Under the pieces are notes generated by a model that was given only the letters and a program-made list of their open reading frames with translations, had not been told where the DNA came from and searched no databases. A DNA stretch of 64,000 bases from Deltaproteobacteria bacterium. Its GTDB lineage: Bacteria; Desulfobacterota; Deferrimicrobia; Deferrimicrobiales; Deferrimicrobiaceae. The position numbers were made by a program, and so were the translations under genes. Positions 1 through 64,000 of the stretch are shown piece by piece (position 1 is the stretch's first letter; every line of letters begins with the position of its first letter). The stretch lies in the NCBI GenBank assembly GCA_021815305.1, contig JAKAHC010000004.1, forward strand, positions 1,343 to 65,342, in the 5' to 3' direction.

Positions 1-441
1 TCGCCACTCGTCTGCCCGGGGCGAAAGGGGCACCTGGTGGATATCCGCATCGGGCTGAACGACGCCTGCGATCGGGCAGGCATCCATCGAATTCCGATTC
101 ACGGGCTGCGGCACACCTTTGGAAGCCAAATGGCGATGGCAGGTGCAAACCCCTTCGCCATTCAGAAGGCGATGGGTCACAAGGACATCAAGACCACGAT
201 GATCTACGTGGATATCGCCAAGCCCCACATCCAGGAGCAGATCGCCAAGCTCAACAAGATCGCGATCCCCCCGCCGCCGTGCGTACGAAGAGCAAATCTC
301 CGATTTCTTTCCGGGAAAGAGATCACGAAATCCCGCAACGCTAACTCCTCTCACCTACAGGAACGACGGCCAACGCCAAGATTTCCGTCAGTTGAGGTCC
401 GAGTTGCCTTTCTCCACTTCGTCGTCATAGACGTCTCGTGA
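1..441 (+). CDS. Tyrosine recombinase / phage-type integrase, C-terminal part (5' end lies outside the window)
   Basis: Frame-1 ORF runs from the window edge. It contains HGLRHTFGS and GHKDIKTTMIY, the His/Arg/Tyr catalytic region of tyrosine recombinases. tRNA-Leu lies 1.6 kb downstream. Confidence 0.8.
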   Translation, partial: SPLVCPGRKGHLVDIRIGLNDACDRAGIHRIPIHGLRHTFGSQMAMAGANPFAIQKAMGHKDIKTTMIYVDIAKPHIQEQIAKLNKIAIPPPPCVRRANLRFLSGKEITKSRNANSSHLQERRPTPRFPSVEVRVAFLHFVVIDVS

Positions 442-450
442 TCGCTCGGT

Positions 451-1278
451 TTGAAAAGAATGCCTGTTCCGGTTATATTTCTTCGCATGGCGAACCACGT
501 CACGCATATATATGTGGACGAGGCCGGGACGCACGACGACGCGCCATGGCTTGTAATCGGGATGCTTTTCGTCAAACAACACGGAAGACTTCACTCAAGT
601 CTGTTGAAGGTTCAGGAAGAGGAAAAGCATTTCAACGCTAAAGCTAACCGAGCTGCGAGGTATGCAGAATTCAGTCTGAAGAAGTGCCGTGGCCCTGGTA
701 AACGCGTAGAAGTGGGCAAGAGATTCGCGGAAGAATTCGTCAAGCACGATTGTTATTTTCGATCCTTTGTATTGGATTGGTCCATATGGGACAGCAGCAA
801 GTTCGGCAACCCATTTGAATCACAGGCATTAAAAAAACGCCGTGCATACAAGAAATGGTGCGAGTTATTACTTCATCACGAACGATTTAATTTATGTAAC
901 ACAGATTTGTATTTGGACGAGCTTAGAATCGTTAGAGAATATGACGTATTAGATGATCTTAAGATGAGATTTACGGATAATTATGCTGGAACTAGTCCGT
1001 GGATTAGAAGATTTATTCATGCCAAGTCTTGGCATGACGAGCAACAATGTCTGCAATTATGTGATCTACTAACCGGTGGAATATACCGAAGCTTGTGTAC
1101 AGAACGATCTACCGGCTCAAGTATAGTTGTGGAACATTTAGGATCGGTATTAGAGCAGTTTCCTACTGGAAAGAAGATTCGCCTTGGAGACCATAAATAC
1201 TGGAAGCAGTTCCACAAAAAGACTCTAACAAAGCATTTTCCGAAATTCAGCCAGTGGCATTGGTTGCCGTCTGACTGA
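451..1278 (+). CDS. DUF3800-like hypothetical protein (AT-rich island cargo)
   Basis: 275-aa ORF with N-terminal THIYVDEAGTHDD, which resembles the hIYxDESG start of DUF3800 proteins. The 3' two-thirds is visibly AT-rich (about 40% GC) against the roughly 68% GC background. It follows the integrase directly. Confidence 0.5.
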   Translation: MKRMPVPVIFLRMANHVTHIYVDEAGTHDDAPWLVIGMLFVKQHGRLHSSLLKVQEEEKHFNAKANRAARYAEFSLKKCRGPGKRVEVGKRFAEEFVKHDCYFRSFVLDWSIWDSSKFGNPFESQALKKRRAYKKWCELLLHHERFNLCNTDLYLDELRIVREYDVLDDLKMRFTDNYAGTSPWIRRFIHAKSWHDEQQCLQLCDLLTGGIYRSLCTERSTGSSIVVEHLGSVLEQFPTGKKIRLGDHKYWKQFHKKTLTKHFPKFSQWHWLPSD

Positions 1279-1291
1279 CGGCAAAAAAATC

Positions 1292-1319
1292 TTGACAGCG
1301 CGTTGTGATATCATATATT
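1292..1319 (+). promoter_or_regulatory. Sigma70-type promoter: TTGACA - 16 nt - TATATT
   Basis: Perfect -35 hexamer TTGACA at 1292-1297, a 16-nt spacer, and TATATT at 1314-1319. No convincing CDS follows. An intrinsic terminator lies about 100 nt downstream. Confidence 0.45.
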
Positions 1320-1325
1320 GCAAGC

Positions 1326-1446
1326 GTGAGGTAGGGACCTCGGTGTAGGATCGGGTGATAAACCTCGCTCCGTTGATACCGAGCATCACCTACCCCACGC
1401 GGAAGTTTGCAGCGCCCGCTCGAAGGAGTGGGCGCTGTTATTTTGT
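1326..1446 (+). ncRNA. Candidate small RNA (about 120 nt) between an orphan promoter and an intrinsic terminator
   Basis: Bounded by the promoter at 1292-1319 and the terminator at 1410-1448. It has internal complementarity (GGUAGGG..CCUACCCC and CUCGGUG..UACCGAG). The only overlapping ORF (1355-1723) has no protein-like features. Confidence 0.35.
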
Positions 1447-1448
1447 GT
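1410..1448 (+). terminator. Rho-independent terminator
   Basis: A 12-bp stem (CAGCGCCCGCTC / GAGTGGGCGCTG, one G-U pair) with a GAAG loop, followed by TTATTTTGTGTG. Confidence 0.6.
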
Positions 1449-1625
1449 GTGTGCCCCGCGCGACTTGGGATCAGCGCAATTTGCTCAAGTTGCTCAAGCA
1501 ACGAAATGTGATTCGCAATCCTGCTCCGACGAGGACGTTCCGCCTCGTTTGGCCCGATGAGCCGCCCGCGTTATTCGTCTCGCGATTCCATCCGGCACGG
1601 GTTTCCACCTCCGCCGACGCAGTAT

Positions 1626-1943
1626 TCAACGTGAGACGCGAATATCATGCTCCCCAACTCTCTCGGCGTAGCCTTCTTCGACGAGAATTGGCGCAACGTA
1701 AGAAGCGATGGCGGTTCGGGTGACATTTTCCTGGAGCCACGCACCAAGGCTTCCGGGAGGAGGATCGGTTTTCGAAGTGCCGGCGGGGACTACTCGATTT
1801 GCGAAATGGCGGCGAAGCGCTGCGTACTGGTCGGTTTCCACACGCACCTTCCAACCTTGTCCATAGGTTATGTCCGTCCCGGTATCGACGGACCCTTCAT
1901 ACCTGAATCTGCTCCTTCTTCCCCAAGTGGCCAAGGACGGCAT
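1626..1943 (-). CDS. Hypothetical protein (weak)
   Basis: 105-aa ORF with protein-like composition in the island remnant between the sRNA candidate and the tRNA. No motif recognised. Confidence 0.2.
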
Positions 1944-2066
1944 CCTTGCACCTCCGCAGCTTCCGACGTCGGCACCTGGTCGCGTTCAATTCTGACTTCC
2001 ACAAAACTTCCACATGACGAAAAAAGGGAAACCGGCATAGATCCGGATTCCCTTTGTTTATTGCGA

Positions 2067-2151
2067 TGGTGCCGAAGGCGGGATTTGAACCCGCACGGGT
2101 TTCCCCACCACCCCCTCAAGATGGCGTGTCTGCCAATTCCACCACTTCGGC
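2067..2151 (-). tRNA. tRNA-Leu (anticodon GAG), CCA encoded
   Basis: The reverse complement folds as a class II tRNA. Acceptor stem is GCCGAAG/CTTCGGC. The D-loop is GAATTGGCAGA. The anticodon stem CCATC/GGTGG carries loop TTGAGGG, with U33 and anticodon GAG. The long variable arm is GGGGAAACCC. The T-arm is GCGGG-TTCAAAT-CCCGC. The 3' end is ACCA. Confidence 0.85.
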
Positions 2152-2322
2152 GCACTTCAGGGAAAAACAATATTATCCAGCCACGCCTCGAAAATCAAGT
2201 TGGAGATTTCGGCCCATGTTTTCCTTTGCAAACCGCGGGCGGCATAGTAGTCTAGCGTGTCAGCGACGTTGTGAACTCACCCATGTAACCTCACCTGCAC
2301 AAACCATTTCCCGGGGGCGAGA

Positions 2323-4164
2323 ATGGCGGAAGAAGAACGGATCAGTCGTGGCGGCCTGTACAGGAATGCGGTCAGTTTCTTCGGTGCGCTCATCTCGTGC
2401 GGCAGCCTGCTGCTCATCGTCTTCGCCCTCGCCCTCGATTACAGTTTCAAGCGGCCCAGCCCCTACCTCGGCATCTTCACCTACATGGTGTTCCCGACGT
2501 TCTTCGCCGTGGGCGCGGCCGTCTTCCTGTACGGGATGCGGCGGGAGGGCATCCGGCGCCTCCGGTCGGGCAGCGATGTCGCGCTCCCCTACCCGCGCCT
2601 CGACCTGAACGACCCGATCCACCGCAAGCGGTTCACTTATGTCGCCTTCGGGGGAACGGCAGTAGCGATCCTGATGACCTTCGTGACGTACAACGCCTTC
2701 CTCTACACGGAATCCGTCTCCTTCTGCGGCACTCTGTGCCACACCGTGATGCAACCAGAATACACCGCCTACCTCGCCTCTCCCCATGCGCGGGTGGCCT
2801 GCGTGGATTGCCACGTGGGGCACGGCGCCGCATGGTACGTCAAGGCGAAGATCTCGGGGGTGCGGCAGGTGTTGGCGGTCGTTACGAATTCGTACCCGAC
2901 GCCGATCCCGCAACCCATCGAGAACCTCCGTCCCGCGAGGGAGACGTGCGAGGAGTGCCACTGGCCCGCGAAGTTCTTCGGCACCCAGCTGATGCAGATC
3001 CCCCACTTCCGCTACAACGAGGAGAACTCCGCGGAACAGATCAGCCTCGGGGTGAAGACGGGGGGCGGAAGCTCCTCGCTGGGCGGAACGGCCGGAATCC
3101 ACTGGCACATGATCATCAAGAACCGGGTCAGCTACACCGCCACCGACCGGCAGAAGCAGGAGATCCCGTATGTCGAAGTGCGCGACGCGAGCGGAAAACT
3201 GGAGAACGTCTACACGAGCCTCGACTACAAGGGCACCAAGGAGCAGCTCAAGACGCTCCGAATGGACCTGATGGATTGCATGGATTGCCACAACCGGCCC
3301 ACGCACATCTTTCCTCCGCCGGATTCCGCCGTGGACCGCGCCATGACGACGGGCCTCATCCAGCGCACGCTGCCGTGGGCGAAAAAGGTGGTCGTGGACG
3401 CCCTGGTCCGGGACTACCCCACCCGGGAGAAGGCGCGCGAGGGACTGAAGAAGGAGATCGAGGGGTTCTACCGCGAGAAATACCCCTCCATCTTCCAGTC
3501 CCGCAAGGCCGATGTGGACAACGCCGTGGAAACCGCGATCGGCATCTACGACCGCAGCGTCTTCCCCGACATGAAGGTGAACTGGAAGACGTACGCCACC
3601 AACATCGGGCACCGGAACTGGCCGGGATGTTTCCGCTGCCACGACGGCCGACACGTGTCGGAGAAGGGGAAGGTCCTGAGCATGGAGTGTACGGAGTGCC
3701 ACACCATGCCGAAGCGGGGGCCGCTCCTCCCCCTGGGGAGCGTCTCCACGGAGAGCAAGATGCCGTGGCACCCCATAACGCTCGTGGGGAAGCACGCCCG
3801 CATCCTCTGCAACCGCTGCCACTCGGCCGGGTATCGTCCGCCTTCCGAGTGCGCGGAGTGCCACAAGTTCGACACCTCCGCCCCGATGATGAAGATGGCT
3901 TGCACGGATTGCCACCAGAAGGTGGGCGAGGTGAAGCCCCTCACCTCGTGCAAGGAGTGCCACGGCACGTTGTACGGCCTGCACAGGAAGGGGGGACACC
4001 CCGATGCGGAGTGCAAGAATTGCCACAAGCCTCACACGTGGGCGGTCACCGGGCGGGACACGTGCCTGCAGTGCCACAGCGACATGAAGGAGCACAACGC
4101 GCCGAAGGCGTGCCCGGACTGCCACGACTTCCGCAAGGGGAAGGGAGGCAAGGGGGCGTCGTAG
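2323..4164 (+). CDS. Membrane-anchored multihaem c-type cytochrome (about 13 haem-binding motifs; ImcH / NapC-NirT-like architecture)
   Basis: 613 aa with three N-terminal hydrophobic helices. It has twelve CXXCH motifs (CVDCH, CEECH, CMDCH, CFRCH, CTECH, CNRCH, CAECH, CTDCH, CKECH, CKNCH, CLQCH, CPDCH) and one CX3CH (CGTLCH) just after the third helix. Confidence 0.85.
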   Translation: MAEEERISRGGLYRNAVSFFGALISCGSLLLIVFALALDYSFKRPSPYLGIFTYMVFPTFFAVGAAVFLYGMRREGIRRLRSGSDVALPYPRLDLNDPIHRKRFTYVAFGGTAVAILMTFVTYNAFLYTESVSFCGTLCHTVMQPEYTAYLASPHARVACVDCHVGHGAAWYVKAKISGVRQVLAVVTNSYPTPIPQPIENLRPARETCEECHWPAKFFGTQLMQIPHFRYNEENSAEQISLGVKTGGGSSSLGGTAGIHWHMIIKNRVSYTATDRQKQEIPYVEVRDASGKLENVYTSLDYKGTKEQLKTLRMDLMDCMDCHNRPTHIFPPPDSAVDRAMTTGLIQRTLPWAKKVVVDALVRDYPTREKAREGLKKEIEGFYREKYPSIFQSRKADVDNAVETAIGIYDRSVFPDMKVNWKTYATNIGHRNWPGCFRCHDGRHVSEKGKVLSMECTECHTMPKRGPLLPLGSVSTESKMPWHPITLVGKHARILCNRCHSAGYRPPSECAECHKFDTSAPMMKMACTDCHQKVGEVKPLTSCKECHGTLYGLHRKGGHPDAECKNCHKPHTWAVTGRDTCLQCHSDMKEHNAPKACPDCHDFRKGKGGKGAS

Positions 4165-4231
4165 GCGACCCTCCGGGTCGCGGCCGTCAGAGAGCCTCCT
4201 GTGCGCATCGCACGGGAAGCAGCATCGGCGG

Positions 4232-5470
4232 TCATTTCTTCGGGGGGCTTTCGGCGGGAAGCGCCCCGGGGACGATTCCCTTCGGCCCGAACTTTCCGCG
4301 GATCCGGTCCACGGTCCGGTTAAGCCTCTCCCTCTTTCCGGGATCCGCCGGCCGGATCGGGTCCTTCCTCTCGGGGAGCGGCCGCCCGAAAAGCGGCAAC
4401 TGCTCCATCCCGGCCGGCGGGAGTGCCGCGAGGCCGGCCGACAGCTTCGACACCGAAATCCCCAGAAGGCGGACGGGCCGCGGGCCCGCCTCGGTCTCCT
4501 CCAGGAGCACCACGGAGCACCGATAGATCGTACCGCCGTCGTCGGTCGGGTCCGCAAGCGTGGCCGCCCGGGTCGCCTGCGCGAAGTCGTGGTACTTCAC
4601 CTTCAACGTGATCGTGCGGCCTTTGACCCCGTGGCGGCGCAGCCGCGCGGACACCCGGTCGGCCAGCGAAAGCAGCTCCCGCCGCATCGCCCCCCGCTTC
4701 CGCAGGTCGTGCTCGTACGTTTCCTCGTGTCCGACCGACTTCGCCTCCTGCTCCGTCTCCACCGGGCGGTCGTCGATCCCGCGGGCCAGCCGGTACAGGT
4801 GCTCGCCGTGCGCCCCGTAGGATCGCGCCATCTCCTCCAGCGAGAGGCCGCGCAGTTCCCGGATCGTCAGGATCCCCCGCCGCCGGAGCGTCTCTTCCGT
4901 CACTTTTCCCACGCCCCACAGCTTCCCGGCGGGGAGAGGGTCGAGAAATCCCCGCTCGGCGCCGGGCGGCACGGCGATGAGCCCGTCGGGCTTCCCGAGG
5001 TCCGACGCGATCTTGGCGAGGAACTTGTTCGAAGCCACCCCCGCGGACACGATCAGCCCCGTCTCCTCCCGCACGGCCGCCTTGACCTTCCGGGCGGCTT
5101 CCTCCGCGGATCCGAAGAGCTTTTCACAGCCCGTCACGTCCAGGAACGCCTCGTCGATGGAGAGCGGCTCGACCAGGGGGGTGAAGCGGCGGTAGATCGC
5201 GAAGACCTTCTCGGACACCTCGCGGTACCGCGACATGCGGACGGGCAGGAAGACGCCCTGCGGGCAGAGCCTCCTCGCCGTCGCCGTCGGCATCGCGGCA
5301 CGGACCCCGAACCCGCGCGCCTCGTACGACGCGGCCGTGACGACCCCGCGCCTTTCGGAGCCGGCCACGATGACGGGCTTTCCGCGGAGCTCCGGCCGGT
5401 CCAGCACCTCCACGGACGCGTAGAAGGCATCCAGGTCGAGATGGAGGATGCTACGCCTCGCCTCGGTCAT
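4232..5470 (-). CDS. dinB: DNA polymerase IV (Y-family translesion polymerase)
   Basis: Starts MTEARRSILHLDLDAFYASVE and contains SIDEAFLDVTG. Palm, fingers and little-finger regions are present. Its ATG overlaps the lipA stop (ATGA). Confidence 0.85.
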   Translation of the reverse strand: MTEARRSILHLDLDAFYASVEVLDRPELRGKPVIVAGSERRGVVTAASYEARGFGVRAAMPTATARRLCPQGVFLPVRMSRYREVSEKVFAIYRRFTPLVEPLSIDEAFLDVTGCEKLFGSAEEAARKVKAAVREETGLIVSAGVASNKFLAKIASDLGKPDGLIAVPPGAERGFLDPLPAGKLWGVGKVTEETLRRRGILTIRELRGLSLEEMARSYGAHGEHLYRLARGIDDRPVETEQEAKSVGHEETYEHDLRKRGAMRRELLSLADRVSARLRRHGVKGRTITLKVKYHDFAQATRAATLADPTDDGGTIYRCSVVLLEETEAGPRPVRLLGISVSKLSAGLAALPPAGMEQLPLFGRPLPERKDPIRPADPGKRERLNRTVDRIRGKFGPKGIVPGALPAESPPKK

Positions 5471-6312
5471 CCGCCGGCCTTGTAGGAACTCCGCACCAGC
5501 GGCCCCGACAGGACCGTTTCGAAGCCGATTCTCCTCGCCTCGGCGGCAAGTGCGGCGAACCGTTCCGGGGTGACGTACCCGGCCAGCGGGAGGTGTTTCC
5601 GCGAAGGCGGAAGGTACTGCCCGACCGTGACCGACCGGCAACCCGCACCGAAAAGATCCCGGAAGACCGCGACCACCTCCTCTTCCTTCTCCCCGAAGCC
5701 GACCATGATCCCCGACTTGAGCGGGAGGGATGGCCGCATCTCCGCCGCGCGCCGCAACAGCTCCAGGGACCGCCCGTACTCGGCTCCCCGGCGGACGACC
5801 GGGTAGAGCCTGGGCACGGTCTCCACGTTGTGCGCAAGGATGTCGGGCGCGGCGTCGACCACCGTCCGCAACGCGCCTTCGTCCCCCCGGAAATCCGGGA
5901 CGAGCAGTTCGACCGCGGCCGAGGGCGCCTCGCGGCGCAACGCCCCGACGACCTGCGCGAAGTGGCCCGCCCCCCCGTCCTCGAGGTCGTCCCTCGTGAC
6001 GGAAGTCACGACCACGTGGCGCCACCCGAGCTCCGCCGCCGCCCGAGCCACCCGGTCCGGCTCGGTGGGATCCGGGGGGGCCGGCGTCCCCGCGGTCACG
6101 CTGCAGAAGGCGCACCCCCGCGTGCAAACTCCTCCCAAAAGGATCACCGTCGCGGTCCCTCCGCCCCAGCATTCCCCTACGTTTGGACACCGGGCCTCGC
6201 GGCATACCGTGCGCAGCCCGTGCCGGGCGAGCGCCGCCGACACCGCCTCCACCCGCTCGCCGTACGGCGCGCGGACCCTGATCCAGTCGGGACGCCTTGC
6301 GCCTTCGGTCAC
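5467..6312 (-). CDS. lipA: Lipoyl synthase
   Basis: Radical-SAM CTRGCAFC motif plus the auxiliary-cluster cysteines CPNVGEC. The GTG start overlaps the lipB stop (GTGA). Confidence 0.9.
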   Translation of the reverse strand: MTEGARRPDWIRVRAPYGERVEAVSAALARHGLRTVCREARCPNVGECWGGGTATVILLGGVCTRGCAFCSVTAGTPAPPDPTEPDRVARAAAELGWRHVVVTSVTRDDLEDGGAGHFAQVVGALRREAPSAAVELLVPDFRGDEGALRTVVDAAPDILAHNVETVPRLYPVVRRGAEYGRSLELLRRAAEMRPSLPLKSGIMVGFGEKEEEVVAVFRDLFGAGCRSVTVGQYLPPSRKHLPLAGYVTPERFAALAAEARRIGFETVLSGPLVRSSYKAGG

Positions 6313-6935
6313 GAGAACCCCTCCAGCAGCCTGCCGCACGAGCCGGCAACGGCATCGCGGACCTCCTCCATCGCGGGAGCGTTCCCCGTTACCTCCGCGA
6401 TGGAAGTGGCTTCCCTGCCGACCAGCCCGCACAGGTGGATGCGGCGGAAATAGGAAAGATCCGTCGAAACGTTCAGGGCGAACCCGTGATAGGTGACCCA
6501 CTTCCGGATTCCGACCCCGATGGAGGCGATCTTCCTGCCCCCCACCCAGACGCCGGTCAGCCCCTCGATGCGGGACCCGTGGATGCCGAACCCCTCGATC
6601 GCCTCGATCAGCGCGACTTCGATGGACCGGACGAACCGGTGCACGTCGGGCTTCTCCATCCGGAAGATGGGGTACCCGACCAGTTGCCCGGGACCGTGGT
6701 AGGTGATGTCGCCCCCCCTCCCCACATGCTCGACGCGGATTCCCTCCGCGGAGAGGGTTTCCCGGGGAACGAGCAGGTTCTCCTCGCTGCCGGACCGGCC
6801 GATGGTGTACACGTGCGGATGCGTCAGGAGCAGGAGGGCGTCGGGGACTTCGCCACTCGCGCGCTGCTCGATGCGGGACAGCTGCATCTCGAGTGCCCGG
6901 CGGTACTCGACCTCGCCCAGCCAGATCGTCTCCAT
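6309..6935 (-). CDS. lipB: Octanoyltransferase (lipoate-protein ligase B)
   Basis: METIWLGEVEYRRALEMQ..HPHVYTIGRSG..GGDITYHGPGQLVGYPI..KIASIGVGIRKWVTYHGFALNV are typical LipB motifs. The start was chosen at the internal Met in front of the conserved block. Confidence 0.85.
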   Translation of the reverse strand: METIWLGEVEYRRALEMQLSRIEQRASGEVPDALLLLTHPHVYTIGRSGSEENLLVPRETLSAEGIRVEHVGRGGDITYHGPGQLVGYPIFRMEKPDVHRFVRSIEVALIEAIEGFGIHGSRIEGLTGVWVGGRKIASIGVGIRKWVTYHGFALNVSTDLSYFRRIHLCGLVGREATSIAEVTGNAPAMEEVRDAVAGSCGRLLEGFS

Positions 6936-6951
6936 GGGTGGGCGGCCCCGC

Positions 6952-8226
6952 CTAGTCGAAGTCTCCCGCTTCGAGGATCTCCCGGACACGGAAAAGGAAA
7001 CCGTTGCCGGCCACCCCGTCGATGACGCGGTGGTCGTACGCCATGCACAGGAACATCATCGGGCGGATGACGATGGAGTCCTCCCCGTCGACCTCGGCCA
7101 CCACGGGGCGTTTGACGATCTGTCCCATCCGCAGGACGCCCACCTGCGGCTGGTTGATGATCGGGGTGCCGAAGAGGTTCCCCTTCGCTCCGGGGTTGGT
7201 GACGCTGAACGTCCCGCCGGCAAGGTCATCCGGAGAGATCTTCCCCGACTTCGCAAGGGCACCGAACTTTTCCACCTCGGCGGAAAGCTCCTGGAGGGAT
7301 TTCCTGTCCGCGTGGCGCAAAACCGGGACGAGCAGTCCTTTTTCCGTGTCCACCGCGACGGAGATGTGGATGTCCTTCTTCAGGATCGTGCTCTCCCCCG
7401 ATACGACGGCGTTGATCCCGGGAAATTCCCGCAGAGCCTTCGCCGCCGCGTAGATCACGTAGGGGAGGTAGGTCAGGGTCGTCCCCCGGCTCTTCATCTT
7501 CGTCCGGTGGGCGACCGCCCGGTGCATGTCCGCCTCGGCGAAGATGTGGACGTGGGGCGAGGTATGCTTGCTCGCCACCATGTGCTCGGCGATCCGTTTC
7601 CGGATGGGCGTCCACGGGATGGCCTGGTCCCCCTCCGCGGGCGCGGCCGGCGACATCTTCTCCGGCCGGGGAGGCGCGCCCTTCGGGGCGGCCGCACCGC
7701 CGCCGGCGACGTACGACTCGACGTCCTTGCGGGTCACGCGGCCGTCGATCCCGGTCCCCGGGATCCGGGAGAGGTCCAGCCCGTGCTCGGCGGCCATGCG
7801 CGCCACGACCGGGGTGATCCGCATCCGGCCGTTCGCCGGAAGGGGCGGGAGGGGCGGCGGCGCGGACGGCTCGATCCTCGGTGGCGCAGGAAGGGGCGGC
7901 TCCGTCTTGCGGGCCATGTGGCCTGGGACGCCTTCGGTTTCCTCGTCCCACTTGGGCGCCTCCTCGGGCGCCGAAACACCCGCCCCCTTGTCCGTATCGA
8001 TCTTCGCCACCACCGTCAGGATCGGCACCGTCTCCCCGGCCTTCGCCAGGATCCGGACCACCCGGCCCTCGACGGGCGACGGGATCTCCGCATCCACCTT
8101 GTCCGTGGAGATTTCCACGATGGGCTGGTCCTTGGCGACCAGGTCCCCCTCCGCGACCAGCCACTTCACCACGACTCCTTCCACCACGCTTTCCCCGAGC
8201 TGGGGCATGACGACGTCGACCAGCAT
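6952..8226 (-). CDS. Dihydrolipoamide acyltransferase (E2) of a 2-oxoacid dehydrogenase complex
   Basis: N-terminal lipoyl domain (VMPQLGESVVEG..ISTDKVDAEIPSP), a Pro/Ala-rich linker, a subunit-binding domain (RITPVVARMAAEHGLDLSRIPGTG) and a catalytic domain ending DHRVIDG. Confidence 0.85.
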   Translation of the reverse strand: MLVDVVMPQLGESVVEGVVVKWLVAEGDLVAKDQPIVEISTDKVDAEIPSPVEGRVVRILAKAGETVPILTVVAKIDTDKGAGVSAPEEAPKWDEETEGVPGHMARKTEPPLPAPPRIEPSAPPPLPPLPANGRMRITPVVARMAAEHGLDLSRIPGTGIDGRVTRKDVESYVAGGGAAAPKGAPPRPEKMSPAAPAEGDQAIPWTPIRKRIAEHMVASKHTSPHVHIFAEADMHRAVAHRTKMKSRGTTLTYLPYVIYAAAKALREFPGINAVVSGESTILKKDIHISVAVDTEKGLLVPVLRHADRKSLQELSAEVEKFGALAKSGKISPDDLAGGTFSVTNPGAKGNLFGTPIINQPQVGVLRMGQIVKRPVVAEVDGEDSIVIRPMMFLCMAYDHRVIDGVAGNGFLFRVREILEAGDFD

Positions 8227-8253
8227 GTATCGGTCCCCTTTCGTAGCGCCGTG

Positions 8254-9228
8254 TCAGTAGGCGGCCAGCGTCCGGATCGCCTCGATGATCTTCTCCTGGT
8301 TTGGGAGCACGTAATCCTCCATCGCCGGGGCGAAGGGGGTGTGGGCCTCCCTCGCCCCCAGCCGCATCACCGGGCCGTCGAGGTCCTCGAAACACTCCTG
8401 CGCGATCCGCGCCGCGATCTCCGCGCCGATCCCGCCGGTCTGCCTCGCCTCGTGGACGATGAGCGCCTTGCCCGTCTTCCGGACGGATGCGCGGATCGCA
8501 TTCATATCCAGCGGCAGGAGGGTCCGCAGGTCGATCACCTCGATGTCGACCTCCTTCGCCATGTCCCGCGCGGCCTTCATCACGGCGTGCACGGGCGAAC
8601 CGTAGGTGATCACGGACAGGTCCCCCCCTTCCTTGCGAAGCGCCGCCTTCCCGATGGGAACGACGAATTCCTCGGGCGGGATCTCTTCCTTGATCCGCCG
8701 GTAGAGGAATTTGTTCTCGAAGTAGATCACCGGGTCGTCGTCCCGGACGGCGGCCTTCATCAGGCCCTTCGCGTCGTAGGCGGTGGAGGGGGCGACGATC
8801 TTCAGGCCCGGCACGTGGAAGAACCACGCCTCCGGGTTCTGGGAATGGTAGAGCCCGCCGTGGACGCCGCCTCCCGACGGCCCCCGGATCACGATCGGGC
8901 ACGCGGTCTGTCCGCCGTGGCGGTACCTGAGGGTGGCCGCGGAGTTCACGATCTGGTCGAAGCCGCAGGAGATGAAGTCGATGAACTGCATCTCCAGGAT
9001 CGGCCGCATCCCCTGGACCGCCAGCCCCACCCCGGAACCGATGATCAGCGACTCGGAGATCGGCATGTCCACCACCCTGTCGGGGCCGTACTTGTCGAGG
9101 AGCCCGGCGGACACCTTGAATGCGCCCCCCAGGAGGCCCACGTCCTCCCCCAGGAGCACGACGTTCTTGTCCCTGTCCATCTCCTCGTCCATCGCCTGCC
9201 GTATCGCTTCGATGTAGGTGACCAGCAT
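8254..9228 (-). CDS. 2-oxoacid dehydrogenase E1 component, beta subunit
   Basis: LLGEDVG..GGAFKVS..IVIRGPSGGG, with transketolase-like C-terminal region. Confidence 0.9.
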   Translation of the reverse strand: MLVTYIEAIRQAMDEEMDRDKNVVLLGEDVGLLGGAFKVSAGLLDKYGPDRVVDMPISESLIIGSGVGLAVQGMRPILEMQFIDFISCGFDQIVNSAATLRYRHGGQTACPIVIRGPSGGGVHGGLYHSQNPEAWFFHVPGLKIVAPSTAYDAKGLMKAAVRDDDPVIYFENKFLYRRIKEEIPPEEFVVPIGKAALRKEGGDLSVITYGSPVHAVMKAARDMAKEVDIEVIDLRTLLPLDMNAIRASVRKTGKALIVHEARQTGGIGAEIAARIAQECFEDLDGPVMRLGAREAHTPFAPAMEDYVLPNQEKIIEAIRTLAAY

Positions 9229-9231
9229 GGT

Positions 9232-10209
9232 TTACCGGGCCTCCGTGTCGATCGGCATGGCGTACAGGTCCTCCATCGCCTCCGGCCCCTCGGGCGCGGG
9301 GCTGCCTTCCGCGAAGGCGACGGCATCATCCACCGCTTTCCTCACTCGCTCGGCGGTTTCGTTCCGGATCGCCTCGACGTCGTACTTCTTCTTCTCGAGG
9401 TAGACCTCCCAGAGGATCATCGGGTCCCGGCTCTCCCAGGTGATGACCTCCTCCTCCGTGCGGTAGTCCGCCCTGTCGTGCTCGGAGTGGCCGTGGTAAC
9501 GATACGTCTTGCACTCCACCAGCGTGGGTCCCTCGCCTTTCCTCGCCCGGTCGATCGCCTTCCTCGCCGTCGCCATCACGGCGTGAAGGTCGTTCCCGTT
9601 CACCACCTCGCCCTTGAATCCGTATCCCGCCGCGCGGTCCGCCACGTTGTCCACGCCGAACTGCAACTCGTTCGGGGTAGAGTACGCGTAGAAGTTGTTT
9701 TCGCACACGAAGACCACGGGGAGCTTGTGGACCCCGGCGAAGTTCATCGCCTCGTGCACGTCCCCGCGGCTGCTGGCGCCCTCCCCGAAGAAGGCGATCG
9801 CAACGCGGTCCTCTTTCCGGATCTTGAACTTGAACGCCATCCCCGCCGCCACCGGCAGGGTCGCCGCGAGCATGGAGGTCGCTCCGAAGATCCCGTTGCC
9901 CAGGTCCCCGCCGTGGAGGTAGGAGTCCTTCCCCTTGGCGAAACCGTCCCGCTTTCCGAAGATCTGCGCCATGAGCCGCCGGGGGTCCGCCCCCTTGACG
10001 AGGAACGCGCCCAGGTCCCTGTGGAGAGGGAAGATCCAGTCGTCCCACCGGAGGTCGTGGCAGAAACCCACCGTCACCGCTTCCTGCCCCTTCCCCGAGT
10101 AGACGCCGCCCATCAGCTTCCCCTGCTTGTCCATGGCGGAAATGCGGTCCTCGAATTCCCGGATCAGCCGGAGCCAGTAGTACAGTTCCCGGTCCTTCTG
10201 CTCGGTCAT
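9232..10209 (-). CDS. 2-oxoacid dehydrogenase E1 component, alpha subunit (TPP-dependent; PdhA / AcoA-like)
   Basis: GGVYSGKGQEAV..AFFGEGASSRGDVHEAMNFAG..FVCENNFYAYSTP (TPP-binding region). Confidence 0.9.
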   Translation of the reverse strand: MTEQKDRELYYWLRLIREFEDRISAMDKQGKLMGGVYSGKGQEAVTVGFCHDLRWDDWIFPLHRDLGAFLVKGADPRRLMAQIFGKRDGFAKGKDSYLHGGDLGNGIFGATSMLAATLPVAAGMAFKFKIRKEDRVAIAFFGEGASSRGDVHEAMNFAGVHKLPVVFVCENNFYAYSTPNELQFGVDNVADRAAGYGFKGEVVNGNDLHAVMATARKAIDRARKGEGPTLVECKTYRYHGHSEHDRADYRTEEEVITWESRDPMILWEVYLEKKKYDVEAIRNETAERVRKAVDDAVAFAEGSPAPEGPEAMEDLYAMPIDTEAR

Positions 10210-10228
10210 GTCGCCCTCGCCTCGCGTG

Positions 10229-11599
10229 TCAGATGTCGATCGCCTCGCCGCCCAGCATCAGCGCCGCCTCACGGACCGCCTCCGGGAGCGTGGGGTGCGC
10301 GTGGACCGTCCTGCCGATCTCGTGGAAGGTGGCCTCCAGGGACCGGGCCAGCGAAAGCTCGGCGATCATGTCCGGGGCGCCCGTTCCCAGGATGTGGCAT
10401 CCGATCACTTCCCCGTACTTCGTCTCGGAGATCATCTTGACGAACCCCTCGGTGTGCCCCGACGCGACCGCCTTGCCGAGCGCCGTGAAGGGGAATTTCG
10501 CGACCTTGAAGTCGATCCTCCTGCGCCCGGCCTCCTCTTCCGAAAGGCCGATCGTGGCCACCTCCGGGCGGCAGTAGACGCACGCGGGGATCCGGTCCGG
10601 GTCGGGTCGCCGCGCGTCCCTGCCGGCCATCGCCTCCACCGCCGCCACCCCTTCCGCGGACGCCTTGTGGGCGAGCATCATCCCCCCGGCCACGTCCCCG
10701 ACGGCCCAAATCGTCGGGCAGGCGGTCCGGAGGCGGTCGTCGACCTTGATGAACCCCTTCTCGATCTCCACCCCGCACGCCTCGAGGCCCAGGTCCCCGG
10801 AGAGGACCTTGCGCCCCACCGCCACCAGCAGCTTCTCGGAGGTGATCGCCTCCTCCTTCCCCTCCGCCATCACGGTCAGCGTCCGCCGGGCCGCATCGTA
10901 CTTCTTCGCGGGAGCGGAGGTCATCACCCGGATTCCCTGCCTGCCGAGCGATTTCTCCAGATCCTTCGCCACCTCGCGGTCGGTCCGGGGCAGGAGCTGG
11001 TCCTCCATCTCCACGATCGTGACCTCGGCGCCGAACGCCCGGTAGATGTAGGCGAACTCCACTCCCACCGCCCCGCCGCCCAAAACGATGACCGAGCGCG
11101 GCAGCTCCTCCTGCGCCAGTGCGTCGTCGCTGGTGAGGATGACCCGCCCGTCGGGCTCGATCCCCGGCAGCCCGCGGACCGTGGTGCCGGAGGCCACCAG
11201 GATGTTCTTCGCCTGGAGCTCCTCCCCACCCACCCGCACCGTCGTGGGGGAGGTCACCTTCGCCTCCGCCGGGAACAGCTCGATCCCGTTCTTCTTGAAG
11301 AGGAACGAGACGCCACGGGACATCCGGTCCGCCACCTTGCGGCCGCGGCGGATCACCTCGCCGTAGTCCGCGGACAGCCCGTCGCACCGGAGACCGAAGG
11401 AGGCCGCGTGCTTCATGTCGTCGTAGAGCTCCGCCGAGGTCAGGATGGCTTTCGACGGAATGCACCCCCGGTTGACGCACACCCCTCCCGGCTTGTCCCG
11501 CTCCGCCACCGCCACCTTCATCCCGAGCTGCGCCGCGCGGATCGCCGCCACGTAACCGCCGGGGCCGGCCCCGATCACCACCAGGTCGAACGGTTTCAT
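10229..11599 (-). CDS. lpdA: Dihydrolipoyl dehydrogenase (E3)
   Basis: FAD motif VVIGAGPGGYVAA, redox-active disulfide CVNRGCIPSK, a second Rossmann motif GGGAVGVEFA, and the C-terminal dimerisation block HAHPTLPE. Confidence 0.9.
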   Translation of the reverse strand: MKPFDLVVIGAGPGGYVAAIRAAQLGMKVAVAERDKPGGVCVNRGCIPSKAILTSAELYDDMKHAASFGLRCDGLSADYGEVIRRGRKVADRMSRGVSFLFKKNGIELFPAEAKVTSPTTVRVGGEELQAKNILVASGTTVRGLPGIEPDGRVILTSDDALAQEELPRSVIVLGGGAVGVEFAYIYRAFGAEVTIVEMEDQLLPRTDREVAKDLEKSLGRQGIRVMTSAPAKKYDAARRTLTVMAEGKEEAITSEKLLVAVGRKVLSGDLGLEACGVEIEKGFIKVDDRLRTACPTIWAVGDVAGGMMLAHKASAEGVAAVEAMAGRDARRPDPDRIPACVYCRPEVATIGLSEEEAGRRRIDFKVAKFPFTALGKAVASGHTEGFVKMISETKYGEVIGCHILGTGAPDMIAELSLARSLEATFHEIGRTVHAHPTLPEAVREAALMLGGEAIDI

Positions 11600-11615
11600 C
11601 GGTTCGTCCTTTCCG

Positions 11616-12755
11616 TCAGACCGCCGCAGACTCGATGCGCCGGACGACCTCGTTCAGGAACCGCGTCGCCTCTCCCCCGTCCACGATCCGGTGGTCGAAC
11701 GAGAGGCTCAGGTACATCATGTCGCGGGCGACGATCTCCCCGTCCCGCACCACGGGGCGCGTCACGATCCTGTGCGCGGCGAGGATGGCCGCCTCCGGAA
11801 CGTTGATGATGGGATAGCTGAACAGCCCTCCGATGGAGCCGACGCTGGTGATCGTGAACGTGCCGCCGGAGAGGTCGGAAAGGACAAGGGTCCCTCCCCG
11901 CGCCGCCTCCGAAAGCCGCTCGATCTCCCGCGCCAGTTCGATGATCGATTTCGCGCTTGCGTTGCGGACCACCGGGACGACCAGCCCGTCCTCGGTGTCC
12001 ACCGCCATCCCGATATCGTGCACCTTCTTGAGGAGGATCTCTTCCCGCTCCTCGTCCAGGGACGCATTGAGGGCAGGGTGCAGCGCAAGGGCCCCGGCGA
12101 CCGCTTCCATAAGGAAGGGCAGAATGGTGATGCGGACCCCCTCCCGTTCGCCGGCCTCCCGGAGCTTGGCGCGCGCCGCCATGATTGCCGAGACGTCCGC
12201 CTCCTCCACCAGAAGGGCGTGGGGGACACGGGTCTTGGCCTCGACCATCTTCCGGGCGATCATGCGCCGCTTCCCGCGGAACGGGACGCGCTCTTCGAGG
12301 GAGGCCGCAGACGACGGAGGGAAGGCCGGGGATTTCCCGCCCGGGGCGCGCCGCACGTCCTCCTCGGTCACGCGACCGCCGGGGCCGCTCCCGGACAGGG
12401 CGCCCAGGTCCACGCCGAGCGTTTTCGCCAGGTTCCGGACGACCGGGGTCGCCAGGACCTCCTTCCCGCCGCGCGGCACCCCGCCGGAAGGAGATGCGGA
12501 AGGCGCCGCCTTCGCGCCGGAAGGCTCGATGAGGGCCAGGGGCTCCCCCACCTTCACGACCTGGCCGGGCTGCGAGAGGATCCGCACGAGGGTCCCGCCG
12601 ACCGGTGAGGGGATCTCCACGTTGGCCTTGTCGGTCAGGACCTCTACCAGCGGATCGTCCTCCTTGACCTGCGCCCCTTCGGCGACGAGCCAGCGGACGA
12701 CCTCCCCTTCGGCGATCCCTTCCCCGATGTCGGGAAGCTTCAACTCCAGCGGCAT
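11616..12755 (-). CDS. Second dihydrolipoamide acyltransferase (E2)
   Basis: Lipoyl domain (LPDIGEGIAEGEVV..LTDKANVEIPSP), subunit-binding domain (LATPVVRNLAKTLGVDLGALSGSG) and catalytic DHRIVDG. GGGAGGG RBS upstream. Confidence 0.85.
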   Translation of the reverse strand: MPLELKLPDIGEGIAEGEVVRWLVAEGAQVKEDDPLVEVLTDKANVEIPSPVGGTLVRILSQPGQVVKVGEPLALIEPSGAKAAPSASPSGGVPRGGKEVLATPVVRNLAKTLGVDLGALSGSGPGGRVTEEDVRRAPGGKSPAFPPSSAASLEERVPFRGKRRMIARKMVEAKTRVPHALLVEEADVSAIMAARAKLREAGEREGVRITILPFLMEAVAGALALHPALNASLDEEREEILLKKVHDIGMAVDTEDGLVVPVVRNASAKSIIELAREIERLSEAARGGTLVLSDLSGGTFTITSVGSIGGLFSYPIINVPEAAILAAHRIVTRPVVRDGEIVARDMMYLSLSFDHRIVDGGEATRFLNEVVRRIESAAV

Positions 12756-12926
12756 GGCCCTCGAAGTCCCTCCCGGCGGGAATCGACCTTAAAGGGAAAT
12801 GATATTCCGATTCCCGGAGGATCCACTACACAAAATCCGACCGGGAAACCGGTTCGCGGACCGCCGCCGATCCGGAAACGCCTTGCCGGCGGGAACGCGG
12901 GAAAAGACAGGGAAGCGGGGCCCGCC

Positions 12927-14204
12927 CTACCAGAGGCGCATGGACTCCTCCACGATGCGCGTAAGGTCCTCCCGGGTCGCCGGCCGCGGGCTTCCCACGA
13001 GCAGCCGCTGTTGCTTCCATGCGCCTTCGACGAGGGCCGGGATGTCCGCCTCCGTGTACCCGATGGCGGAAAGCCCGTTCGGGCAGCCGATGTCCCGCAT
13101 CAGCTCGATGAAGGCGTCCGGGACCTTGCGGGCCGCCTCCATCGGCGACATCCCCGCCGTGTCCACCCCCAGCAGCGATGCGATGCGGGCGTGTTTGCCG
13201 GGGTCGGTGGGCGCCGTGAAGCGGAAGCTCGCGGGCGCGGGGAGCGCCACCGACAGCCCGTGGGGAACCATGGGCTCCGCCGCGTCGTACCCCGGCGGTG
13301 TCCACCCCTTCACCATCCCCGCAATCGGATATCCCAGCGCATGGGGGATGTGCACCCCCGCGTTCCCGAAGCCGATGCCGGCGAAGGTCGCGGCCATCGC
13401 CATGCGGCTCTTCGCCTCCATGTCGGCCCCGTTGTAGTACGCCCTCCGCAGGTACGTTCCCACCCATCCCACTGCCCTCTCGCTCCAGAGGTCGGAGATG
13501 GGGTTGGCGCCGACGTACGGGGGCCGGGACGCGGGATCCTTGGCCTTCGGGCGCATGTCGTAGGGCTTGATGGTGAACGACTCCGCCGCGTGGGTCAGCA
13601 CGTCCAGCCCTGTGGATGCCGTCACCGCCGCCGGCGCCGACAGGGAGTTGACCGGGTCCACGAGGGCCACGGTGGGCCGGATATGCCGGTGGGAGATGCC
13701 GGTTTTCAGATGGAGCGCCAGCAGGTCCATCACGATGACGGTGGTCGTCTCGCTTCCCGTTCCCGCGGTCGTGGGAAGGGCGATGAGGGGCGCGAGCGGC
13801 CCCGGTACCGGTTTCCCCTTCCCGATGGGCGGGTTGATGTAGTCGTACAGGTCGGCCGGGTGGGTGTGGTACAGGTTCACCGCCTTCGCGGTGTCGAGAG
13901 CGCTTCCGCCCCCCAGCCCGACGATGGCGTCGAATTCGAGACCCGCGGTCGCCTCGATCGCCCGCCGCATCGATTCGTCGGTCGGCTCGCAGCGGACCTC
14001 GTCGAAGAGGGACAGGGCGATCCCCTCGCTCTCGACGAGGGATTTCACCTTGTCGATCAGGCCGTGTTTCCACAGGCGGCGGTCCGTCACCAGCAGAACC
14101 TTCCGTGCCCCGAGGGCATTGAGCTCGTACCCCAGCTCCTCCGTGGCGCCGGCGCCGAACTTCAGCCGGGACATCGCCAGGGGGATGATGGTTTCCATTT
14201 CCAT
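12927..14204 (-). CDS. Iron-containing (group III) alcohol dehydrogenase family protein
   Basis: Fe-ADH fold signatures: RKVLLVTD..GLGGGSALDTAKA..HAL.. and G..HG metal-ligand region. 425 aa. Confidence 0.8.
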   Translation of the reverse strand: MEMETIIPLAMSRLKFGAGATEELGYELNALGARKVLLVTDRRLWKHGLIDKVKSLVESEGIALSLFDEVRCEPTDESMRRAIEATAGLEFDAIVGLGGGSALDTAKAVNLYHTHPADLYDYINPPIGKGKPVPGPLAPLIALPTTAGTGSETTTVIVMDLLALHLKTGISHRHIRPTVALVDPVNSLSAPAAVTASTGLDVLTHAAESFTIKPYDMRPKAKDPASRPPYVGANPISDLWSERAVGWVGTYLRRAYYNGADMEAKSRMAMAATFAGIGFGNAGVHIPHALGYPIAGMVKGWTPPGYDAAEPMVPHGLSVALPAPASFRFTAPTDPGKHARIASLLGVDTAGMSPMEAARKVPDAFIELMRDIGCPNGLSAIGYTEADIPALVEGAWKQQRLLVGSPRPATREDLTRIVEESMRLW

Positions 14205-14229
14205 GTCCGCCTCCCCGGTCGCGCCGGTT

Positions 14230-15684
14230 TCACTTGTCCTTCGGATCGCCGTCCTTTATGCCGATGACCTTCTTCGCCTGGCGCGCCTTCTCCGGCAGGT
14301 CCGCCTGGCGGAGCATGACGATCCGCTGGGCCTGCGGCGAGCCGGCTCCGTGCAGGGCTTCCACCAGCGTCGCCACGGAAGTCATCCCCTCGATGTAGCG
14401 GATCAGCTTCCGCTTGTCCCCGGTAGAGAACCCCTGTTTCCCCGCGAAATATTTCTCGAGCAGGCCGCCGATCTCCCCGCTGCGGAAGTCCGCGTCGGAA
14501 GGCAGGGTGGAGAGGATCCCGCCGGCGATGTCGTGGGTGAGCCGGGCGACCTGGTACACGAAGCGGGTCACGTTCTGCTTGACGGTGTTCGCCAGCAGCG
14601 GGTCCACCAGCCAGTTCCCCGCGGGCAGCTGCCTGGCCAGTGCGGAGGAGCCGACCGCTCCGGCGTAGTTGGTCTCCACGAGGTGGACGATCTCGGTGAG
14701 CTTGTCCCGGACCACGGCGTTTTTGATCGTTCCGTGGATCTCCGCCAGGAGGGCCGTGGCGCCGAGGAGGACGTCCGCGTTCCCCCCCTTGCAGCCGCCG
14801 TAGTTGGCGCGGTGCCACGCGGAGAACCGCTCCACGAGGGCTCCGGCGAACTCCCCCTCCCCGGCCATGAATACGCGCTCATCGGGGACGAAGACGTCCT
14901 CGAAGATCAGGGTGCTCTCGCCTCCGACGATTCCGAAGGGGGTGCCGCAGTCGAACCGCCCCTCCTCTTCCTTCCGCTCGTCGTTGGTCTGGCGGCCGAA
15001 GACCACGGTGACGCCCGGCGCGTCGATCGGCACGGCGCAGGTCACGGCGTAGTCTGCGCCCTCAGGGGGGAGCCCCAGCGTGGGCATCACGAGGATCTCG
15101 TGGGAATTCGCGGCGCCCGTGATGTGCGTCTTGGAGCCGCGGATCACGATCCCGTCGGACCGCCGCTCGACGATCCGGACGTACAGGTCGGGGTCGGCCT
15201 GCTGCCATGGCGGCAGCGAACGGTCCCCCTTGGGGTCGGTCATCGCCCCGGCGGACATGAGGTCCTCCCGCTGAAGGCGCAGGAGGAACTCCCGGAACCT
15301 CTTGTGGTATCCCGTGCCTTTCGCCCGGTCGATCTCGTACGTCACCGACCAGATCGCGTTGATCCCGTCGACCCCCACACACCGCTGGAAACAGGTCCCG
15401 GTCTCCCGGCCGATCAGCCGCAGCATGGCGATCTTCCGTATCAGGTCGTCCACGCTCCAGAACAGGTGGGTGAACCGGGAGATCTTCGTCCCGTCCAGAG
15501 CGGAGGTCGCCGTCATGATGTCGTCGTGCTTCCCGTTCGCCGCGAGGTCGTACGTCACGGCCGCAGTGCGGACGTGGGGCGCCAGCGCGGGATGGTCGTA
15601 GGGGTTCGCAAGCCGCTTCCCGCGGTAGAAGATCCTCGGACTGCGTCGCTTCAGGCTTTCCAGGTACTGCGTTCCGTTCATCAT
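14230..15684 (-). CDS. 4-hydroxybutyryl-CoA dehydratase / 4-hydroxyphenylacetate 3-hydroxylase (HpaB) family enzyme
   Basis: 484 aa starting MMNGTQYLESL, with a family-typical N-terminal region and acyl-CoA-dehydrogenase-like fold features. The track ORF (958 aa) is an out-of-frame read-through into the upstream gene. The true start was taken at the ATGATG overlapping the upstream stop. Confidence 0.6.
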   Translation of the reverse strand: MMNGTQYLESLKRRSPRIFYRGKRLANPYDHPALAPHVRTAAVTYDLAANGKHDDIMTATSALDGTKISRFTHLFWSVDDLIRKIAMLRLIGRETGTCFQRCVGVDGINAIWSVTYEIDRAKGTGYHKRFREFLLRLQREDLMSAGAMTDPKGDRSLPPWQQADPDLYVRIVERRSDGIVIRGSKTHITGAANSHEILVMPTLGLPPEGADYAVTCAVPIDAPGVTVVFGRQTNDERKEEEGRFDCGTPFGIVGGESTLIFEDVFVPDERVFMAGEGEFAGALVERFSAWHRANYGGCKGGNADVLLGATALLAEIHGTIKNAVVRDKLTEIVHLVETNYAGAVGSSALARQLPAGNWLVDPLLANTVKQNVTRFVYQVARLTHDIAGGILSTLPSDADFRSGEIGGLLEKYFAGKQGFSTGDKRKLIRYIEGMTSVATLVEALHGAGSPQAQRIVMLRQADLPEKARQAKKVIGIKDGDPKDK

Positions 15685-17237
15685 GTTGCACCCTCCCGGG
15701 AGCGTTCCTCCCAATCTTTCCGCAACTCTTTCTTCAGCACTTTCCCCCCGGGATTGCGCGGGATCCGGTCCGTGATCCGCACCGACACGGGCACCTTGAA
15801 ATCCGCCAGCCGTTCCCTGCAATATTCCTTCACGCTCTCGGGGTCGACGCTCTCCCCCGGAAGCGGGACGACGCTCGCGGCGGGCACCTCGCCGAAAACG
15901 GGGTGCGGGATGCCGAACACCGCCGCCTCGGCCACCCCGGGATAGCCGTAGAGGACGTTCTCGACTTCCAGGCCGAACACCTTCTCGCCGCCACGGTTGA
16001 TCATGTCCTTGGCCCGGTCGAGGATGTAGACGAGCCCTTCGTCGTCGATCCTCGCGATGTCGCCGGTCAGGAGCCACCCGTCCCGGATCGCATCGCGGGT
16101 CTTCCCCGGCGCCCCGAAATACCCCCTGACGATATGGGGCCCCTTGAGGCACAGCTCCCCGGGCTGCCCCGGCGGCAGCTTCTCCCCCTTTTCCCCGCGG
16201 ACCTCCGCCGCCGTTCCGGGGACGGGAAACCCGACTGACTCGGAACGGGCGAGGGCGAGATCGGAGGGGAGGACGGTCCCCAGGGACGAGCACTCCGTGA
16301 GCCCGTAGCAGTTGTGGAGCCTTGCGGGGAGGATCCTGCGCAGCGACAGGATCGTCTCCGGCGCCATCGGCGCGCCGCCGTACGCGGCCACGCGCACCGA
16401 CGAGAGGTCGAACCGCGCCGCGTCGGCCCGCAGGGTGATGAGCTTGTAGATCGCGGGAACAAGGAAGAGGGCGGTGGCGCGGTGCCGTTCGATCAGCTCG
16501 AGCACCTGGCGCGTGTCGTACTCCTTCTGGAGAACCACCGTCGCGCCGCACGCCATCAGGGCCACCAGTTGGGAGTTGAGCCCCGTCACGTGGAACAGGG
16601 GCAGCGTCAGCAGACCGACGTCGTCCCCGAGGTACCCCAGCGCGGCGCGGCACGAATCGACGTTGAACAGGGTGTTCCGGTGGGAGAGCATCGCCCCCTT
16701 GGGGAACCCCGTGGTCCCGGAGGTGTACAGAAGGACCGCCACGTCGTCCGGGGAAACCGGCGCGGGCGACGGTGCGGGATCGGCGGAGAGGGCTTCCCCG
16801 AAAGGGATCGTCCCCTCCCCCCCGCCGTCGACCGCGAACCAGTCCCGCACGCTGCCCGCCCCAGGGAGAAACCGGACCGGCTCGAGCCGGTCCGGCGGCG
16901 CGATTACGGCCGCGGCGGAACAGTCGGAAAGGATGTAGGCGATCTCGGGGGGAGCCAGGCGGTAGTTGACGGGGACGGCCACGCACCCCGCGGAGATGGC
17001 GCCGAAGTAGGCGACGACGAACTCCGGCACGTTCTGCAGGAGGATCGCGACACGGTCCCCCGGCGCTACGGACCGGGACCGCAGGAACGCGGCGAAGCGA
17101 AGACACCGGTCGGAAAGCTCCGCATAGGTCATTGCGCCGTCCGGAGGGAAGCGCAGCGCCGTTTTCTCCCCCTGGGACTTCCCGAGGAGGAACGGAATGT
17201 CGCCGATGGAGCGGAAGTCCGCTGGCCCGCTCACCAT
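15681..17237 (-). CDS. AMP-dependent synthetase/ligase (acyl-CoA synthetase)
   Basis: AMP-binding motif LLYTSGTTGFPKGAML, plus later GYGLTE and GDIAR..GLVYILDRAKD motifs. The start ATG sits 1 nt after the SDR stop. Confidence 0.8.
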   Translation of the reverse strand: MVSGPADFRSIGDIPFLLGKSQGEKTALRFPPDGAMTYAELSDRCLRFAAFLRSRSVAPGDRVAILLQNVPEFVVAYFGAISAGCVAVPVNYRLAPPEIAYILSDCSAAAVIAPPDRLEPVRFLPGAGSVRDWFAVDGGGEGTIPFGEALSADPAPSPAPVSPDDVAVLLYTSGTTGFPKGAMLSHRNTLFNVDSCRAALGYLGDDVGLLTLPLFHVTGLNSQLVALMACGATVVLQKEYDTRQVLELIERHRATALFLVPAIYKLITLRADAARFDLSSVRVAAYGGAPMAPETILSLRRILPARLHNCYGLTECSSLGTVLPSDLALARSESVGFPVPGTAAEVRGEKGEKLPPGQPGELCLKGPHIVRGYFGAPGKTRDAIRDGWLLTGDIARIDDEGLVYILDRAKDMINRGGEKVFGLEVENVLYGYPGVAEAAVFGIPHPVFGEVPAASVVPLPGESVDPESVKEYCRERLADFKVPVSVRITDRIPRNPGGKVLKKELRKDWEERSREGAT

Positions 17238-17995
17238 ATCGTCCACCCGCCGTCGACGTAGATCGTCTGCCCCGTGATGAAATCGGACGCTTTCGAGGCC
17301 AGGAAGACGACCGTCCCCTCGAGCTCCTCCGGCTGTCCCCAGCGCCCCATCGGGGTCCGTTCGTTGATGAACCGGAACCGTTCCGGGTCGTTGCGCAGCG
17401 TCGCGACGAGAGGCGTCTCGAAATAGGTGGGGCCGATGGCGTTCACGGTGACGTTGTGGGGGGCCCACTCGATGGCCATCACCTTCGTCATCTGCACGAT
17501 CCCCCCTTTGCTGGAGGCGTACGCAAGCTGGTTGTTCATCCCGACGGCGCCGAAGATCGAGGAGATGTTGATGACCTTGCCGCGGTTCCTGGCGATCATG
17601 TGCGGCGCCACCGCCTGGGCGACGAGGAAGTACCCCTTGAGGTTCGTGTCGAGGACCCGGTCCCACTCCTCCTCGGAAAGGTCGAGGGTCGTCTTGCGAA
17701 CGTTGACCCCCGCGTTGTTCACCAGGATGTCGATCTTCCCGAAAGCGGCGATCACGGCCGAAACCGCCTCGCGGACGCTGTCCCGCGAGAGCACGTCCAT
17801 GGGGAAGATCTCCGCGCGCACGCCGCGCTTTTCCGTTTCCTTCCGGGTGACGGAAAGGGTCGGGGCGTCGCGGGCGCAAAGGGCGAGGTCCGCCCCGCCC
17901 TTGGCCAACCCCACGGCCATCGCGCGTCCCAGCCCCTTCGATGCGCCCGTGACCAGCGCCACTTGACCCGTGAGGTCGAACAGGTCGAGTCCCAT
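17231..17995 (-). CDS. Short-chain dehydrogenase/reductase (SDR)
   Basis: VALVTGASKGLG (TGxxxGxG), NNAG, and the catalytic YASSK. Confidence 0.85.
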   Translation of the reverse strand: MGLDLFDLTGQVALVTGASKGLGRAMAVGLAKGGADLALCARDAPTLSVTRKETEKRGVRAEIFPMDVLSRDSVREAVSAVIAAFGKIDILVNNAGVNVRKTTLDLSEEEWDRVLDTNLKGYFLVAQAVAPHMIARNRGKVINISSIFGAVGMNNQLAYASSKGGIVQMTKVMAIEWAPHNVTVNAIGPTYFETPLVATLRNDPERFRFINERTPMGRWGQPEELEGTVVFLASKASDFITGQTIYVDGGWTIW

Positions 17996-18015
17996 CGCTT
18001 CCCCCGAGCGTCCTC

Positions 18016-18717
18016 TCAGAGGACCAGGTACTTCCGGATGATCTCCTCGTCGGCCCAGATCTCCTCCATCCCGCCGGAATGGCGGACCGCGCCCTTCTCG
18101 AGGATGTACCCGCGGTTGCACACCCGGCGGCAGAACTTGAGGTTCTGGTCGGCAAGCAGGATCGTCACCCCCTGGCCGCGGATCGTCGCCAGGACCTCCA
18201 CCAGGTTGGCCACCACGAGCGGCGCCAGCCCCTCCGAAGGTTCGTCGAGAAGGATCAGCGACGGGTTGGCCATGAGCGCCCGGCCGATCCCCAGCATCTT
18301 CTTCTCCCCGCCGGAGAGGTTCATGCCCCTGTGGCCGGAGAGATCCCGGAGCTTGGGGAACAGGTCGAAGACCCGGTCCCGGTTCCAGTACCCTTTCCGG
18401 GGCGAGAGCCTCCGGGCGATCTCCAGGTTCTCCTCCGTGGTCAGGTCGGGAAAGATCCGCAGGTCGTCGGGGACGTACGCCACGCCCGACCGGGCCACCT
18501 CGTAGGGGGGGCGGCCGGTGATCTCCCTCCCGGAGAACCGGACGGAACCTCGCCTGGGAGGGGACAGGCCCATGATCGATCGCAGCGTTGTGGTCTTCCC
18601 GACGCCGTTCCTGCCGAGGAGGGCGACCACCTCCCCCTCCCGCACGGAGAGATCCACCCCCTGGAGGATGTGGCTTGTGCCGTAATAGGTGTCGATGCGG
18701 GAGAGCTCCAGGATCAC
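18016..18717 (-). CDS. livF: Branched-chain-amino-acid-type ABC transporter ATP-binding protein (LivF-like)
   Basis: Walker A GRNGVGKTT, signature LSGGEKKML, Walker B ILLDEPSEGL. Confidence 0.85.
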   Translation of the reverse strand: MILELSRIDTYYGTSHILQGVDLSVREGEVVALLGRNGVGKTTTLRSIMGLSPPRRGSVRFSGREITGRPPYEVARSGVAYVPDDLRIFPDLTTEENLEIARRLSPRKGYWNRDRVFDLFPKLRDLSGHRGMNLSGGEKKMLGIGRALMANPSLILLDEPSEGLAPLVVANLVEVLATIRGQGVTILLADQNLKFCRRVCNRGYILEKGAVRHSGGMEEIWADEEIIRKYLVL

Positions 18718-18721
18718 GGCG

Positions 18722-19513
18722 TCACTCCGCCTCCGTGCGCGTGTACCGGAAAAGATCGGAGACGTCCTCCCCGAGGTATACCTCGCGGACCTTCGCGTCC
18801 GACCGGACCGCCTCCGGCGTTCCGTCGCAGAGGAGCTCGCCGCGGTGCAGCACGAGGATCCGCTCGGACAGGGAGAAGACGACGTCCATGTCGTGCTCGA
18901 CCAGGACGAAGGTGGTCTTCCCCTCGCGGGAGAGCGTCCGGACGTTCCCCAGAAGCCGCTCCCTCTCCACGGGGTTCATCCCCGCCGTGGGCTCGTCGAG
19001 GAACAGGAGCGTCGGGGCCGCCGCGAGCGCGACCCCGACTTCGAGAAGCCGCAGGTCGCCGTGGGAAAGCGAGGACGCGGGAGTCCCCCGCACGCCGGAG
19101 AGACCGACCTTTTCGAGGAGAGCCTCCGCCTCCTCCCGCCCCGCCGCGTCCCGGGAAACCCGCGTGATGGGGCGCCACGCCCGCATGGAGCGGGACAAAA
19201 CGGGGATCATCACGTTCTCCTCCACCGTCAGCCCCGGGAACACGTTGACGACCTGGAAGGAGCGGCAGATCCCCATCCGGACCCTCCGGTGGATGGGCAT
19301 CCGGGTGATCTCCCGGCCGAGGAAATCGATCCGCCCGGACTGCACCGGGAGGTGGCCCGTCAGCAGGTTGATCAGCGTGGATTTCCCGGCGCCGTTCGGC
19401 CCGATGATGGAGGTCACCACCCCCTTCTCGAAGGAGAGGGAAAGCTCCCGCGCCGTGCAGACCATCCCGAAGTGGTTCGACAGCTTGCGCGTCGTGAGGA
19501 GCGTCTCGCCCAC
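18722..19513 (-). CDS. livG: Branched-chain-amino-acid-type ABC transporter ATP-binding protein (LivG-like)
   Basis: Walker A GPNGAGKST, signature LSHGDLRLLE, Walker B LLFLDEPTAG. Confidence 0.85.
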   Translation of the reverse strand: MGETLLTTRKLSNHFGMVCTARELSLSFEKGVVTSIIGPNGAGKSTLINLLTGHLPVQSGRIDFLGREITRMPIHRRVRMGICRSFQVVNVFPGLTVEENVMIPVLSRSMRAWRPITRVSRDAAGREEAEALLEKVGLSGVRGTPASSLSHGDLRLLEVGVALAAAPTLLFLDEPTAGMNPVERERLLGNVRTLSREGKTTFVLVEHDMDVVFSLSERILVLHRGELLCDGTPEAVRSDAKVREVYLGEDVSDLFRYTRTEAE

Positions 19514-19516
19514 CCG

Positions 19517-20485
19517 TCACCTCCCCGCGCCAGCGGAGCGACGCCCGAAGAGGTTCTCCACGGCGCCCATGATGCCGCCGCGGAACGCCATGATGACGAC
19601 GAGGAGCACGACCCCGAATCCGAGCATCCAGTTTTCCGTGTACCGCTGGATGATCTCCCGCATCGCGATGAAGAACGCCCCGCCCACGATGGGGCCGAAC
19701 AGGGACGAAAGGCCCCCCAGCAGGCTGACCAGCACGGGTTCGGCCGAATGGGTCCAGTGCGCCATGAACGGGCGGGCGTTGCTCTCGAGCAGCGCCTCCA
19801 GCGCCCCGGCCAGCCCAGCGAAGGCTCCGCTGACCACGAATACCGAGAGGCGGTATTTCCGGACGGGGATGCCCGCGTACTCCGTGCGGCGCGCGTTCTC
19901 CCGGATCCCGGAGAGGACCAGCCCGAAGGGGGAGATCCGGATGCGGTGCGCGACCCAGACGGCCAGGACGAAGAACGCGAGGACGAAGTAGTAGAACTGC
20001 GAGTCTTTCCCGATGGGGAGGCGCAGCCCCCCGAAGAGGGTGACCGGGGCCCGCATGATCCCGATGAACCCGTCGTCCCCCCCGGTGATCGACCGCGCGT
20101 TCCAGACGAAGGAGAAGACCATCATCCCGCATGCAAGGGTGAGCATGGCGAAGTAGATCTCGGTGTGGCGGACGCAGAGGTACCCCACGAGCAGGGCGAC
20201 GACCGCCGCCGCCGCGATTCCCACCGCGACGCCGAGCAGGGGGTTGGGCGTGACGTAGGCGCCGAAAAGCCCCAGGCCGTACGCCCCGGCGGCGTAGAAT
20301 GCCCCGTGGCCGAACGACAGGAGCCCGGTCTGCCCGAGCAGCAGGTTGAACCCCACCGCGAAGATCCCGAGGAGCATCACCCGCATCGTGAGGTAGACGA
20401 AGAACTTCCCCGAGACGTACGGCACCGCGGCGAGCGCCAGGAGGAGGGCCGCGAGGACCGCGTATCGGATCCTGGATTCCGTCAT
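19517..20485 (-). CDS. livM: Branched-chain-amino-acid-type ABC permease (LivM-like)
   Basis: 322-aa polytopic membrane protein with the LSFGHGAFYAAGAY block. The start was chosen inside a longer artefactual ORF. Confidence 0.8.
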   Translation of the reverse strand: MTESRIRYAVLAALLLALAAVPYVSGKFFVYLTMRVMLLGIFAVGFNLLLGQTGLLSFGHGAFYAAGAYGLGLFGAYVTPNPLLGVAVGIAAAAVVALLVGYLCVRHTEIYFAMLTLACGMMVFSFVWNARSITGGDDGFIGIMRAPVTLFGGLRLPIGKDSQFYYFVLAFFVLAVWVAHRIRISPFGLVLSGIRENARRTEYAGIPVRKYRLSVFVVSGAFAGLAGALEALLESNARPFMAHWTHSAEPVLVSLLGGLSSLFGPIVGGAFFIAMREIIQRYTENWMLGFGVVLLVVIMAFRGGIMGAVENLFGRRSAGAGR

Positions 20486-20493
20486 CCTCGCGC

Positions 20494-21363
20494 TTACCGC
20501 GCCGTCCCGAAGAGCCCCTGGGGGCGCACCAGCAGCACCCCGGCCATCAGGATGAAGGTGAGGAACATGTCGAAGGCCGGAAAAAAGCGGGTCCCGAACG
20601 CCGTGAGGACGCCGAGGACCAGGGCCCCCAGGAACGCGCCCTTGAGACTGCCTAGCCCCCCGATCACGGCGACGATGAACGCCTCGATGATGATGGTCTC
20701 TCCCATCCCCGTGGTGACCAGCCCCACGTACGGGACGGCGAGACCGCCGCCGAGGGCCCCCAGCCACGTGCCGAACACGAAGACCGCCGTGAAGAGCGCG
20801 GGTACGGATACGCCGATCGAGGCCGCCATTTCCCGGTCGGAGGAGGCGGCCCGGATGATCCGCCCGTACCAGGTCCGCTCGAGGAAGAGCCAGAGCCCCG
20901 CCGCGACGAGGGGGCCGACGCCGATGATGAAGAGATTGTACACGGGGAAGTTCCGTCCCAGGATGGACACGGTCCCGTTGAGGGTGGAAAGGTCGGGGGG
21001 CGTCACGGAGCCCGCCCCCCAGACCATCTTCGCGAGGTTGTCGAAGATCAGCACGAAAGCGAAGGTGAGCAGCAGCTGGTACGGCAACGCAAGGTGGTAC
21101 ACGTATCGCAGGAACCACCTCTCCACGACGTACCCGATGATGCAGACGCTCAAGGGGGCGATGAGCAGCGCGACCCAGAAGTCCGGCCCCACGTACCGGA
21201 GGACCGTGTAGCACATGTAGGCCCCCAGCATGTAGAAGCTCCCATGCGCGAAGTTCAGCACCCCCAGCACGCCGAAGATCAGCGTGAGGCCGCTGGCCAC
21301 CAGCCAGATGAACATCCCCGCGGACAGGCCCGCGAGGACGGTGTGCACGACCGACTGCATCAT
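20494..21363 (-). CDS. livH: Branched-chain-amino-acid-type ABC permease (LivH-like)
   Basis: 289-aa membrane protein with the LNFAHGSFYMLGAY block. Its ATG overlaps the stop of the upstream binding-protein gene. Confidence 0.8.
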   Translation of the reverse strand: MMQSVVHTVLAGLSAGMFIWLVASGLTLIFGVLGVLNFAHGSFYMLGAYMCYTVLRYVGPDFWVALLIAPLSVCIIGYVVERWFLRYVYHLALPYQLLLTFAFVLIFDNLAKMVWGAGSVTPPDLSTLNGTVSILGRNFPVYNLFIIGVGPLVAAGLWLFLERTWYGRIIRAASSDREMAASIGVSVPALFTAVFVFGTWLGALGGGLAVPYVGLVTTGMGETIIIEAFIVAVIGGLGSLKGAFLGALVLGVLTAFGTRFFPAFDMFLTFILMAGVLLVRPQGLFGTAR

Positions 21364-22655
21364 TTGAAAGGCGGAGTCGTTCCCGGTCCCTCGAAGGGCG
21401 GCCGGTTGAAATATTCCTTCGCGGGGAGGACCTTCATGTCCCCCATGACCTTGAACGGGAACTTCGGGTCCGCTTTCGTTTTCCCCCAGGGGACGTCGTA
21501 GATCGCCTGATGGTCCTCCTTGCGGAATACCCGGTGGCCCGCCGGGGAGTTCATCCCCATCCCCTCCATCGCCTGGATGACCGCCCCGGTGTCCTTGGAG
21601 CCGGCCTTCTCCACCGCCTCCTTGATCGCGTAGACGCAGGAGTAGGCCGTCTCGGAAACGTACGCGGGGTAATGGCCCCACCGCTTGCGGAAGCGCGCCA
21701 CCCATTCGTTGTTCGTCTTGTTGTTGGGGTACTGGAAATAGTAGCGGCCCGAGATCCAGAGGTTGTCGGGCATGTCCTTGCCCATCCCCTCGAGAACGTC
21801 CATCGCGGCGCCGACGGGGAGCATGACGTACCTGATCTTGTCGAAGAGGCCCGCCTCCTTCGCCTGCTTGAGGAAACTGATGAGCTCTCCCGCCCACTCC
21901 GTCGAGTAGAGGCCGTCCGGCTTCGCGTCGAGGATGGTGTTGATGTGGGACCGGAAGTCCGTCGTCCCGAAGGGAGCCCACGACTCGGCGGTGAAGGAAA
22001 CGCCGGGCTTGAGCTTGGTCAGCGTTTCCCGGAACATCTTCCAGCAGGTGAATCCGTATTCGTACTTGGGACTTACGGTGGCCCACTTCACGGCGGGGAA
22101 GTCTTTTGCGATGAAGGCCGCCGCGTTCCCGTCGTTATAGGTGGGCATGCAGTTCCGGAAGATCTGCCGGACGCCTTTCCTGTAGACGAAGTCCTCGGTG
22201 AGCTTCTCCGTCGCGGCATGGGTGACGATGAGGACCCGGTCGAGCTTGTCCATCAGGGGCGCCAACGCCAGCGCCTGCCCTGAGGAGTCGATGCCGCCGA
22301 GGAAGTCCGCCCCCCAGCTGTCGACGAAGTAGCGGGCGTTCTTGATCGCGTCGTCGGGCTTGAGGGTGGAATCCCGGACCTCGACTTCCACCTTCCGGCC
22401 GGCGATCCCGCCCTTGGCGTTGATTTCGTCCACCGCCATCAGCAGGCCCATCTTGTGGAACTCGCCGTAGCCGGCCAGCGTCCCGGACAGCACCGTCTGG
22501 TAGCCGATCTTGATCGGTCCCTTGATCGCGGGGGTGGCGGCCCACAGCCCCTTGGGAAGGGTGAGCCCTCCCCCGATGGTGCCCGCTGCGGCGACCAGGG
22601 AACCGGCCCCGGTCAGCTTGAGGAACTGCCGTCGGTTGATCCCTTTCTTTTGCAT
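21360..22655 (-). CDS. Periplasmic substrate-binding protein, Leu/Ile/Val-binding (type I PBP) family, Tat-like signal
   Basis: Signal peptide NRRQFLKLTGAGSLVAAA, then IKIGYQTVLSG..VDEINAKGGIAGRKVEV. GGAGG RBS upstream. Confidence 0.8.
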   Translation of the reverse strand: MQKKGINRRQFLKLTGAGSLVAAAGTIGGGLTLPKGLWAATPAIKGPIKIGYQTVLSGTLAGYGEFHKMGLLMAVDEINAKGGIAGRKVEVEVRDSTLKPDDAIKNARYFVDSWGADFLGGIDSSGQALALAPLMDKLDRVLIVTHAATEKLTEDFVYRKGVRQIFRNCMPTYNDGNAAAFIAKDFPAVKWATVSPKYEYGFTCWKMFRETLTKLKPGVSFTAESWAPFGTTDFRSHINTILDAKPDGLYSTEWAGELISFLKQAKEAGLFDKIRYVMLPVGAAMDVLEGMGKDMPDNLWISGRYYFQYPNNKTNNEWVARFRKRWGHYPAYVSETAYSCVYAIKEAVEKAGSKDTGAVIQAMEGMGMNSPAGHRVFRKEDHQAIYDVPWGKTKADPKFPFKVMGDMKVLPAKEYFNRPPFEGPGTTPPFK

Positions 22656-22713
22656 GGCTCCTCCCTCGGGTGGTCTCGTGATGCCATATCGCATTAATTC
22701 ATGCAGTATCGCA

Positions 22714-23040
22714 TCAACGGTGATGGGTTTCCATTTCCTCTCCGCGCTCGATCCGGATCCCTTGCGATGCGAACCGCATGGGCAGGTCCACGACGTCCTG
22801 CGACCCGAGCCCGAGATACGCCCTGTGCCCCCTTTGCGCGTCGGACGGCAGCAGGAGCAGGTAACGCAGGGGAATCGAAACCTCCGCAAGGAAGCGGAGG
22901 ACGGTTCCCGCGTCCTCGGGGACCGGTAACCGGAGGACGTAGCGGTACGCCACACCCTCCACGTGCGAGAGGGCGGCATCGGGTTCCTGCCGTTCCCGAC
23001 TTGCCGGGATGCGGGCCTTCACAGCGGCGCCTTTCGCCAT
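22714..23040 (-). CDS. Small hypothetical protein (108 aa) directly behind the sigma54 promoter
   Basis: ORF starts MAKGAAVKAR. Its ATG lies about 35 nt downstream of the -12 element. No family recognised. Confidence 0.4.
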   Translation of the reverse strand: MAKGAAVKARIPASRERQEPDAALSHVEGVAYRYVLRLPVPEDAGTVLRFLAEVSIPLRYLLLLPSDAQRGHRAYLGLGSQDVVDLPMRFASQGIRIERGEEMETHHR

Positions 23041-23072
23041 GCCTATTCTTCCCTGCCGGATGGGGGATGGAA

Positions 23073-23089
23073 AGCAAACGCCGTTCCAA
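23073..23089 (-). promoter_or_regulatory. Candidate sigma54 (-24/-12) promoter
   Basis: Minus strand reads TGGAAC-GGCGT-TTGCT (consensus TGGCAC-N5-TTGCW) with correct GG/GC spacing. It lies 110 nt downstream of the sigma54 activator gene and 35 nt upstream of the small ORF that heads the liv-type operon. Confidence 0.5.
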
Positions 23090-23199
23090 ATCGTCGATTC
23101 GGGGAACGAAACCCCGAACCCTCGGATTCCCATGGGCTTTCACCTTTCGGGTTCCCTGCTGCCGGCAACGGCCCAGTGAGGGGATAATGCGTCAGCGCA

Positions 23200-24963
23200 T
23201 TATTCTTTACGGTGATTCCCCCGGGAGGGAGGGCGCATCCCCAGTTTCCGGAGCTTGCGGACGACGGTGGACTGGTTCACCCCGATGCGCTCCGCCATGG
23301 CGTACGTCGACCCGCACTCCGAGAGGAGGCGCTCCAAAATGCCCCTCTCCACCTTTTCGAGCGTCTTCGCCAGGGGCCCCTCCCCGTCGCCGCCGGCTTC
23401 CCGCTCTCCCCCGCCGGGGGAGGCCGCCCCCTGGATCTCCGCGGGGAGATGCTCCGCCCCGATCCATTTCCCGTCGGCGAGGATGAACGCGCGCTCCACG
23501 ACGTTCTGCAGTTCCCGGACGTTCCCGGGGAACGGGTGGCGCGCGAGCAGGTCCAGCGCCTCCGGCCGGACCCGCCTGATCTTCTTGTACCGCCGGTTGA
23601 GTTCGGCGAGGATCCGGTCGACCAGCGGCGGGATGTCCTCGGTCCTCTCCCTCAAGGGCGGGATGCGGATCGGGAACACGTCGAGCCGGAAGAACAGGTC
23701 CTCCCGGAACCGGCGGGCCCTCGTCATCTCCCGCAAATCCCGGTTCGTCGCGGCGATGATCCGCACGTCGACCTTTCGCGCCCGCGTGCCGCCCACGCGT
23801 CGCACCTCGCTCGCCTCGAGGGCCTTCAGGAGTTTCACCTGGAGGGGGAGGGGGATCTCGCCGATCTCGTCGAGGAAGAGCGTCCCGCGGTCCGCCATCT
23901 CGAACATCCCGGGCTTCCCCTCCTCGGAGGCGCCCGTGAAGGCGCCCTTCTGGTAGCCGAAGAGCTCCGACTCCATCAGCCCCGCCGGGATCGCCCCGCA
24001 GTTCACGTGGAGGAACGGCCCGCCTTTCCGGGCGCCGTGGTTGTGGATGAGCCGGGCGAGCATCCCCTTCCCCACGCCGGACTCGCCGGTGAGGAGCACG
24101 GGGGAAGTGACGTCGCTGACGCGCACCGCCAGCTGGATGCAGTTCTCCATCGCCTCGCTGCGGAACACCACGGCGTTGCGGTCCACACCCGCGAGGCTCG
24201 CCTTCTTGAGCTCGTCCCGGTACCGCTTCGACAGCGTCCGGCTCTCCTGGACCTGCTCCCGGAGTTCGTGGAGCTCCGTGATGTCCCGCACGTTGGTGAC
24301 GACGAGGATGATCTTCCCGCTCTCGTCGAAGACCGGGTTGCCCGTGACGATCGCGGTCCTTCCGGTCCGGAATTCCTGCATGATGGTCACGCGGCGCCGT
24401 TTCTCGAGCACCTCCAGCGTCACCGACTGGCTGATCGTTCCCCGCCGGACGAGCTCCCGCATGTTCTTCCCCTCCACGTCCTCCGCGGTGAGCCCGGAGA
24501 CCCGGAGGTACGCCTTGTTGAAGAAGAGCGTATCGGCGCTGCCGTTGGTGATGTACAGGCCGTCGTAGGAGGAGTGGATGACGGCGTCCAGCTGCTTGGT
24601 CAGCTCCCGGTACGCCTGGAGCTCCTTCGCCGTGTCTTCGTAGCGTGAGATGTCCTTGAACACGCTGACGACGCCGGTCACCCTCCCGCCGTCGAAGACG
24701 GGGTTCCGGTCCGCGATCACCGTCCCTCCCAGGGTGCGGATCTTCACCCCCGCCTGCGGCTTGCCGGTGCGGACGATCTCCCGGAACGCTTCCCCCGCCC
24801 CCATCGAGACGTCGTCGATCTCACGGCCGAGCAGATCCTCCTTCCGGGACCCGAGGAGGAAGGAGGCGGCGTCGTTGACGTAGAGGATGCGGCCCCGCCG
24901 GTCCGCGCACAGGATCCCGACGTTGGTCGCTTCGAGGATGAGGTCGGGGCGGACCCTCCTCAT
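23200..24963 (-). CDS. Sigma54-dependent transcriptional activator with three PAS domains (PAS-PAS-PAS-AAA+-HTH)
   Basis: GESGVGKGMLARLIH (Walker A), GAFTGA motif (FGYQKGAFTGA), and FREDLFFRLDVFPIRIPPLRER. C-terminal HTH is YAMAERIGVNQSTVVRKLRKLG. There are three PAS-like repeats in the N-terminal 300 aa. Confidence 0.85.
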   Translation of the reverse strand: MRRVRPDLILEATNVGILCADRRGRILYVNDAASFLLGSRKEDLLGREIDDVSMGAGEAFREIVRTGKPQAGVKIRTLGGTVIADRNPVFDGGRVTGVVSVFKDISRYEDTAKELQAYRELTKQLDAVIHSSYDGLYITNGSADTLFFNKAYLRVSGLTAEDVEGKNMRELVRRGTISQSVTLEVLEKRRRVTIMQEFRTGRTAIVTGNPVFDESGKIILVVTNVRDITELHELREQVQESRTLSKRYRDELKKASLAGVDRNAVVFRSEAMENCIQLAVRVSDVTSPVLLTGESGVGKGMLARLIHNHGARKGGPFLHVNCGAIPAGLMESELFGYQKGAFTGASEEGKPGMFEMADRGTLFLDEIGEIPLPLQVKLLKALEASEVRRVGGTRARKVDVRIIAATNRDLREMTRARRFREDLFFRLDVFPIRIPPLRERTEDIPPLVDRILAELNRRYKKIRRVRPEALDLLARHPFPGNVRELQNVVERAFILADGKWIGAEHLPAEIQGAASPGGGEREAGGDGEGPLAKTLEKVERGILERLLSECGSTYAMAERIGVNQSTVVRKLRKLGMRPPSRGNHRKE

Positions 24964-24974
24964 CGCCGCGCCCG

Positions 24975-25949
24975 TCAAAACGCCATCGCCGCCCGGACGG
25001 CGGCAAGCACCCTCCGGGGGTCGGGCAGGTACGACTTCTCGAGGGCGTAGGGGAAAGGCGTGTCGAACCCCGCCACGCGATAGACGGGCGCCTTCAGGTG
25101 CAGGAAGCACCGTTCCTGGATCAGCGCGGCGACTTCCGCCCCGAAACCGCACGAACGCGGGGCCTCGTGGAGGATCACCGCCCTGCCTGTGCGGTTCACC
25201 GACCCTACGATCGTGCCGATGTCCAGCGGCCAGAGAGTGCGCGGGTCGATGACCTCGACACTTACCCCTTCCGCCGCGGCGAGCCCGGCCGCCTTTTCCG
25301 CCACCGGCGCCATCGCTCCCCACGCGACCAGCGTCAGGTCGTCCCCGGACCGCGCGATCCGCGCTTCACCGATCGGTACCCGGTGCTCTCCCTCCGGCAC
25401 CTCTCCCCGCACGGTGCGGTAGAGCGCCTTCGGTTCGAGGAAGATGACGGGATCCTCGCCGCCCATCGCCGACGCCAGGAGGCCTTTGGCGTCCGCCGGG
25501 GTGGACGGCATCACCACGGTGAGGCCCGAAGTGTGGACGAAATACGCCTCCGGGCTCTGGGAGTGGTAGTGTCCCCCCTTGATGCCGCCCCCGGAGGGGG
25601 TGCGCACGACCACCGGGGCGGTAAACTGGCCGGCGGACCGGTAGCGCATCTTTGCGAGCTCGGAGACGATCTGGTCGAACGCGGGATAGATGAAGTCGGC
25701 GAACTCGATCTCCACCACCGGGCGCATGCCGTTCAGGGCCATCCCGATCGCCATGCCGATGATCCCGCCCTCGTTGAGCGGTGTGTCGATCACCCGTTCC
25801 TGGCCGAAACGCCGCATCAGCCCCTGCGTCATCCGGAAGACGCCGCCTTCCCGTCCCACGTCCTCGCCCAGGAGGATCACGCGCGGGTCGCGCGCCATCC
25901 CCTCGAGGAGCGCGTCGTGGATCGCCTGGAGCAGCGTGGCCTGCGGCAT
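24975..25949 (-). CDS. Second 2-oxoacid dehydrogenase E1 beta subunit
   Basis: LLGEDVGREGGVFRMT..VVVRTPSGGG, transketolase-like. Confidence 0.85.
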   Translation of the reverse strand: MPQATLLQAIHDALLEGMARDPRVILLGEDVGREGGVFRMTQGLMRRFGQERVIDTPLNEGGIIGMAIGMALNGMRPVVEIEFADFIYPAFDQIVSELAKMRYRSAGQFTAPVVVRTPSGGGIKGGHYHSQSPEAYFVHTSGLTVVMPSTPADAKGLLASAMGGEDPVIFLEPKALYRTVRGEVPEGEHRVPIGEARIARSGDDLTLVAWGAMAPVAEKAAGLAAAEGVSVEVIDPRTLWPLDIGTIVGSVNRTGRAVILHEAPRSCGFGAEVAALIQERCFLHLKAPVYRVAGFDTPFPYALEKSYLPDPRRVLAAVRAAMAF

Positions 25950-25953
25950 CGCG

Positions 25954-27024
25954 TCACTCCTTTCCCGCGAGAAGCGCGTCGCGCGCCTCCGCCAGGTGCC
26001 ACGGCAATTCCGCGTAGACGTCCTCGAAGAGGCTCTCGAAGGGCACGGGCGGGGCGGCCTCCACGACCTCCACGGCTTTCCGCACCGCCTCCTTCGCCTC
26101 GGCCGCCGCCGCATCGATGGAAGCGTCGTCCATCAGCCCGCGTCCCGAAAGGAACGCGGCGAATCGCCGTATGGGGTCCTTCTCCCGCCACGCGGCCACC
26201 TCTTCCGCGGACCGGTAGATCGTCGGGTCGTCGGAGGTCGAATGCGGACCGATCCGGTACGTAAGGGCTTCGATGAGGGTCGGCCCTTTGCCGTCCCTCG
26301 CTCGTGCGAGCGCGTCCCCCACGACCTTTCGCACGGCGAGGACGTCGTTACCGTCGACGCGGATGCCGCGGAAGCCGTACGCCTGCGCCTTGACGGCCAG
26401 CGACGAGGCCGCCGTCTGGCGCGACACGGGAACGGAGATGGCGTACTGGTTGTTCTCGCAGAAAAACACCGTGGGGGTCTCGAAGACCCCGGCGAAGTTC
26501 ATCGCCGCGTGGAATTCGCCCGTCGAGGTCCCTCCGTCGCCGAACGAGGCGATCGACGCCACCTTCTCGCCGCGCAGCTTCGCGGCGTACGCGGCCCCCA
26601 CCGCCTGCGGAAGCTGTGTTGCCACCGGGGAGGAGACGGAAACGAGGCGGATGGAACGGTCGCACCAGTGGCTGGGCATCTGCCGGCCCCGGGTCGGGTC
26701 GGCGGCGTTTCCGTAGATCTGCCCGAGGAGCGTCTCGAGGGGGCATCCCCGCATCAGCGCCATCCCGTGGTCCCGGTACGAAGGGAAGATCCAGTCCCCG
26801 TCGCGAAGCGCATGGCCGGCGCCCACGGAACAGGCTTCCTGCCCCGCCGAAGGAACGAAGAAGCCGATCCGGCCGGCGCGCTGGAGCGCGATCGCCTTCT
26901 CGTCGAACGCCCGCAGGAGCGCCATCTTCCGGTAGAGGAGCAGCAGATCCTCCTCCGGCAGCCCCGGGTCCTGCTCCGGGTCGGCCGTGCCGTCGGGCCG
27001 GATCACCGAGATCATGGAGTCCAT
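25954..27024 (-). CDS. Second 2-oxoacid dehydrogenase E1 alpha subunit (branched-chain keto-acid dehydrogenase-like)
   Basis: FPSYRDHG..SFGDGGTSTGEFHAAMNFAGV..FFCENNQYAISVP. Confidence 0.85.
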   Translation of the reverse strand: MDSMISVIRPDGTADPEQDPGLPEEDLLLLYRKMALLRAFDEKAIALQRAGRIGFFVPSAGQEACSVGAGHALRDGDWIFPSYRDHGMALMRGCPLETLLGQIYGNAADPTRGRQMPSHWCDRSIRLVSVSSPVATQLPQAVGAAYAAKLRGEKVASIASFGDGGTSTGEFHAAMNFAGVFETPTVFFCENNQYAISVPVSRQTAASSLAVKAQAYGFRGIRVDGNDVLAVRKVVGDALARARDGKGPTLIEALTYRIGPHSTSDDPTIYRSAEEVAAWREKDPIRRFAAFLSGRGLMDDASIDAAAAEAKEAVRKAVEVVEAAPPVPFESLFEDVYAELPWHLAEARDALLAGKE

Positions 27025-27052
27025 CGTATCCCCCTCCCTTTCCTCCGAAGGG

Positions 27053-28237
27053 TCACCGCTTCCGGATCACGCCCGCCTCCCGCAGGGCGGCGATCCGCTC
27101 CGCCCCGTAACCGAGCCCGGCCAGGATCTCGTCGTCATGTTCCCCCAGGAGAGGCGCCCTCCGCGGCGCCTCCTCCACCCTCCCCGCCATCTTGATGGGA
27201 AGGCCGATCTGCCGTTCCGCCCCGCCCAGGGGAGATTCCACGTCGACGACCATGCGGCGCGCGGCCGCGTTGGGGTGCGCAAGCGCCTCCGCGAGCGAGA
27301 GGACGGGAGAGATGCAGATGTCGGCCCCCTCGAAGAAACGGATCCACTCGTCCCTCGTGCGTCCGAGGAAGATGGCCTGGAGTTCCCGTCGCGCCTCCTC
27401 GGACTCCTCTCCCGCCGCGTACTGGCGCCCCGCGAGATCCCGGCGGTCCAGCCGGGTAACGAGGTTCTTCCAGAACCACGGCTCGAGCGCCCCGAGGCCG
27501 ACGAACCCGCCGTCGGCGCAGCGGTACACGCCGTAGCAGGGGAACATCCCCGAAAGCGGCATGTCGCCACGCTCCTGGGGGATCCCCCCGCCCATCCACG
27601 AGGACGCGGGGATGGCCAGGGAAGCCAGCGTGCCGTCCGTCATGGAGATGTCGAGCCATGCCCCCTTTCCCGTCCGCTGCCGGGACAGGAGCGCCATCAG
27701 GATCCCGGAGAGAGCCATCATGGAGCCTCCGTAGACGTCCCCCAGCTGGACCGGCAACGGCGAGGGCGGACCGTCCCTGCTCCCCGAAAGCCCGAGGACG
27801 CCCGCGTAGGAGAGGTAATTCACGTCGTGCCCCGGCACCGCACTCATCGGGCCGTCCTGTCCGTACCCCGAAATGGAGCAGTACACGATCCCGGGATTGG
27901 CTGAGGAGACGGTCCCGTAATCCACCCCGAGGCGAGCGACCACCCCCGGGCGGAACCCTTCCACGACGACGTCGGCCGTGGCGGCAAGCTTCCGGAAGAT
28001 CTCCCTTCCGTCCTCCGACTTCAGGTCGATTGTGACGCTGCGCTTACCCCGGTTCAGGTACCGGTCCAGCGGGCCGGTGCCGGGCTCGGCGGCGGCGAAG
28101 GGATTGCGAACCCGCGGCTCCGGTTCGTCGATCTTGACGACGTCCGCCCCGTAGTCCGCCATCATCATCGTGCAGAAGGGCCCCGGAAGCTGGAGCGAAA
28201 GGTCCAGCACGCGGATCCCCGAAAGCAGCGTCATCAC
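27053..28237 (-). CDS. Family III CoA-transferase (CaiB/BaiF family)
   Basis: LSGIRVLDLSLQLPGPFCTMMMADYGADV and the later GYGQDGP region are typical of family III CoA-transferases. Confidence 0.8.
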   Translation of the reverse strand: MMTLLSGIRVLDLSLQLPGPFCTMMMADYGADVVKIDEPEPRVRNPFAAAEPGTGPLDRYLNRGKRSVTIDLKSEDGREIFRKLAATADVVVEGFRPGVVARLGVDYGTVSSANPGIVYCSISGYGQDGPMSAVPGHDVNYLSYAGVLGLSGSRDGPPSPLPVQLGDVYGGSMMALSGILMALLSRQRTGKGAWLDISMTDGTLASLAIPASSWMGGGIPQERGDMPLSGMFPCYGVYRCADGGFVGLGALEPWFWKNLVTRLDRRDLAGRQYAAGEESEEARRELQAIFLGRTRDEWIRFFEGADICISPVLSLAEALAHPNAAARRMVVDVESPLGGAERQIGLPIKMAGRVEEAPRRAPLLGEHDDEILAGLGYGAERIAALREAGVIRKR

Positions 28238-28280
28238 GGAACCTCGATGGGAACCTCTTGTGATATCTTAATACCTCACT

Positions 28281-29048
28281 ATGGAAAAAGGCTTCCCGAT
28301 CTGCCCGGACCACGCGATCTTCCTCGCAGACGCCCATCTCAACCAGGACGACATCCACAGCCGGAACTTCCTGGCCCTCGCGGAAAGGGCCGCGGAGGAC
28401 GGCATCCCCCTGTTTCTCCTGGGGGACATCTTCGACCTCTGGTTCGGCACGCCGGGCCTGACCTTCGCCTTCCAGAAACCGGTCATCTACCGCCTCCGGG
28501 AACTTCGCAGGGAAGGGTTGCGCATGTATTACGTGGAAGGAAACCGGGACTTCTACCTGAAGGAGGACCACGAGGGGACCACCTTCGACGTCGTCTCGGA
28601 GGGGGACATGCAGGCGGCCGTCGGCGAGAAGCGGCTCTACCTTTCCCACGGCGACGCGGTGAACCGCGCGGACTTCTCCTACCGCTTCTTCAAGGGGATC
28701 TCGAAGAGCCGCCTCGCGAACCAGGGGGTGGCGCACCTTCCCCCCTCCCTCTTCCTGCCGCTTGCGGACCGCCTGGAGCGGAAACTCCGTCGCTCCAACC
28801 GGCGCCACAAGGGGACGTTCCCCGAGAAGGACAGCCGGGAGTTTGCGATGCGCATGTTCCGCAACGGGGTGAACTTCGTGATCCTGGGGCATTTCCACCA
28901 GGAGCGGCTGATGCGGTACTCGCTGGACGATGCGACGAAGGTCCTGGCGGTCCTGCCGTCGTGGAAGGAACGGTGGCGATACTTCTACGTCAAGGCGGAC
29001 GGCGGGTACGGCTTCCGGATGTACCGGCCTGGCGAGCCCCTGCTCTGA
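28281..29048 (+). CDS. Calcineurin-like metallophosphoesterase, UDP-2,3-diacylglucosamine hydrolase (LpxH)-like
   Basis: FLADAHL..LFLLGDIFDLWFG..GNRD..GHFH metallophosphatase motifs. 255 aa. Confidence 0.6.
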   Translation: MEKGFPICPDHAIFLADAHLNQDDIHSRNFLALAERAAEDGIPLFLLGDIFDLWFGTPGLTFAFQKPVIYRLRELRREGLRMYYVEGNRDFYLKEDHEGTTFDVVSEGDMQAAVGEKRLYLSHGDAVNRADFSYRFFKGISKSRLANQGVAHLPPSLFLPLADRLERKLRRSNRRHKGTFPEKDSREFAMRMFRNGVNFVILGHFHQERLMRYSLDDATKVLAVLPSWKERWRYFYVKADGGYGFRMYRPGEPLL

Positions 29049-29060
29049 CGCCCACAAAGG

Positions 29061-29211
29061 GAGACCCACAAAAGGGGACGTTGCTACAATACGCGCCGAC
29101 GCCGGGGACGTAGCTACAAAATTCCAGCCAGTGTCTTCCGTTACCGCGTTGAATTTTGTAGCTACGTCCCCTTTCCATCGTTTTGTAGCAACGTCCCCTT
29201 TTGTGGGTCTC
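29061..29211. repeat. Nested perfect inverted-repeat element (29-bp outer arms, 20-bp inner arms) built from four 16-bp GGGGACGT(T/A)GCTACAA units
   Basis: 29061-29089 is the exact reverse complement of 29183-29211. 29104-29123 is the exact reverse complement of 29152-29171. It sits between convergent genes and overlaps the 3' end of the minus-strand membrane-protein ORF. Confidence 0.8.
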
Positions 29212-29632
29212 TCGATTGTTTGAGGGTACGGCCGAGGAGGAGGGCGAAGAGGATGCCGGCCGCCGCTTCCAGGATTCCGAACAGGGCGCCTACCCGGTCC
29301 AGCCCCAGCCCCACGGGGAGCACCGAGCCAATGAGCATGCCGATCAGCCCCGCGTTGGCCAGGTAGAACTGGACGCCCGCCGCCGCGGGGGACACCCCCC
29401 GCAGCGGCCCGGCGTCCGCCTTCCCGCCGATCCACCCGAAGCCCGCCCCGTATGCCGCGAACAGGACGAAACCCACGAGCAGCCCGTGCGTGTGGACGAA
29501 CTGGAAGTTGTCGTTCCCGAAATACATCATCGCCGCGCCGAGCAGAAGCCCCAGGCACAGGTAGAACAGGGAGACGCGGACGTAGCGCCGCGCCAGGACG
29601 CGGAAGAGGTCGCCGGGGACGGACGCGCGCAT
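29162..29632 (-). CDS. Hypothetical polytopic membrane protein
   Basis: 156 aa with about four hydrophobic helices. The last 17 codons are encoded inside the inverted-repeat element. Confidence 0.45.
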   Translation of the reverse strand: MRASVPGDLFRVLARRYVRVSLFYLCLGLLLGAAMMYFGNDNFQFVHTHGLLVGFVLFAAYGAGFGWIGGKADAGPLRGVSPAAAGVQFYLANAGLIGMLIGSVLPVGLGLDRVGALFGILEAAAGILFALLLGRTLKQSRDPQKGTLLQNDGKGT

Positions 29633-29652
29633 CGGACCCGCGGGCGCGGCCA

Positions 29653-31932
29653 CTAGGCGGCCGTACCGTTCCCCAGCGCGAACGCCGACGGGGGAAGCGC
29701 GGCGTCCGCGTGGAACACCACCTTCCCCCCGCACAGCCGCTCGATCCGCCCGATGTCGTCGCGCTTCTGGTTGAGAAGCGTCTCCAGCAGCCCCGGGGCC
29801 ACGCGCACGGAAACCTCCCTGGGCTCTTCCTTCCCCCCGCCTTCCCGGGACAGTTCATCGTGCAGGCGTCGCATCAGGCGCACCACGGAGGCGTCCTTCG
29901 TGGGCACCACCCCCGTCCCGCCGCACACCTCGCATCCCTTCAGGAGGACGTCGTAGAAGGAGATCCCCATCCGCTGCCTGCTGATCGCCACCAGGCCGAA
30001 CTTCCCCAGCGAGGTGACGTCGCTCTTGGCCTTGTCCTTCTTCAGGCCGTCCTTCAGGATCTTCTCGACGTCCTTGTTGTGCGCCTTGCTCTCCATGTCG
30101 ATGAAATCCACCACGATGAGGCCGCCGATGTCGCGCAGCCGCATCTGCCGCGTGACCTCCGCCGCCGCCTCCCGGTTCGTGCGGTACGCCGTGTCCTCGA
30201 TGTCCCGATCCTTGGAGGAGCGGCCGGAGTTGACGTCGATCGACCACAGCGCCTCGGACCGGTCGATCACGATGTGCCCCCCCGAAGGGAGCGGTACCTT
30301 GCGCATCGACACCCGCTCCACCTGTTCCTCGAGGTTGAACTTCATGAACAGGGGGCGCCTGCCGCGGTAGAGCTTGAGCTTCCCCTTCTGCTTGGGGTAG
30401 TAAACGTCGAAGAAGGCCGAAGCCTTGCGGTGGGCGTCCTCGGAGTTCATGAGAACTTCCGTCACGTCCGCGGAGTAGTTGTCGCGCAGCGTGCGGATGA
30501 CGATGTCCTGCTCCTCGTAAAGGAGCGACGGCGCCTTGTTCGCCCGGGCTCCCGCGACGGTGCGGTCCCACAGCTTGAGCAGGTTCTGGAGGTCCGCCTT
30601 GAGGTCCTTCAGGGGCCGCGACGCGCCCACCGTGCGCACGATGAAGCCCAGGTGGTCCGGGTAATCGAGCTTCTCCATGTGCTTGCGGATGCGCTCGCGC
30701 TCCTTCTCTCCCGTGATCTTCTTGGAGATGCCGTACCGCTTCATCCCCAGCATCATCACCATGTACCGGCCCGCGATGCTGATGTAGGAGGTGAGGGCGG
30801 CCCCCTTGATGGCCGACTCCTCCTTCGTCACCTGGACGAGGATCTCCATCCCGGGGCGCAGCGGCGGACGCTTGTCCCCCTCGTTCCACGTGCCAAGGTG
30901 GTCCATGAGGGCCCCCGCGCAATATTCGTTCAGAGGGAGGAACCCGTGCCGCCCCCCGCCGAACTCTACGAAAGCGGCCTCGATGGCGTGGGCGATGTTG
31001 ACCACCTTTCCCTTGTAGATGTTCCCCTTGAACGCCTTCCTGCGCTGGTTCTCGACCTCGTAGTAGTCGAGGGCCCCTTCCGCGACGATGGCGACCCGGT
31101 TCTCCTCGGCGTGGAGGCCGTCGATCAGCATCACCTTCTTCGCCCCGGTGCCCGCCTCGTCATCGCCTTCGGGCTCCTCTTCCTCTCCCTCCGGTCCGGT
31201 TTCCGCGGGGATTTCCGGCTCCTCGACCTCCGTCAGCCCCGCCGCGGCGAAAATTCCCCCGGCGGCCTCGTCCTCCTCGCCGCCCTCCTCGCCCACACCG
31301 GCGACCGCAGCTCCGGTCGATCCCGCCGCCCCCTGGGGCTGCCCTTTCCCCTTGCCGCGACGGCGGCGGCGGCGACGGCGGCGCCTCCTGCCGGGCTCGC
31401 CCTGGGGTTCTCCCTGTGTCTCTCCCGGCGTCGAGGAGCCCTCGGGCGCTCCCCCCTCCTCGGGAACCACCGGAACCTCCGCCCCTGCCGGTTCCGTATA
31501 GAAAGGCGCGACGCCGTGGGTTTCGCCCGCCTCCCAGAACGGCTTCCGCTCCGCTGCCGCGGGCGGCTCCGGCTCCGCCGGAGGGACCGCGTCCGTTTCC
31601 GCCGCCGCTTCCGGGGCCGCGGCAGGCGTCTTCTTCCCGCGCCTGCGCGTCCGCCGGCGCCCCTTTTTCGGGGCCTGCGCTCCTTCCGCCGTGGTCTCCA
31701 CGGCGTCCGCATCCGGGCCGCCGTCCTCGGTGCCGCCCCCTTCCGCACCCGCGGTCTCCGGCGCCTTCTCCGCCGCCGGAGGCCCGATCGGAGGTTCCTC
31801 CGCACCCTCCGGCGACTCCCCCGGGCCCGCCGACGCAGTCGCCTCTGCCGCGGGCGCCCCCGCCTCCTGGCCGTCCTTCCTCTTCCGGGGGCCCCGTCGC
31901 CAGTATCTTCGTTTTCCCTTCGCTTCCGTCAT
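29653..31932 (-). CDS. rne: Ribonuclease E/G family endoribonuclease with a long N-terminal low-complexity extension
   Basis: S1 domain plus catalytic core (KKVMLIDG..NIYKGKVVNI..DLGFIVRT..GGLIVVDFIDM..) and a Zn-link CEVCGGTG. It is preceded by about 260 aa of Ala/Glu/Pro/Gly/Arg-rich sequence that includes an 11-residue Arg run. Confidence 0.85.
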   Translation of the reverse strand: MTEAKGKRRYWRRGPRKRKDGQEAGAPAAEATASAGPGESPEGAEEPPIGPPAAEKAPETAGAEGGGTEDGGPDADAVETTAEGAQAPKKGRRRTRRRGKKTPAAAPEAAAETDAVPPAEPEPPAAAERKPFWEAGETHGVAPFYTEPAGAEVPVVPEEGGAPEGSSTPGETQGEPQGEPGRRRRRRRRRRRGKGKGQPQGAAGSTGAAVAGVGEEGGEEDEAAGGIFAAAGLTEVEEPEIPAETGPEGEEEEPEGDDEAGTGAKKVMLIDGLHAEENRVAIVAEGALDYYEVENQRRKAFKGNIYKGKVVNIAHAIEAAFVEFGGGRHGFLPLNEYCAGALMDHLGTWNEGDKRPPLRPGMEILVQVTKEESAIKGAALTSYISIAGRYMVMMLGMKRYGISKKITGEKERERIRKHMEKLDYPDHLGFIVRTVGASRPLKDLKADLQNLLKLWDRTVAGARANKAPSLLYEEQDIVIRTLRDNYSADVTEVLMNSEDAHRKASAFFDVYYPKQKGKLKLYRGRRPLFMKFNLEEQVERVSMRKVPLPSGGHIVIDRSEALWSIDVNSGRSSKDRDIEDTAYRTNREAAAEVTRQMRLRDIGGLIVVDFIDMESKAHNKDVEKILKDGLKKDKAKSDVTSLGKFGLVAISRQRMGISFYDVLLKGCEVCGGTGVVPTKDASVVRLMRRLHDELSREGGGKEEPREVSVRVAPGLLETLLNQKRDDIGRIERLCGGKVVFHADAALPPSAFALGNGTAA

Positions 31933-32687
31933 TCGTTTCCTCCATCATGTTTTCGGGGTGCCGCCTTCCGGCGCACCCCTCTGGCCGCGTCGCCGTTCCC
32001 CCGCGCCATCGGCGGGAAGTCGTGGAGCACCCCCGGCAGATCGCACACGTCTCCGACGACGGCGTGCGGCCGGAACGACTGCACCGACGGCGCCGACGGG
32101 ATGCGGGACGCCCTGTAATGCTCCTCGTCCCCCACCCACACGGTGAACATCCCCATCTCGCCCGCGGGCAGCAGGTTGCGCCGGCTGTCCTCGCAGAACA
32201 GGGAATCCTCCGCACGGGTCCCCGTGGCCCGCAACAGCTTCGTGTACGGGTACGGCGACGGCTTGGCGATGTATTCCATGAACTCGATACCGAAAACCCG
32301 TTCCATCATCGCTTCGACCCCCAGCGCGTCGAGCACGCGCCGGGCATAATCTTCCGAACCGTTGGTGAACACGACGCGGCGGCCGGGCAGTTCCGAGAGC
32401 ATCGCCTTGAGCTCCGGGCGCGGCGGCACGATCTCGGGGATCGGCAGGTCGTGTATGTACTCGAGGTATTCGCCCGGGGGAACGCCGTGATGCCGCATCA
32501 GTCCCCGCAACGTGGACCCGTACTCGGCGAGGAACCGCATGCGAACGCTCCGCGCCGTGTCGAGGTCGGTCTTAAGCTTCTCCCGGACGTACTGCTCGAT
32601 CCGGGCGTCCACCATCCTCCACAGCGGCAGTTCGGGAGAGTAGAGCGTGTTGTCCAGGTCGAAGATGAAAAGCGGCGCCTTGCCCAT
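31929..32687 (-). CDS. HAD-superfamily hydrolase (pyrimidine 5'-nucleotidase-like)
   Basis: FIFDLDNTLY (DxD motif I), a later VFTNGS motif and a GD..D region. The stop overlaps the rne start. Confidence 0.7.
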   Translation of the reverse strand: MGKAPLFIFDLDNTLYSPELPLWRMVDARIEQYVREKLKTDLDTARSVRMRFLAEYGSTLRGLMRHHGVPPGEYLEYIHDLPIPEIVPPRPELKAMLSELPGRRVVFTNGSEDYARRVLDALGVEAMMERVFGIEFMEYIAKPSPYPYTKLLRATGTRAEDSLFCEDSRRNLLPAGEMGMFTVWVGDEEHYRASRIPSAPSVQSFRPHAVVGDVCDLPGVLHDFPPMARGNGDAARGVRRKAAPRKHDGGNE

Positions 32688-32690
32688 CCG

Positions 32691-34028
32691 TCAGGAGTCC
32701 CCCCCCACCATGATCCCGCCCACGAGCAGGGAAGGGGTTCCGAGGCTGCCGAACCAGCGGAAATCGCTTCCCGCCGCATCGACTTCCCCCAGGATCGCGA
32801 GGAGGTTGCCGGAAACGGCGAAGCCCCGAAGCGGTCCCGACAGACGCCCGCGCGCGATGCGGATCCCCGAGGCCCCCACGGAGAAGTCCCCGGAAATGGA
32901 ATCGGCCGTGTGGATCCCCAGGAACTCGGTCAGGAGGATGCCGTCCCCGGCGGCCTCGCAAAGCGCCGCGAGCGGGAGCTTCCCCGGCCGGATGCACAGG
33001 TTGGAGGCGCCGACGGTGGGAGGGGACTTCGCCGAGGGCCTGCGGCACGCACCCGTGGATCCGGTCCCGAGCTTCCTTCCCCAGTATGCGTCCGCGAGGA
33101 AGCCGCGCAGCTCCCCGGCCGCCAGAAGTTCCAACGTCCGGGCGGGGGTCCCCTCGGCGTCGAACGGCTCCGCCGCGGAACCCGCGGCGGAAAGGGGGTC
33201 GTCCGCGATCGTGACCGCTTCCGCCGCCACCCCCTGCCCCGCTTTCCCTGCGAGCATCGACTTCCCCTTCACCACCTGCGATGCGAGGAACGACGGAGCC
33301 AGCACCTGGAGAAGCTCGGCCGCGGCACCGTTCTCGATCACCGCGCGGTACTTCCCCGTCTCCGGGCGGACGGCCCCAAGCATCCGCAGCGCACGCTGTG
33401 CGCCTTCCTCCACGATCGCCCCGGCGTCGAGCCCTCCGAGCGAGCGCGCGAACCCGAACCCGTCCCCCGTCTGCCCCTCGCCGCCTTCCTCCGCCACCGT
33501 TTCCACATGCGCGGAGTAGCGCGATTCCCTCCGGTCCCCCGACAGGCCCCGGGAGTTCATGATCGACACCTGCGCCACGGTTTCCTGGAGCACGGCCGAC
33601 CGCACCCTTTTCATCCGCGGGTCGCGTGCGAGGACGTCCGCCTCGAGCCTCCGTGCGAACTCCCCCTTCTCCTCTTCCCGAACGGTCTCGGCGGCGGGAT
33701 CGTACAAGCGGAGCTCGGGAAACGGGCCGGCGGCCTCCGGGAGGCCGTAGGAGCCATCGGGGTCGGAGGCGCCCGCGCAGAAGACCGCCTCCTCCACCAT
33801 GCGCGCCAGATCGGAGCCGTCCCCGCGGAACCCGTACGAGAACCCCATCCGGCCGTCGCGGAACACGCGCAGTCCCAGCGCAAGGGTGTCGGCGAAGGCG
33901 ATCCCGTCGAGCCGCCCTTCGCGCGCCTCGTAGCGGCGGGTCCGCGTCCGTTCCGCGTACAGTTCCGCATCGCCCCCTCCGCGTCGCGCGACTTCCCGGA
34001 GGACGACATCGAACCGCGCGTCAGACAC
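32691..34028 (-). CDS. TldD/PmbA family metalloprotease
   Basis: 445 aa with family-typical organisation including GDFSVGASG and the C-terminal LLVGGIMVGG. Confidence 0.75.
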   Translation of the reverse strand: MSDARFDVVLREVARRGGGDAELYAERTRTRRYEAREGRLDGIAFADTLALGLRVFRDGRMGFSYGFRGDGSDLARMVEEAVFCAGASDPDGSYGLPEAAGPFPELRLYDPAAETVREEEKGEFARRLEADVLARDPRMKRVRSAVLQETVAQVSIMNSRGLSGDRRESRYSAHVETVAEEGGEGQTGDGFGFARSLGGLDAGAIVEEGAQRALRMLGAVRPETGKYRAVIENGAAAELLQVLAPSFLASQVVKGKSMLAGKAGQGVAAEAVTIADDPLSAAGSAAEPFDAEGTPARTLELLAAGELRGFLADAYWGRKLGTGSTGACRRPSAKSPPTVGASNLCIRPGKLPLAALCEAAGDGILLTEFLGIHTADSISGDFSVGASGIRIARGRLSGPLRGFAVSGNLLAILGEVDAAGSDFRWFGSLGTPSLLVGGIMVGGDS

Positions 34029-34491
34029 GCAACCTCCCCGAGAAATCGGCGACCAGTGCGATCTCGTCGCAGTCGGGAAACTTGGCGCACTTCAGGCAGT
34101 CCGACCAGATCTTGTGGGGGAGTTCCGCCTTGTCCACCTTCCGGAACCCGAGCCTCTCGAAGAACTCCGGCTTGTAGGTGAGCGCGAAGACCCGGGTGAT
34201 CCCCAGGACGATCGCCTCGGAGATGCACGCCTCCACCAGCTGCGTCCCGATCCCGCGCCGCATGCTCCCGTCGCGGACCGCGAGGGAGCGCACCTCCGCC
34301 AGGTCTTCCCACATGATGTGTATGGCCGCGGACCCGATCACGGTTCCGCCGTCCTCCTCGAACACGAAGTAATCGCGCAGGTTCTCGTAGATGTCGCTCA
34401 GCGACCGGGGGAGCATGTCCCCCTTCCGGGCGAACTCGGCGATCAGGTTCTGGATCGACTTCACGTCCGACATCCTTGCCTTGCGGATCAT
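34021..34491 (-). CDS. GNAT family N-acetyltransferase (ArgA short-form-like)
   Basis: 156 aa. The acetyl-CoA-binding block is RRGIGTQLV. Confidence 0.7.
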   Translation of the reverse strand: MIRKARMSDVKSIQNLIAEFARKGDMLPRSLSDIYENLRDYFVFEEDGGTVIGSAAIHIMWEDLAEVRSLAVRDGSMRRGIGTQLVEACISEAIVLGITRVFALTYKPEFFERLGFRKVDKAELPHKIWSDCLKCAKFPDCDEIALVADFSGRLRV

Positions 34492-36167
34492 TTCCCCGCC
34501 GCCCTCTCGATCAAGGCCCTGGCGTGCGCCTTCGCCTGTTCGGTGATCTCCGCGCCGGAGATCATCCGGGCGAGTTCCCTTATCCTATCCTGTTTCGACA
34601 GCGGTTTCACCCCGGTGGCGACCGTGTTCCCCGACGGGCGCTTCACGACCTGGAGGTGGCGATCCGCGAACGCGGCCACCTGCGGAAGGTGGGTGACGCA
34701 GACCACCTGGGACGCGGCGGAGAGGCTTTTCAGCCGCGCGCCGACGCGCTCCGCCGCCTGTCCGCCGATTCCCGTGTCGATCTCGTCGAACACCAGCGTA
34801 CGGCCTCCCCCCCCCCGCGACGCCGCGTTGCGCAGCGAAAGCATCACCCGGGAGAGCTCCCCCCCGGACGCCGTCAACGCCAGCGGCCGCGGGTCCTGCC
34901 CTGGGTTCGCGGAGAACAGGAACTCCGCCTCGTCGAACCCGGCGGCCGAAAGCGCCGCCGGACCGGGGGCGCGGGAGGAAAGCTCCGCGCAAAACCGCGC
35001 ACCCGGGAGCGAAACCTCCATCAGCTCTCCCTCCACGGCGGGCCCCATCGCCTCCGACGCCTTCCGGCGCAGCCGCGAGAGCTCCTTCGCCGCTCTCACC
35101 GCTTCCTCTTCTTCCCCGCCGAGCTCCTCGCGCAGCCGCCCCTCCTCGGCGAGCGCCCCGGCGAGGCACCCTCGTTCCTCCCGCAGCGCGCCGAGGTGGG
35201 CGATCAGCTCCGGGACGTCCTTCCCGTATTTCCGGCGCAGCCGCCGGATCCGGCTCAGGCGCTCCTCCACGCGCTCCCTGCGCTCGGGATCCTCCGTTGC
35301 GCTCCTTCCCGCGGAGACCAGATCCCTTCCGAGCTCCGCAAGCTCTTCGCGCAGGGAGCGGAGCCGTTCGGCGGCGGAGGTGAGGCGGGGGTCGAGGGCC
35401 GCGGCCTCCCGCAGGCGCGAGAGGGCGAAGGCCATCGTCGAGAGGGAGGCGTTCTCGGAGGAAGACAGGGCGTCGTCGGACGCCTGGAGCGCCTCGCGGA
35501 CCTTCGCTGCGTTGCGCAGCAGCGACTGCTCCGCGGCAAGCTCCTCCTCCTCCCCGGGGACAAGCCCCGCCCCGTCGAGCTCGGAGATCTCGTAGTCCAG
35601 CGTCTCGCTCCGGCTGCGGGCGCCGGCCCCCCGCGCCGCCGCCTCCTCGGCCAGGCGGCGCAGCGCGGCGACGCGGCGATACCGTTTCCTCATTTCGGAG
35701 GCAAGGACCCCCGTCCCCCCGAAATCGTCGATCGCCGACAGCGCCGAGGCGCGGGACAGCAGCTCGGGCACGCTGTGCTGCCCCACCATCGTCAGCAGGA
35801 GCGGCGACAGGGAGGCGAGCACCGGCTGAGCAACGGGGCGGCCGTTCAGGTAGGCGCGGCTGCGGCCGGAGGCGGGGAGGACCCTGCGGAGGACGACCTC
35901 CCCCTCCCAGGGCAGGCCGGCCTCCTCCCACAGGTCGCGCAGATCCTCCCGCCGGGAGAGGTCGAACCGGGCGGACACTTCCGCCTCATCCTCGCCCGTC
36001 CGCACCGCCAGGGGGTCCGCCTTCTCGCCCAGGGCGAACCGGATCGCCTCGACCAGGATGGATTTCCCCGCGCCCGTCTCCCCCGTGACGACGTTCAGCC
36101 CCCCGTCGAAGGCGACGCGGACATCCTCGAAGATGGCGAGATTGCGGACGGCGAGCTCGATCAGCAT
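34488..36167 (-). CDS. recN: DNA repair protein RecN
   Basis: N-terminal Walker A GETGAGKSIL, a long coiled-coil middle, and a C-terminal signature/Walker B (LVFDEIDTGIGG). The classic nadK-recN linkage is present. Confidence 0.9.
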   Translation of the reverse strand: MLIELAVRNLAIFEDVRVAFDGGLNVVTGETGAGKSILVEAIRFALGEKADPLAVRTGEDEAEVSARFDLSRREDLRDLWEEAGLPWEGEVVLRRVLPASGRSRAYLNGRPVAQPVLASLSPLLLTMVGQHSVPELLSRASALSAIDDFGGTGVLASEMRKRYRRVAALRRLAEEAAARGAGARSRSETLDYEISELDGAGLVPGEEEELAAEQSLLRNAAKVREALQASDDALSSSENASLSTMAFALSRLREAAALDPRLTSAAERLRSLREELAELGRDLVSAGRSATEDPERRERVEERLSRIRRLRRKYGKDVPELIAHLGALREERGCLAGALAEEGRLREELGGEEEEAVRAAKELSRLRRKASEAMGPAVEGELMEVSLPGARFCAELSSRAPGPAALSAAGFDEAEFLFSANPGQDPRPLALTASGGELSRVMLSLRNAASRGGGGRTLVFDEIDTGIGGQAAERVGARLKSLSAASQVVCVTHLPQVAAFADRHLQVVKRPSGNTVATGVKPLSKQDRIRELARMISGAEITEQAKAHARALIERAAGK

Positions 36168-36180
36168 CGGGAGGGAACGG

Positions 36181-37035
36181 TCACCGCTCTCCCCACTTCA
36201 GCTTGGTGCGCAGGACGGTAAAGTAATCCCGGAAGGGGGAACGGAAAAACCGCAGCAGCGCATCGGCCTTCCTCACCTCGATCACGTCCCCCTCCCGCAT
36301 CCCGAACCCCACCTGGCCGTCGAGGGTGAGGAACACGTCCGTCTCCTTGGAGCACAGCTCGGCGCGCACGACCAGGCTGTCGGGCACCACCAGGGGGCGG
36401 AACGTCAGGGTGTGCGGGCAGATCGGCGTGATGAGGATGGAGTGGAGCGCGGGGTGGATGATCGGCCCCTGCGCCGCCAGGGAATAGCCGGTGGAGCCGG
36501 TGGGCGTCGAAATGATGAGCCCGTCCGCCTTGAAGGTGGAGACGTAGTTGTCGGAGACGGTGGCCTTGATATCGATGATCTTGGCGAGAGCTCCCTTGTT
36601 GATCACCACGTCGTTCAGGACCGTGTAGTTGGCCACCCTCTCTCCCAGCCGGTGGACGTGGGCGACAAGCATCATCCGCTCGTCGTAGTCGAAGTCGTGC
36701 CCGAAAATCTTCTCCAGGACGGGGTAGATCTCGTCGAGGGTGATCGCGGTCATGAAACCCAATGAGCCGAGGTTCACACCGAGGATCGGCTTGCCCGTCG
36801 TGCCCACCACGCGCGCCGCGGACAGCAGCGTCCCGTCTCCGCCGATCACGATCAGGAAGTCGCAATGGTCGGGCATCTTCGCGCGGACGACCGACTCCGG
36901 GCGGCCGACCAGAGCGGCGGTCTCCCGGTCGAGGATGACGCCCTTCCCCCGGCTGTCCAGCCATTTGCAAAGATCCGAAACGATGGATTCGGCCCGCGGG
37001 TCGGTGTGTTTGGCGATGATCCCGGCGCACTTCAT
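36181..37035 (-). CDS. nadK: NAD(+) kinase
   Basis: GGDGTLL, NLGSLGFM, and DGLIISTPTGSTGYSLAAQGP. Confidence 0.9.
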   Translation of the reverse strand: MKCAGIIAKHTDPRAESIVSDLCKWLDSRGKGVILDRETAALVGRPESVVRAKMPDHCDFLIVIGGDGTLLSAARVVGTTGKPILGVNLGSLGFMTAITLDEIYPVLEKIFGHDFDYDERMMLVAHVHRLGERVANYTVLNDVVINKGALAKIIDIKATVSDNYVSTFKADGLIISTPTGSTGYSLAAQGPIIHPALHSILITPICPHTLTFRPLVVPDSLVVRAELCSKETDVFLTLDGQVGFGMREGDVIEVRKADALLRFFRSPFRDYFTVLRTKLKWGER

Positions 37036-37129
37036 CGGGAATCAGGATAATATATCGTAACGAAAAGAAAAAGCAGCGAATTCATCCTTCCCCTATCGGA
37101 ACGGGCGCCTTCCTGTACAATGGAACCCG

Positions 37130-37513
37130 ATGGCCGCCAGACGCGATAAGAGATCCGGGACCGGGGAAACCTCCGTCCGCTTCATGCTTGTGGAACGTCC
37201 TTCGTCCGCCCGCCTGAAACTGCCGGACCACCTCTTCGACTCCGGGCGGCGGCGGGACCGGGGCCCCGCAACCCGGGGGTCGATCGGAAGTAACCTCTCG
37301 GGTTCCACCGCCGCCAACGCACCCTTGACGGTGGCGGCCCTCTGGATCTGCGCCGGGCTGGCCGTCACCGCCCTGGGTGTAGTTCGAGCGTGGTGGCTCG
37401 TCGCGGTCCTGGGGCTGCCTGTCGTCCTGTACGGCCTTGCGGGTTTCCGGAAGGCACGCCGGAGACGGAAGCTCCGCCGGTCCGGGGCGATCGCCCCCAG
37501 GGGGCACAGGTAA
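37130..37513 (+). CDS. Hypothetical small membrane protein (weak)
   Basis: Two C-terminal hydrophobic helices followed by the basic tail RKARRRRKLRR. The stop overlaps the rarA ATG. The N-terminal half has poor protein character. Confidence 0.3.
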   Translation: MAARRDKRSGTGETSVRFMLVERPSSARLKLPDHLFDSGRRRDRGPATRGSIGSNLSGSTAANAPLTVAALWICAGLAVTALGVVRAWWLVAVLGLPVVLYGLAGFRKARRRRKLRRSGAIAPRGHR

Positions 37514-38802
37514 TGCGCTCCCCCCTGGCCGACCGGGCGCGCCCGATCACCCTCTCCGGATTCGTCGGCCAGGAGGAGCTGCTGGGAAAGGGAAAGTTCC
37601 TCTCCTCGGTGCTCTCCGCGCGGCCTCTCCCCTCCCTCATCTTCTGGGGCCCGCCGGGATCGGGGAAGACGACCCTCGCCCGGATCCTCGCCGCGGAAAC
37701 CCGCGCGGTCTTCCTCCCCTACTCCGCCGTCCTCTCCGGGGTGAAGGAGATCCGGGAAGCGCTGGCGGAGCTGAAGCGGTCGCGCGCCTCCGGAGAGACG
37801 GGGGCGGGACGCCCCGCCATCCTGTTCATCGACGAGATCCACCGGTTCAACAAGGCGCAGCAGGACGCGCTGCTGCCGTTCGTGGAGGACGGCACCGTCA
37901 CGCTGTTCGGAACCACCACGGAAAACCCCTCCTTCGAGATCCGCAATGCGCTCCTGTCCCGCTCCCGCGTCCTGGTGCTTGCCCCCCTCTCCCCGGCGGA
38001 CATCGAGAAGATCCTGCGGCGGGCGTTGACCGACGCGGACCGGGGGTTGGGAAAGCCGGAGGCGTTCCTCGAACCGGACGCGCTGCGCCACATCGTGGGG
38101 ATCGCCGACGGCGACGCCCGCGTAGCGCTGAACGCCCTGGAGGCGGCGGTGGCCATCGCGGAGCACAAGGGGCTTCCCGCCGTCGACAGGGAAACCGCGG
38201 AGGAGGCGCTGCGCAGGAAGGCGCTCCTCTACGACAAGGACGGCGAGGAGCACTACAACCTCATCTCCGCCCTGCACAAGAGCCTGCGGGGGTCCGACCC
38301 GGACGCCGCCCTGTACTGGCTCGCCCGCATGCTCGCGGGGGGAGAGGACCCGCTGTACATCGCCCGTCGGATGATCCGGTTCGCCTCGGAGGACGTGGGG
38401 AACGCGGCGCCCGGAGCCCTGCAGATCGCCCTTGCGGCCGCGGAGGCGTACCGGACGCTGGGCAGCCCGGAAGGGGAGCTGGCGCTGGCCCAGGCGGCTC
38501 TCTACCTGGCCACGGCCCCGAAGAGCAACCGTGCGTACATCGCATGGACGAGGGCGAGGGCCGAGGTGGACGCGGGGGGAAGCCACCCGGTTCCGGCGCA
38601 CCTGCGCAACGCCCCCACGCGGTTGATGAAGGAACTGGGCTACGGGAAGGAGTACAGGTACCCGCACGACTTCGCCGACGCGTTCGTTCCGGAGAACTAC
38701 TTCCCCGAGACGCTCGGCCGCAGGAAGTATTACGACCCCTCCGAGGCGGGGCACGAGAAGGTGATCGGCGACCGTCTCAAGGCGTGGTGGGGCCGCAAGT
38801 AG
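37513..38802 (+). CDS. rarA: Replication-associated recombination protein A (AAA+ ATPase)
   Basis: Walker A GPPGSGKTT, Walker B ILFIDEIHRFNK, sensor LFGTTTENPSFE, and the C-terminal MgsA domain (ARMLAGGEDPLYIARR). Confidence 0.9.
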   Translation: MRSPLADRARPITLSGFVGQEELLGKGKFLSSVLSARPLPSLIFWGPPGSGKTTLARILAAETRAVFLPYSAVLSGVKEIREALAELKRSRASGETGAGRPAILFIDEIHRFNKAQQDALLPFVEDGTVTLFGTTTENPSFEIRNALLSRSRVLVLAPLSPADIEKILRRALTDADRGLGKPEAFLEPDALRHIVGIADGDARVALNALEAAVAIAEHKGLPAVDRETAEEALRRKALLYDKDGEEHYNLISALHKSLRGSDPDAALYWLARMLAGGEDPLYIARRMIRFASEDVGNAAPGALQIALAAAEAYRTLGSPEGELALAQAALYLATAPKSNRAYIAWTRARAEVDAGGSHPVPAHLRNAPTRLMKELGYGKEYRYPHDFADAFVPENYFPETLGRRKYYDPSEAGHEKVIGDRLKAWWGRK

Positions 38803-38809
38803 CCCCGCG

Positions 38810-39007
38810 TCACCCTTCCTCTTCCCAGTAGATGCACGCCACGGGGCACAGGTCGACGGCCCCCTGGATCTCCGATTCTTCCGCCCCGGCCGGGTCGTAC
38901 ACCTCGGCTTTGTTGTCCGCGTCGAACCGGAACACCGACGGCACCGTGTCGATGCACACGCCGCAGGAGATGCACTCCCCCTTGTTGACACGCGCTACGC
39001 GCGGCAT
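38810..39007 (-). CDS. Small 4Fe-4S ferredoxin
   Basis: CISCGVCIDTVP ... CPVACI cysteine pattern. Start chosen at MPRVARV (65 aa). Confidence 0.7.
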   Translation of the reverse strand: MPRVARVNKGECISCGVCIDTVPSVFRFDADNKAEVYDPAGAEESEIQGAVDLCPVACIYWEEEG

Positions 39008-39093
39008 CCTCTTTTTCCCTCCTTGGACGAAAGGGTTGCTGCGTTCCCCTGAGGACAATTATAAGCCCCGGCAAGCGCCGGGGGAGGACGCCG

Positions 39094-41109
39094 TCATCCT
39101 TTCATGGAGCCGGTCCGCTGGAACCGGAGGTGCCAGGCGAACGCCTCGTCCATCAGGTGCGGGGTGTGCTTTCCCGGGGAACCGCTCAACGCGCGCTCGT
39201 AATAGTCCTTGAGCATCGGCCGGTAGTCGGGGTGGACGCACTTCTCGAGGATCTGGACGGCGCGCTGTTTCGGCGAGGTCCCGCGGAGGTCGGCCAACCC
39301 CTGCTCCGTGACGACCACGTCCACGTCGTGCTCGCAATGATCCACGTGGGACACCATGGGGACGACGCAGGAAATGCCGGCGTTCCTGCCCGCCACCGAC
39401 GGCGTGGTGAAGATGGAGATGAAGGAGTTGCGCGCGAAATCCCCGGAGCCGCCGATGCCGTTGATGATGCGCGTCCCGTTGACGTGGGTGGAATTCACGT
39501 TCCCGTACAGGTCGAACTCGACGCACCCGTTCATGGCGATCACTCCCAGCCGCTTGATGACGCCCACGTGGTTGCTTACGGACTGCGGCCGCAGGAGGAT
39601 CTTGTCCTTGTAGAACCGGATGTTCTTCTTGAATCTTTCCACCGCGTCCGGGGAGACCGACAGGGCCGTGGCCGACGCGAAGTCGATCTTCCCCGCATCG
39701 ATCAGGGCGAGCATCCCGTCCTGGATGACCTCCGTGTAGGCGGTCAGGTGCTCGAACTCGGAGTCGAGCAGTCCGTAGAGCACCGCGTTGGCGACATTGC
39801 CCACGCCGGACTGCATCGGGAGGAGGTTCTTCGGAACCCGCCCCTTCGACACCTCGTGCCGCAGGAAGTCGAGGATGTGCTCCGAGATCGCCTTGCTGTC
39901 CCGGTCCGGCTCCTTGAAGACCGTCGTGCGGTCGGGGTGGTTCGTCTCGACGATCGCCTTGATCTTCTCCGCGGGGCAGGAGAGGTACGGGGTGCCGATC
40001 CGGTCGGAAGGTTTCAGGATCGGAATAGGCGAGACGTTGGGCGGCATCTCCGGCTCGTAGACGTCGTGCATCCCCTCGAGCTCCAGGGGATGGTAGTTGT
40101 TCACCTCGAGGATGACCTCGCGCGCCGCGTCGATGAACGCCTGGTTGTTCCCCACGGAGGTGGAGGGGATGAGCTTGCCGTCCCCGGTGATGCCCGCGAC
40201 CTCGACGATCGCCAGGTCGAGCTCGCCGAAGAAACCGCACTTCACGTACTGGGCGACGCTCCCCAGGTGGAAGTCGAAATACTCCATTTTCCCGTAATTG
40301 ATCTTCTCCCGCGCGATGGGGTCGGAGTTGTACGGCATCCGCAACTCGATGCCGTCGACCATCGCCAGCGCCCCGTCGAGCTCGCTGCTGGTGGAGGCGC
40401 CCGTCATGACGGAGATGCGGAATTTCCCCCCCTTGCTGTGCTCCCGGAGGATGTGCTCGGCGAGCGCCTGGGGGACGAGCTTGGGATACCCCGATCCCGT
40501 GAACCCGCTCATGCCGACCTTGTAGCCGTTCCGGATCCGCTCGGCGGCGTCGGTGGCGTAGGTGATCTTCTCCCGCAGCGACTTGTTCCTGACCCTGTGC
40601 CCTCGCATCGGCCCCTCGCTCCCTTTCGTGTTGCCGGCGGGGCGGTCCCCGAACCGTTTCCTCTCCCCGACGACGATGTTGACGGTCTCATCCGCGGCGG
40701 CCGAGATCCTCTCTTTCTCCCCCGGCGGCGCCTCCGCCTCCTCCCGCCGCTCCCCTTCCATCCGCAGCAGCACTCCCTCGAGTTCGCCGTCGGGCCGGTC
40801 GGACATCACGGCCCTCACCTTCCGGAGGGGAAAATAGCGCGCCTGGAGCGCCTTGATGGAGAGTGCCTGGAGGAAATGGCGGAACCCGTACAGGGCGCGC
40901 GTCCCTTCGTAGCGCACGGGACGGTCGACCAGCCCGGCGGAGACGTAGTAACGGATCGTCCGCTCCGTGGGGATCTCCGTGACCTTGTGGCGGGATTGTC
41001 GCCCGGCGACGGCGGGCGTCCACCGGGCGATCAGTCCGACCAGTTCCTCGATGGAAAGATCGGCCCGTTCCCGGAGAGCATCCATGGCCTGAAGAAGTTC
41101 GCTGCCCAT
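39094..41109 (-). CDS. MerR-type HTH domain fused in frame to an acetyl-CoA hydrolase/transferase family (Cat1 / 4-hydroxybutyrate CoA-transferase-like) enzyme
   Basis: N-terminal about 100 aa: LSIEELVGLIARW..ERTIRYYVSAGLVDRPV..YGFRHFLQALSIKALQ (MerR HTH pattern). A Glu-rich linker follows. The CoA-transferase starts near MRGHRVRNKSLREKITYATDAAERIRNGYKVGMSGFTGSGYP and runs about 505 aa. No stop codon lies between the two parts. Confidence 0.7.
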   Translation of the reverse strand: MGSELLQAMDALRERADLSIEELVGLIARWTPAVAGRQSRHKVTEIPTERTIRYYVSAGLVDRPVRYEGTRALYGFRHFLQALSIKALQARYFPLRKVRAVMSDRPDGELEGVLLRMEGERREEAEAPPGEKERISAAADETVNIVVGERKRFGDRPAGNTKGSEGPMRGHRVRNKSLREKITYATDAAERIRNGYKVGMSGFTGSGYPKLVPQALAEHILREHSKGGKFRISVMTGASTSSELDGALAMVDGIELRMPYNSDPIAREKINYGKMEYFDFHLGSVAQYVKCGFFGELDLAIVEVAGITGDGKLIPSTSVGNNQAFIDAAREVILEVNNYHPLELEGMHDVYEPEMPPNVSPIPILKPSDRIGTPYLSCPAEKIKAIVETNHPDRTTVFKEPDRDSKAISEHILDFLRHEVSKGRVPKNLLPMQSGVGNVANAVLYGLLDSEFEHLTAYTEVIQDGMLALIDAGKIDFASATALSVSPDAVERFKKNIRFYKDKILLRPQSVSNHVGVIKRLGVIAMNGCVEFDLYGNVNSTHVNGTRIINGIGGSGDFARNSFISIFTTPSVAGRNAGISCVVPMVSHVDHCEHDVDVVVTEQGLADLRGTSPKQRAVQILEKCVHPDYRPMLKDYYERALSGSPGKHTPHLMDEAFAWHLRFQRTGSMKG

Positions 41110-41123
41110 GGACACTCATTTTT

Positions 41124-41151
41124 ACTGTAAACACTATATAGTGTCAACAGT
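41124..41151 (-). promoter_or_regulatory. 28-bp AT-rich near-perfect palindrome overlapping a sigma70-like promoter (TTGACA - 17 nt - TAAAAA) just upstream of the MerR-domain gene
   Basis: ACTGTAAACACTATATAGTGTCAACAGT, with a perfect CACTATATAGTG core. The minus strand reads TTGACA-ctatatagtgtttacag-TAAAAA and ends 9 nt before the ATG. Confidence 0.5.
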
Positions 41152-41162
41152 ATTTTCCACGT

Positions 41163-41435
41163 TCACCCTTCGTCCCCTCTTGCCCATGCGACCTTCTTCT
41201 CCCTGGGCAGTTTCTTCAACGCGGCCTCCGCCCGGCATGCGGATCGGCGGCTGGGGTGGAGGGCGCATCGGAGGAGCTTCACGGGGGGGTTCGCCCTCGT
41301 GAATGCGGCCCCCTTGCCGGCGCGGTGCGCCCGGAACCGGGCCTCCGGGTCCCGCGCCGTCCCGGTGTAGATCTTCCCCCCCCGGCACGCGATCATGTAG
41401 ACCCACCAGGGGTCTTTCCCGTTCTCCGCGACCAT
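41163..41435 (-). CDS. GIY-YIG nuclease superfamily protein (YhbQ/UPF0213-like)
   Basis: WWVYMIACRGGKIYTGTARDPEARFRAHRAGKGAAFT matches the GIY-YIG core. Confidence 0.7.
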   Translation of the reverse strand: MVAENGKDPWWVYMIACRGGKIYTGTARDPEARFRAHRAGKGAAFTRANPPVKLLRCALHPSRRSACRAEAALKKLPREKKVAWARGDEG

Positions 41436-41594
41436 CGTCCCATCTTCGCACCCCCGATGCGGCGGGGCAACCCGGTATCCCCCACCCGGTATCCCCCCGC
41501 GACGTCTTCCCCCCGTTCTTGACGTTTCCTGCGGGCGGGACTATCTTTTTTTTGGATTCACCCCCCCCAACCCGCCTTCGGAAGGAGCAAACCG

Positions 41595-43217
41595 ATGCCG
41601 GAGTTCTCGTACCAAGACCCGTTCCCCCTGGGAAAGGACGACACGAAGTACCGCCTCCTCACGAAGGATTTCGTCTCCGTGGCAAAATTCGACGGGAAGG
41701 AGATCCTCAAGATCGACCCGGAGGGGCTTGCGTTCCTCTCCAACCAGGCGATGCGCGACGTCTCCTTCCTGCTGCGGCCCGCCCACAACGAGCAGGTGGC
41801 GGCGATCCTGTCCGACCCCGAGGCTTCCTCGAACGACAAGGGCGTGGCGGTGGCGTTCCTGCGCAACGCCGAGGTGTCCGCGAACTTCGTCCTCCCTTTC
41901 TGCCAGGACACGGGCACCGCGACGATCGTCGGGAAGAAGGGACAGCGGGTGTGGACCGGCGCGCGGGACGAGGAGTATCTCTCGAAAGGAGTGTTCAAGA
42001 CCTATACGGAGGAGAACCTCCGGTACTCGCAGACGATCCCCCTCGACATGTACGAGGAGGTCAACTCGGGCACCAACCTGCCGGCGCAGATCGATCTCTA
42101 CGCCGCCGAAGGCATGGAGTACCGGTTCCTCTTCGTCGCGAAGGGCGGGGGATCGGCGAACAAGATGTCCCTCTACCAGGAAACCAAGGCGCTCCTGAAC
42201 CCTGCGTCCCTCGAGAAGTTCCTCGTGGAGAAGATGAAGACGCTGGGAACCGCCGCCTGCCCCCCGTACCACCTGGCGTTCGTCGTCGGCGGGACATCCG
42301 CGGAATCCTGCCTGAAAACCGTGAAGCTCGCCTCCACCGGGTACCTCGACCACCTGCCCACGAAGGGGAACCCGGGGGGGCAGGCGTTCCGCGACCTCGA
42401 GTTGGAGGAGAAGCTGCTCCTCGCGGCGCGGAAATCCGGCTACGGCGCCCAGTTCGGCGGGAAACACTTCGTCCACGACGTGCGGGTCGTGCGCCTGCCG
42501 CGCCACGGCGCTTCCTGCCCGGTGGGAATGGGCGTCTCCTGCTCCGCGGACCGGAACGTGAAGGCGAAGATCGACAGGGACGGGATCTGGATCGAGGAGC
42601 TCGACCGCAACCCGGGGCGGCTCATCCCGGCGAGGTACCGCGGGAAGCACGAGCACGGCGTGGTGAAGATCGACCTGAACCGACCGATGAGAGAGATCCT
42701 CGCGGACCTTTCGAAATACCCGGTCACCACGCAGCTCTCCCTCACGGGGACGGTGATCGTGGGGCGGGACATCGCCCACGCGAGGCTGAAAGAACGGCTC
42801 GACCGCGGGGAGGGGTTGCCGCAATACATCAAGGACCATCCGGTCTGCTACGCGGGGCCTGCGAAAACTCCCAAGGGGATGGCGGCCGGTTCCTTCGGCC
42901 CCACCACCGCGGGGCGGATGGACTCCTACGTGGATCTGTTCCAGTCCCACGGCGGGTCGCTCGTCATGATCGCGAAGGGGAACCGCGGCAAGGCCGTGAC
43001 CGACGCGTGCAGGAAGCACGGCGGCTTCTACCTGGGTACGATCGGCGGACCCGCGGCCCTGCTGGCCCAGGAGAACCTCCGGAAGATCGAGGTGCTCGAA
43101 TACCCCGAGCTGGGGATGGAGGCGATCTGGAAGATCGAGGTCGTCGACTTCCCGGCGTTCATCCTGGTGGACGACAAGGGGAACGACTTCTTCCAGCAGA
43201 TCGCCTGCTCCGGCTGA
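41595..43217 (+). CDS. fumA: Class I (Fe-S dependent) fumarate hydratase
   Basis: 540 aa with family-typical N-terminus. Cys ligands are in CQDTGTA. GGAAGGAG RBS upstream. Confidence 0.85.
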
Positions 43218-43244
43218 CGCAGGGATCCGGCGCACCGAAACGAA

Positions 43245-43276
43245 AGGGCGGGGGAGCTTTCTCCCCCGCCCTTTCC
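43245..43276. terminator. Bidirectional intrinsic terminator between convergent genes
   Basis: AAAGGGCGGGGGAG-CTTT-CTCCCCCGCCCTTT: a 14-bp stem flanked by A and T runs. Confidence 0.6.
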
Positions 43277-43335
43277 GTTGGGTACCGCCTCCTGCCCGCT
43301 TCCTCCCCTCCTGCTCCGGTAATGCGGTCGGAGGG

Positions 43336-45030
43336 TTAAAACTGCGGCGGCAGCAGCAGCTTCACGATGGCGTCCTTCTCCGCGTCGGTGATCGCGTTGC
43401 CCGACTTGACGCCGCTGATTCGCCCCTGTGCCGCCTGCACCTCGGCAAGGAATGCCTCTTCGTTCGCGGCGCGCTCGGCCCCCGTCGGCCGGCCGCCTCC
43501 GTTCCAGATCTCGTTCCGCTTCATCTGGAGAATGTTCAGGTCTTCCTGCAGCGCAAGGTAGGCGTCGAAAACGCCCGACTGGGTGTTGAAGGTGTGCCTG
43601 CCGGGAGTCCATGTGTATCCGTGGCCCGCGCAGGACGACTGGTCCCAAAAGGCGGTGTTGTCGCACGTTCCCATCCACTGCCGCATCATCTGCGGGATTG
43701 CGGTGTTGTCCCGCGGCCCGTAGTCGAACGTGGTGCCGGCCAGCCAGCTCACAAGGACCACCTGCGGGACCGGCCAGTTCTTCGGGGTCCCGGTCTGGTC
43801 GTAATACAGCCCGAAATCAGGGGGAAGGACGAGCGACGGGTTCGCGGCGAGCAACTGCGATTTCATCGCGTCGATCGAGGTGTTGTCGGCAGCGATGTCC
43901 GTCTGGAACTGCTGCCACCCCGCGTTGTACGCATCGTTCATCGCCGCCTGGACATCGTTGTCGGTCAGGCCCGGATGGGCGGAGAGATAGCCCGCGCGGT
44001 CCATGAAATAGCCGGAGAACTGCTGGTCGACCTGGGCGGAGGTTCTCATCAGTCCCGACACCCCGTTCAGGTACTGCGTCACCTGGGCTCCCGTAGCGCT
44101 CAATCCGTTCAAAGCGTTCGTGTAGTCGGTCGAAATCCGGATGATCGAGATCCGCCGGTCGAAGGTGCTCATCGCCGTCTCGATGGAGGCCTGGAGGCCG
44201 GCCGACAGGGCGCCCATGTGGCCGCCCGCCTGCGCGCCGTCGCCCGCGGCGTTGTGCGCGGCCAGGATCTGTCCCGCGTCGATGCCCGCGCACGTCCCCG
44301 CGTCGAGGAAGACCTCGGCCATGAAACCGCCCGCCTTCTGCATCTCGGAGGAGGCGGCGGCGCTGTCGGCCGTCGCGACGGCGTTGAAGAAGTTGCGGGT
44401 GAAGTTCCGCAGCGTCTTGGCGTTGTTGTCGGGATTGTAGATGAGGCATTTCTTCAGGTCCGCAAGCTTGGCCGCCGAAACCCCTTTCGACAGGAGGTAG
44501 CTTTCGAAACCGAGCGTCGGGTTCGACAGCGCGTCCCTGCCCAGGTAGGCGATGTTGTCGATGTCGGCCGAGGTGACGTCGGGCGACCGCAGGATGATGA
44601 ACAGGTACGCGGCCACGATCGGGTCGTCGGAACCGCTGACGGCGGCGGCGCGGATCAGGGCCTGCGCCTGGGTCGTGGAAAGATAGTTCAATCCGGTGGC
44701 GTTGTTGTCGTCCGGGGGAGGGGCCGGCGCCATGCCCTGGCGGACGACGGCGCCGCCGGCGTCCCGGATCGTTATGAAGATGAAGTTCGCTTCATCCTTC
44801 GTCGGAACCCGGGTCAGCGTGAAGGAGAGCACCCCGGCGGCATCGGTCGTGCCGTTGACCGTCTCGAGGTCCTCGAGCGCGCCCGCGGAGGTCAGCTTGC
44901 TGATGGTGATGGTGTACGCAGCGCTGGCCGCAAGGGGGTCGGTGGAAGGCGTGCCGACGGCGAAGGCGTTTGCCGCCAGAAGGATGGCGAACAGAGCCGC
45001 CGTGAAACCAAGTGTTCCCTTGTTTCCCAT
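43336..45030 (-). CDS. Large secreted protein of unknown function (564 aa)
   Basis: Signal peptide MGNKGTLGFTAALFAILLAANAFAVG, GGGAGAAG RBS, and Ala/Gly/Asn/Thr-rich mature protein. No recognisable catalytic motif. Confidence 0.6.
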   Translation of the reverse strand: MGNKGTLGFTAALFAILLAANAFAVGTPSTDPLAASAAYTITISKLTSAGALEDLETVNGTTDAAGVLSFTLTRVPTKDEANFIFITIRDAGGAVVRQGMAPAPPPDDNNATGLNYLSTTQAQALIRAAAVSGSDDPIVAAYLFIILRSPDVTSADIDNIAYLGRDALSNPTLGFESYLLSKGVSAAKLADLKKCLIYNPDNNAKTLRNFTRNFFNAVATADSAAASSEMQKAGGFMAEVFLDAGTCAGIDAGQILAAHNAAGDGAQAGGHMGALSAGLQASIETAMSTFDRRISIIRISTDYTNALNGLSATGAQVTQYLNGVSGLMRTSAQVDQQFSGYFMDRAGYLSAHPGLTDNDVQAAMNDAYNAGWQQFQTDIAADNTSIDAMKSQLLAANPSLVLPPDFGLYYDQTGTPKNWPVPQVVLVSWLAGTTFDYGPRDNTAIPQMMRQWMGTCDNTAFWDQSSCAGHGYTWTPGRHTFNTQSGVFDAYLALQEDLNILQMKRNEIWNGGGRPTGAERAANEEAFLAEVQAAQGRISGVKSGNAITDAEKDAIVKLLLPPQF

Positions 45031-45109
45031 GGTTCTTCTCCCTGGGCCGGAGCCGCCTTCCGGCGTTCCGGCGATGGATTCGTGGTTCCTTGCAGGTTCC
45101 CGCCGTGGT

Positions 45110-45250
45110 TTACCGCGCGTTGCCATCGACCGTGCCCGTAGGCGCAGAGGGAGCAGGAGAAGCCGGAGTGGCGCCGCCGCCGCAACCCGAAAAACCCAAC
45201 ACCGCGACAAGGACCGCCATCGCCAACCAGGAAAGACTTTTTCGACGCAT
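45110..45250 (-). CDS. Small putative lipoprotein (46 aa)
   Basis: MRRKSLSWLAMAVLVAVLGFSGC has a lipobox L-G-F-S-G-C. It lies 80 nt upstream of the large secreted protein gene. Confidence 0.3.
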   Translation of the reverse strand: MRRKSLSWLAMAVLVAVLGFSGCGGGATPASPAPSAPTGTVDGNAR

Positions 45251-45414
45251 CTTCGCCTCCCGCAGGAAAAGGTGGATTCGGACCGCAGCCGTATTCATCG
45301 GAAATTGCCCGGGGAACTTTAATCCTTATCGATCGCCCCGGTCCCTACCGATCCCGTCGGGCTAAAGTATCCGCGGGTCCCCGCCGAAAGAAGAATGCGG
45401 ATATGTGCGCCCGA

Positions 45415-46062
45415 ATGAAGACATGTATCGCGCTCTCCGCGGCCGCCCATCTGGCGGTGCTGTTCGGGGCCGTGTCCGCTCACCGGATCGCGCATTCGAC
45501 CGCCTCCGCCGCCGCGACAGGGGATGTGATGCTGGTAAATCTCCGCGCCTTTCCCGAAGGCGACCGTCCTCCGCAATCCGCGGAAAACAGGCACGCAGCC
45601 GCGGCGGCGGAGAAAGGCGGGAACGGGAACCCGACAGGGGAGGCAGGCGGGATCGCCGCCACGGTGAAAGGAGCGGGAGACGCCTTGCCGGCGGGTTCCC
45701 CGAGGAGGGAATTCCAGGTCGGGGATTTCGCCAGAATGGCATTCATCCGGGAGATGACGGCGAAAACGATGATGTACCGCCGAAGCGCCCCGAAGGAGTT
45801 CGAAGGGATCCTGCGCTCGACCGTGCCGCCGGCCGCCCTGCGGGGTGACGGCGTCGCGACCGTCCTGATAGGGATTCGGCCTTCCGGGGCGCCTGGAAGC
45901 GTCGACATCCGTTCGGAATCCGCCGCGTTGAAATCGGCCCTCGGGGCCGTGCCCTGGGAAGCCGCCCCCCTTCCCGGCCGCTACCGGATTCCCTGTTCCG
46001 CCGTAAAGGTGAACGTATCGGTCACGGGCGAGCGCCTGGCGGTGGGCGTAGAGATCCTATAG
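45415..46062 (+). CDS. TonB-family energy-transducer-like protein (putative)
   Basis: N-terminal TM helix, a Gly/Ala/Pro-rich linker, and a C-terminal region compatible with the TonB C-terminal fold. Confidence 0.35.
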   Translation: MKTCIALSAAAHLAVLFGAVSAHRIAHSTASAAATGDVMLVNLRAFPEGDRPPQSAENRHAAAAAEKGGNGNPTGEAGGIAATVKGAGDALPAGSPRREFQVGDFARMAFIREMTAKTMMYRRSAPKEFEGILRSTVPPAALRGDGVATVLIGIRPSGAPGSVDIRSESAALKSALGAVPWEAAPLPGRYRIPCSAVKVNVSVTGERLAVGVEIL

Positions 46063-46389
46063 ACAATCCAGCGCGTTCACCTTGGCGGCCATCACGAAAT
46101 CGTTTTCGTGAAGTCCCCGGATGCTGTGGGTCCGGAAAACCACTTCGCAATATCCCCACCCTAAGGACAGGTCCGGGTGGTGCCCCTGCTCCTCCGCCAA
46201 CTCACCTACTTTCCGGGCGAATTCCATCGCCGTGGCGAAGTCGCGAAATTTCCACTTCCTCCGGATCCGCGTCCCGTCCACGTCCAGGGCCCACCCGGGC
46301 GTCTCCCGGAGGAGGCGCGTCGCCTCTTCCGCGGAGAGAGGATCGACGGAACCCCGGCAGGGGATGCACTTCCTGTCGGACAGCGCCAT
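46057..46389 (-). CDS. Pterin-4a-carbinolamine dehydratase
   Basis: EEQGHHPDLSLGWGYCEVVFRTHSIRGLHENDF matches the PCD/DCoH core. Confidence 0.75.
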   Translation of the reverse strand: MALSDRKCIPCRGSVDPLSAEEATRLLRETPGWALDVDGTRIRRKWKFRDFATAMEFARKVGELAEEQGHHPDLSLGWGYCEVVFRTHSIRGLHENDFVMAAKVNALDCL

Positions 46390-46437
46390 AACGCATACCC
46401 CCCTTTCCCCTCCTGGGGAAACCATTACACTGTCTCT

Positions 46438-47505
46438 ATGCAACGTACCAGAGTCACTACCCTCAAGCTCGTGGTGACGACGTTTTTTTGGGGAGGGACG
46501 TTCGTCGCAGGGAAATGGGCGGTTCGCGAGGCCCCTCCCCTCTTCGTCGCATTCCTGCGGTTCGCCATCGCGACGGTCGTCCTCTTCGCATTGATGGCGT
46601 GGAAGGGAAAGCGCGCCGGAGCCCCCTTGAGCGCTTTCACTCCGAAGGGCGGGGCGCAGTGGGCCGGGGTGTTCTCCCTGGGAGCCACCGGCGTGTTCCT
46701 CTACAACTGCCTTTTCCTTACGGGATTATCCTTCACCACCGCAACGAACGGCTCGCTCATCGTGGCGCTCAACCCCCTGCTGACCGCCGTCCTGTCCGCG
46801 TTGTGGCTCAAGGAGAGGATCCGGACGGTCCAGGTGGGTGGGCTCCTCCTGGCGCTCGGCGGCGTGACGATGGTCGTGACGGATGGTTCGGCCGAGGTTC
46901 TCCGCCGCCTTTCGTTCAACCACGGCGATCTCCTGCTGCTCGGGGCTCCCGTGGCGTGGGCGCTCTACACCATTCTCGGCAAGAAGGTCCTTGCATTCCT
47001 CCCGCCGTTGACGGCGACGGCGTACGCCTCCCTCTTCGGGGCGCTTCTCCTCCTCCCCGCCGCGGCGCTCGGCGGCGCGCACCTGTCGGACGCGGCCCGC
47101 CTGACGGCCTACGGCTGGGCCTCGGTGCTCCAGCTGGCGCTTCTCGGAACCGTCGTAGGTTTCGTCTGGTGGTACGACGGGGTGGCGGAGCTGGGCGCGG
47201 CGCGGGCGGCGGTCTTCGTCAACCTCGTTCCCCTCTTCGGCGTGCTGCTCGCGGCTCTCATCCTCTCGGAGCCCCTCGGGACGACGAAAGTCGCGGGAGG
47301 GATCCTCGTCGTGGCCGGGGTGTACGCCGGTTCGCTGGGGAAACGGGACAAGGAGGACGGGCCCGCCGGAAACGGCACGGCCCCTTCCGCTCCAGGCCCG
47401 ATCCGATCCGCCTTCGGGGAGGGGAAGATCCCGGGGCCGGGATCACCCGTCGAGCACTTCGCGAACTTTCCGCGCAAGCGCCTCGGGACGGAAGGGCTTC
47501 CGTAA
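46438..47505 (+). CDS. DMT-superfamily (EamA-like) transporter
   Basis: Ten predicted helices in two EamA repeats (FFWGGTFVAGK..; ..LLGTVVGFVWWYDG). Confidence 0.8.
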   Translation: MQRTRVTTLKLVVTTFFWGGTFVAGKWAVREAPPLFVAFLRFAIATVVLFALMAWKGKRAGAPLSAFTPKGGAQWAGVFSLGATGVFLYNCLFLTGLSFTTATNGSLIVALNPLLTAVLSALWLKERIRTVQVGGLLLALGGVTMVVTDGSAEVLRRLSFNHGDLLLLGAPVAWALYTILGKKVLAFLPPLTATAYASLFGALLLLPAAALGGAHLSDAARLTAYGWASVLQLALLGTVVGFVWWYDGVAELGAARAAVFVNLVPLFGVLLAALILSEPLGTTKVAGGILVVAGVYAGSLGKRDKEDGPAGNGTAPSAPGPIRSAFGEGKIPGPGSPVEHFANFPRKRLGTEGLP

Positions 47506-49731
47506 GAAAGCCGCTCCGGGAGGCAGTTCCTCCCGGCCATTGCCGGTATCTTCCATGTACCCGGACATGTAGAGGGTCTTCATCCCGGGGCGGATCTTCG
47601 CCAAACGCCTCGCGAGCTCGAACCCGGGCATATGGGGCATCGCGACGTCCGTCACCAGCAGGTGGATTTCGCCTGCGTACGTGCTTCCGGTCTCGAGGGA
47701 TTCTCTCCCGTCGCGCGCCTCCACCACCTTGTACCCCTTGGCCGCAAGGATGGACCGGACCAGGTCGCGGACCAGGTCCCCGTCTTCCGCCAGCAGAATG
47801 GTTTCCGAGCCGGCCCAGTCTTCCGCCGGGCGTTTCCCGGAGATGCGAAGTTCCTCCGACGGCGCTTCTTCCCTGGGGAAACAGACCGTAAACACCGTGC
47901 CCCTCCCGACCTCGCTGTCGACGAAGATGCGCCCCCGGCTTTCCTTGACGATCCCGTGCACGGTCGACAGGCCGAGCCCCGTCCCTTTCCCGGGGGGCTT
48001 GGTCGTGAAGAACGGCTCGAAGATGCGGGACCGGACCGACTCGTCGATTCCGCTCCCCGTATCGCTTACCCGTAACATCACGTACTCCCCGGGTTCCTCG
48101 ATGTGATGCGGCCCCGCGGCCGCGGAGACGCCGTCGACGACCCGGTTCGCCGTATCGATCGTGATTTCCCCGCCGGAAGGCATCGCGTCCCTGGCGTTTA
48201 CGACCAGGTTGACCACCACCTGCTCGATCTGCCCGGGGTCGATCCTCACGTTCCACAGGTCCTCCGCCGGGTTCACGGTCAGGACGACGTCCGCCCCGAT
48301 CAGCCGCGGAAGCATCATGTCCATTCCCGAAAGGATCTTGTTGAGGTTTACCACCTTCGGCTCGACGATCTGCTTGCGGCTGAACGTCAGGAGGCGGTTG
48401 ACGAGATGCGAGGCGCGCTCCCCGGCATCGTAGATCCCTTCGACCCGCTTCCGGACGGGATCGTCCGCTCCGAGTTCCTGAAGCAGGATCTGGCTGTACC
48501 CGTTGATGACCGTCAGGATGTTGTTGAAGTCGTGTGCGATCCCCCCGGTGAGTTTCCCCACGGTTTCCACTTTCTGCAACTGGCGGACCTGCTCCTCCGC
48601 CTGTTTCCGCTCGGCAATCTCCCTTTCCAGCCGCTGGTTCGTTTCCGTAAGGTCACGGAACTGCTTGCCCAGATGCTCCGCCATCGTGTTGAACGACAGG
48701 GCCAGTTCCTCGAACTCGTCCCCGCTCCCGATTTCGACCCGGCTGTCGAAATCGCCCCCGCGGATGCGCCGGGTTCCGTTCGCCAGCACGGCGAGCGGAG
48801 CGACGTTCCTGCGGATCTGCATGTGGGCGAACAGGCCGGCGACCAGCATGATGAGCGCGATCGACAGGAGAAGCACCCGCGTGAAATGTTTCGCCACGGC
48901 GAACGCTTCCGACTCGGGCTGGCTGATCACCACCGTCCAGTCGTCGGAAAGAAAGACCGGCCTGAGAAATACCGCGGCGTGGCCGATCAGCGTCGCTTCC
49001 GCTCCCGTTCCCCATTCGAAGGTCCCGGCGGGCCCATGGCGCCGTTCCCGTTCGATCCGCTTGAGGAGCGCAACCGGCACCGGCAGTGCCCCGGTCCGGA
49101 ACAGCGGCGCTCCTTCCCCGGGCGGAAGCACTGCGACCTCCGACACCGGAGGGACGGTCTCCCGCACCCGGTTCCACAGGTAGTCCGCGTTCACTTCGCA
49201 GGAAAGCGTGTCCTCCCGGGGGCCGTTCCCGCCGATCGCACGGGCGAGAAAAATCCGGGAAGATCCGCCGGGATCTTGCCGAAGATAAACCACGCTCTTC
49301 CCGGCGGCGAGGTGGCGGCGCGATGCGTCGGTTTGGGAAAGGGGAGGGCACGGATTTCCGAACAGCACTTCCGGCGGGGAGCCTTTGCGGAAACGCGTCA
49401 CCCCGAGGAGATGTCCGTTGCGCAACAACCGGTTCCATTCCGGGGGCCGGCGGAGGGAGCGTGCCGCCCCCTCTTCCAGGAAGCCGGCCGCGAGTTTCAC
49501 CTCGGTTTCCACGGTATCGAACCCGTTGTGGACCGACACGACGACCGCGCGGCCCTGGAGGCGCATCCGCCACATCGTTTCCTGGCGGAACCTGTCTTCC
49601 ATCTTCCGAAGCGAGAGGTAACCGAAGACGGCGCCGGGAGCCACGATGCAAAGGGCGAGCACGAGGAGGATCCGGCGCTCGAAAGAAGGGCGAAGACGGG
49701 GAAAGCGCAGTAGGAGGCGACTACGGGTCAT
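47443..49731 (-). CDS. Hybrid sensor histidine kinase / response regulator
   Basis: Two TM helices flank a periplasmic domain of about 250 aa. HAMP, HisKA (GGIAHDFNNIL), HATPase (DTGSGI..GTGLGLS) and a C-terminal receiver (LLAEDGD..LVTDVAMP) follow. Confidence 0.85.
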   Translation of the reverse strand: MTRSRLLLRFPRLRPSFERRILLVLALCIVAPGAVFGYLSLRKMEDRFRQETMWRMRLQGRAVVVSVHNGFDTVETEVKLAAGFLEEGAARSLRRPPEWNRLLRNGHLLGVTRFRKGSPPEVLFGNPCPPLSQTDASRRHLAAGKSVVYLRQDPGGSSRIFLARAIGGNGPREDTLSCEVNADYLWNRVRETVPPVSEVAVLPPGEGAPLFRTGALPVPVALLKRIERERRHGPAGTFEWGTGAEATLIGHAAVFLRPVFLSDDWTVVISQPESEAFAVAKHFTRVLLLSIALIMLVAGLFAHMQIRRNVAPLAVLANGTRRIRGGDFDSRVEIGSGDEFEELALSFNTMAEHLGKQFRDLTETNQRLEREIAERKQAEEQVRQLQKVETVGKLTGGIAHDFNNILTVINGYSQILLQELGADDPVRKRVEGIYDAGERASHLVNRLLTFSRKQIVEPKVVNLNKILSGMDMMLPRLIGADVVLTVNPAEDLWNVRIDPGQIEQVVVNLVVNARDAMPSGGEITIDTANRVVDGVSAAAGPHHIEEPGEYVMLRVSDTGSGIDESVRSRIFEPFFTTKPPGKGTGLGLSTVHGIVKESRGRIFVDSEVGRGTVFTVCFPREEAPSEELRISGKRPAEDWAGSETILLAEDGDLVRDLVRSILAAKGYKVVEARDGRESLETGSTYAGEIHLLVTDVAMPHMPGFELARRLAKIRPGMKTLYMSGYMEDTGNGREELPPGAAFLRKPFRPEALARKVREVLDG

Positions 49732-50191
49732 ACGCCGACGCTTTGCCGATGAAGGCGCCGTCGTTGGCGCGAAGGATGTCGTCCCTGCTCGGCGCGGCGG
49801 TCAGGGCCCGCCGGGTCTGCCCGTCGGGACCCATGCTGTACAGGTCGAAATCCGAATTGATGGGATGCAGGTTGTGGTCCTTGCGCGAACCGTTCAGGTT
49901 TTCGGGTCGCCCGTAGAGGGGCAGATAGCGGTAAGGATTCCCCCAGGGATCGATCAGCGGCAATACGTTGCCGAAGTTGATGGAGGCCAGGTCGGCGGGC
50001 AGGGCGGTGGGATCTTCCAGCATGATCGACTGGAGTCTCGAGGCGATGGTCTGGATGTCGGAGACGGCGGTCGCTTCCTTGTTCTTCTCGAGGTAGTGCA
50101 GGACGTTGGGGACGGCGATCGCGGCAACGATTCCGACGATGAGGATGAGGATCGAGATCTCGACGAGGGTGAATCCCCGCGCGCCCCGCAT
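49721..50191 (-). CDS. gspG: Type II secretion major pseudopilin GspG-like protein
   Basis: Prepilin leader and methylation motif GFTLVEISILILIVGI, and the GspG hallmark DPWGNPYRY. Confidence 0.7.
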   Translation of the reverse strand: MRGARGFTLVEISILILIVGIVAAIAVPNVLHYLEKNKEATAVSDIQTIASRLQSIMLEDPTALPADLASINFGNVLPLIDPWGNPYRYLPLYGRPENLNGSRKDHNLHPINSDFDLYSMGPDGQTRRALTAAPSRDDILRANDGAFIGKASAYDP

Positions 50192-50477
50192 GCGCCGCAG
50201 CGCGCGACCTCGCTCCCGTCCCCGCAGACCGGCTCCCTTGCACACCGGATCCCCCCTGAATTCCCGCTCCTGCTTCGCCTACCCCGCTTCTTTGCGTATC
50301 GGAAGAGCAGGCAAGAAAATGCACAGGGAAAATCCGTCTGCGGGAGAACGCCCCAAGGCGGGACCGGGGGACCTGCGGGCGCGGCCGGCGCAACCGGCGG
50401 CGGCTTTTCCCGGCGGGCGAACGGAGGCGCGGGGAAGGGGAGGTCCGCCACCGCCCCTTCCCCGATCGCTCGCCCCC

Positions 50478-51008
50478 TTACTTCACCGTGTCGTGGAAGG
50501 TGGCGGTTCCGGTCTTTCCTCCCGATTCGATCTCCACATTGAAGGTGTACTTCCCGGGCTTCGGCAGGTCGACATCCGCCCCGAAGTGCCCCTGCATGGC
50601 CATGAAATCCGTCGTCGCCATGCTCTTGTCCGGTCCGATCACCGTGACCTTCCCTTTCCCCTCGGTGACATGTTTCTTCGTCCCGGGATCGGTCAGCGAC
50701 AACGCGATGTGGTGGGAATTCGCCATGGCCCCCTGCATCTTCATCCCGGAGGCCTCCATCTGCGCCTTCATGTCCATGATGCGAGCCTCGCCGCGCCACG
50801 GTCCGATCCTGCCGGAGAAGATCCTTTTGCCCATCCTCATCATGCCGTGGCCGCCCTGCATCCCCTGCCCCTGCATCATCATCGTTCCATGCCCTTCCAT
50901 CTTCATCCCCGGCATGCCTTGATGGCCCGTCTCCGCGGACAGGGCCGGCGCCGCCAGGGCAAGGACCGACAACACCGCCGAACACATGACCCGCTTCCTC
51001 ATTCCCAT
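50478..51008 (-). CDS. Secreted Met/His-rich putative periplasmic metal-binding protein
   Basis: Signal peptide, then MPGMKMEGHGTMMMQGQGMQGGHGMMRMG (Met/His/Gly repeats), then a beta-rich C-terminal domain of about 80 aa. Confidence 0.6.
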   Translation of the reverse strand: MGMRKRVMCSAVLSVLALAAPALSAETGHQGMPGMKMEGHGTMMMQGQGMQGGHGMMRMGKRIFSGRIGPWRGEARIMDMKAQMEASGMKMQGAMANSHHIALSLTDPGTKKHVTEGKGKVTVIGPDKSMATTDFMAMQGHFGADVDLPKPGKYTFNVEIESGGKTGTATFHDTVK

Positions 51009-51041
51009 GATGTTGCTCCTTTCTTCCGTCGGTTTCCCGCG

Positions 51042-51929
51042 TCAATCCCGTACGACTTCTTTCGGGATCCACTGCCGGTCTTCGCTTGCCTTCCTTCCCT
51101 TGCCGTCCCTTACCGTGAACCGGACCCGGTATCGCCCCTTCGGGTCGAAGGCGATTTTCGGATCGGGGCGGAACTCCACGCTCATTCCGAACGCCGTGGA
51201 GTAGGCGTTCCCCGGGTACGGCGCAGCGGCTCCTTGGGGGTAGAAGGAGACCTCCTCCACGAACACGGGACGGTCGAACAGGACCGACAACACCGTCGGC
51301 GCGCTCCCCTTGGTGTCCGCGACGGCGAGCAGCCCGAGCGCCCGGGGGCTGCCGGGATCGACCGCCCGCGCCCCGGCAGCCCGGCCGGCGAAATGCACCG
51401 TCCCCCGGGCGTCGGTCAGGTCTACCGGTGAAACGCTTCCGAATTGCGCCACTGTGAGCGCCACGCTTGTCGCCGCCCTTTGCCCATCCTTCGCCGACAG
51501 CGAGGCCGCGCGGAAGGTTCCCCCCACGCGGACCCATGTCTTCCCTCCTTCGTGCACAAGCGACAGAAGGTCGGATCCTTTCGGGAACGGAAGCGCCACC
51601 TCCCTGTCGAACTCCTCCTGGTCGATTCCGCGAACTACCGTCCGCACGGTGAGATACTCCTGCTTCCCCGGCGCGGCGGAGAAGATGGGAACCGGCAGAT
51701 ATTGTCCCGGCGCCTTCGCGGACGGGAAGTAGGCGACCGTGGCGTAGGACGAAGCCGGCGCCAGCATCGGAGGCAGCGCGCCGAATTCGGCGTCGAAGGC
51801 CTTCGTGGTGCGGACCGGGCGTTTCTCCGGCTCCGACGGTGACGAAGACGCGGGCATCGTCATGACGACAAGCAGCGCGGCCGCAGCCAGGCCGATGGCA
51901 CGCGGCGTGTACGCGGTACGGCTTCGCAT
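51042..51929 (-). CDS. Secreted hypothetical protein
   Basis: N-terminal signal-like hydrophobic segment. 295 aa. No recognised motif. Confidence 0.5.
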   Translation of the reverse strand: MRSRTAYTPRAIGLAAAALLVVMTMPASSSPSEPEKRPVRTTKAFDAEFGALPPMLAPASSYATVAYFPSAKAPGQYLPVPIFSAAPGKQEYLTVRTVVRGIDQEEFDREVALPFPKGSDLLSLVHEGGKTWVRVGGTFRAASLSAKDGQRAATSVALTVAQFGSVSPVDLTDARGTVHFAGRAAGARAVDPGSPRALGLLAVADTKGSAPTVLSVLFDRPVFVEEVSFYPQGAAAPYPGNAYSTAFGMSVEFRPDPKIAFDPKGRYRVRFTVRDGKGRKASEDRQWIPKEVVRD

Positions 51930-51950
51930 GGCCCCTCCGTTTCTCCCCTT

Positions 51951-54900
51951 CTACGGCGCCGTTCCGTCTCCATCGAGCGAAGTCGGCATCGCTTCGCCCT
52001 TCCGCAGTTCCCGCTCCCGCAGCCACAGGAAGATGACCGGCGTCACGATCAGGACGTGCAGCAGCGACGACACCATCCCGCCGAGCACCGGGGTGGCCAA
52101 CGGCTTCATCACTTCGGATCCGGTCCGCGTGCTCCAAAAGATCGGCAACAGCCCCGCCACGACCGTGGAAACCGTCATGACCTTGGGCCGCAGCCGCAAC
52201 AACGCCCCGTCCACGACCGCCTCCCGGAGGTTCTCCAGGGTCAGGCGTCCGTCCCGCTTCTTGACGCGCTCCACCGCTTCCTCGAGATAGATCACCATCA
52301 CGACGCCGGTCTGGACCGCCGTCCCGAAGAGGGCGATGAACCCGACCCACACGGCGACCGAAAAGTTGTATCCCATGAAGTAAAGGAGGTAGACCCCTCC
52401 GGTGAGAGCGAACGGCACGGCCAGGATCACGTGGAGCGCCTCCTTGACGGAGTGGTATACCATCACCAGCATCACGAAGATGATGAGGAACACCAGGGGC
52501 ACGACCACCATGAGGGTCTTCTTCGCCCGGATCTGGTTTTCGTACTGTCCCGACCATTCGAGGAAGTATCCCGGAGGAAGTTTCATGTTCTTCTCCAGGA
52601 AGGCCTTCGCTTCGTCGACAAATCCCCCCATGTCGCGTCCGCGGACGTTGAGGAAGACGACCGACCGCAGGAACGAGTTCTCCGAGGAGATCATGGCCGG
52701 GCCCGGAGCGACCGAGATCTTCGCCACCTGGCCCAGGGTTACGAACCCCGGCGCCGTCGATCCCATGGAACGGCCTCCGGAGGCCGCCGGGGCGGCGCCG
52801 CCTCCGCCCATGCCGCCGCCTCCGCCCATGCCGCCGCCGGCGGATGGCGGACCTGCGGCCGTAGGCGCCGTGGCGGCCGTCACGACGGCACCTCGAGGGA
52901 TGGGGATCCGCTTGATGCTTTCGATGTCTTGCCGGTAGTCCCAAAGGAACCGAACCTGCACCGGGAACCGCTGCCGCCCCTCGACGGTCCGGGTGACGGT
53001 GGCGCCTCCCAGGGCCGTCTCGATCACGTCGTTGATGTCGTCGACGTTCAGGCCGTACCGCGCCGCCGCCTCCCTGTCGGGCTCGATGTCGAGATACGTC
53101 CCCCCGAGCGTCCGCTCCGCCACGACGTCGACCGCCCCAGGCACCTTTTTCAGGATCTCCCCCGCCTCCACGGCCAGTCGGGAGAGCTTGTCGAGGTCGT
53201 CCCCGTAGATCTTCACCCCGAGGTCGGTCCGCACGCCGGTGGAGAGCATGTTGATCCGGTTGATGATCGGCATCGTCCAGCCGTTGCCCACCCCCGGGAT
53301 CTGCAGCTTCGCGTTGAGCTCGCCGATCAGCTTGTCCTGGGTCATCCCCGGGCGCCACTTCTGCGGGGGCTTGAGCAGGATGATCGTTTCGAACATCGAC
53401 ACCGGCGACGGGTCGGTGGAGGTTTCCGCGCGTCCCACCTTCCCGAGGACGTAGGAGACCTCCGGGGTGTCCTTGATGATCCTGTCCTGGACCGTAACGA
53501 GGCGCTTGGCCTCGTTGATGGAGATATTGGGAAGCGTCACCGGCATGAAGAGGAGGCTCCCCTCGTTCAACGGCGGCATGAACTCCTTCCCGATCCTCGT
53601 CGTCAGGAACACCGCCACCGAGAAGAGAGCCAGGGCGATCGCCACCGTTTTCTTGCGGTTGTCGAGGGCGAAGGAGAGCGCCGGCTTGTAGACCTTCATC
53701 AGGCGCCTCATCGTCTTGTTGTCCTCTTCCTTGTGGAGCTTGCCGCGGATGAGGAAGGAGCAGAGCACCGGAACGAGGGTCACGGCGATGATCGTCGACC
53801 CCACCATGGCGAAGCTCTTCGTGAAGGCCAGGGGGTGGAACATCTTCCCCTCCTGCCCGGTGAGGGCGAAGACGGGCACGAAGGCCAGGATGATGATCGC
53901 CATGGCGTAGAAGATGGGCCGTCCCACGAGGTGGGCCGCCTCTTCCGTGATGGAGAGGATGTTCTTTTCGTACCCTTCGCCCGCCCGCTCCGCGTGGCGG
54001 ATGACGTTCTCCGTCATCACGATGCCGGCGTCGACCAGCACCCCGATCGCGATCGCGATTCCCCCCAGGCTCATGATGTTGGAGTTCAAGCCGACGTAAT
54101 GCATGAAGATGAAGGAAACGAGAATCGCCAGGGGCAGCGGGGCCGTCACGATGAGGATGGAACGGAAATGCCACAGGAAGATGATGTGGGCGAGAGTGAC
54201 CAGGATCACTTCCTCGACGAGGGCGTGCTTCAGGGTGTCGATGGCCCGCTCGATGAGGTCGCTCCGGTCGTAGGCGGTGGTGATCGTCACCCCCTTCGGC
54301 AGGCCGGGGGTGAGATCCTTGAGCTTCTCCTTCACGCCGTCGATGACCTTCTTCGCGTTCTCGCCGGACCGCATGACGATGATTCCGCCGACGACCTCGC
54401 CTTCGCCGTTTTCCTCCAGGAGCCCCCGCCGGCTGGCCCCTCCCATCTGCACCACGCCCAGGTCCTTGACGTAGATGGGGGTTCCCGAAAGCGAGGTCGC
54501 CACCACGATGTTCTCCACGTCTTCCTTGCCCCGGAGGTATCCCCGCCCCCGGACCTGGTACTCCATCGAGTTGCCCTCGATGACGTTGCCGCCCACCTCG
54601 CGGTTGGACCGGGAAACCGCGGCCGTCACGGCTCCGACGGGTACGCGGTACGCAAGGAGTTTCACCGGGTCGAGATCGATCTGGTACTGCTTCACGAACC
54701 CGCCGATGGAAGCCACTTCCGCCACTCCCGGCACCGCCTGGAGGGGGTAGCGCAGGTACCAGTCCTGTATGGCGCGAAGCTCCCCGAGGTCGTACTTGTC
54801 GCTCTTCAGCGTGTACCAGAAGACGTGCCCCACCCCGGTGCCGTCGGGGCCCAGGACGGGGGTCACCCCCCTGGGCAGCTGGTCCCCGAGCTGGTTCAGC

Positions 54901-55238
54901 CGCTCCAGCACACGGCTGCGCGCCCAGTAGAGGTCCACCGAATCCTCGAAGATGACGTAGATCATCGAGGCGCCGAACATCGTCGTGGACCGCACGGCGC
55001 GCACGTAAGGGAGCCCCTGGAGGTTGGTGGCCAGGGGATACGTCACCTGGTCCTCGATGATCTTCGGGGAGCGCCCTTCCCACATCGTGTAGACGATGAC
55101 CTGGTTGTCGGAGAGGTCGGGAATGGCGTCGACCGGGGTGCGAAGCAGCGCCCAGATCCCCCACAGGAGGACCACGAGGGCCCCGAGGATCGTCAGGAAC
55201 CGGTTCCGAAGGCACGCCGAGATGATCCGGTTGATCAT
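51951..55238 (-). CDS. cusA: Heavy-metal efflux RND pump (CusA/CzcA family)
   Basis: 1095 aa with twelve-TM RND topology and a family-typical N-terminus ([27 protein letters not shown]). A Gly/Met-rich insertion ([14 protein letters not shown]) sits in the periplasmic domain. Confidence 0.9.
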
Positions 55239-56812
55239 CGCCCGGGCCGTCCCTGCTCCCCGCCGTGGCCGGTGTGGTCACCGGTTGCGGCTCCGTTCGG
55301 CGGCTTCGTTGCGGGCGCGACGGCGCCCGGGGAGGAGGCCTTCCCGGGTTCCGACGCGCCGTGCCCCGCATGGGGGTCGGAAGAACCGCCCTTGAGCTGG
55401 CTCTCGGAATCGATGAGGAAGCCGGCGGAAGTCACCACCGAATCGCCCGCCTTCAGGCCGGAGAGCACCTCGTAATATCCGTCGGACTTGTCCCCCACCC
55501 GGACCGTCCGCGGCTCGAACGTGTTCGGGGAAACCTCGATCCACGCGACGGATCGCTCGCCCGTGACGAGCACCGCGGAGTCGGGGACCGCGAGCACTTT
55601 CCCCTTCCTCCCCCGGAAGGCGACGTTCACGAACATGTCGGGCTTGAGGATCCCGCCCGGGTTGGGCAGATCCACCCGGACCTTGACGGTGCGGGTCTCC
55701 GGGTTGAGGAACGGCTCGACGAATGCGGCCCGCCCGCGGAACTTCTTGCCCGGATACGCCTCCGTCGTCACGACCGCGGGCGTTCCCACCGGGACCTTGT
55801 GGATCTCCGGCTCGTAGATTTCCGCCTGCACCCAGATCCGGTCGAGGTCGGCGATGGAGTAGAGGGGCGTCCCCTCGCCCACGTACTGGCCCGCCGTCAC
55901 GAGCCGCTCCGTGACGGTCCCCGAGGCCGGCGCGAAGACGGTGAAGACGATCCTCGGCTCCTTCGTCCGTTCGAGATCCGCGATCTGCCCGTCGGTGACG
56001 CCCCAGAGCTTGAGGCGCGTCCGGGCCGCCCGGACGAGCCCGGAAGACATCTGCCGGGTGTCCTCGTACGGACTGTCCTTCATGCGCTCCACGCCCGCAA
56101 GGGCCAGGAGGTATTCCTTTTGCGTGGAGACGAGCTCCGGGGAGTAGATTTCCAGGAGCGGTTGCCCCTTGACGACCCTCGCGCCCGTGAAATCGACGTA
56201 CAGTTTCTCGACCCGTCCCCCGATCCGGGCGGAGACCCTTGCGATCTTCCGTTCGTCCCACGACACCTTTCCCACCGCGAGAGTGTCAAGAAAGAATTCC
56301 CTCCACGCTGCCTTGTACGTCGCCACGTTGGCCATGAGCCGCTGGGTGGGGTTCATCGACACCATTCCGAGGACCTGCGCCTCCGCGGAGGATGGCGCCC
56401 CCTGCTTGCCCGCCCCCTGTGCCTCGTCCGCATACACCGGCACGCGTTCCATCCCCATCGGCGACTTGCCGGGGTGGTCGCTCCGATCGCCGGGGATCAT
56501 CGGGTCCGTCCAGTACAGGATCTTCCGTCCGCCCTTTTCCGCGGCGGCTTCGGCGGGGGCCGCGGCCACCGTCTTCATCACGAGCGTCATCCCGCAGATC
56601 GGGCATGCCCCCGGTTTGTCGGAGACGATGAAGGGGTGCATCGGGCAGGTGTACACCGTTTTTTCGGACTTCGCCGAGCCGGCGGCGTGCGGGAAAAACA
56701 GCGCGTGGAACGACGGCACCTTGTAGAAAGCGAGGGCGCCCGCCAAGGCCAGGACCAGGACCGCCGCCGCGATGTAGTAGGGCACCCGGGGTTTCTTCGT
56801 CTCGTCGCTCAT
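55235..56812 (-). CDS. cusB: RND efflux membrane-fusion (periplasmic adaptor) protein with N-terminal CPMHP / CPxCGM metal-binding domain
   Basis: [22 protein letters not shown], followed by biotinyl-lipoyl, beta-barrel and MP domains. The ATG overlaps the upstream stop. Confidence 0.85.
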
Positions 56813-58134
56813 CGCCCCTCTCCGTCGAGTTCTTTGCCCACCGCCGCTTCGAGGCGGGCCTTTTCCATGTGGAGATCCCCCACCATCGCAGCATATTCCC
56901 GGCGGAAGGAAAGGACCGCCATCACCGAATCCATGAGCATCGGGAAGTCCGCCTTCCCGACGCGGTACGACTCGGCGGTCGCCTGGAACGCCTGCTCCGC
57001 CTGCGGGATGAGCGTGGTCCGGTAGAGAACCGCCGCCTGGTGCCGGCTTTCCAGCGTCGCGAGGGAACGGGCGATGAGGTTCGACGTCTCGAGATCCAGG
57101 TTCGCCAGCTCCCTGGCGGCCATCCCCTTCTCCGCCTCCATCTCCCGGATCCCCGGATCGACCTTCTCCTTCCGCCAGATGGGGAGCGTCATGCCCACCA
57201 TCGAGGAGAACATGTCGGGCCGCCTCGTTCCGTCGGGCATGTTGTCCCGTTGCATGTAGGAGAAGGAAACCTCGAATTCCGGCTTCCCCTCGAGCTTCGC
57301 CATCCGAACCGCGGCGTCTCCCTTCCTGACGCGCTCCTCGGCGGCTTTCCGCGCCGGGCGCGCTTCCTTGTAGATCGCCGTCAGCTCCTCCGGCCGGTAG
57401 GAGGGCGAAAACTCCTTCGGCGCCTCCAGCGGCGGCACGGGACGTTCCGGCGGCAGGGCGGCCAGGGTGTTCAGGCGCACCGAGAGAACCCTTTCCCGGT
57501 TCGCGAGCTCGATCCGCATCTCGCGCATCCGCCCGAACTCCACCTGCCCGCGCAGGACGTCGGGCTGGCTCCCCTTCCCGACGGCATACAACTCCTGCGT
57601 CACTCCCACGATGTCCCTCAGGACGTCCTGCGACCTGCGGACCGCCTCCGCCTGCCGCCGTACCGAGGCAAGCTCCGCGTAGGTCATCTTGATGTCCGTC
57701 CGGAGCATGTTCCGCATCTCCTCGAGAGTGAACTCCGCCTCTTCCTTCTCGCGGAGCGCGATCTCCGTGCGGGTCTTCCGCATCCCGGGCCACGGGAACA
57801 TCTGGGAGAGGCCGATCTCCTTGCTGGTCATGTCCTCCTGTCGGAAGCTCCATGTGCGGATCGGAACGCTGTTCACGCCGACGAACAGCTTCGGGTCGTC
57901 GAGGGCCCCGGCCTTCACGGCGGCGTTCTCCTTCGCCCGAATCCGCTCCCGCATCGCCGAAAGCGACGGATTGCCCGCAAGGGCGGCGTCGATGTAGTAA
58001 GCCGCCGGACGTGGCCGCTCCTCCGCCCGGGCAATCCCTCCCCAAACCGGCACGCCCAGCATCAGGAGAAGGGCGATCCCCCGCCGCGCCCATGCCCGGC
58101 CGAATCCCGCCGCCGGATGGCATATCATCGACAT
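56809..58134 (-). CDS. cusC: Outer-membrane efflux protein (TolC/CusC family)
   Basis: Signal peptide plus two OEP repeat halves. 441 aa. Confidence 0.85.
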   Translation of the reverse strand: MSMICHPAAGFGRAWARRGIALLLMLGVPVWGGIARAEERPRPAAYYIDAALAGNPSLSAMRERIRAKENAAVKAGALDDPKLFVGVNSVPIRTWSFRQEDMTSKEIGLSQMFPWPGMRKTRTEIALREKEEAEFTLEEMRNMLRTDIKMTYAELASVRRQAEAVRRSQDVLRDIVGVTQELYAVGKGSQPDVLRGQVEFGRMREMRIELANRERVLSVRLNTLAALPPERPVPPLEAPKEFSPSYRPEELTAIYKEARPARKAAEERVRKGDAAVRMAKLEGKPEFEVSFSYMQRDNMPDGTRRPDMFSSMVGMTLPIWRKEKVDPGIREMEAEKGMAARELANLDLETSNLIARSLATLESRHQAAVLYRTTLIPQAEQAFQATAESYRVGKADFPMLMDSVMAVLSFRREYAAMVGDLHMEKARLEAAVGKELDGEGR

Positions 58135-58195
58135 TCGCCCCGGTTCCTTTCCCTTTCGTGCCCGCCGCTCATGAATTTACCTTATTTTATATACG

Positions 58196-58215
58196 ATGCC
58201 CATCGGCGCGGGCAT
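58196..58215. promoter_or_regulatory. Dyad ATGCCC-N8-GGGCAT next to an AT-rich TATATAAAAT box, upstream of the TolC-family gene
   Basis: Perfect 6-bp inverted repeat with 8-bp spacer, adjacent to the only AT-rich stretch of the intergenic region. Confidence 0.3.
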
Positions 58216-58264
58216 GAGCCTCACCACGTTCCTTGTGCCGGCGCATCGTTACCCCACTCCGCGA

Positions 58265-58522
58265 TCATTTGCCGGACGCCGGCGGGCAGCAGCCGCTTCC
58301 GGCTCCGCATCCGCTCCCGGCCGCCCCCGGCGCCCCTGCCTGATCCGTCCGGAAAACGCCGGAGCCGCCCAGAAGCAGCGTCGCCGTCACCGACAGGACC
58401 ACCGCGACGAGGCTGGAAAGCACCCATACCCTCCAGCTTGGCCCGTGGCGGCCTTCCTCCCCGGGCTGATCCCCGGCCGCGCCCGGTTCCACCTCTCCCT
58501 GCAGCCCCTTTTCCCCTTCCAT
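58265..58522 (-). CDS. Small single-TM protein with C-terminal Cys motif (paralogue 1 of 2)
   Basis: 85 aa: an acidic/Gly-rich N-terminus, GPSWRVWVLSSLVAVVLSVTATLLLGGSG, then the tail GSGCGAGSGCC. It starts 33 nt after the ABC ATPase stop. Confidence 0.5.
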   Translation of the reverse strand: MEGEKGLQGEVEPGAAGDQPGEEGRHGPSWRVWVLSSLVAVVLSVTATLLLGGSGVFRTDQAGAPGAAGSGCGAGSGCCPPASGK

Positions 58523-58555
58523 CGCCCCGTCCTTTCTTCGTCCGCCGACCTGCGC

Positions 58556-59269
58556 TCAGACCGCCGCCGGACCCGCGGGGAGAAACCGCAACGCCCGGTC
58601 TTCCTCGACCTGCCCGTCGCGCAACCGGAGAGACCGCGTGGCCCGCGCAAGGTTCGCCGGGTTGTGGGTTACCATCAGGACCGTCTTCCCCCGCGCATTC
58701 CATTCCGAGAACAGGTCGAGGATCTGCTCACCGCTCGCCGTGTCGAGGTTTCCGGTCGGCTCATCCGCGAGCAGAACGGAAGGGTCGTGGACCAGGGCAC
58801 GGGCGATCGCAACGCGCTGGCATTCCCCCCCGGAGAGCTCCGAGGGAAGCCGGTGCTCCTTTCCGGAGAGCCCCACGGATGCGAGCAGCGCATTCGCCTT
58901 CTCCTCCTTTTCTCCCGAGCCCATGCGTACGGGAGACATCGGGACCATCACGTTTTCCCGCGCCGTGAGATACGGAAGGAGGTTGTACGCCTGGAAGACG
59001 AACCCGATGGATTCCCTGCGAAGATCGGCAAGCTGATCTTGCGTAAGGGAACGCGCGTCCACGCCGTCGAACCGTACCGACCCCGAAGTGGGAACCTGGA
59101 GACCCCCGAGAATCGTGAGCAGCGTGCTCTTGCCCGCCCCGGACTCGCCGGTGATCCCCACGTACTCCCCTTTTTCGATCGACAAGGTGATGCCGCGAAG
59201 CGCCGCCGCGCTCGTCCCGTTGTCGCCGTAGAGCATCGCGACGCTTTCCAGCCGGATCAAGGGTTCCAT
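58556..59269 (-). CDS. ABC transporter ATP-binding protein (MacB/LolD-like)
   Basis: Walker A GESGAGKST, signature LSGGECQRVAIARAL, Walker B LLADEPTGNLD. Confidence 0.85.
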   Translation of the reverse strand: MEPLIRLESVAMLYGDNGTSAAALRGITLSIEKGEYVGITGESGAGKSTLLTILGGLQVPTSGSVRFDGVDARSLTQDQLADLRRESIGFVFQAYNLLPYLTARENVMVPMSPVRMGSGEKEEKANALLASVGLSGKEHRLPSELSGGECQRVAIARALVHDPSVLLADEPTGNLDTASGEQILDLFSEWNARGKTVLMVTHNPANLARATRSLRLRDGQVEEDRALRFLPAGPAAV

Positions 59270-59283
59270 CGTTTCTCCTGATC

Positions 59284-60435
59284 TTACAGGCTGCGGATCG
59301 CCGCTGTCGGAGAGAGCGCCGCCGCCTTGCGAGCTGGCGGCACGGCGCCGAGCAACCCCAGGGCCATCCCGATCGCCACACCGAGGATTGCGGGTGGCAA
59401 CGCCGCTCCGGTCCTCGCCATCCCGAAAAGGGGCGCCACCAGGATTGCCGCCGCAATGCCGATCGACGCTCCCGTGACGGAGGAAATCAAGGAGATCCAC
59501 CCGGTCTCCCAGAGGAGAAGGGAGAGGATCGCCTTCCGTCGGAACCCCACGGCCCGCAGCACTCCGATCTCCCGGGTTCGCTCCTGAACGCTCCCCATCA
59601 CGGTGACAAATACCATCAGCCCCCCGATGGCCAGGACGATGGCCGAGACCCCGAGCCCCAGCCTGCGGAACTGGTCGACTGCCGCCTTGCGGCTTTCCAC
59701 CACCTGGCGGATCGCCGAGACCCGCGCCCCGGGGAGAGCCCCCCCGATCTGGGTCACGATGTCTTCCACCGGGCAATCCTTGCAAAGGGCCGCCACCTCG
59801 TAGAACGTCACCGCCCCGGGTTTCCTTGCCAGCGCCTGCACATCGTCGATTCCCGAAATCACCATCCCGTCTTCCTTCTCCCCCGTGGGTGCGAGCGCCC
59901 CGGCCACGCGGAACGTCCTGCCCCCGGAGGTCACGGTCCCCCCGGGACCCATATCCAGACGCGCCGCCGCTTCGGATCCCAGGAGGACCTCCCCTTTCCC
60001 GAGCTTCATCGAGCCCGACGCCTTCCACCACGGACGCGCCGAAGGGATCTCCTGCGCAGGCATCCCCATCCACACGATATCCTTCCCCGACGCATCGGCC
60101 GCGGTCAGGAAGAACGGGACGACGAGCCGCAGCCGCTCCTTGAGGGGGATGGAGCGGATCGCCTTCTCGTCTTCCATCGTCAGTTTGGCGCGGGCCACCT
60201 GCGTGCCCCCGAGAGAGATGTCGCCAAAACCCAGGGAGAGTTCGTCCGTCCGGGGGACCACAAGGATATTCGCCCCGAACCGGTCAAGCTTGTCCTGCAC
60301 CGCCTGCCGCATCTGGCCGGTAAGCGACGCCAGGGCCACGAAGGTCCCGATCCCCAGGAAGATCCCCAACCCTGTGAACAGTGCGCGGGATTTGCGCCGC
60401 AAGAGGTTCTTCCAAGCCAACTTCCGGATATTCAT
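59284..60435 (-). CDS. ABC transporter permease, FtsX-like (MacB/LolE-like)
   Basis: N-terminal TM helix, a large periplasmic domain and a C-terminal FtsX three-helix bundle. Start chosen at MNIRKLAWKNLLRRK. Confidence 0.8.
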   Translation of the reverse strand: MNIRKLAWKNLLRRKSRALFTGLGIFLGIGTFVALASLTGQMRQAVQDKLDRFGANILVVPRTDELSLGFGDISLGGTQVARAKLTMEDEKAIRSIPLKERLRLVVPFFLTAADASGKDIVWMGMPAQEIPSARPWWKASGSMKLGKGEVLLGSEAAARLDMGPGGTVTSGGRTFRVAGALAPTGEKEDGMVISGIDDVQALARKPGAVTFYEVAALCKDCPVEDIVTQIGGALPGARVSAIRQVVESRKAAVDQFRRLGLGVSAIVLAIGGLMVFVTVMGSVQERTREIGVLRAVGFRRKAILSLLLWETGWISLISSVTGASIGIAAAILVAPLFGMARTGAALPPAILGVAIGMALGLLGAVPPARKAAALSPTAAIRSL

Positions 60436-60440
60436 TTCGG

Positions 60441-60947
60441 TCAGACCCGCTTCCCGGGGAAGTAATCCTTTCCCGCCCGGATGTCGCCCTTCTCGATCAC
60501 GAGGAAACCGCCGTCCACCCTGCGGGCCAGCGGGTGGGGGTTGCACCCTCCCTTGATCTCACCGATCCGGTCGGAGGGGAACGTCTGCCCGCAGTTGTTG
60601 CACACCACGAGGTCCCCTTCCTGCCGGTAGCCGCGGTTTTTCCCGAAGCAGACGTCGCAGGCATCGAGGGCGGCGCGGTACGCGCCGTCCGAACCCCTCA
60701 GGGCGAAATAGTAAAGCTTGCGTCCATCGAACTCCGTTTCGAGGAAGAGCACTTTCCCGGAGGCGAGAGCGGTGAGGGGAATTTTCACCTGGTCCTCGGT
60801 TTCCGACACCCCCGCCGATTTCGCCGCATCTGCGGGTGATTTTTTGAAGATTCCGTCCAGCAATCCCGCCTGAGTCGCGATGGCGATGGCGGCAGACAGA
60901 AGGATCCCGATGCCGATCCCTGCCCTCAAGCCGTGGTTCTTTTTCAT
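60441..60947 (-). CDS. DUF2318-like membrane protein with CxxC ... CxxC motifs
   Basis: N-terminal TM helix, then CDVCFGK and CNNCGQ pairs. The start was chosen at the Met about 30 nt downstream of the sigma54 promoter. Confidence 0.6.
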   Translation of the reverse strand: MKKNHGLRAGIGIGILLSAAIAIATQAGLLDGIFKKSPADAAKSAGVSETEDQVKIPLTALASGKVLFLETEFDGRKLYYFALRGSDGAYRAALDACDVCFGKNRGYRQEGDLVVCNNCGQTFPSDRIGEIKGGCNPHPLARRVDGGFLVIEKGDIRAGKDYFPGKRV

Positions 60948-60987
60948 TCCGAACCAACCTCCGGGAGTGTAGTGTCGGGCCAACCCT

Positions 60988-61003
60988 TGCACCGGCCGTG
61001 CCA
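60988..61003 (-). promoter_or_regulatory. Sigma54 (-24/-12) promoter
   Basis: Minus strand reads TGGCACG-GCCG-GTGCA, with the consensus GG and GC at correct spacing. It lies 150 nt downstream of the sigma54 response-regulator gene and about 40 nt upstream of the DUF2318 start. Confidence 0.6.
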
Positions 61004-61151
61004 CTCGTTTCAAGCAGCCCCAATCCGTTGGAATGAAACACGTATAGCAGCCGGCCCTGCGTTCCTCAAGGTTCTTGCGGCCTGTGGATTGGGGAATATT
61101 CTTCAGGTGGATGGAGAGTATCCGTCAGGGACTTCGGGCGTTCTTCTTTCC

Positions 61152-62528
61152 TCATCCTCCCCGTTCGATCCCGTATTTCTCCAACCGGTAGACCAGTACG
61201 TGTCTCGGTATCCGAAGATAGAGAGCCGCCTGGGTGATATTGCCCCTTTTCAACCGGAGTGCCCTCTCGATCACTTTCCTCTCCAGGTCCACCAGCGAAA
61301 GCCCCTCGGGTGGCAGGGGCGGCCAGTCTTCGGTGCCGTGTTCACCCCCCATGGAAGATCCGTCCGGTGGGGGTGACCCGGGAAGAGGGGGAAGATCTTC
61401 CATGGAGATTTCCTTCCCCCGGCACAGGATCACCATCCTCTCGCAGGCGTTTTTGAGCTCTCTCACGTTTCCCGGCCAGGAGCGGGAACAGAGTTTCTCC
61501 ATGACTTGGGGCGGCACGACCAGTTCCCTGCCCTCGGCCAATCCTTTGATGAAACGTTCCGCCAAGAGGGGGATATCTTCTTTCCTCTCCCGCAGAGGAG
61601 GAACGCGTAGTTCCACCACATTGAGCCTGTAATACAAGTCCTCCCGAAACCCCCCCTCCCGGATTCGGTCCTGCAGGTCCCTGTTCGTGGCGGTGAGGAT
61701 CCTGACATCCACGGGAACCGGCACATCGCTACCGACCGCATCCACCACTTTTTCCTGAAGGACGCGCAGGAGTTTCGCCTGCAGGGAAAGGGGGATTTCT
61801 CCGATTTCATCGAGAAAGAGCGTTCCGCCCTCCGCCTGCCGGAAGCGACCGGAACGATCGCGAACCGCGCCGGTGAACGCACCACGGGCGTGTCCGAAGA
61901 GCTCCGATTCCAGAAGTTCTCCAGGGATGGCGGCACAGTTGACCGCCACAAACGGATTTTCCCCCCGCGTCGATCGGACATGGATGCGCCGCGCGATCAA
62001 TTCCTTTCCCGTCCCGCTCTCGCCGGTGATCAGGATCGTGGCATCTGTGGCCGCCACCCGGTCGGCCATTTCCAGGACGCGATGCATCGCGGCGGAGGCG
62101 CAGACGATCTCGCGCGCCACCCCGCTCGTACGGTTCCGCAGTTCCCGTACTTCCTCGGTCAGGCGCAACCGTTCGAGCGCTTTTCCGACCGCCAGGAGCA
62201 GTTGGTCCCGGTGAAACGGCTTCCCGATGAAATCGTAAGCTCCCGCCTTCATCGCTTCGACCGCCGTTTCCACGTTGCCGAAGGCGGTAATGACGAGAAC
62301 GGGGACGTCCGGAGCCTGCTTGCGGACCCGCCGCAGGACCTCCATCCCGGAAATCCCCGGCATCTTGATATCGGTAACGACCAGATCGAACTTCGTCGAG
62401 GAGAACAGCGAGAGCCCCTCCCCCCCGTCGGAGGCTGCGGCCACCTCGTAACCTGCCTTCCGCAGATTGAAGAGGGCCACCTCCCGCCCTGCCGGGTCAT
62501 CATCGATGAAGAGGATGTTCGAACTCAT
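61152..62528 (-). CDS. Sigma54-dependent two-component response regulator (NtrC family)
   Basis: Receiver (ILFIDDD..LVVTDIKMPG..KAGAYDF), AAA+ (GESGTGKE..GAFTGA..) and a C-terminal HTH. No histidine kinase gene is adjacent. Confidence 0.9.
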   Translation of the reverse strand: MSSNILFIDDDPAGREVALFNLRKAGYEVAAASDGGEGLSLFSSTKFDLVVTDIKMPGISGMEVLRRVRKQAPDVPVLVITAFGNVETAVEAMKAGAYDFIGKPFHRDQLLLAVGKALERLRLTEEVRELRNRTSGVAREIVCASAAMHRVLEMADRVAATDATILITGESGTGKELIARRIHVRSTRGENPFVAVNCAAIPGELLESELFGHARGAFTGAVRDRSGRFRQAEGGTLFLDEIGEIPLSLQAKLLRVLQEKVVDAVGSDVPVPVDVRILTATNRDLQDRIREGGFREDLYYRLNVVELRVPPLRERKEDIPLLAERFIKGLAEGRELVVPPQVMEKLCSRSWPGNVRELKNACERMVILCRGKEISMEDLPPLPGSPPPDGSSMGGEHGTEDWPPLPPEGLSLVDLERKVIERALRLKRGNITQAALYLRIPRHVLVYRLEKYGIERGG

Positions 62529-62782
62529 CTCCCGGGCTTCGCTTCCCCGCCGGAAGGGTGCAGGCATTCCCCCCCTCCGCATCCCTGTCGGACCGTAGCG
62601 AGTTTCCTTTCATGGGATCCCCCAAGCAGGAACGTTACGGTCACCGAAAGAATCACGGCAACGATGATGGAGATCACCCAGCCTCTCCAGGAGGGGGGCG
62701 GGTATCCCTTCCCGCCATGAAAATCTCCGCCGGATGCGGACTCGTCCACCAGGCGAGCATTTCGTTCTCTTCCCGTCTCCAT
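62525..62782 (-). CDS. Small single-TM protein with C-terminal Cys motif (paralogue 2 of 2)
   Basis: 85 aa: PPPSWRGWVISIIVAVILSVTVTFLLGGS plus the tail QGCGGGEC. Its stop overlaps the response-regulator ATG (ATGA). Confidence 0.5.
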   Translation of the reverse strand: METGRERNARLVDESASGGDFHGGKGYPPPSWRGWVISIIVAVILSVTVTFLLGGSHERKLATVRQGCGGGECLHPSGGEAKPGR

Positions 62783-62787
62783 CTTCC

Positions 62788-63456
62788 TCACCGTTCCTGT
62801 GACGCCCCGGACTCGTCCGTTCGCGGCGTGAACCGCGGAAGGAACGGGGGGGTGCGGGCGCTGTAGGCGTCCCACTCGGTCCCGAAGAACGTTTTCGCTT
62901 CCTTCTCCTCCCGTCGGGCCAGCTTCACGTACATCGTCACCAGGATCGGGAACATCAACAGCGTCAGCAGCGTCGGCCATTGCACGAGAAACCCCGCCAG
63001 GATCGTTATGAACCCGATGTACTGCGGATGGCGAACATGGGCATAAGGGCCCGTTGTGGCGAGCCGCCGCTCCCGTTGTGCCGCGTAGAGCACTTTCCAT
63101 GCGGAGTAAAGGATCAGGAACCCCGCCAGGATCAGGAGGTTGCTGAGGATGTGGATCGGATTCAGGTGTGGGTCGCCCTTGAAACCGAGGAGAGTGTTCC
63201 AGAGATGCCCCGACTCGTGGGAGTACAGGTTGAGCTTGGGATACCGGGTTTGGAGCCATCCGGACAACAGGTAGATCGTCAGCGGGAATCCGTACATCTC
63301 GGCGAAGAGCGCCACGATAAAAGCGGAGAATGCCCCGAAAGACCTCCAGTCACGACGGGTCGCGGGCTTCGTGAAACTGAACGCGAAGAGGATGAAAACC
63401 GCCGAATTGATCAGGACAAGCGCCCACAGTCCGTAGGAGGAAGCGTCGTGTTTCAT
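62788..63456 (-). CDS. Isoprenylcysteine carboxyl methyltransferase (ICMT/PEMT) family membrane methyltransferase
   Basis: GPYAHVRHPQYIGF signature and multiple TM helices. Confidence 0.75.
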   Translation of the reverse strand: MKHDASSYGLWALVLINSAVFILFAFSFTKPATRRDWRSFGAFSAFIVALFAEMYGFPLTIYLLSGWLQTRYPKLNLYSHESGHLWNTLLGFKGDPHLNPIHILSNLLILAGFLILYSAWKVLYAAQRERRLATTGPYAHVRHPQYIGFITILAGFLVQWPTLLTLLMFPILVTMYVKLARREEKEAKTFFGTEWDAYSARTPPFLPRFTPRTDESGASQER

Positions 63457-63746
63457 TGGGATCCTCCCTGTCCGTGGTTTCCGTGCGACACCGAGTGGTT
63501 CTCCTCGCCGGGCGCGCCACCCCCGCCGTCTCCGTGCCCGTGGCCGCCGTGCATGAAGAGGTGGATCACCGGGCATGCCAGGAGAAGCACCCACGGAAGC
63601 GCCCCCAGGAGGTGGGCCCTATGCTCCTCCCACAGGAAAAACGTTGCGATACCCAGGAACGCCGCCAAGGCGATCCCCGCGGGAAGCCGGTAAGAAAAAC
63701 CTTCCGTGGAACGACCCGTCGGATTCACGATAACCTCCTTCGACAA
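63453..63746 (-). CDS. DUF2933-like small membrane protein with His/Gly-rich tail
   Basis: TM helices, then LLLACPVIHLFMHGGHGHGDGGGG..HSVSHGNHGQGG. Its stop overlaps the ICMT ATG. Confidence 0.55.
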   Translation of the reverse strand: MSKEVIVNPTGRSTEGFSYRLPAGIALAAFLGIATFFLWEEHRAHLLGALPWVLLLACPVIHLFMHGGHGHGDGGGGAPGEENHSVSHGNHGQGGSQ

Positions 63747-63780
63747 ATCACCATTTCCCTGAGGCGCACTTTCGCTCTTG

Positions 63781-63990
63781 TTACTTCCTCAGGTCCTCCA
63801 GCCGTCGCATATACTCCTCCCGGTCGATCTCTCCCCGCGCATACCGGCGCTTGAGGAGGACCTCGGGCGACTCATCCGTTTCGGGAAGGCCGCCGCGCTG
63901 CCCGGATACGAGCAACCAGATCACCACGGCTACCAGACCGATGACCAGAACCCAACCGAGCATCATGCTGATTCCCCCCATGTGCGTCAT
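63781..63990 (-). CDS. SHOCT-domain membrane protein
   Basis: N-terminal TM helix plus the C-terminal LKRRYARGEIDREEYMRRLEDL SHOCT pattern. Confidence 0.65.
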   Translation of the reverse strand: MTHMGGISMMLGWVLVIGLVAVVIWLLVSGQRGGLPETDESPEVLLKRRYARGEIDREEYMRRLEDLRK

Positions 63991-64000
63991 TCCCTGGCCT

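Follow-up and report, generated by a model that had tools for sequence, protein, structure and literature searches.

A GlnR/TnrA-like DNA-binding domain fused to a succinyl-CoA:acetate CoA-transferase: a candidate autoregulating trigger enzyme

A gene in the stretch of Deferrimicrobiaceae DNA analysed here (64 kb in full, hereafter the window) encodes three parts in a 671-aa open reading frame (ORF): a MerR_1 winged helix, a disordered Glu-rich linker and a complete CoA-transferase. The first-pass annotation of this DNA had proposed a MerR-type helix-turn-helix fused to a CoA-transferase, and the fusion is real: it occurs in many species-level genomes and is under purifying selection. An enzyme and a DNA-binding domain are joined in a conserved polypeptide, and a candidate operator lies at its own promoter, which is the arrangement of a trigger enzyme. 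The reading that we favour, with moderate confidence, is that of a trigger enzyme which regulates its own gene, as a covalent counterpart to the glutamine synthetase-GlnR circuit. The earlier suggestion of a one-component regulator that senses its own chemistry fits the evidence. On MerR or other helix-turn-helix domains fused to CoA-transferases, nothing relevant was found in the literature. The features of the locus are collected in Table 1.

Table 1. Features of the fusion locus, with positions numbered along the window
Feature	Position	Strand	Basis or remark
30-bp dyad, putative operator	41123..41152	.	Palindrome search; 16 orthologous promoters
-35 hexamer TTGACA, in the left half of the dyad	41142..41147	-	Invariant in 16/16 orthologues
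-10 hexamer TAAAAA, 17-nt spacer	41119..41124	-	17 nt in 15/16 orthologues
Conserved ATG start without Shine-Dalgarno motif	41107..41109	-	9 nt after the -10 hexamer
Whole fusion gene	39094..41109	-	671 aa from the conserved ATG; ORF list
GlnR/TnrA-like MerR winged-helix domain, aa 1-119	40753..41109	-	Pfam MerR_1, AF2 model, Foldseek, dN/dS
Disordered, Glu-rich, fast-evolving linker, aa 120-167	40609..40752	-	pLDDT <50, dN/dS
Shine-Dalgarno-like motif AAAGGGAGCGAGGGG retained within the ORF	40612..40626	-	Pairing energy -8.6 kcal/mol
Internal in-frame ATG, Met168, ancestral enzyme start	40606..40608	-	Unfused homologues start there
Succinyl-CoA:acetate CoA-transferase domain (class I, AarC/YgfH subfamily), aa 168-671	39097..40608	-	TIGR03458, ScpC, AarC alignment
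Glu460 codon, equivalent of the AarC catalytic nucleophile Glu294	39730..39732	-	Alignment; roles from PMC4876117
All-G+C 7-bp hairpin that may act as terminator or attenuator ahead of the ferredoxin gene	39066..39083	-	Consensus scan only, weak T-tail

The fusion gene and its enzyme

No stop codon separates the DNA-binding and enzyme domains, in agreement with the in-frame Glu-rich linker described at first pass; the linker reads RMEGERREEAEAPPGEKERISAAADE... in a single ORF of the window. An in-frame GTG at 41115 is an alternative start that would lengthen the ORF to 673 aa (39094..41115, minus strand). A Pfam profile search placed MerR_1 at aa 50-105, AcetylCoA_hydro at 179-390 and AcetylCoA_hyd_C at 503-638. 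The hairpin of Table 1 lies directly 3′ of the stop codon, the ferredoxin gene (38810-39058, minus strand) is downstream and a GIY-YIG gene is found upstream of the fusion gene. An Rfam search of the locus and its surroundings returned no RNA element. Public annotation describes the gene as a plain 'succinate CoA transferase' or starts it at an internal Met, and its regulatory half has therefore been missed.

Homologues with the same fusion, a search for which had been proposed as a check, group at 90% identity into about 19 clusters, whose members of 660-705 aa carry PF13411 together with both CoA-transferase domains. The one-frame fusion is present in at least 12 independent assemblies or contigs, with identity in the DNA-binding domain down to about 55%. 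Single-frame, full-length orthologues include those of L006-L010 (GTDB genomes), L017 and L023-L025; L005 is a Ca. Deferrimicrobium sp., and the exact 671-aa product is on record from five contigs. Three relatives are truly unfused, P0177 (L018), P0180 (L019) and P0184 (L020). In L018 and L020 the fusion is lacking, and L019 has a TetR regulator instead.

Database entries for a standalone 135-178-aa MerR protein (P0002-P0006) or for a 504-aa enzyme (P0174) could be taken to mean that the fusion is an assembly or sequencing artefact, or a recent loss of a stop codon that joined two working genes. Both of the short entries that were traced, P0006 and P0174, are explained by frameshifts or by a gene call from an internal Met. 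P0174 was rejected as an unfused orthologue (92% identity), as its upstream DNA holds an intact in-frame DNA-binding domain. P0001-P0006 had at first the look of separate MerR proteins that stop behind the linker, a reading that was rejected. By tblastn, the contigs of P0001 (L002) and P0006 (L003, long-read) carry many frameshifts in the fusion and in neighbouring genes; P0002-P0005 have no contig record, and the ends of P0002 and P0005 look cut mid-linker. A stop or frameshift between the domains of orthologues had been named at first pass as grounds for refuting the fusion, but the orthologues are in a single frame and the frameshifted contigs are artefacts. Given the number of independent assemblies with the one-frame gene, an artefact is extremely improbable and is counted as refuted already.

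Succinyl-CoA:acetate CoA-transferase (SCACT) is an enzyme of the TCA cycle and of acetate activation. The enzyme domain of the fusion falls within this subfamily, as it scores 751.7 bits against the NCBIfam model TIGR03458, 'succinate CoA transferase' (cut-off 658.7). It also matches NF053853 ScpC with 724.7 bits (cut-off 500), and its 609.5 bits against the butyryl-CoA:acetate model are under the cut-off of 740. Alignment to AarC (4eu3/4eud) runs end to end with an E-value of about 1e-175. Like AarC of Acetobacter aceti (PDB 4eu3-4eud), YgfH/ScpC and Cat1, the domain has the nucleophile, the oxyanion-hole and the carboxylate-binding residues of this class; AarC, YgfH and the unfused enzymes of L018-L020 differ from the fusion in that they have no DNA-binding domain. 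The first-pass description as 'Cat1/4-hydroxybutyrate-CoA-transferase-like' stands in so far as the domain is of the succinyl-CoA:acetate type (AarC/YgfH/Cat1). The 4-hydroxybutyrate identity was rejected, with partial matches alone at about 1e-22.

Residues with assigned roles in AarC catalysis and substrate binding (PMC4876117) are retained. AarC Glu294, Asn347, Gly388, Ser71 and Arg228 correspond to Glu460, Asn513, Gly554, Ser239 and Arg394 of the fusion, and the equivalent of Val270 is also kept; the replacement of Thr94 by Ser262 is the lone conservative change among the residues checked. Judged by its sequence, the enzyme domain is intact and looks active as an SCACT. One could also posit that the domain is a dead or irrelevant sensor in a protein that acts as a regulator only, as in BzdR, with SCACT supplied from another gene. 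Enzyme-derived sensor domains do have precedents (PMC3602430). This pseudoenzyme reading is nevertheless very unlikely in view of the retained residues, of a dN/dS of 0.07-0.18 across the enzyme domain and of its 84-87% identity to the unfused enzymes, one of which (L018) has downstream genes in common with the fusion locus; the 64-kb window, moreover, holds no second SCACT copy.

The DNA-binding domain and its promoter

The first-pass annotation would have withdrawn the MerR assignment had the N-terminal region failed MerR HMM searches; it matched MerR_1 (PF13411) with 35.8 bits, above the cut-off of 21.6, which places it in the family. An insertion that follows alpha1 in the domain of the fusion, and that GlnR and the profile lack, makes the match begin only at profile position 13. 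In the AF2 model, the domain is composed of alpha1′ (aa 4-12), alpha1 (20-35), the conserved insertion (36-48), the recognition helix (49-57), a wing (66-74), alpha3 (76-89), alpha4 (95-102) and a short alpha5 (107-119). This model has a pLDDT of 89.4 and shows an extra N-terminal helix and an alpha5 of just 13 residues. The insertion of 12-13 residues between alpha1 and the recognition helix is conserved, and AF2 confidence is lower there (pLDDT 61-74). Foldseek ranks 1-42 are MerR-family structures throughout, headed by DNA-bound GlnR (target-normalised TM 0.80, rmsd 2.1 Å). The dN/dS of the domain is 0.10-0.36. A profile-based census of architectures overlooked the fusions and listed only standalone proteins of about 200 aa under the name 'DNA-binding transcriptional MerR regulator'. 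The same DNA-binding module also occurs in fusions with a GRDB-type domain.

GlnR and TnrA are distinguished by an alpha1′ helix, the lack of a coiled coil, weak dimers, optimally spaced promoters and an enzyme as controlling partner (PMC4335299, PMC9249791). The model of the fusion domain has alpha1′ ahead of the winged helix and lacks a coiled coil: the long C-terminal helix whose antiparallel coiled coil makes classical MerR proteins tight dimers was not found in it, and alpha5 is followed by the disordered linker. The domain is closest to GlnR/TnrA, and nearer to them than to classical MerR, in its extra helix, its lack of a coiled coil and the 17-bp spacer of its promoter. It shares with the Firmicutes glnRA system (PDB 7tea, 4r4e, 4r22) a small winged helix derived from MerR and a promoter of optimal spacing that the operator, putative in the fusion, overlaps; in glnRA, the operon encodes both regulator and enzyme. 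However, sequence similarity to GlnR and TnrA is low (E 7e-4 to 2e-3), and the insertion before the recognition helix sets the domain apart from them. The flexible C-tail through which these regulators bind glutamine synthetase (or GlnK) and which controls their dimerisation is absent, with the linker and the CoA-transferase in its place. In the fusion the partner enzyme is thus linked covalently, and it is a CoA-transferase rather than glutamine synthetase.

The palindrome reported at first pass is a genuine near-perfect AT-rich dyad, with a length of 30 bp instead of 28. On the minus strand it reads TACTGT-TG-ACACTAT / ATAGTGT-TT-ACAGTA, with gapless 15-nt arms that are 87% complementary. 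The putative operator is built from a pair of 12-bp inverted repeats, ACTGTTGACACT and AGTGTTTACAGT, set 16 bp apart. Local repeats in the promoter follow ASTGT-TK-ACAST, and the ACA[C/G]T pentamers, the half-sites, have centre spacings of 7, 9 and 7 bp. This layout fits no solved MerR operator and differs from the GlnR/TnrA 17-mer TGTNAN7TNACA, which by inspection is present on neither strand of this promoter or of the orthologous ones. The 53-bp intergenic stretch has a G+C content of 34%, against 66% in the window.

The operator pattern appears confined to this gene. Its 14-bp core, ACACTATATAGTGT, is a single site in the 64-kb window even with up to three mismatches (0.13 expected), and the 12-bp repeat has no other site there with at most one mismatch. 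In a metagenome scan, the operator pattern had six matches, each of them 11-13 nt ahead of the ATG of a fusion orthologue, the pattern being strict enough that degenerate sites at other genes would escape it. The dyad (30-38 bp) is conserved in 16 orthologous promoters and its flanks are not; some of this conservation could be that of the promoter, since part of the dyad consists of the -35 and -10 hexamers.

The TTGACA-N17-TAAAAA promoter described at first pass, which overlaps the palindrome and ends 9 nt before the ATG, agrees with the coordinates and with the 16 orthologues, one of which has a spacer of 16 bp. A promoter scan offered AAAAAT at 41118-41123 as an alternative -10 hexamer (18-nt spacer, 10/12 matches). 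The nine nucleotides between the -10 hexamer and the ATG are TGAGTGTCC; across the 16 orthologues the gap is 7-11 nt, and the pairing energy of the first ATG region with the anti-Shine-Dalgarno sequence ranges from +0.7 to -4.2 kcal/mol. Since the ATG lies so close behind the -10 hexamer and lacks a Shine-Dalgarno motif, the mRNA is predicted to be leaderless or nearly so.

The winged-helix fold, the RYY signature and a dyad within the core promoter are shared with classical MerR proteins (MerR, CueR, SoxR, BmrR, CadR, PbrR), and with the MerR_1 match they would suit a classical activator that sits between -35 and -10 and untwists the promoter upon ligand binding. What the fusion lacks in comparison with these proteins is the coiled-coil dimerisation helix, the overlong spacer of 19-20 bp and the small C-terminal pocket for an effector. 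The optimal 17-bp spacer in 15 of the 16 orthologues, a dyad centred 4 nt past the -35 hexamer and not in the middle of the spacer, and a best structural match to GlnR rather than to a metal or drug MerR make such an activator very unlikely.

The linker and the origin of the fusion

In the full-length AF2 model the linker has a pLDDT below 50; this model is of moderate quality (pLDDT 70.8, with low confidence at the enzyme C-terminus owing to a shallow alignment) and served for the linker and domain boundaries only. The dN/dS of the linker is about 0.4-1.1. A former gene start is visible at its end. By its pairing energy, the Shine-Dalgarno-like motif ranks among the top ~5% of codon positions. 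Twelve fused genes retain the motif CGAAAGGAG, which matches the true Shine-Dalgarno sequence of the two unfused genes. The internal ATG has anti-Shine-Dalgarno pairing energies of -6.5 to -9.0 kcal/mol, its position is the start of the unfused homologues P0177, P0178 and P0180, and the NCBI gene call in L017 begins at this Met.

By homology, the counterpart of the linker is the 5′ UTR of the unfused gene in L018, and in L019 it is the spacer between TetR and SCACT. As shown by this homology, the fusion arose by loss of the stop codon of an upstream regulator gene and read-through of a spacer of about 36 nt. The linker is, on the same comparison, the former regulator tail plus the former intergenic spacer. 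The Shine-Dalgarno motif and ATG that can still be seen within it, homologous to the 5′ UTR or spacer of unfused relatives, argue for this ancestral read-through. The first-pass alternative of two genes merged by a lost stop is thus correct as to the merger; the event is not recent, and the fusion is old and fixed. An extant pair of this MerR-like gene and a separate SCACT gene immediately behind it was found in none of the 12 genome loci or contexts looked up, and the nearest to a two-gene state is the TetR and SCACT pair of L019.

A second initiation at Met168 is possible and would release a free 504-aa enzyme. The same leaderless mRNA may give this product in addition to the fusion, and its synthesis would depend on the internal ATG and the retained motif AAAGGGAG.

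A proposed circuit and its significance

Control of its own gene is the most likely role of the fusion, because a conserved DNA-binding domain is combined with a conserved palindromic promoter found only at the fusion gene. From these features we infer DNA binding, repression and the signal that is read. AarC crystals contain two subunits around a pseudo-twofold axis (PMC4876117), and a dimeric enzyme body would bring together two weakly dimerising GlnR-type domains. The paired domains would bind the dyad over -35 to -10 and repress their own promoter, giving autogenous control of the enzyme level. How well the two tethered domains can sit on the operator probably varies with the enzyme's ligand state (open or closed; acyl-CoA, CoA or acyl-enzyme), and expression would then track the supply of acetate and succinyl-CoA. 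The scheme would be a covalent version of the glnRA logic, in which an enzyme controls the small MerR-like repressor of a shared operon. Tight allosteric coupling between active site and DNA-binding domain is disfavoured, since some 50 disordered residues, evolving almost neutrally, lie between them as the linker. The unusual half-site layout, the insertion in the DNA-binding domain and the existence of close relatives that do without the fusion (L018, L020) or use a TetR regulator (L019) also weigh against the favoured reading.

The same linker would suit a plain autogenous repressor that senses no metabolite, in which the DNA-binding domain reports enzyme concentration, the enzyme serves as a dimerisation scaffold and SCACT is held at a set level. 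Such a repressor would also account for an operator that the window search and the metagenome scan found at its own promoter only. In the lineage of the window, standalone regulators' small C-terminal segment has been lost, as if the enzyme had replaced a dimerisation or sensor part. On the other hand, the TetR gene beside SCACT in L019 suggests a need to respond to conditions, and the nearest structural relatives, GlnR and TnrA, are governed by enzyme state. We consider the plain repressor a lesser but serious possibility, and continue to prefer the trigger enzyme that reads its own ligand state.

PutA (RHH and proline dehydrogenase), BirA (wHTH and biotin ligase) and NadR are trigger enzymes with a DNA-binding domain of their own. 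A retained internal Shine-Dalgarno motif and ATG is not known from these proteins or from BzdR. BzdR joins an XRE-type HTH to a shikimate-kinase-like sensor of benzoyl-CoA (PMC3602430), and the fusion resembles it in that it too would read an acyl-CoA. All four resemble the fusion in carrying a DNA-binding domain and an enzyme or enzyme-derived domain in one polypeptide whose target promoter belongs to its own pathway. In the fusion, however, the DNA-binding domain is of the GlnR/MerR-like class, the enzyme is a class I CoA-transferase and only one promoter, that of its own gene, appears to be targeted. A broader proposal, which we hold only tentatively, is that a dimeric CoA-transferase of the TCA cycle senses the acyl-CoA/CoA state and, by way of tethered GlnR-like domains that dimerise weakly, sets the level of its own leaderless mRNA, that the internal Shine-Dalgarno motif and ATG yield free enzyme, that the ratio of long to short isoform in mixed dimers tunes the number of dimers with two DNA-binding domains, and that the GRDB fusions mark a wider, so far undescribed family of enzyme-tethered GlnR-like regulators.

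Trigger enzymes are few, and each is informative on how a genome reads metabolism directly. If the favoured reading is true, this would be the first trigger enzyme with a CoA-transferase, and the first case of a GlnR-type domain in one chain with the enzyme that controls it. GlnR is activated when two of its domains are tethered to an enzyme oligomer and their local concentration rises; the fusion could directly test this tethering idea. The record of a gene merger can be read at the locus, where a spacer, a Shine-Dalgarno motif and an ATG lie in the linker beside unfused relatives for comparison. The leaderless first start and the internal Shine-Dalgarno motif and ATG also offer a testable case of one gene giving two products. 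The hosts are bacteria of peat and sediment, uncultured and predicted to respire iron (Ca. Deferrimicrobium, MBNT15), and in such organisms control of the flux through acetate and succinyl-CoA is ecologically relevant (PMC9386147).

The fusion gene and its enzyme half

The fusion protein joins a MerR-type DNA-binding domain, through a Glu-rich linker, to a CoA-transferase. Pfam places MerR_1 at residues 50-105 (35.8 bits, cut-off 21.6), AcetylCoA_hydro at residues 179-390 and AcetylCoA_hyd_C at residues 503-638, bearing out the first-pass annotation, which had read both parts in a single open reading frame and a MerR pattern in the N-terminal region. That annotation was right to call the enzyme a CoA-transferase but not to liken it to a 4-hydroxybutyrate CoA-transferase. 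The C-terminal ~500 residues match the NCBIfam family TIGR03458, 'succinate CoA transferase' (751.7 bits, cut-off 658.7), as well as the ScpC equivalog (724.7 bits, cut-off 500), and the enzyme is a succinyl-CoA:acetate CoA-transferase (SCACT). Its match to Acetobacter aceti AarC (4eud/4eu3; E about 1e-175) runs end to end. In AarC, Glu294 is the nucleophile, Asn347 and Gly388 are the internal and external oxyanion-hole residues, Ser71, Thr94 and Arg228 bind the carboxylate, and Val270 also has an assigned role (PMC4876117). Their aligned equivalents in the fusion are Glu460, Asn513, Gly554, Ser239, Ser262, Arg394 and Val436, respectively. The catalytic residues are thus intact and nothing in the alignment suggests a dead enzyme; a pseudoenzyme acting as a sensor is unlikely. 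No second SCACT copy is present in the 64-kb window.

Along the plus strand the gene order is recN, nadK, rarA, ferredoxin, fusion, GIY-YIG ORF and class I fumarase. This order is held in Deferrimicrobium relatives, where the GIY-YIG and ferredoxin neighbors are conserved, and one of the other fusion loci (L010) also has the fumarase. At L019, a locus with an unfused SCACT, the enzyme gene lies behind a TetR-family gene and just upstream of succinate dehydrogenase/fumarate reductase genes. Taken together, these contexts fit a role in the TCA cycle or acetate activation with dedicated regulation.

Features of the fusion locus (window coordinates; protein elements by residue)
Feature	Position	Strand	Remarks
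Small 4Fe-4S ferredoxin gene	38810-39058	-	beyond the 3' end of the fusion
All-G+C hairpin	39066-39083		between fusion and ferredoxin gene
Fusion ORF, 671 aa	39094-41109	-	673 aa from the in-frame GTG at 41115
Internal in-frame ATG, Met168	40606-40608	-	CGAAAGGAG or a near variant 7-10 nt before, in every orthologue
Insertion in DNA-binding domain	~40966-41004	-	aa 36-48; pLDDT 61-74 in AF2, lower confidence
-10, TAAAAA	41119-41124	-	ATG nine nt later
Dyad, 30 bp	41123-41152		15-nt arms, 87% complementary; overlaps promoter
-35, TTGACA	41142-41147	-	17-nt spacer to -10
Small GIY-YIG ORF	41163-41435	-	ends 10 nt before palindrome
Class I fumarase	41595-43217	+	divergent
624-aa ORF	43336-45210	-	564 aa as called on L001; no Pfam family on record
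DNA-binding domain, helices (AF2)	aa 4-12, 20-35, 49-57, 76-89, 95-102, 107-119
DNA-binding domain, loop (AF2)	aa 36-48
DNA-binding domain, beta-hairpin wing (AF2)	aa 66-74

The identical 671-aa product is on record on five contigs, and a whole-protein search returned 19 clusters at 90% identity (660-705 aa) with PF13411 and both CoA-transferase domains. Among genomes sampled at one per GTDB species, residues 1-671 align in one frame in five further MAGs (L006-L010, tblastn), and a Candidatus Deferrimicrobium sp. contig (L005) matches at 84% over the DNA-binding domain before the contig end cuts the gene. Three more full-length copies come from metagenome contigs (L023-L025). In pairwise Nei-Gojobori estimates the DNA-binding domain has a dN/dS of 0.10-0.36, the enzyme one of 0.07-0.18 and the linker one of 0.4-1.1, indicating that both domains are kept by selection while the linker is nearly free of constraint. 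By these comparisons the fusion is real, conserved and selected, and an artefact is unlikely. When 1.84 billion representative proteins were searched exhaustively with the N-terminal 182 residues, a single CoA-transferase fusion stood among the best 150 matches, the cluster holding the window protein; at 50% clustering, therefore, only one lineage has the fusion.

Several apparent counter-examples were rejected. The short 'MerR' proteins P0001 and P0006 are false products of long-read contigs (L002, ERZ25039596 contig_29336; L003, ERZ25039462 contig_7480) frameshifted throughout the fusion and neighboring genes; the fusion gene carries many frameshifts in both, as does the neighboring fumarase gene in L003. 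For P0002-P0005, candidate standalone forms, no contig is on record; two of them, P0002 and P0005, stop mid-linker. P0174, seemingly an unfused '504-aa, 92% identical' enzyme, proved to be an intact fusion for which NCBI called the gene from the internal Met. Its locus (L017:1536-3542; GCA_028719145.1, JAQUKL010000031.1) was deposited with a 504-aa call and 600 bp left 'intergenic', a stretch in which the DNA-binding domain is in fact encoded in frame. P0175 has probably been misannotated in the same way. Public names such as 'succinate CoA transferase [Candidatus Deferrimicrobium sp.]' (e.g., WP_330893514.1) label the protein as a plain enzyme; they also make it most likely that the window comes from this genus, which belongs to the MBNT15 lineage.

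The promoter and the GlnR-like domain

The fusion is preceded by a 53-bp island of 34% G+C, compared with 66% in the window. The predicted palindrome overlapping a TTGACA-N17-TAAAAA promoter nine nt from the ATG was found in place within this island, although the dyad measures 30 bp rather than the 28 bp first given. In 16 aligned orthologous upstream regions, a block around TATTTACTGTTGACACTATATAGTGTTTACAGTAAATA is conserved, with freely varying sequence both further upstream and in the 7-11 nt that precede the ATG. All 16 have TTGACA as the -35 and 15 have a 17-nt spacer; the -10 reads TAwAwn. In the Deferrimicrobium clade the dyad spans 38 bp. It consists of four ACA(C/G)T pentamers, paired into inverted repeats of 12 bp (ACTGT-TG-ACACT and AGTGT-TT-ACAGT) that lie 16 bp apart. 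This layout is also readable in the divergent promoter of L007 and in those of standalone members of the domain family (L004, L011). In L006 and L008, for which the register after the second repeat was counted, a third copy (AGTGTCA) follows at a distance of 16 bp and covers the predicted transcription start. A similar GTGTCA, likewise over that predicted start, stands just before the ATG in L009 (AGTGTCA) and L010 (GGTGTCA); the window has merely a shifted remnant of this extra half-site, GAGTGTCC.

The 14-bp core, searched for with up to 3 mismatches, and the 12-bp repeat, with up to 1, have no further match in the 64-kb window. A degenerate 25-bp operator pattern matched six metagenome contigs, every time 11-13 nt upstream of the ATG of a fusion orthologue. 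As far as this evidence goes, it indicates that the gene's own promoter is the sole target. Because the promoter's spacing needs no correction and the putative operator covers it from -35 to -10, occupancy of the operator should block RNA polymerase and so repress, as GlnR is described to do at glnRA; canonical MerR activation is unlikely here.

The AF2 model of the DNA-binding domain is confident (pLDDT 89.4, 56-sequence alignment), and residues 118-167 are disordered in the full-length model. Foldseek against the PDB returned MerR-family proteins exclusively, to rank 42. GlnR-DNA complexes come first (7tea, TM 0.80 normalized to GlnR, rmsd 2.1 A), ahead of PbrR, CadR, BmrR, TipAN, TnrA and CueR; a profile search of PDB sequences agrees (PbrR 2e-5, GlnR 7e-4). 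Four traits set TnrA and GlnR apart from classical MerR proteins: they have an additional N-terminal helix alpha1', lack the C-terminal coiled coil, form weak dimers on DNA and work at optimally spaced promoters (PMC4335299). In the model the domain resembles them in having alpha1' and no coiled coil, and the promoter of the fusion is optimally spaced. However, the fusion lacks the TGTNAN7TNACA operator and the GS-binding tail, and between alpha1 and the recognition helix it carries a conserved 12-13-residue insertion (consensus Q-x-R-Y/H-K-V-T-E/D-x-P) absent from GlnR and the Pfam MerR_1 profile. On sequence and model, we therefore file the domain under a GlnR-like branch of the MerR superfamily, not TnrA/GlnR proper.

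The first start, a possible second one and the origin of the linker

The first ATG has no Shine-Dalgarno sequence (anti-SD pairing +0.7 to -4.2 kcal/mol). Since it lies 7-11 nt past the -10, the mRNA should be leaderless or nearly so. The internal ATG has SD pairing of -6.5 to -9.0 kcal/mol, within the top ~4-7% of codon positions in seven of eight orthologues. Unfused enzymes start precisely at the equivalent Met, and their 5' UTRs hold the same SD motif (tcGAAAGGAGA in L018, tcGAAAGGAGc in L019). Translated in frame, the L018 5' UTR reads RPVKFERRSTDMT, against KPAKIERGRTDMT in the L009 linker, and the L019 spacer reads (stop)HTGIIERSGPTM, against HTGDQERSSGMM in L006 and ETGAQERSIGMM in L008. 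This homology identifies the linker as a former intergenic spacer, and the fusion as the product of an upstream regulator gene that lost its stop and reads through. At L019 (L019:3425-5512), the unfused SCACT is 86% identical. The TetR gene has its stop 36 nt ahead of the enzyme ATG and in the same frame, and the linkers of L006 and L008 are homologous to the spacer between the two.

The linker drifts almost neutrally and is unalignable between clades, yet the SD is retained. Its retention suggests use, and the chances are roughly equal that the gene yields both a 74-kDa regulator-enzyme and a free 55-kDa enzyme.

Proposed regulation and the wider branch

AarC-type bodies comprise two subunits in crystals. 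Acting as a dimer, such a body would hold two weakly dimerizing GlnR-like domains together, much as feedback-inhibited glutamine synthetase is described to help GlnR by raising the local concentration of its domains. The pair would bind the dyad and repress the promoter, the ligand state of the enzyme would modulate this repression, and internal initiation would provide free enzyme. The main alternative, simple autogenous repression with no metabolite sensing, is favored by the long, neutral linker. The fusion is well supported as an object; ligand-modulated repression is proposed for uncultured organisms.

PutA, BirA and NadR are enzyme-DNA-binding-domain fusions that regulate their own pathway. 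BzdR, whose evolution from an enzyme has been discussed (PMC3602430), is a further example of this known kind, to which the present fusion would also belong. In the literature searched, no description was found of a MerR/GlnR-type domain joined to a CoA-transferase.

The GlnR-like branch comprises 375 representative clusters at E < 1e-10 in the N-terminal search, most members being ~200 aa and annotated merely 'MerR regulator'. Standalone members of this size (P0012-P0015, most of P0016-P0155) share a conserved end segment, W-x-R...P-G-x-E-x-H-x-R-E-D, with no Pfam match. In fusions of 696-705 aa (P0166, P0168, P0170, P0173) it survives as RWESVELxPGVELRIRGG; in the Deferrimicrobium lineage, the window included, it has been deleted. 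Another variant, P0011 (387 aa), has two GlnR-like modules in tandem behind a Gln-rich N-terminus. At L004:5840-7974, the gene of standalone member P0007 (169 aa) shares 4 nt with a 530-aa gene that, by inspection of its sequence, resembles a VIT/vWA protein; the promoter there is alike in style, with TTGACA, an ACTGT...ACAGT inverted repeat and an ATG a few nt past the -10. Five representative clusters (P0028, P0078, P0087, P0093, P0150; 335-359 aa) join the same module to a GRDB-type C-terminal domain, the C-terminal part of PF07355 (profile positions ~213-347, E 1e-42 to 1e-45). As GRDB is a second, unrelated enzyme-type partner, enzyme tethering may be a recurring theme of the GlnR-like branch.
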